Below are positions 1 through 24,493 of a stretch of 24,493 nt of DNA, piece by piece. Source of the stretch: Alloascoidea hylecoeti (lineage: Eukaryota). The stretch is taken from NCBI GenBank assembly GCA_001600815.1, contig BCKZ01000009.1:62001-86493 (forward strand), given 5' to 3'. Under the pieces are notes generated by a model that ran no database searches, was not told the origin of the DNA, and was given only the letters and a program-made list of their open reading frames with translations. A program made the translations under genes and the position numbers. How positions within the stretch are numbered: position 1 is the first letter of the stretch; each line of letters begins with the position of its first letter.

Positions 1-463
1 CCTAAACTAGCTATTACGTAATCATTCGCTGGTTCTCAGGAAAAGGCGATTAAAAGTTCTACCACCGAGGATCAATACATTTCTTTCTTGATTTTAGATA
101 CTATTTTTCTAGTTATAGTCTCTGATGCTAAATAGTTTCAATAAAATGGATAGTTTTGTCTAAAGGAGGGATTGTTGAATGAGCGATAGATAAAGTTTTC
201 TATGACACAAACACAATTAACAAATCATAATGTTGAACAATAAATAAAACATATGGTGAATATATATATGGCATAATACAACTCTGAAGAGAATGAATTC
301 AATTTATTTATAACAGTATGGTATTCAAAATGATTTTTTCGTCCCAACAAAATTTCAATTATAATGGGGAAAATATGTCTTAAAGCTTCACATGCATTCA
401 ATCATTTTCGAGTTTGCTCATCCCAAACACAAACACCATCTTATGCTTTTGGCTTATCGTTGA

Positions 464-2378
464 ATGTTCAAAAAACTATTATTGACCGTTATTCCGACTG
501 TTCTCGTATGCTCTAATATATTTATATTAATATATCAATATAGTATAACTAATTTTCTTTCTTTTTTAGGATCATATACCTCCGCCACTGTGGAAACTTG
601 GAGTACTAATCATTGATGTCTTTGTGTTTTGGATTAAAGTAAGAAGCTACACTTTTATATAAATCGATATTTAAATGGAAACCAAATATGATATACTAAC
701 TTCGAGGATATAAATTAGAAAATCATTCATTTCTGGACACAAACGAGTCCTATAAGACAATTAAAACAACAACTTGATCATGCGACTACATATCAAGAAT
801 GGGAGGTAAGTAAATGATAATCCAATTCCTATTTAGACTATCATTCCAATAATGTTAATATATTCTAACTTTTACTTTGCTCATATTAGGCGAGTGCTTT
901 TTATATGGATAGATTGACTGGTGGTGACCTATGGTATGTTTTAAAAATGTCGAACTAATGATCATGAATTACGATTAACTGATTGGTTTAGGAGACATAA
1001 TTTCAGTAGTAAGAAATATGATTATCGTTTAATATCAGAAAAATTAAAATCCTTAAGAGAAGCAAGAGAAGATAATGATGCTTATAGACTTGTTAGCATA
1101 TTCCGTTCAGGTCTATTACGAAATTTTGGTAGTATAACAAAAAAAGAATTATATAATAGAGCATATGCTGGTACAAAAACATTAATTGAAGATTATATTT
1201 CAGAAGTTTTATTATGTCTAAAATATCTTAATGATTGGTCTGTTTCGACAACAATGTCATTTAACCAAATGAAATTAGATTTTTATCATGATGCAAAACA
1301 ATCTTTTGGCTCAACGGCTTTAGCTTTACAAGGTGGAGCATTATTTGGATTATGTCATCTAGGTGTTGTTAAAGCATTATATTTTAAAGGTTTATTACCA
1401 AAGATTATATCCGGTACAACTGTTGGAGCAGCTGTTGCTGCTTTAGCATGTACACAAACAAATGAAGAACTTGCAATAATATTAAATAATGCACCAAAAT
1501 TAATCTCTAAACTTGATAATGATAATGTTGATGAAAAATATGGTAGTATATTTAAACAAATTATCAATAAAGGTTATTCACAAGATGTTTTATCATTTTT
1601 AAAATATGTTAAATTAATAATTGGTGATATGACATTTGAAGAATCATATATTAAAACTGAAAGAATTTTAAATATTGTTATACATCCAACAAGAAAATCA
1701 GTTCCATCATTATTAAATTATTTAACATCACCAAATACAATAATTTGGTCTGCAATAAATGCAAGTATTGGTACAGGAATATTAAATGAAAAAGTTGATT
1801 TATATGTTAGAGATCATAATAATAATATTGTTATTTGGCATGAATTTCATGGTACTGAAAAAAGTATAATTAAATATTTACCACCACAAAATGCAAGACC
1901 ATATGATAGAGAATCTCCATATACAAGAATGTCTGAATTATTTAATGTTAATCATTTTGTTGTATCATTAGCAAGACCATATCTTGCACCATTATTATCA
2001 ATGGATACAAAACATATAAATGGTTGGAAAATAAAAAGAATTTTAAAAACTTTATTATCATTAGAATTTCAACATAGATTATGGCAATTAGATAAATTTG
2101 GTTTATTATCTGGTTTTATAAAAAGATTTATTGTTGATGATAAAACTCCAAGAACTGGTTTTGAAGTTACAATTGTACCTGAATTAAGAACATTAGTAAA
2201 AGATTTTAAAAGAGTTTTTGATATACACAATGTTGAAGAAAACGTTGATTATTGGATTTTGGTTGGCGAAAAAAGTGTTTGGCCAATGTTTGTTATATTA
2301 TGGACAAGATGCTCTATTGAATTTGCATTAGATGATTTATATAATGCTCTTAGAAAGAGAAAAGTGAGAAATAGATGA
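464..2378 (+). CDS. TGL3: Patatin-domain triacylglycerol lipase Tgl3 orthologue, 5 exons (464-505, 570-638, 719-805, 890-933, 992-2378), about 542 aa
   Basis: Spliced translation MFKKLLLTVIPTVL-DHIPPPLWKLGVLIIDVFVFWIK-KIIHFW...LDHATTYQEWE-ASAFYMDRLTGGDLW-RHNFSSKKYDY...LLRNFGSI...GTKTLIEDY joins the 1254..2378 ORF in frame. It resembles the S. cerevisiae Tgl3 N-terminus as recalled (LDHIPP..W, G..LWRRNF.S..YD). Patatin motifs are ALALQGGALFGLCHLGV and ESPYTRMSELFNVNHF. All four introns are GT-AG with plausible branch sites. Confidence 0.92.
506..569 (+). other. TGL3 intron 1 (64 nt)
   Basis: GTATGC donor, AACTAAT branch-like site, pyrimidine tract ending TTTTAG; removal gives in-frame ...TVL/DHIPP. 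Confidence 0.8.
639..718 (+). other. TGL3 intron 2 (80 nt)
   Basis: GTAAGA donor, canonical TACTAAC at 694-700, TAG acceptor; frame preserved. Confidence 0.88.
806..889 (+). other. TGL3 intron 3 (84 nt)
   Basis: GTAAGT donor, TTCTAAC at 863-869, TAG acceptor; frame preserved. Confidence 0.88.
934..991 (+). other. TGL3 intron 4 (58 nt, phase 2)
   Basis: GTATGT donor, GATTAAC branch-like site, TTTAG acceptor; splits the TG/G codon of the conserved LW-R. Confidence 0.85.
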
Positions 2379-2412
2379 TTATATTAACATTACTCAAATA
2401 TATATTTATATA

Positions 2413-3333
2413 TTACCTGAAGAATAATTGGACTTGTGCATCTCCATTGACAAGATAAAAATATTCTCTTTCTTGAATTTCATTAATTTTCTCATCATTT
2501 TCATCTATAGATAATGGGACAGTACCACGACTAATCCTTAATATCCCAGTAACATCTTTTGCTCTACCAGTTTCTAAAGGTTTTAAACCAATTATTAATG
2601 ACGCTCTATGAATCATATGAACTAAAAAATCATATTGTTGAAATTCTATACTTGTTTGTTCTGGATGTTTATCAATGTCTATCAATTCCTCATCAATATT
2701 TAATGATACATATAATGATGATGATACTTTTTGTAATGAAAACATAAGTTTTAATAATTGTTTTGAATTGAAAAGATTTGATGATAGTAATATATCTGGA
2801 GCTTCTAAAATAATAGCAGGTTTATTGTTATTGCTATTAGATGATGTAGGTGTTAATTTTGATATAATTGTATATAATTGTTTAAATAAATCATCAATAT
2901 CTTGAAATGGACCAGGTTTATAATTATTTTGTATCCCATTTCCTCTAATTCCATCATTATCAATTTTCATAAAAAGATTAGTTAAACAATCAATAATTAT
3001 TATTTTTCCATTTAATTTATCTAAATCAATACCAAATTTAATTAAATTTTTTTTAAAATAATTAAAATCATTTATAAAAGATATAATAATAATTGGTATT
3101 CCTCTTGTTTTATGAGATAATTTTAATTCATCATTTTTTCTTAAACCTCTATTTAATGAACATGAATCATAAATTATCGATTCAATTAATGTATTTATTA
3201 ACCATGATGGATTAACTCCTTCAATTGATGTTATTAATGATAATGGTTGAGACGATGATAATAAGTATGATGAAGGTAGGATATTTCCATCTTTGAAAAA
3301 TGATAAATCTTGTAATTGAACATTCGATGACAT
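2413..3333 (-). CDS. ELP6: Elongator complex subunit 6 (about 306 aa; likely start at MSSNVQLQDL rather than the upstream ATG at 3411)
   Basis: VQLQDLSFF..G.ILP, PSWLINTLIE, ISFINDFNYF, IILEAPDILL, LKPLETGRAKDVTGILRISRG and EREYFY...VQLFFR match the yeast Elp6 pattern. The gene is convergent with TGL3, as in S. cerevisiae. Confidence 0.9.
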   Translation of the reverse strand: MSSNVQLQDLSFFKDGNILPSSYLLSSSQPLSLITSIEGVNPSWLINTLIESIIYDSCSLNRGLRKNDELKLSHKTRGIPIIIISFINDFNYFKKNLIKFGIDLDKLNGKIIIIDCLTNLFMKIDNDGIRGNGIQNNYKPGPFQDIDDLFKQLYTIISKLTPTSSNSNNNKPAIILEAPDILLSSNLFNSKQLLKLMFSLQKVSSSLYVSLNIDEELIDIDKHPEQTSIEFQQYDFLVHMIHRASLIIGLKPLETGRAKDVTGILRISRGTVPLSIDENDEKINEIQEREYFYLVNGDAQVQLFFR

Positions 3334-3479
3334 TTTTTTATGATGATGATTATTGTTAAATCTTAATGAATTTTTTTTTGGAACAGATGTTTGGTGGTTT
3401 GAAAAATTCATACTGCAAAATAAAAAGATTTTTCAGAGTTTCTTTTCATAAAACATCAGTAGAATAGAGAAAAAAAAAA

Positions 3480-4799
3480 ATGACTTCTGTTTTATCAGCA
3501 AGATTACCACTTGCCCCAGCTGACAAAGCGGCAGGTGCTCCATTCAATTTAACAAGTGGATATACAGGCCCTGTTAAGAGACCAATTGAACCTGTTGGAA
3601 GATATTTCTTAGCCCATGCTAGTAGAGCTTTAAGAGGACACACCTGGTCCGAATATGAGAAAATCGAAGCAGAAAATAACGTTAAAAAGGTTGATGAGTC
3701 TCCTGAGGATACCGAAGAAGAGGAACCAGAGGATCCTGAAATGCTAGAGAGAGATCCAAAGGATTGGAAAAACCAAGATCATTATGCTGTTTTGGGTTTG
3801 TCTAAATACAGGTACAAAGCAAATGAAGAACAAATTAGAAAAGCTCACAGAAAGAAGGTCTTAAAACATCATCCTGATAAAAAAGGTGGTGAAAAAGGTG
3901 GTCTTGATAAAGATGGATTTTTCAAATGTATTCAAAAAGCCTATGAAATCTTAATGGATACTGAAAAAAGAAGACAATGGGATTCAGTTGATAAAGGAGC
4001 TGATGTTCCAAAACCAACATCTAAATCAAAAGGTGATTTCTTTGAATTATGGGGACCTGTTTTTGAATCAGAGGCTAGATTTTCGATGAAACATCCAGTT
4101 CCTCAACTTGGAAATAAAGATACACCAAAAGCTGAAGTTGAACGTTTTTATAGTTGGTGGTATAAATTTGATTCTTGGAGATCATTTGAATATTTAGATG
4201 AAGAAACTCCTGATGATTCAAGTAATAGAGATAATAAACGTTATATTGAAAAGAAAAATAATAATGCTAGAAAGAAGAAGAAGACTGAAGATAATTCAAG
4301 ATTACAAAAACTTGTTTCTGAAGCAATTGGTTTAGATCCTAGAATTGCACTTTTCAAAAAACAAGAAAAGGAAGAAAAAGCTAGAAAGAAGTGGGAAAGA
4401 GAAGCTGGTGCGAGAAAAGCAGCCGAGGAAGCAAAAGCTAAAAAGGAAGCTGAAGAAAAAGCTAAAAAAGAAGCTGAAGAAAATGCCAAAAATTCAAAAC
4501 AATCTGCTAAGAAAGCTAAAGAAGCCGCAAAGAATGCTAAAAAGAAGAATAAACGTGCTATTAGAGGTAGTGCTAAAGCTGTAAATTACTTTGGTGATGC
4601 TAGTCATACTGCTGATATTGATGCGGATATTGATTTATTAATTGCTAAATTTGATGATACTCAATTACATGATGTTGCAAAGAAAGTTGATGGTGTTAAA
4701 GACTCTGATGCAGTTAAGGCTGCTTTCACTGAGGTTGTTTCTAGTTTAACCGCCTCTAAAAAGCTCACTGCTGGAGAGCTCAAGTTTTTTAAAGCTTAG
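3480..4799 (+). CDS. ZUO1: Zuotin, J-domain subunit of the ribosome-associated complex (439 aa)
   Basis: RPIEPVGRYFLAHA, RDPKDWKNQDHYAVLGLSKYRY, J-domain HPD (KHHPDK), FDSWRSFEYLDE, DPRI and a Lys/Glu/Ala-rich RAC head region. Confidence 0.98.
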   Translation: MTSVLSARLPLAPADKAAGAPFNLTSGYTGPVKRPIEPVGRYFLAHASRALRGHTWSEYEKIEAENNVKKVDESPEDTEEEEPEDPEMLERDPKDWKNQDHYAVLGLSKYRYKANEEQIRKAHRKKVLKHHPDKKGGEKGGLDKDGFFKCIQKAYEILMDTEKRRQWDSVDKGADVPKPTSKSKGDFFELWGPVFESEARFSMKHPVPQLGNKDTPKAEVERFYSWWYKFDSWRSFEYLDEETPDDSSNRDNKRYIEKKNNNARKKKKTEDNSRLQKLVSEAIGLDPRIALFKKQEKEEKARKKWEREAGARKAAEEAKAKKEAEEKAKKEAEENAKNSKQSAKKAKEAAKNAKKKNKRAIRGSAKAVNYFGDASHTADIDADIDLLIAKFDDTQLHDVAKKVDGVKDSDAVKAAFTEVVSSLTASKKLTAGELKFFKA

Positions 4800-6519
4800 T
4801 TGAACAATTTTTTGAACAATTTTTTGAATAGTTTTATTAAATAAGGTCAATTCATATTTACTACTTTAAAGCCATGTTTTATAAATCGTAGAGTGTGAAA
4901 CCGCTAATTATAAACTTGTTGAATATTTAAAACAAATCTTGAAATTAGGACAATAATGTTCCTAATCATGAATCGTAAACTATTTTTTATAAATATGTAG
5001 CCTAGTTGGTGAAAATATGCTCTCTCCGTGAGTCGTGAATCAGCCATTTAATGTAATGGGTGTAAGATCCAGTCAGTACTGCAATGGGAACAAGTTTTTA
5101 ATACGTTAAATACAAAGTGAGCAATTTCCTTCTCATTTAAAATATTATCACTATCTCAACCATTTAATTTTTAATCTTTTATGATTTTTATCTAAGGTTT
5201 GGGCCAATTTTCTCACCTCTAAACTTCTTTGGATTATTAATTACTTTTTTACAATGAGCACTACAAACACTAATTTCTCTTTCCTCAAATTTCAAATCCA
5301 AAAGCTCCAGTCAATACCTGTGTGCATAATCATATATATCATCTCCAATGGTCAGAGCTACATTATTTACTACATCCAAAAGGTAAGCGAAGCACTCAAT
5401 CACACATCTCATACTTTAAATGAAACCGGTATGAAGTTACGGGTAAGCAATGTATCTATTCTTTGGTTTTTGTCACACATCTTTAATGTTTCTTTTTTTC
5501 TACACGCTAGATGCGCATTACTGGCTAACACTAGTGAAGACCGAAGACAATGGGGGTCCCTTATTCATCTCTAACATCAAAGAGGGTCGGACCTCAACCA
5601 TTTCATGCTACCCAAATGTTTAGTTCACCTTTTCCAAGTTCTGGTTTTCCTGTTTTATTTTTTTTTCTCGTTCTCTCTTTTCTGTATTACGAGGTTGCCA
5701 CCAAATGCTCAACATATAAAAGGTCTACTTCCAGGTCAAACATCCACAGTTAGCTACACAAGGTGTAACTTATCAAGCACCATTTACCACACACATCGCT
5801 TGATGCACATTCCTACCATCCACTTCCGGCCACTGCCATAGGTTTTACGTGTGTGTGTGTAGATGAAAGTTTTGAAAAAGGAAGAACCTTATATATAATA
5901 AAGTTTATACTGGTACATGACTTTCTTTGAAAAATGTAAACCGTATATAGAGGAACCATTATTATAGTAAATATCAATAAAAATAGAATACCTTAGTATC
6001 TTTTTTTCTTCGATAAATTAGTTTAATGAATTGAAAGATGGTCTAAATACTCTACCTCTCTACCTGTGCTGGATATTGACTAATTAAATCCCATCTAACG
6101 CTAATTAATTTCCGGCACATAAAAAAAAAATAGTTTTCAAATACCCTGTAAGCAATTTAATGGTCTCACATAGCACTACCAAATGTTTCTAGGTAATTAT
6201 GCTAAATATATATCTGCAGGATCACTAATTAGATTCTAAAGGGAAGGCTAATAGATATACGGCACGCAGATTAACTCCCAGACTTATCGCCAATAATTTT
6301 CGAAAATAGCGCTATTAATAGGTGTGGAAGGACTTTAAGAAAGATTTAATTACACCAATTATTCATATATTATTTAAATTTCTTGTAGACTATACGTAGT
6401 CACCATATCTATATATAAGAAAAAAACACTTTCAAATATTATATACTCCGTTCCCTAAATATATTAAATGGATCAATAATCATATTTTTTATTTAATACA
6501 TGAATAATTTCATTTATTG

Positions 6520-6738
6520 TTTCTAAATTTCTAATAGTTATTGAGTTTTGTTTTAATAAACTATTGAAAATCATTAAACGTAAAATATTAAGATTTTTTC
6601 CTTGAGAAGAATTAATATTGGATACTTCTGATATATTATGATCAAGATGTTCCTTTGATAATCCAAGAGCTTCTGCAACACATTTAACAGAATTGATATA
6701 ATTATCAATACGTCCATAAGATTCTATATCCTTTAATC
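6520..6738. repeat. Diverged direct repeat, copy 2 (partner 7582-7796)
   Basis: Colinear matches such as AAAATCATTAAACGTAA, TTGAGAAGAATTA, GATACTTCTGATAT, ATAATTATCAATAC and TCTATATCCTTTAA occur in both segments. Confidence 0.9.
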
Positions 6739-6774
6739 CATAAAAATTTCATCATCCGATTCGGGCCATAATGT

Positions 6775-7025
6775 TTGTGGTTGATGTAGTTGATCTCGTT
6801 GTTGTTGTTCTAATTGTTCTAGTTGTTTATGTTGTTTTTGATGATTTTCTTCCAATTGTAATTGTTTTTGCAATCCTAGTTGTTGATGTTGTTGTTCTTC
6901 AGATTGTTGTAGTTGTTTTTGTAGTCCAAGCTGTTCTTCTACTAGTTGTTGACGTTGTCGTTCTTCCCGTTGCTTCATTTGTAGTAGTTCTCGTTGTTGT
7001 TCTTCCAGTTTTTGTTGCATTTGTT
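6775..7025 (-). repeat. CAA-rich low-complexity tract encoding a Gln/Glu/Leu-rich segment
   Basis: Imperfect (TTG)n on the + strand; translates QKQMQQKLEEQQ...QQLGLQKQLQQ...QQLGLQKQLQL with an internal repeat. Confidence 0.85.
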
Positions 7026-7581
7026 TTTGAATGTCTCCGTTGTTGATTTTTGCATCCGTAAAATCTTTTTTAAGTATTCCGATTTCTTCTTGAGCTGTAA
7101 GATATTTCTTTGGGGTTGCATAAAATGATTTTCCATCAGAACTAGGAATATCCAATATTTTATCATAATCAATTGCAGCTGTAATTGATACATTGGGATT
7201 TGGTGAATATTGAGTAACTGTCGCTTTCACGATCGTTTCATTTGAGTGTACCATTGATGCCTTCTCTTTCCTGAAAATATCAGGCTGTAGCAATGTAAGA
7301 TCCCCATTTAATGTTACTGTAGCTGAAGAATTAGTCCTTTTCAAATCATCCAAAGATTCTTTTAAATCAGAAACTTCTGAAGCATCTTTCAAGGATGAAG
7401 GTAACAAAGGCTTTAATTTATTATTTTTATTTAAATAAAATAATGATAAACCAGTAATTTTTCTCTTAATTATTTCACAAAACTCTTTATACACTGGATC
7501 ATAACCAGTTATAAATTTCAAATGAATTTTCCATACCAACTTCATATTTTTCAATAAAAATTTTAATAATTTCATTAATTG

Positions 7582-7796
7582 TTTTTAAATTTCTAATAAT
7601 TATTGAATCTTCTTTTGATAAACTGTTTAAAATCATTAAACGTAACATATGAAGGTCCTTTCGTTGAGAAGAATTAGATACTTCTGATATTTTGTAATCA
7701 AGATTTTCTTTTAATAATCTAAGTGCTTCTGCATTACATTTAATAGAGTCGATATATAATTATCAATACCTCCATAAGACTCTATATCCTTTAACC
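7582..7796. repeat. Diverged direct repeat, copy 1 (partner 6520-6738)
   Basis: Same colinear matches as listed for the partner copy. Confidence 0.9.
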
Positions 7797-8712
7797 TAAT
7801 AATTTCAGGGGGCGATTCCAATGCATTAACATTATAGGTAACAAACTCAATAGGAGTCATCTCAGACCAAGTAGATGACATATTATTATCAAAAACGTTA
7901 TCTGAAACAAAAAAAATTTCGTCAGATTTTGTTTTACCATTATTTTGGGATTCATCAGTGGATTTCATATTTGCGATGTAGAGTAAACTGTAAATAAGAT
8001 AAGGATGAATTTATAGCGGTGAGTTGTAACTTTCTTAGGTGGTAGTTATCAACTTGGAACTTGAAATCTCTACGTAATGATTATAGTAAAGATGTAGAAA
8101 GAATATAAATTGAGGATTGGACTGAACACCAAGTTTGATAAAATGTGGGGATAACTTTTAGGAGGACTGTTGTGATAAGATACCCTAGACGCAGATGGCT
8201 CCTGCAGTAGATAAACACACCCCAACTTTTATATTAAAAAGTAATATCTCCAAAATGACACAATAACATTTTTTTAAAATTGGTTATATAATTGAAGGAG
8301 TTGTGAAGATTATATCTGTATAAAAATGGTTCTGGTGTGTCGAAAATGGAAAAAAGGCGATGTTTTAAGCTTTTAAGGTTTTGCAAGTAAATGAGCAATT
8401 CGTATTGAAAATTATGATAAACAGTGTGACAGGACTGAATGGCGGATCTAAAGTGACACGGGATAATCTATCATGAACACGCTTAATTTATTTATAATTA
8501 ATATGATTATTGTCAAAACCAGGGATTGACCTCCAAAAACATACCTGCTGGTTAAAAAAGACAGGTTTATATCTCAATTTAGAAGTAGTCTTGAAATGAA
8601 GTGTTATAATAGAAAACACACAACTGAACCTATTGAACATAAATACACTAAATGCGGAGAACTCACCGAATTCAAAGAGGTTATTAAATAAAATATATAG
8701 ACTTTCAATATA

Positions 8713-9956
8713 TTATAAATGCTTTAAATATTTTTTCCTTAGACTAACAGTAAAATCATAGATTAAAACATCATAACTCTCACTAAAACCAACTAGCCTT
8801 TTCGAATCAACATATTTTAAAGGACGCCAATTTAAATTTAGATCTTAATATGAAGTTTCTGGGTCGTTAAATTCTTTAAATAATTTTGGATCATTTAAAT
8901 TCCAAATCTTGGCAATCGAAATGAGTTTATTATTAATAAAAATGCCTACATCATCTCAATCTGATAAAATATTTGGTTCATTTGTTTGTAAATTGAAAAC
9001 TGTTAGTTTTTTGCTGTAGCTAACAAATAAGTATTGATCGTTCACTGCAAAGATACTCAAAGCATCAAATCGAAATTCTTGGATTATTTGACCAGTTTCA
9101 ATATTCCAGGTTCTTATAACCCCAGTATCTTTACTATATATGATACCCATTATGTACGTAAATATCATCATTAATCCATACTTCTCCTTTTATACGGAGA
9201 TGTAAATTAAACTTTAGTTGATGTTCCAAATTATCAAGATTAAGACTTGATTTCCAAACCCCAATATATTCACCATTATGACATACAATATAATCATTGT
9301 ATAGATCGAGGCCTCTAATATCATATCAATAAAATCTGAATATGGAAATATCAGACGACCTATAGCTTTAAAGTTTGGTAACTCCCAAACTATACAAGGA
9401 CAATCCCTTGAACCAGAAATCATATATTTATCATTAATATCTTGTAATACAACATCACCGGAATGAGTCATGGCATCACTCTTTTCTTTTAACTCCGACA
9501 ATTATATTTCTGAAATTTGTTGAAAATTGTATGGTTTTCCCAATACCTTTAAAAATTGATAAGTTTCATTATTCTGAACTCTTATTGTGCAATCGTCTGA
9601 ACCAGTTATAATCCAGTTTTAAAAACTTTAACTACCACGTTTGGCCAGAATGACCTCTTAATTGATGCTTTGTAAATTTACTCTTTTTTCCAATTTGATT
9701 TCAATAGATAACGTTCTTTGTATAATCCTTACCAAGAATCGGTTTCTGAATCATTATTGTATTTCCAATATTTTTCATCTTTAAACTTTGATTTCCATAT
9801 ATCATCATTTTCAGCTATGTGTTTCCATGATTTAGACACTCTTCTACAATTAAGTAAAGTTTTTGGTGACAATTCTATGAATATTATTTGAGATATTTCA
9901 TAAGGGAGATCGGAAACAGAATCTAATGTTATCTTAAGATTTTTGTGTAAGGACAT
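8713..9956 (-). pseudogene. F-box/WD40 paralogue A, full-length but disrupted
   Basis: F-box (SDLPYEISQIIFIELSPKTLLNCRRVSKSWK) followed by a premature TAA at 9729-9731 and several frameshifts. ORF fragments 9214..9501 and 8956..9171 match paralogue E, and the gene ends YLKHL* at 8713 like E. Confidence 0.92.
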
Positions 9957-10057
9957 ATTGAAATTGCAAATGGTAACTATATTCGCAATTGTTAATAATA
10001 CCGTGACTTTTCAAATAACAAAAGAAAAGAAGAAGAAAAGGGGGTTATGAACTTTTT

Positions 10058-10074
10058 TAAATACCTATTTCTGT
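10058..10074 (-). promoter_or_regulatory. Upstream motif shared by F-box/WD40 paralogues (ACAGAAATAGGTATTTA on the coding strand), putative core promoter
   Basis: Identical 17-mer at 10058-10074 (upstream of A) and 16803-16819 (upstream of E); related sequence at about 13232-13280 upstream of C on the + strand. Confidence 0.55.
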
Positions 10075-10452
10075 GAAATCTAGTAAACGTGGTGTACGAA
10101 TAGACGTGTTTGTGAGTGATCTTAGTTTAAGAACTCCCACCACCCCATAAATAACATTTTACTATATCAACCACCAACACACCAAAAAATATGTATTAAC
10201 TGAATATTTTATATGAATAAACTACTCATCCAAATAGATTCTTCTTACAATTTTCTATGCATTTCATTGTTTTTAATTGAATGTTGACGGGTTTTTTTCT
10301 TTTTTATCATGGGCCTGTTTTAGATCGTATTTATCTGGAGTGCAATAAGTTTTCCTGTTTCAATCTTATAGATCATTGTTGGGCATTATCGCCTTGCCTC
10401 TCCTACCCTTACTTTATTGTGTTTTTTGGGGTTTAAAGAGCTATACCCTGCT

Positions 10453-10563
10453 AAACTTTTTAATGCTTAAGAGTATTAGGAAAACTAATCCATGAACTTT
10501 CAAGACACTTATTCTCAGACACTTGGATATTAATGATAAAAAATTAGTTTTTGGTTCATTAGA
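10453..10563 (+). pseudogene. Short relic of an F-box/WD40 paralogue (G)
   Basis: Encodes CLRVLGK and, after a deletion, LDINDKKLVFGSL (compare CLRVLGKP and LDINDKYLVSCSL in paralogue B). Confidence 0.65.
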
Positions 10564-11632
10564 ATATTAGGAATAAATAAGTTTTTGAAAGTAGTATTAA
10601 TTAGATCTAATAAATCTCATAATTCTGATGATATAGAAATATAAGTGTATTCTTGTAAATGTTGTTATCGCGCGAGCGTTTTTCTACGATGTAGCCCATC
10701 TAGCTCATCAATACAAATCTTAAAATAAAACTTAAAGCATTCTAAGAACACCTAGAAACCATATTGATATAACCTCTATCTTTGTACAATAATCTAATAC
10801 TTTTGAAATCCAAGCGCTGGGGTGAATAATGAAAATTGACGAGAAATATAAATTTGTTTGATTGACCACAAAACGCTAAAACAGTTGAAACTCAAAAGTT
10901 TTCCTCTTTTTAGCACCACCAATTTATCACCCGTAATCTCAAATGGAAAGTACAAGAACAGTAAATAATAAGAGTAGTATACCCTCCTGTTAATTATTAA
11001 GAGGCAAAAGACGAAACAAGCGGGTGCAATGTCGTGAGATCGTAAGATGGACGGGGTATAATCGTACTTCTACGTACTTATAAAGACGTAGAATATTTTA
11101 TTTACCTATAAACTTCCATATTAAACCTACTACTAATAATAAATACCTTTTGATTAAAGAACTTTTGAATGGAAAGTGGATAATTTTGGAGTGTTATAAT
11201 AGAGAGAAAGGAAGATAACTTCAAAGAGCAGAATGAGGCCGTGAGTGTAAAGAGAATATGAAGCTAATTGATTATGTGGTATAGGAAAGCTGTCAAAATA
11301 ATTGATATCTCAAAATTTCAAGCTTGCTTCCAATGCAGATTATCACGAGAAGAATCTCATTAAAACCAAAAGTTTCCTCTATTCTTCAAGAGAAGCAGCT
11401 CTCTTTATTTCCTAGATTATTGATTTTGTGTGTAAATAGTTGTGTCTCTAGACTATCGTGTTTTCATGGGTTGGTATAAAAGTTGGTTATGGAGCGTTTC
11501 GGCAAGGAACCATAGAACGGCAAGAGAACAAGAAAATAGTAACAAATTCCACCATGTATTGCATATGATAATAGAGCTCTCATTAAAGAGGTTGTTAAGC
11601 AAAATATGAATTTTCATTAGGTTATAAATGTT

Positions 11633-12895
11633 TTAAGTATTTTTTCCTTGGCTAAAATCATAAATTGAAACATCACCAGAATTTGTTAAAAAAGCTAGCC
11701 TTTTCGAATCAGCTTCGATTGGTGAAGAACTCATATATATACTTTCATTTAAATTATCTAAATCTTTAAATGCTTTAAATAATTGTAGGTCATTTAAGTT
11801 CCATATGCTAATTAAATCATATTGGAGTTGAGTCGAAATGAGTTTATTATTATGTATACATAAACTGTCGGCATATGAACCTGATAAAATAATCGTTTCA
11901 TGTGTTTGTAAATTCAGAGCCTTTATTTTGTGATCGTCACTAACAAATAAGTATTGATCATTTACCGCCAAGCAATTCACTCCATAAAATGGAAAATAGC
12001 CCATACTTTGACCTGTTTCAATATTACAGGATATAATTCCTCCATATTCTCCAAGAAACATACCATATATGATACCATTATGAATACAAAATTGATCAGC
12101 CCAGTTTTCTTTTATACGGTGTTGTAAATTAAGCTCATATCCCCAATTATCAAGACTTAATTTCCAAACCTCAATATTTCTACCACAAAATGCAATATAA
12201 TCATTGTATAGAGCGACTCTACTATCAACACCACCTTCTGGATATATGAACAGACACTCTATTGGGTCAAAATTTGGTACGTCCCAAATAATAAAAGAAC
12301 CATCTAATGAGCAAGAAACCAAATATTTATCATTAATATCCAAGGCTATAACGTCTCTTAAATGAGTCATGTCAACCATCTCAGTTGTTAACTCCTGAAA
12401 TTCAGATTCTGATAAATATGACTCTGAATGCTCAGGGTTAGGTTTCCCTAATACTCTCAAACATTTATAAGTTTTATTATCCCAAATTTTTATCGTGCAA
12501 TCTTCTGAACCTGTTATAATCCAGTCTTGGAAAAATTTAACACAACATGTATCGACATCATCACCATCTAATATATACTCTGTAAATTTATCATTTTTCC
12601 AATTTTGTTCTAAAAGAGAACTTTCCAAGAGATAACGTTCCTTAAATAATTCATACCATGAGTCAGGTGGGGAATTATCATTAGAGTAGTTTTCCCAGGA
12701 TTTTTCATCTTGAAACTTTGATTTCCATATATTATCATTTTCAGCCATTTGTTTCCATGATTTAGATACTCTGCTGCAATTAAGTAAAGTTTTCGGCGAC
12801 AAATCCAAGAAGATTATTTCATATATTTCATAAGGGAGGTCAGAAACAATATCGATTGTGAAATGAAGATTCTTAAGTAAGGAGTCCAAGGACAT
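11633..12895 (-). CDS. F-box/WD40-repeat protein, paralogue B (420 aa, open frame), putative SCF substrate receptor
   Basis: N-terminal F-box (SDLPYEIYEIIFLDLSPKTLLNCSRVSKSWK), helical linker WYELFKERYLLE..NW, WD40 repeats WIITGSEDCTIKIWD and YLVSCSLDGSFIIWD followed by degenerate blades. Confidence 0.92.
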   Translation of the reverse strand: MSLDSLLKNLHFTIDIVSDLPYEIYEIIFLDLSPKTLLNCSRVSKSWKQMAENDNIWKSKFQDEKSWENYSNDNSPPDSWYELFKERYLLESSLLEQNWKNDKFTEYILDGDDVDTCCVKFFQDWIITGSEDCTIKIWDNKTYKCLRVLGKPNPEHSESYLSESEFQELTTEMVDMTHLRDVIALDINDKYLVSCSLDGSFIIWDVPNFDPIECLFIYPEGGVDSRVALYNDYIAFCGRNIEVWKLSLDNWGYELNLQHRIKENWADQFCIHNGIIYGMFLGEYGGIISCNIETGQSMGYFPFYGVNCLAVNDQYLFVSDDHKIKALNLQTHETIILSGSYADSLCIHNNKLISTQLQYDLISIWNLNDLQLFKAFKDLDNLNESIYMSSSPIEADSKRLAFLTNSGDVSIYDFSQGKNT

Positions 12896-13301
12896 GCTGC
12901 TATTGTTTAATAATAATAATTACAATAACAAAGGTGAAAGAAAGGGTGACAAGTATGAACTTTATACCCCCTTTTATATAATCCCCAATCTAATCGATCC
13001 ATCTACGTGTTTGTTGGCGATCTACTTAATTTTACAGTAACCACTATCTACAATGAACTTCAAGTTGCTCCCTCGGTCAACTTGGTTTAAACTGTCTCCA
13101 CCTCACACACATGCATAACTAGTTAAATATATATATATATCAATTTGACCAATTTGAGTGACGCTGAATGATATTTGGTGGCCTAGACATTGTGATATAA
13201 ATATTACGCGCTTTGAGATTACCCACAAATATGTAGATTCTTACACCTCGTTTACTAGATGGCACAGAAATATTTATAACCACAATTAAGTAAAAAAAAC
13301 A

Positions 13302-14545
13302 GCTGATATATGGAAATCAAAGTTTAAAGATCAAATATCTTGGGAATACAATAATGGTGATTTGGAAACCGATACTTGGTGTCAATTATACAAAGAACGT
13401 TATCTATTGGAATCTAATTGGAAAAATGATAAGTTTACAAAACATGAATTAAGTCGTCAGAGTCTCGAAACATTTTGTATCAAATCCTATAAACACTGGA
13501 TTATAACAGGTTCAAAAGATTGTACAAAATTTTGGAATAATGAAAATTTTCGTTTAAGAATATTAGGAAAACCTAGCCCCGAGGACTCAGACTTAAATTT
13601 ATCAGAATATGAATTTCAGGAGTTAATGGAAGAGAGTGATGACATGACTCATTTAAGAGATGTTTTAGCCTTGGATATTAATGATAAATATTTGGCTTCT
13701 TGCTCATTAGATGGTTCTTTTATTAGTTGAAACGTACCAGATTTTAACCCAATAGATCGTCTTTTGTTCCTTCTCCTCCTTGAGCTTCACCAATTCTTGC
13801 ATAGTGTCAATTAGTTGTTTAATATAAATCTCTAAGCTCATTGTTGTGTGAGCGATTTAATGTGTTATAGGAAAATTATTTATCTATTCTCAGTTACTTT
13901 TCTAAAATGGATTTTTATCCACTATTTATATATCTAATTTATTTCTAGTCGAAACCTCAAAACGATTCAATCCTTGATTCAACCTTAATATTTCAACTTA
14001 ATAATCTAAACCCAATATCGTCTGATAATACCACAATCGTATCGGTTGATTTACATATAAGAGGCGTTGCTTTATATAATTATTATATTGTATGCTGTAA
14101 TACTGAATATATTGGGGTTTGGAAACCAAGTGTTGATAATTTGAAAAATCAACTAAAAATTAATTTACAACGCCGTATAAAAAAAGAAGGCTTGATTGAT
14201 TGTATTTGCATCCATAATGGTATTATATATCCCGGAATACTGTAAAGGGTCAAATAATCCAATAATTTTCGATTGGTCCTGTAAGTTGTTTTGCGGTAAT
14301 CAATACTTATATATCTTAGTGGTAACCAAACTAACGGTTTGGGGTCTACAAACAAATATAACAAATATTTTATCAGATAGAGGAGCGATCAGTTTATATA
14401 TAAGTAATAAAGTCTTTTTGGTTGATAATGTTTCTACTATCAAGATTTGGAATTTAAATGATCTAAGACTATTTAAAGAATTTAAAAATATATCCATAAA
14501 ACGTAAATTAAAACTATGGCCTACTTCAATTGAAGCTGATTCAAG
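13302..14545 (+). pseudogene. F-box/WD40 paralogue C: F-box deleted, two halves (13302-13770, about 14003-14545) separated by unrelated DNA
   Basis: Begins at DIWKSKFKD and has TGA at 13728-13730 where B has Trp. The second half reads GVALYNYYIVCCNTEYIGVWK...CIHNGIIY and IKIWNLNDLRLFKEFK...IEADS with frameshifts. Confidence 0.88.
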
Positions 14546-14555
14546 CTTCAAATAG

Positions 14556-15058
14556 CTTACTGTATAAAATGCCATTATGAATGCAAACCCAACCCATCCT
14601 TTCAGTTTATATACGATATTGAAATTTAAACTATCGTCGATGTTTCAAATTACCAAAACTTGATTTCCAAACTTCAATAGTAATATCACCATGAAATATA
14701 ATATAATTATTGTATATAACCACTTTATTTAGAGAAATTTCTTGTAATGATAATTGGGTCTCTTGAAATCTCATAGTTTGTTTTCCTAATATTCTTAAAC
14801 ATTGATAAGATTTAATATCCCAAATTTTTATCGTACAATCTCCTGAACCAGTTAAAATCCATTTTTCTAAAAAATTTAACAAAATATTTGGCGGTAGAAT
14901 GCCCATGCATGCTTTGTAAACTTATTGTTTTTCCAATTTGATTCCAATAGATAACGTTCTTTGTATATAATTCATACCATGAATCTGTTTCTGAATAATC
15001 ATTATAGTATTTCCAATACTTTTGATCTTTAAACTTTGATTTACATATATATCATCAC
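14556..15058 (-). pseudogene. F-box/WD40 paralogue D: truncated at both ends and internally deleted
   Basis: KSKFKDQKYWKYYNDYSETDSWYELY, ERYLLESNWK, WILTGSGDCTIKIWD, EVWKSS and CIHNGILYSK, with frameshifts and stops; the second WD repeat is missing. Confidence 0.88.
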
Positions 15059-15433
15059 TAGCTTTTCCCGCCGAGCTTAACAGTTTGTTTTGGACGATTT
15101 AGACATATACAGGAATTCCCGAATTTATACCCTCCAAAATACCTTTTCACGCATAATGTAATTAAAACACACCCAATATTTAATATAAAGCGTGTATCTA
15201 TCGAGAAACAAATTTATTGCCTAAGAAGTAGAAGATAAGGAAAATAAGTGTCGAAACCAAGCATTGGATTCCAAGAACATATTTTCTGGTTTTTCTTTTG
15301 GCAGCACTCAATTAATACGAAGTCTTGAAATGAAGTGTTAGAAAAAATAAAACTGAATTAATTGAGGATATATGTACTGAATGCGGAGGTCTCACCGAAG
15401 AGTTTGCTAAACAAATAATGAATATTCAATAGA

Positions 15434-16681
15434 TTATAAATGTTTTAAATAGTTTTTCCTTAAATTATCAGTAAAATCATAAATAACAACCTCGCCATGG
15501 GGAGCTAAAACAGCTACCCTTTTCGAATCAGAATCAACAGGAGGTTGAAAAGGATTCAAATATATTATTAATTCTTCATCTAGAGTTATTAAACCTTCAA
15601 ATTTTTTAAATAATTTTAGATCATTTAAATTCCAAATCTTAATAATATTAAAATCATAATAAACCGATATGAGTTTATTATTTTTTATAAATAAACTGTT
15701 TACACGATCTCGATCCGATAAAATAATTATTTCATTCGTTTGTAAACCTAAAACTTTTAGTTTGTAATTTTCATTAACAAATAAGTAATGATCATTTACT
15801 ACAAAACAATCCACACCATCAAATCGAAATTCTTGAATTATTTGACCAGTTTCAATATTCCAGGTTTTTATAAATCCAGTGTCTTTACCATATATAATAC
15901 CATTATGTACGTAAATACCACCAATCCACCCTTCTCCTTTTATACGGAGATGTAAATTAAACTTTAGTTGATGTTCCAAATTATCAAGATTAAGACTTGA
16001 TTTCCAAACCCCAATATATTCACCATTACAACATACAATATAATCATTGTATAAAGCGACACCTAATAAATATTTTGGTTCTGGTATTATCAGACGACCT
16101 ATTGCTTTAAAATCTGGTAATTTCCAAATAATACATGAATCATCAAACGAGCCAGAGACCATGTATTTATCATTAATATCCAGTAATATAATCTCACCGA
16201 AATGAGTCATGGCATCACTCTTTTCTTTGAACTCCGACAATTCAATTTGTGAAAATCTGAATTTTTCAAAAAAGTTTAGTGTTCCTAATACTTTTAAACA
16301 TTGATAAGTTTCATTATCCCAAATTTTTATTGTGCAATCGTCTGAACCAGTTATAATCCAGTTTTTAAAAACTTTAACACACGATGTTTGGGCAGAAATA
16401 CCAATTAATTTATGCTTTGTAAACTTATCACTTTTCCAATTTGATTCCAAGAGATAACGTTCTTTGTATAATTCATACCATGAATCGGTTTCTGAATCAT
16501 CATTATAGTACTCCCATGATTTTTGACCTTGAAACTTTGATTTCCAAATGTCATCATTACCAACTATTCGTTTCCATGATTTAGACACTCTTCTACAATT
16601 AAGTAAAGTTTTTGGTGGCAATTCTATGAATATTATTTGAGATATTTCATGAGGGAGATCGGATACGGAATCTAATGTCAT
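15434..16681 (-). CDS. F-box/WD40-repeat protein, paralogue E (415 aa, intact), putative SCF substrate receptor
   Basis: F-box SDLPHEISQIIFIELPPKTLLNCRRVSKSWK; WD40 repeats WIITGSDDCTIKIWD and YMVSGSFDDSCIIWK; ends YLKHL*. Confidence 0.93.
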   Translation of the reverse strand: MTLDSVSDLPHEISQIIFIELPPKTLLNCRRVSKSWKRIVGNDDIWKSKFQGQKSWEYYNDDSETDSWYELYKERYLLESNWKSDKFTKHKLIGISAQTSCVKVFKNWIITGSDDCTIKIWDNETYQCLKVLGTLNFFEKFRFSQIELSEFKEKSDAMTHFGEIILLDINDKYMVSGSFDDSCIIWKLPDFKAIGRLIIPEPKYLLGVALYNDYIVCCNGEYIGVWKSSLNLDNLEHQLKFNLHLRIKGEGWIGGIYVHNGIIYGKDTGFIKTWNIETGQIIQEFRFDGVDCFVVNDHYLFVNENYKLKVLGLQTNEIIILSDRDRVNSLFIKNNKLISVYYDFNIIKIWNLNDLKLFKKFEGLITLDEELIIYLNPFQPPVDSDSKRVAVLAPHGEVVIYDFTDNLRKNYLKHL

Positions 16682-17436
16682 ATTAAGATGTTTGTTTAAG
16701 GAGATATTGCAATTATATAAATGGTACCGTAGCTATATTTGTCATTGTCTCAATAATATTATGGGTTTTTGCAATAAAAAGTGAGAGTTATGATCTTCGT
16801 TATAAATACCTATTTCTGTCCAATCATAGTTAAGATGGCTTTACCACTCCAAAAAGGTCAATTGTATTATTTCTGTAATAGAAATCTGGATACATCTTTA
16901 GGGACTTTCACCTAAATTCATGAAGTCTGAATTGTTTAGTCCTCCAATCAAAGTCGGTACCGTGAAAGCTTCTTAACGAAACGAAAAAAACCGGCTCCAG
17001 AGGCTATACATATGTATACACTCCCAGAAAACAATCACAGTAGTAATTTATATCAGATTATATTAAGGACAAATAGAACTATTTATACAAGAATGATATG
17101 CATGTTCAGATCACTTTCAATTGGTATTTCAAGAAAAAAAGTTGACGTTAATAACAATTTAAATATAAATGTGAATTTTTTTTGGTGTTAAGTCTATATA
17201 AGGTTATTTAAATGGTCCATGAGAGAAATAAATCAGCTAAAACAAGAGGTAGTGTTCCATCATTGGAAGAAAAGCTGATACTGGTGTTGCCGTTAATTTT
17301 GTCATACTGTACATCATTAATTTTGCAATCGTGTGCTTAGGATAGTTGTAACTGATATATTATATATCTACTACAAAGTAACAATTGTTCATTAATGCTG
17401 TTTCTATTCTGATATCTCGATTAATAATAATTAAAT

Positions 17437-17449
17437 TTATAGATATAAA

Positions 17450-17487
<38 letters not shown>

Positions 17488-17781
17488 ATTTTTATTAATT
17501 GACCATTTTAAACATTCTTCAACACCTCTTAAATCATCAAATTCTAGATTTAGAAAAATTTTTCCATCATCAAAATCTCCATTTCCATTTCCATTTCCAT
17601 TTTCAAAATCATTTTGATTAGCAATATGATTATGATATTGAATACCTTTAATTTCAAATTTAAAAGTATTTGATAATTCAATTAATGATAATAAAATATT
17701 AAATTTAATATTAAATTTTTTAAAAAATATAAAAATTTTAAATTTTGGAATTATTAAAAATCTTGATTTTATTGGATCTTT

Positions 17782-17843
<62 letters not shown>

Positions 17844-19608
17844 CACTATTATTATTATTTTTAAAAAAATCTTTATCAAAATCATCATCAATTGTATTTT
17901 GTTGTTTATGTTTATGATTACATTTATCTAAATTATTAAAACTTTCAATTATTATATCATCTTTATTAAAACCAATTATTAAATCATCATAAATTAATCT
18001 TTTTAATGATTTTGAAATATAATTAAATTTAATATATTGTATAAAAGGTCTTAAAATAAAAGCACACTCTTTCTTATTTGTAATTGTGGATGATGATAAT
18101 GATTGAGAATTTAATGGTTTAGGTGGATTTGTTTTCTTTAAACGATTTGATTCATGGGATGATAATAATAATAAATGAAATAATAAGTTAATTAAATCAG
18201 CTCTATTAACATTTTTTTTATTATTTTTATTATCATTGTTATTGTTATTTTTTTGAGTATTTGATGTTGATGTTGAAATTTTAATTTTTGATAATTGATT
18301 TTTAATACCAGCATCAGAACCTAAATCAGATTCAGTTTGAGAATCCAATTCAATATTAATATTATTATTATTATTTAATTCTAATGAAGTCGAAGATTCT
18401 ATTGATTCAACAAATTCAATTTCTAAAACTTCATCAAATAAATCAATTATTATTTTTTCAGAATTTATAATAATTTTTAAATTTGATAATAATAATTTTG
18501 ATTCTTTTAATAATTCATGATATAATTCTTCTTCAAATAATATATTTCTTTGTCTTTCTATAATATCACCAATATCATATTCATCTTCTTTATTATCATT
18601 TGAATTTATTGTTGTTGTTGTTGTTGTTGTTCTTGTTCCTGATGATGTAGATGAAATTTTATGTATTGGACCTAATATTTTATCAGCATTTATATTAGAT
18701 TCACAAGATTTTATTAATTCTCCATTAAATCTTGTAAAAATTGAAACTTTAACTACTTTTGCAGATGTTTGATTTTGATTTTGATTTGAATTATTATTAC
18801 TTTCATTATTATTATTATTATTATTATTTGGTTTAAAAATAATTGAACCAGTTTCAGTTCTATGTAAAATTGCAATTCCTTTATTTATATAATTAGAACC
18901 AGAATCTCCAAAACCATATTTTATACCAATTAAATTTGATTTTTTATTTGAATTAGAAGTTGATGAATTAAATTTAAATAATACTTCATTTTTAATTGTT
19001 GAAATTTTATAAATATAATCCCAATAAATTTTTTCTTTTTTAATTTCATTTAATAACCTAATACTTGAATCTTTTAAAATTGAAGCAGATTTTTCTAAAG
19101 ATTGTAATTTTAAGCCAAGACCGACACTTGGGTCATCATCAGCTACAGGTATAGGTTGTATTCTGTCAGTTGTTAAAGAAGCAATTGGGACATTCATTTT
19201 TAAATGAGGTGACATTGATGATCCACCCACAGTTGGACGAGCAGCGGATATTAATAAAGATATGTAATCTAGTGATAGTGATGATTCATTTTGAGCAGAT
19301 TGGATTGCTTTTAAAAGATTTGATCTTTTTTTATTATATTGTTCTTGTTCAGTACCGTCTTCATTTTCATTTTCATTTTCATTAGAATTGGTTTGGTTGT
19401 TTTGTAGTGAGGTTTCTATTTGGACATTTTCATTTTCGTTTGAGTTGTTGATAGTTTCGATTTCGTTACGCAACGATTCCTCGGTCAGATTCGTGAACGA
19501 GCCTCTTTCAGCTATGATGCGCGGTATTATGAGATTAAGAGGGATGTCAGCTTCAGAGACATCGTCGGACTTCCCCAACAACTCCAAAGACAGCTGAATC
19601 TCTCTCAT
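17437..19608 (-). CDS. SRB4: Mediator of RNA polymerase II transcription subunit 17 (723 aa, with Asn/Thr-rich insertions)
   Basis: IPRIIAERGSFTNLTEESLRNEI, AQNESSLSLDYISLLIS, SMSPHLK..VP..SL, EIKKEKIYW, IKYGFGDSGS and RNILFEEELYHEL..E are characteristic Med17 blocks. Confidence 0.92.
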
Positions 19609-19740
19609 TACGCTGGAGGTGGTGGAGGTGGTGGAGGTGGTGGAGATGGCGACGGAGGAGTGTGCGGTTAGTTACACATGTGCTGAGATATACCGCTATA
19701 AAGCCGAGGATCACACTGAGACTCTGCACTGCACTACACC
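19609..19740. promoter_or_regulatory. 132-bp bidirectional promoter between MED17 and the cation exchanger
   Basis: Divergent ATGs at 19608 (-) and 19741 (+); contains TATAAA near 19697-19702 and a GGAGGTGGT repeat. Confidence 0.65.
19614..19660 (+). repeat. (TGGAGGTGG)x3 plus degenerate units, G-rich microsatellite
   Basis: tggaggtggtggaggtggtggaggtggtggagatggcgacggaggag read directly. Confidence 0.9.
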
Positions 19741-22146
<2,406 letters not shown>

Positions 22147-23014
22147 AGAATTTATAAAGGAAATAAAAAAAAAATTGGAAATAAAAAAAATTGGAAAATT
22201 GTTAATGATATAAAATATAAGTATATACACCAAGTATTGTAAATACATTGTTAACGAAATCTGTTCATTCACTGTTAAATCTGTAATATAACATCTTTAA
22301 AATAATTAATATTTCTTTAATAAAAAATCTTCAAACTCCAAGTTTAGGACATTCAAGAGTTCTTCAATTTTGGTTAAGTTAGTGATTATTGTGTCTTTGA
22401 TCCTTCAAACATTACTGATATCGATAGAGATTGTATAAGATGAATTATCTATAGGATTTCCTAGGACGCTCATATGGTCTTAATGCCGACGTAATGGGTA
22501 TTGGTCTATCATTGCAATTGGACCTATTCTTTCAACCTGACTAACCTCTCTTGGATTTCTTAATTTCTTGATTTCATTTGACTGTTAAATATATCCACAA
22601 CATTTTAAGCTGAAACAACAGAGAGGATTAAGTTAAGAAATAAACTCGGTTACGCTTTTATAAAGGGGAGCATCTATTAATATTCTTATTTCATAGGCAA
22701 AACAATTCTGTAATTACAAAGTTTCTGGGATTAACTGGTTTTCCATTTTTGAACATTCAAACCTAATATTCAAACGTAATAACCTTGCAATTAGTTATCC
22801 TAAAAATCATTTTTGTAATTGCTCTCTCAAGAGGAATAACAATATCACTTTATCACATTGGTGACCATGCCCAGTTGAAAAGCTTAGAATATTAAAACTT
22901 GTGAATCATAATGGTATTATTTAATAATATAAGAAGATTCTTAATTAGGTTTAAATTGATAATAATTATAAGAAAATAGTGTAAACACTTAGTCGTGAAT
23001 GTATAGTGTCTAAC

Positions 23015-23330
23015 AGACCTGAAATGAAATATTTCATCATTCTTTTCGGTCAGTTTCAATAAATAATTTGTTCTTACTGACATACTCATTGGAAGATTAT
23101 GGTTTGGTTTTCCTAATACCCTTAAACATTGATAAGTTTCATTATCCCAAATTCTTATTGTACAATCTTCTGAACCACTTATAATCCAATTTTTAAAACA
23201 TTCAGCACAGCGTGTTAGGACAGAATGGCATATCTATGCTTTGTAAATTTATCATTCTTCCAATTTGATTCTAAATGGTAACGTTCTTTGTATAACTCAT
23301 ACCATGAATCAGTTTCGCCATTATCATTAT
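23015..23330 (-). pseudogene. F-box/WD40 paralogue F fragment (linker and first WD repeat)
   Basis: NDNGETDSWYELYKERYHLESNWKNDKFTKH, a frameshift, then CAECFKNWIISGSEDCTIRIWDNETYQCLRVLGKPN...EKNDEIFHFRSV. Confidence 0.88.
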
Positions 23331-23391
23331 TGTCTTTCAATATTCTATTTTTTAATTGTTCTTCTATTTCTTCTTTTTTTTTTCCTTTAAC

Positions 23392-24141
23392 CTATGGCTT
23401 ATTGCTAGAGAATCCAAAATTGATAAAGTGAATATCTCCATCAGAACTCTCGATTAAATCTTCTTTTCTGATATCTCCATGGATAATATTTTGAGAATGT
23501 AATTACTCTTAAATTTTAAATTTGAGGCTGCTTTTTTCCAATTATCATCATTTGTAAAATCAGGTTTCTTAATACCTTCCATCTTCATGATGCTTAGCAG
23601 AATCAGATATGAATTCAATAGATTCAAAACAGATTACGTCTGGAACAAAATTAATCGGATTTTTACATTTCTGTATCAAGCAATAGGTGTCATATTCAGT
23701 AACAAAATGTTCCATACATTTCTTTGGCATATTATCAATATCATCAGTTCCTTGATTCGCGCAATAAGGATCATAAATTTTTAATATGTATTGGGAATTT
23801 TCTTCCAATGGAAAGGAAGATACACCATTATCATCACTCATATGTTCTAGGGTTGTTTTTGAAACCCTAAGAACTTGAGAGTGATACTCTCTGAGCGTGA
23901 ATATTGCATCATTAATTTCTCTAATTTCAACGATGACAAAGCATCTTTATTTAAACATAAATTTCTTCGTATAAAATATTATTGTTTTTCCGTCCAAATG
24001 CTTATTTAAAAGATGTGTGATCTCGGTACGGTATTGTTTAGCTTCTCTTTTTGCTTCCGTAGCATTAATTAGCTGTGCATCTGTAAGAGTTTTCATTGAA
24101 CTTTCCACCTTTTCTTGTGAATGTCTTTCGAAAAATTCCAT
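23392..24141 (-). pseudogene. Decayed protein-kinase-like gene (small atypical kinase fold)
   Basis: MEFFERHSQ...KFMFK* (stop 23947-23949) continues in frame RCFVIVEI...HSQVLRV...QYILKIYDP...FVTEYDTY...FVPDV...GRY. After frameshifts it reads LHSQNIIHGDIRKEDLIESSDGDIHFINFGFS (catalytic-loop HGD and a DFG-equivalent). Confidence 0.75.
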
Positions 24142-24214
24142 AGCCTTTCTTATGAAAATGATTGAATAAAAAAAAAGTAAGTGTTTCTGTTTGATAACTA
24201 CATATTTTTGTAAG

Positions 24215-24493
24215 GATATAGGTCTTAATTTGGATACATCTGATGAATCAACTTGTAAAAGGACGCTTCCAGTAGCATATTGTGACGCGTCGCAGAAAAT
24301 GACACATGGCTTTGAAGTGTCAAAAGGAATTAATTGGTGTAATATTATATTTTTTAAATTTTGATATTCTGTTTCACATTCTACAGGCCATTTAAAAACT
24401 GCATTCTTTTGTAGTAAATTGGTTAAATTCCACGTTTTGTCTCCAAAGTGTGGAATATTTTTCATATAATATCCAATATGTCCTAATAGAACT
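24215..24493 (-). mobile_element. Ty3/gypsy LTR-retrotransposon pol fragment (RT connection region into RNase H), truncated; continues beyond the window
   Basis: LLGHIGLYMKNIPHF...LTNLLQKNAVFKW...CETEYQNLK...PCVIFCDASQYATGSVLLQ...LRPIS matches the gypsy consensus FLG..GYYR.FIP.F...LT.LL.K...F.W...LK...DAS..A.GAVL.Q...RPI. Confidence 0.88.

Follow-up and report, generated by a model that had tools for sequence, protein, structure and literature searches.

Does the array of F-box/WD40 copies in this stretch of DNA (the window, 24,493 nt) represent a set of protein receptors that are selected to change what they bind, or the remains of a gene that merely multiplied and decayed? The reading that we prefer, at a probability of about 0.6, is that the copies serve as SCF substrate receptors, each with its own specificity, and are selected for change at their binding residues. 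The evidence comes from the array itself, from the family to which it belongs, and from the distribution of fast-changing sites over the predicted propeller.

The array of F-box/WD40 copies in the window

tBLASTn and BLASTN searches of the window with copies B and E as queries recovered the array: two F-box/WD40 copies are intact, four or five are broken, and a further fragment lies at 23 kb. Copy B (11633..12895, minus strand) is an open, intact F-box/WD40 gene of 420 amino acids. Copy E (15434..16681, minus strand) is also open (415 amino acids) and encodes an intact F-box and a seven-blade WD40 domain; the codon at 16703-16705 that served as the ancestral start has mutated, but the next Met (16681) is still upstream of the entire F-box. 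The F-boxes of both proteins scored above the Pfam cut-off (PF12937, PF00646), and the WD40 match exceeded its cut-off of 27 bits in B (38.6 bits) and barely did so in E (28.4 bits).

Copy A (8713..9956, minus strand) is a full-length pseudogene with F-box and WD40 regions interrupted by stops and frameshifts, and its nearest intact relative is E (80% at the nucleotide level). A small and decayed remnant of 110 bp (10453..10564, plus strand) covers the last portion of blade 1 and some of blade 2. Copy C (13290..14564, plus strand) is preceded by a remnant of the family's upstream region (13216..13272, plus strand), which matches the upstream region of A at 82%, and consists of two pieces flanking a 261-bp insert. 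The first piece (13290..13760, plus strand) extends from the linker to blade 2 without the F-box and is closest to B (77% at the nucleotide level), and the second (13967..14564, plus strand) covers blades 3-7 and is frameshifted. At its 3' end the insert (13760..14020, plus strand) carries blade 2 sequence a second time, in decayed form, so that copy C may be two copies joined. Copy D (14556..15055, minus strand), arranged tail to tail with C, has an internal deletion of 155 bp and lacks its 3' part. Copy G (22982..23344, minus strand) is a frameshifted fragment from the linker to the start of blade 2. An F-box was not detected in C, D, G or the 110-bp remnant, where the matches start at or after residue 44 of E.

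A sequence-only reading of this DNA had counted six copies in 8713-16705, which is the number reached if the remnant is included or if C is taken as two. It had also described two open and several broken copies in both orientations and a seventh near 23 kb; these were recovered, the last as copy G, and every protein motif that it quoted is present in the translations. Its description of the F-box and core WD strands as near-invariant was too strong: B and E, which match far beyond chance (E=4e-126), are 55% identical, pairwise identity across the family is 44-78%, and dN/dS of the F-box is 0.31-0.45.

One beta-TrCP-like founder and its copies

The array is a minor portion of a genome-wide family of at least 94 loci on 23 contigs (114 matches, from 101 scored of 333 candidates, merged). 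The loci form 53 clusters, 37 of which hold a single copy, and most loci are broken. Twenty-nine intact genes were analysed; four others were dropped before alignment, L025 for its unknown bases, L032 and L033 for their altered C-termini and L036 for a fused start and a deletion, and the partial open reading frames L029 and L037-L039 were excluded. All 20 close database hits were 99.3-100% identical to copies of the same genome. The family, which includes pseudogenes, is thus large and lineage-specific, within a sampling that held no close relative of this yeast, whose zuotin shares no more than 65% identity with proteins from elsewhere. The proposal of a lineage-restricted birth-and-death family is therefore supported by the number of loci, the many broken copies and the origin of the close hits.

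In a quick tree with SH-aLRT support, the family was recovered at 100, with L027 branching first and the remaining 28 genes together at 100. The family and 24 fungal proteins grouped at 99, separate from the genome's Met30- and Cdc4-like genes; the outgroup proteins were recognised as beta-TrCP-like by alignment to beta-TrCP and by retained contacts. With the fungal protein P0025 as the query, L027 was matched at an E value of 7.6e-78 and the next-best copy at 2.9e-48. The ancestor of the whole family was a single fungal beta-TrCP-like gene and neither Cdc4 nor Met30, and its parent is L027 (G000:C4), a surviving founder-like copy that the sequence-only reading did not identify. Orthology to Met30 or Cdc4, whose domain order in yeast is the same as the family's, was rejected, since the family groups apart from the genome's own L045, which we take by likeness to be Met30-like, and L048 and L049, presumably Cdc4-like on the same grounds. 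E is only 21-30% identical to these three. A horizontal origin is unsupported, because the nearest outside proteins are fungal and the flanking zuotin is budding-yeast-like. An altered CUG code was also rejected for the family, as CTG aligns with Leu (in one column, 12 CTG versus 17 other Leu codons).

The 5' leader of the paralogues is decayed founder coding sequence, which suggests that the copies originated by 5' truncation. At copy E this family-wide leader occupies 16706..16786 (minus strand) and is homologous to the part of the L027 coding region that lies immediately upstream of the corresponding Met. We propose that duplication of a beta-TrCP/FWD-1-like F-box/WD40 gene left the N-terminal extension behind, that an internal Met became the start codon of the truncated copy, and that the copies spread by tandem and dispersed duplication at the DNA level, with many deaths and some sequence exchange among them. 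Copy-by-copy retrotransposition or a carrier transposon is disfavoured by the upstream sequence common to the family copies; in addition, 33 flanks showed no poly(A) or terminal repeat in common over their first 130 bases.

Beta-TrCP/FBXW1A, FBXW11, Slimb and Neurospora FWD-1 are like the family in F-box, linker and seven-blade propeller, and gave the best structural matches. The AF2 model of E had a mean pLDDT of 78.9 and seven blades by DSSP, with the F-box by itself at about 40-60; a single-sequence fold of B (pLDDT 32.7) was left out of the analysis. Foldseek ranks 1-12 and VIA-align ranks 1-10 for E were all beta-TrCP or FBXW11, and the best match was beta-TrCP (Z 29.6, rmsd 3.2, 313 residues aligned). 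The homology of FWD-1 with the beta-TrCP/FBXW11/Slimb group is described in PMC10931572, and the yeast family is probably FWD-1-like.

Nine degron contacts of beta-TrCP, taken from PMC13097077, were scored (the equivalents of Y271, R285, S309, S325, N394, R431, G432, R474 and Y488); a tenth, S448, was left unscored, as fungal proteins have a consensus Asn at that position and L027 is gapped nearby. L027 shares all nine contacts with the beta-TrCP group. The other 28 intact copies retain 0-3 of the nine (mean 0.93), and B and E one each. B, E and the other paralogues are thus descendants of the beta-TrCP/FWD-1 subfamily without being functional members of it. The beta-TrCP group consists of conserved genes with a fixed phosphodegron pocket, whereas 28 of the 29 intact yeast copies have lost both the pocket and the N-terminal extension.

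Fast change at the propeller's top face

Sites with P>0.95 under M8 made up 38 of 106 top-face positions, 0 of 49 in the bottom loops and 5 of all 311 non-top positions, the classes having been drawn by hand from WD40 topology after the M8 site list was known. The variation is thus concentrated on the top face, as had been claimed, and an even spread, named beforehand as the outcome that would speak against the claim, is clearly excluded. Purifying selection (dN/dS 0.2-0.6) acts on the F-box, the strands and the bottom loops, and dN/dS outside the top face is below 1 on 23 of 29 terminal branches, including those of B (0.49) and E (0.39). The family combines a constrained F-box with a fast substrate-binding surface, as diversifying F-box repertoires of the nematode or plant type do.

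Comparison of M8 with M8a gave 2dL values of 212 and 109. The values were 25, 86 and 112 for three segments, each with its own tree, 43 on gap-free columns and 214 after three mosaic copies were removed, and a three-class test permitting double and triple hits gave 87.5. The 21 R1-2/R1/D-1 codons had a non-synonymous rate 2.2 times as high as the gene-wide synonymous rate, a value reached in none of 30 neutral simulations, and the 42 codons neighbouring these hotspots had a normal synonymous rate (0.94). Ancestral residues at the hotspots were retained less than under neutrality (6 of 2000 simulations were as low), a result that loses significance if hotspots mutate 1.5 times as fast as average (256 of 2000). 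When the synonymous rate varied by site, 2dL dropped to 17.4 and 11.7, each exceeded by one of eight null simulations. With a free synonymous rate, dN/dS was 1.13 (MG, p 0.46) or 0.73 (GY61) at the 21 hotspots and 0.56-1.17 in two top-face classes; third-position frequencies gave 0.73-0.90 at the hotspots, the pooled top face gave 0.6-1.2, and in six close pairs the top-face pN/pS was 0.85. The raised synonymous estimate at the hotspots was reproduced in none of 30 simulations of simple positive selection, so that this model misfits too. The dN/dS above 1 that the sequence-only reading expected is therefore found in site models with one synonymous rate and becomes marginal with a site-varying one. 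Because the signal is strong in the former and marginal in the latter, we regard positive selection on the top face as likely.

Alternative explanations and known systems

The marginal signal in models with synonymous rate variation, and a pooled top-face dN/dS of about 1 with a free synonymous rate, could mean that the ancestral ligand was lost and the top face drifts neutrally, the copies persisting for a role of the F-box alone (titrating Skp1 or Cul1, dosage) or through frequent duplication in a repeat-rich genome, in which other families are multiplied and decayed too (28 kinase-like and 39 gag-like matches). We consider such relaxation rather unlikely, since the hotspot codons change at about twice the gene-wide silent rate and their neighbours do not, the loss of ancestral residues exceeds neutral expectation, and a decoy would have no need of a 300-residue propeller, whose strands and bottom loops are nonetheless constrained. 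A special case of the preferred explanation is that the copies are antidotes or suppressors that neutralise selfish elements or poisons encoded by the yeast itself, as in toxin-antidote, spore-killer or hybrid-incompatibility systems. No fixed partner gene was seen in flanks of about 1.5 kb at the first 30 loci, the window's two repeated neighbours (kinase-like and gag-like) are mostly distant from F-box loci in the lists inspected, and the many single-copy clusters also count against it; these make the idea improbable, in spite of the family's burst-like tree, many pseudogenes and mosaic copies. A partition of ordinary cellular substrates, stage- or stress-specific and free of conflict, as perhaps in the mouse Fbxw12 cluster, is the least probable, because stable substrates should fix pockets and preserve genes, yet only 29 of the 94 loci were analysed as intact. 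In its favour, the founder keeps the ancestral pocket, which would free the copies for new host substrates, and many further, unrelated F-box genes are present in the genome, together with divergent Skp1 copies. These other F-box genes do not form a second large family, as those examined (20 and 8) were mostly unrelated to one another.

L027 kept the ancestral phosphodegron pocket and the copies the F-box, linker and propeller scaffold, with a top face different in each. Owing to these retained parts each copy should still dock on Skp1-Cul1, and if the copies are indeed receptors selected for change, they would bind targets at the changed surface and send them to the proteasome. The genome has five Skp1 copies, including divergent ones, and seven cullin matches. 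A model of E (residues 1-135) with Skp1 scored 0.81 versus 0.00 for the best control, a score that may reflect the model's memory of already solved Skp1/F-box complexes; 51 of 78 solved pairs attained the pass mark, as did 2 of 108 mismatched ones. Contacts agreed by at least 84% between runs and the partner pLDDT was at least 77. The model supports binding of E to Skp1. Our guess is that the copies target selfish or non-self proteins that change fast, for example those from the genome's mobile elements and expanded families. A bolder version, which we think unlikely, is an intracellular recognition library built on beta-TrCP in a budding yeast, which would give Saccharomycotina a form of innate immunity or an antidote system based on SCF: dozens of receptors with reshuffled top faces, drawing on exchange with pseudogenes and tandem copies and served by their own divergent Skp1 paralogues, would find and destroy mobile-element, viral or selfish-killer proteins.

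Most of the basis for viewing F-box arrays as a repertoire for intracellular immunity or against selfish genes comes from nematodes and plants, whose hundreds of such genes make targets difficult to identify. Nematode F-box expansions, reportedly treated by Thomas in 2006, involve families with hundreds of members and other C-terminal domains (FTH, FBA2), and nematode Skp1 is also expanded, paralleling the several Skp1 genes here. Unlike them, the budding yeast family carries a WD40 propeller derived from a known conserved regulator. As described in PMC8120010, the nematode expansions are likewise large birth-and-death families with a conserved F-box and a fast substrate-binding domain. The mouse Fbxw12 cluster (PMC3984280) is also a tandem F-box/WD40 expansion with candidate selected sites in the WD40 substrate-binding channel, although the site signals were not significant; it has about a dozen paralogues of another subfamily in one cluster, whereas the yeast loci are many, dispersed and accompanied by a surviving founder. 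According to PMC12680543, the KSS F-box proteins of Caenorhabditis tropicalis are fast-evolving antidotes that degrade toxins through SCF, a precedent for the antidote explanation. Like the S-locus F-box proteins (SLF) of plant self-incompatibility, they are diverging receptor sets of which each could remove a different harmful protein; in KSS and SLF, known toxins or S-RNases are linked to the receptor, whereas no partner was found for the yeast family in the flanks read.

F-box arrays are thus already known from nematode, plant and mouse, and the yeast family is a variant of that kind; no such family in a budding yeast was found in the mostly open-access literature. It offers about thirty intronless candidate receptors of single origin, in the same yeast as a founder that retains the known beta-TrCP pocket. 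This would allow direct comparison of bait, substrate and changes in the pocket, and would make the set a series of propellers retargeted by nature. Should the top face merely drift, the family would be a clear case of standard site models overstating selection. In an Atlas search, E returned generic F-box/WD clusters only, and the automatic name 'sconB' was found on clusters near the outgroup protein P0024.

Copies in the window and their setting

The window lies in a genome of 24.8 Mb in 136 contigs. It is AT-rich, and the flanking genes are unremarkable, comprising those for a patatin lipase, zuotin, MED17 and a Na/Ca exchanger together with an ELP6-like gene. Budding-yeast proteins from other organisms match the zuotin at no more than 65% identity, so the host is a budding yeast without a close sampled relative. 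CTG codons line up with Leu in the family alignment, and we therefore applied the standard code.

The F-box/WD40 array proposed in the sequence-only reading was confirmed, with open and broken copies, and every motif quoted there was found. Its description of the F-box and WD core as near-invariant was overstated, because copies B and E are 55% identical. B (11633-12895, minus strand; 420 aa) and E (15434-16681, minus strand; 415 aa) are open, A is a full-length pseudogene, and D and G are fragments. Copy C is split into two pieces by a 261-bp insert and might represent the joining of two copies; a 110-bp remnant lies at 10453-10564.

A GC-rich island at 19741-20070 (47% GC in 19001-20000 versus 15-31% around it) contains a short tandem repeat where the Na/Ca exchanger gene starts. 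A broken multicopy element at 6300-8100 (minus strand; 39 DNA matches genome-wide) carries an internal 270-bp duplication (6480-6751 and 7542-7807); its intact-looking relative, L085, encodes 458 aa, and the element may be gag-like.

Size, range and descent of the family

Searching the genome with E gave at least 114 matches (101 scored of 333 candidates), which merged into at least 94 loci on 23 contigs, in at least 53 clusters, 37 of the 53 being single copies. We retained as intact 29 of the 33 long ORFs inspected; these are 44-78% identical. A search of 5.8 billion proteins returned 21 matches, one a weak WD40 protein and 20 that are 99.3-100% identical to copies of this same genome, so the family is confined to Alloascoidea hylecoeti as far as sampled. 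The database copies (P0001-P0018) differ from the assembly (L003-L031) at 13 amino acids, four of them on top-face columns, which is near that class's share of sites, in numbers too few for a test. In one copy, L036:160-1644 (G000:C9:113400-115600; P0017 in the database), a new coiled-coil-like N-terminus is joined on in frame, and sequence 3' of the F-box is deleted.

The Pfam F-box profile gave at least 149 matches in the genome, 129 above the cut-off (150 scored of 173 candidates). Further F-box genes (L061-L080, L043, L047, L050), coding for 470-880 aa, mostly lack a recognised C-terminal Pfam domain. They are mostly unrelated to one another, with a weak relation among a few (L043, L072, L073, L080); the duplicated pairs are L062/L063, which combine an F-box and leucine-rich repeats, and L046/L068.

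Among 1.84 billion representatives, a profile search found F-box/WD40 proteins at E ~1e-68, ranked below long WD-repeat proteins and members of the family itself. The Atlas clusters nearest to one of them are from Ascomycota and automatically named sconB. One outgroup F-box/WD40 protein stays in register with human beta-TrCP across blades 1-6. Modelled with AF2 (pLDDT 78.9), E has seven blades by DSSP, and beta-TrCP or FBXW11 took ranks 1-12 in Foldseek and 1-10 in VIA-align (best Z 29.6, rmsd 3.2, 313 aligned), where unrelated propellers reached Z 28. In a quick tree of 57 proteins the whole family formed a single clade (100), with the founder-like gene L027 branching first and the remaining 28 copies together (100). 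The family joined 24 fungal proteins (99), separate from the genome's genes that we take to be Met30- and Cdc4-like. The fungal query P0025 favoured L027 by 30 orders of magnitude (37% identity). We infer the label FWD-1 for the parent lineage from published homology (FWD-1 and beta-TrCP are Slimb homologues in PMC10931572).

L027 encodes 517 aa versus 431 aa, with an 86-residue N-terminal extension. Just upstream of the copies' start Met, their non-coding leader matches L027 coding sequence (BLASTN hits in L010 and L014, 33-34 nt long at 88-94%), so the family most likely originated as a 5'-truncated duplicate.

Ten outgroup proteins (P0024, P0025, P0029, P0031, P0033, P0034, P0039, P0041, P0050, P0064) carry, directly N-terminal of the F-box, a conserved ESG-[IV]-[AV]-F-like motif that resembles the beta-TrCP degron and was not seen in L027; it is possibly a self-degron.

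Top-face change

Of the ten beta-TrCP degron contacts listed in PMC13097077, nine were scored through a fungal protein/beta-TrCP alignment, S448 being omitted as ambiguous. L027 keeps 9/9, whereas the other 28 copies keep 0-3 (mean 0.93), with 1/9 in each of B and E. The copies are beta-TrCP-like by descent but fail the degron-pocket test. The top-face positions R1-2, R1 and D-1, as defined in PMC3419727, number 21. The outgroup is nearly fixed there, a single residue making up at least 87% of the 24 proteins in 16 of 21 columns, and the 28 copies have entropies of 2.4-3.8 bits in all 21. Judged from these alignments, the parent lineage's most conserved positions are the family's most variable.

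Codon models (MG and GY61) were written for the analysis. Overall dN/dS was 0.62 (MG) and 0.40 (GY61), with, in the same order, 0.45 and 0.31 for the F-box, 0.18 and 0.09 for the linker, 0.60 and 0.39 for strands, 0.34 and 0.20 for bottom loops, 1.17 and 0.77 for top d-a loops and 0.80 and 0.56 for top b-c loops, the top and bottom classes having been assigned manually on the basis of WD40 topology and of DSSP, not coordinates, after the M8 site list was seen. M2a exceeded M1a by 2dL of 279 and 217, and M8 exceeded M8a by 212 and 109, with a fast class (dN/dS 1.9-2.6) of 12-16% of sites. Sites at P>0.95 under MG numbered 38/106 top, 0/49 bottom and 5/311 non-top (30, 0 and 5 under GY61). The signal was kept with separate segment trees, with gap-free columns, without three mosaic copies, with multi-nucleotide changes allowed (87.5) and under other base frequencies (135, 185). 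The non-synonymous rate at the 21 hotspot codons was 2.2 times the gene-wide silent rate, matched in 0/30 neutral simulations; the 42 neighbouring codons had a silent rate of 0.94. Outside the top face, dN/dS is significantly below 1 on 23/29 terminal branches, including those of E (0.39) and B (0.49).

With a site-variable silent rate, 2dL fell to 17.4 under independent rates and to 11.7 on the free grid, each exceeded in 1/8 null simulations. The free grid left 17 sites at P>0.9, all 17 on the top face. Freeing the silent rate gave a dN/dS of 1.13 or 0.73 at the 21 hotspots, since the estimate of silent change doubles there too, a rise that simulated simple positive selection reproduced in 0/30. 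Allowing triple changes absorbed this excess (silent rate 1.04, dN/dS 1.57, 2dL 3.9), which points to replacement of whole codons at the hotspots, whether by selection favouring distant residues, by short tracts of exchange or by misaligned loops. A value below 1 (0.85, versus 0.48 elsewhere) was also obtained for top-face pN/pS in six close pairs. On the sequence evidence, change is firmly concentrated on the top face, and a top-face dN/dS above 1 is likely, if model-dependent.

Probable receptor function, exchange and candidate partners

We consider it about 60% probable that the copies form a repertoire of SCF receptors that differ in specificity, their pocket under selection for change, the type of target being a guess; L027 would retain the ancestral role. 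A relaxed pocket on a retained scaffold is an unlikely alternative, though one to be taken seriously; against it, founder residues are retained at 0.13 versus a neutral expectation of 0.26 (6/2000 simulations), a result no longer significant if the mutation rate is 1.5x. That the copies are antidotes to selfish toxins is improbable; F-box antidotes are a precedent (PMC12680543). Partitioning of host substrates among the copies is more improbable still.

Compared with published systems, the family's way of working resembles nematode and plant F-box arrays (PMC8120010), and the mouse Fbxw12 cluster (PMC3984280) is closest in architecture; beta-TrCP shares descent, but the derived copies differ in their pocket. 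The family is real and of a kind known from F-box arrays elsewhere; we found no earlier report of a comparable budding-yeast family in the literature searched, whose coverage leaves out most subscription papers.

Identical runs exceeded permutations (p<0.005) in 17/406 pairs, with about two expected and the count inflated by conserved blocks. Three pairs have a mosaic look (L009/L011, L022/L026 and L015/L034), with L015/L034 being 86-96% identical over F-box and linker versus 58-77% over the propeller.

The genome has one Skp1 fragment and five full copies, of which two are almost the same (96%) and the other three are divergent (44-65%): a tandem set of three genes and the fragment (L055, L056, L059, L060; G000:C14:584767-588446), L057 (C19:128301) and L058 (C6:1131395). 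A model of E(1-135) with canonical Skp1 scored 0.81 versus 0.00 for the best control, past a mark reached by 51/78 solved and 2/108 mismatched pairs, with at least 84% contact agreement between runs and partner pLDDT of at least 77. Because similar complexes are already solved, the predicted pairing shows a likeness to known complexes rather than binding.

Seven cullin matches include G000:C5:21975-23994, C99:402-1730 and C7:786415-792823; one is split in two and has stops or introns, and two are N-terminal-only in long frames. An expanded protein-kinase-like family, with 28 matches and intact-looking frames of 636-684 aa, has a broken member at window 23569-24492 (minus strand), preceded by a reverse-transcriptase RNase H piece; the family is possibly a substrate class or a co-expanding one.
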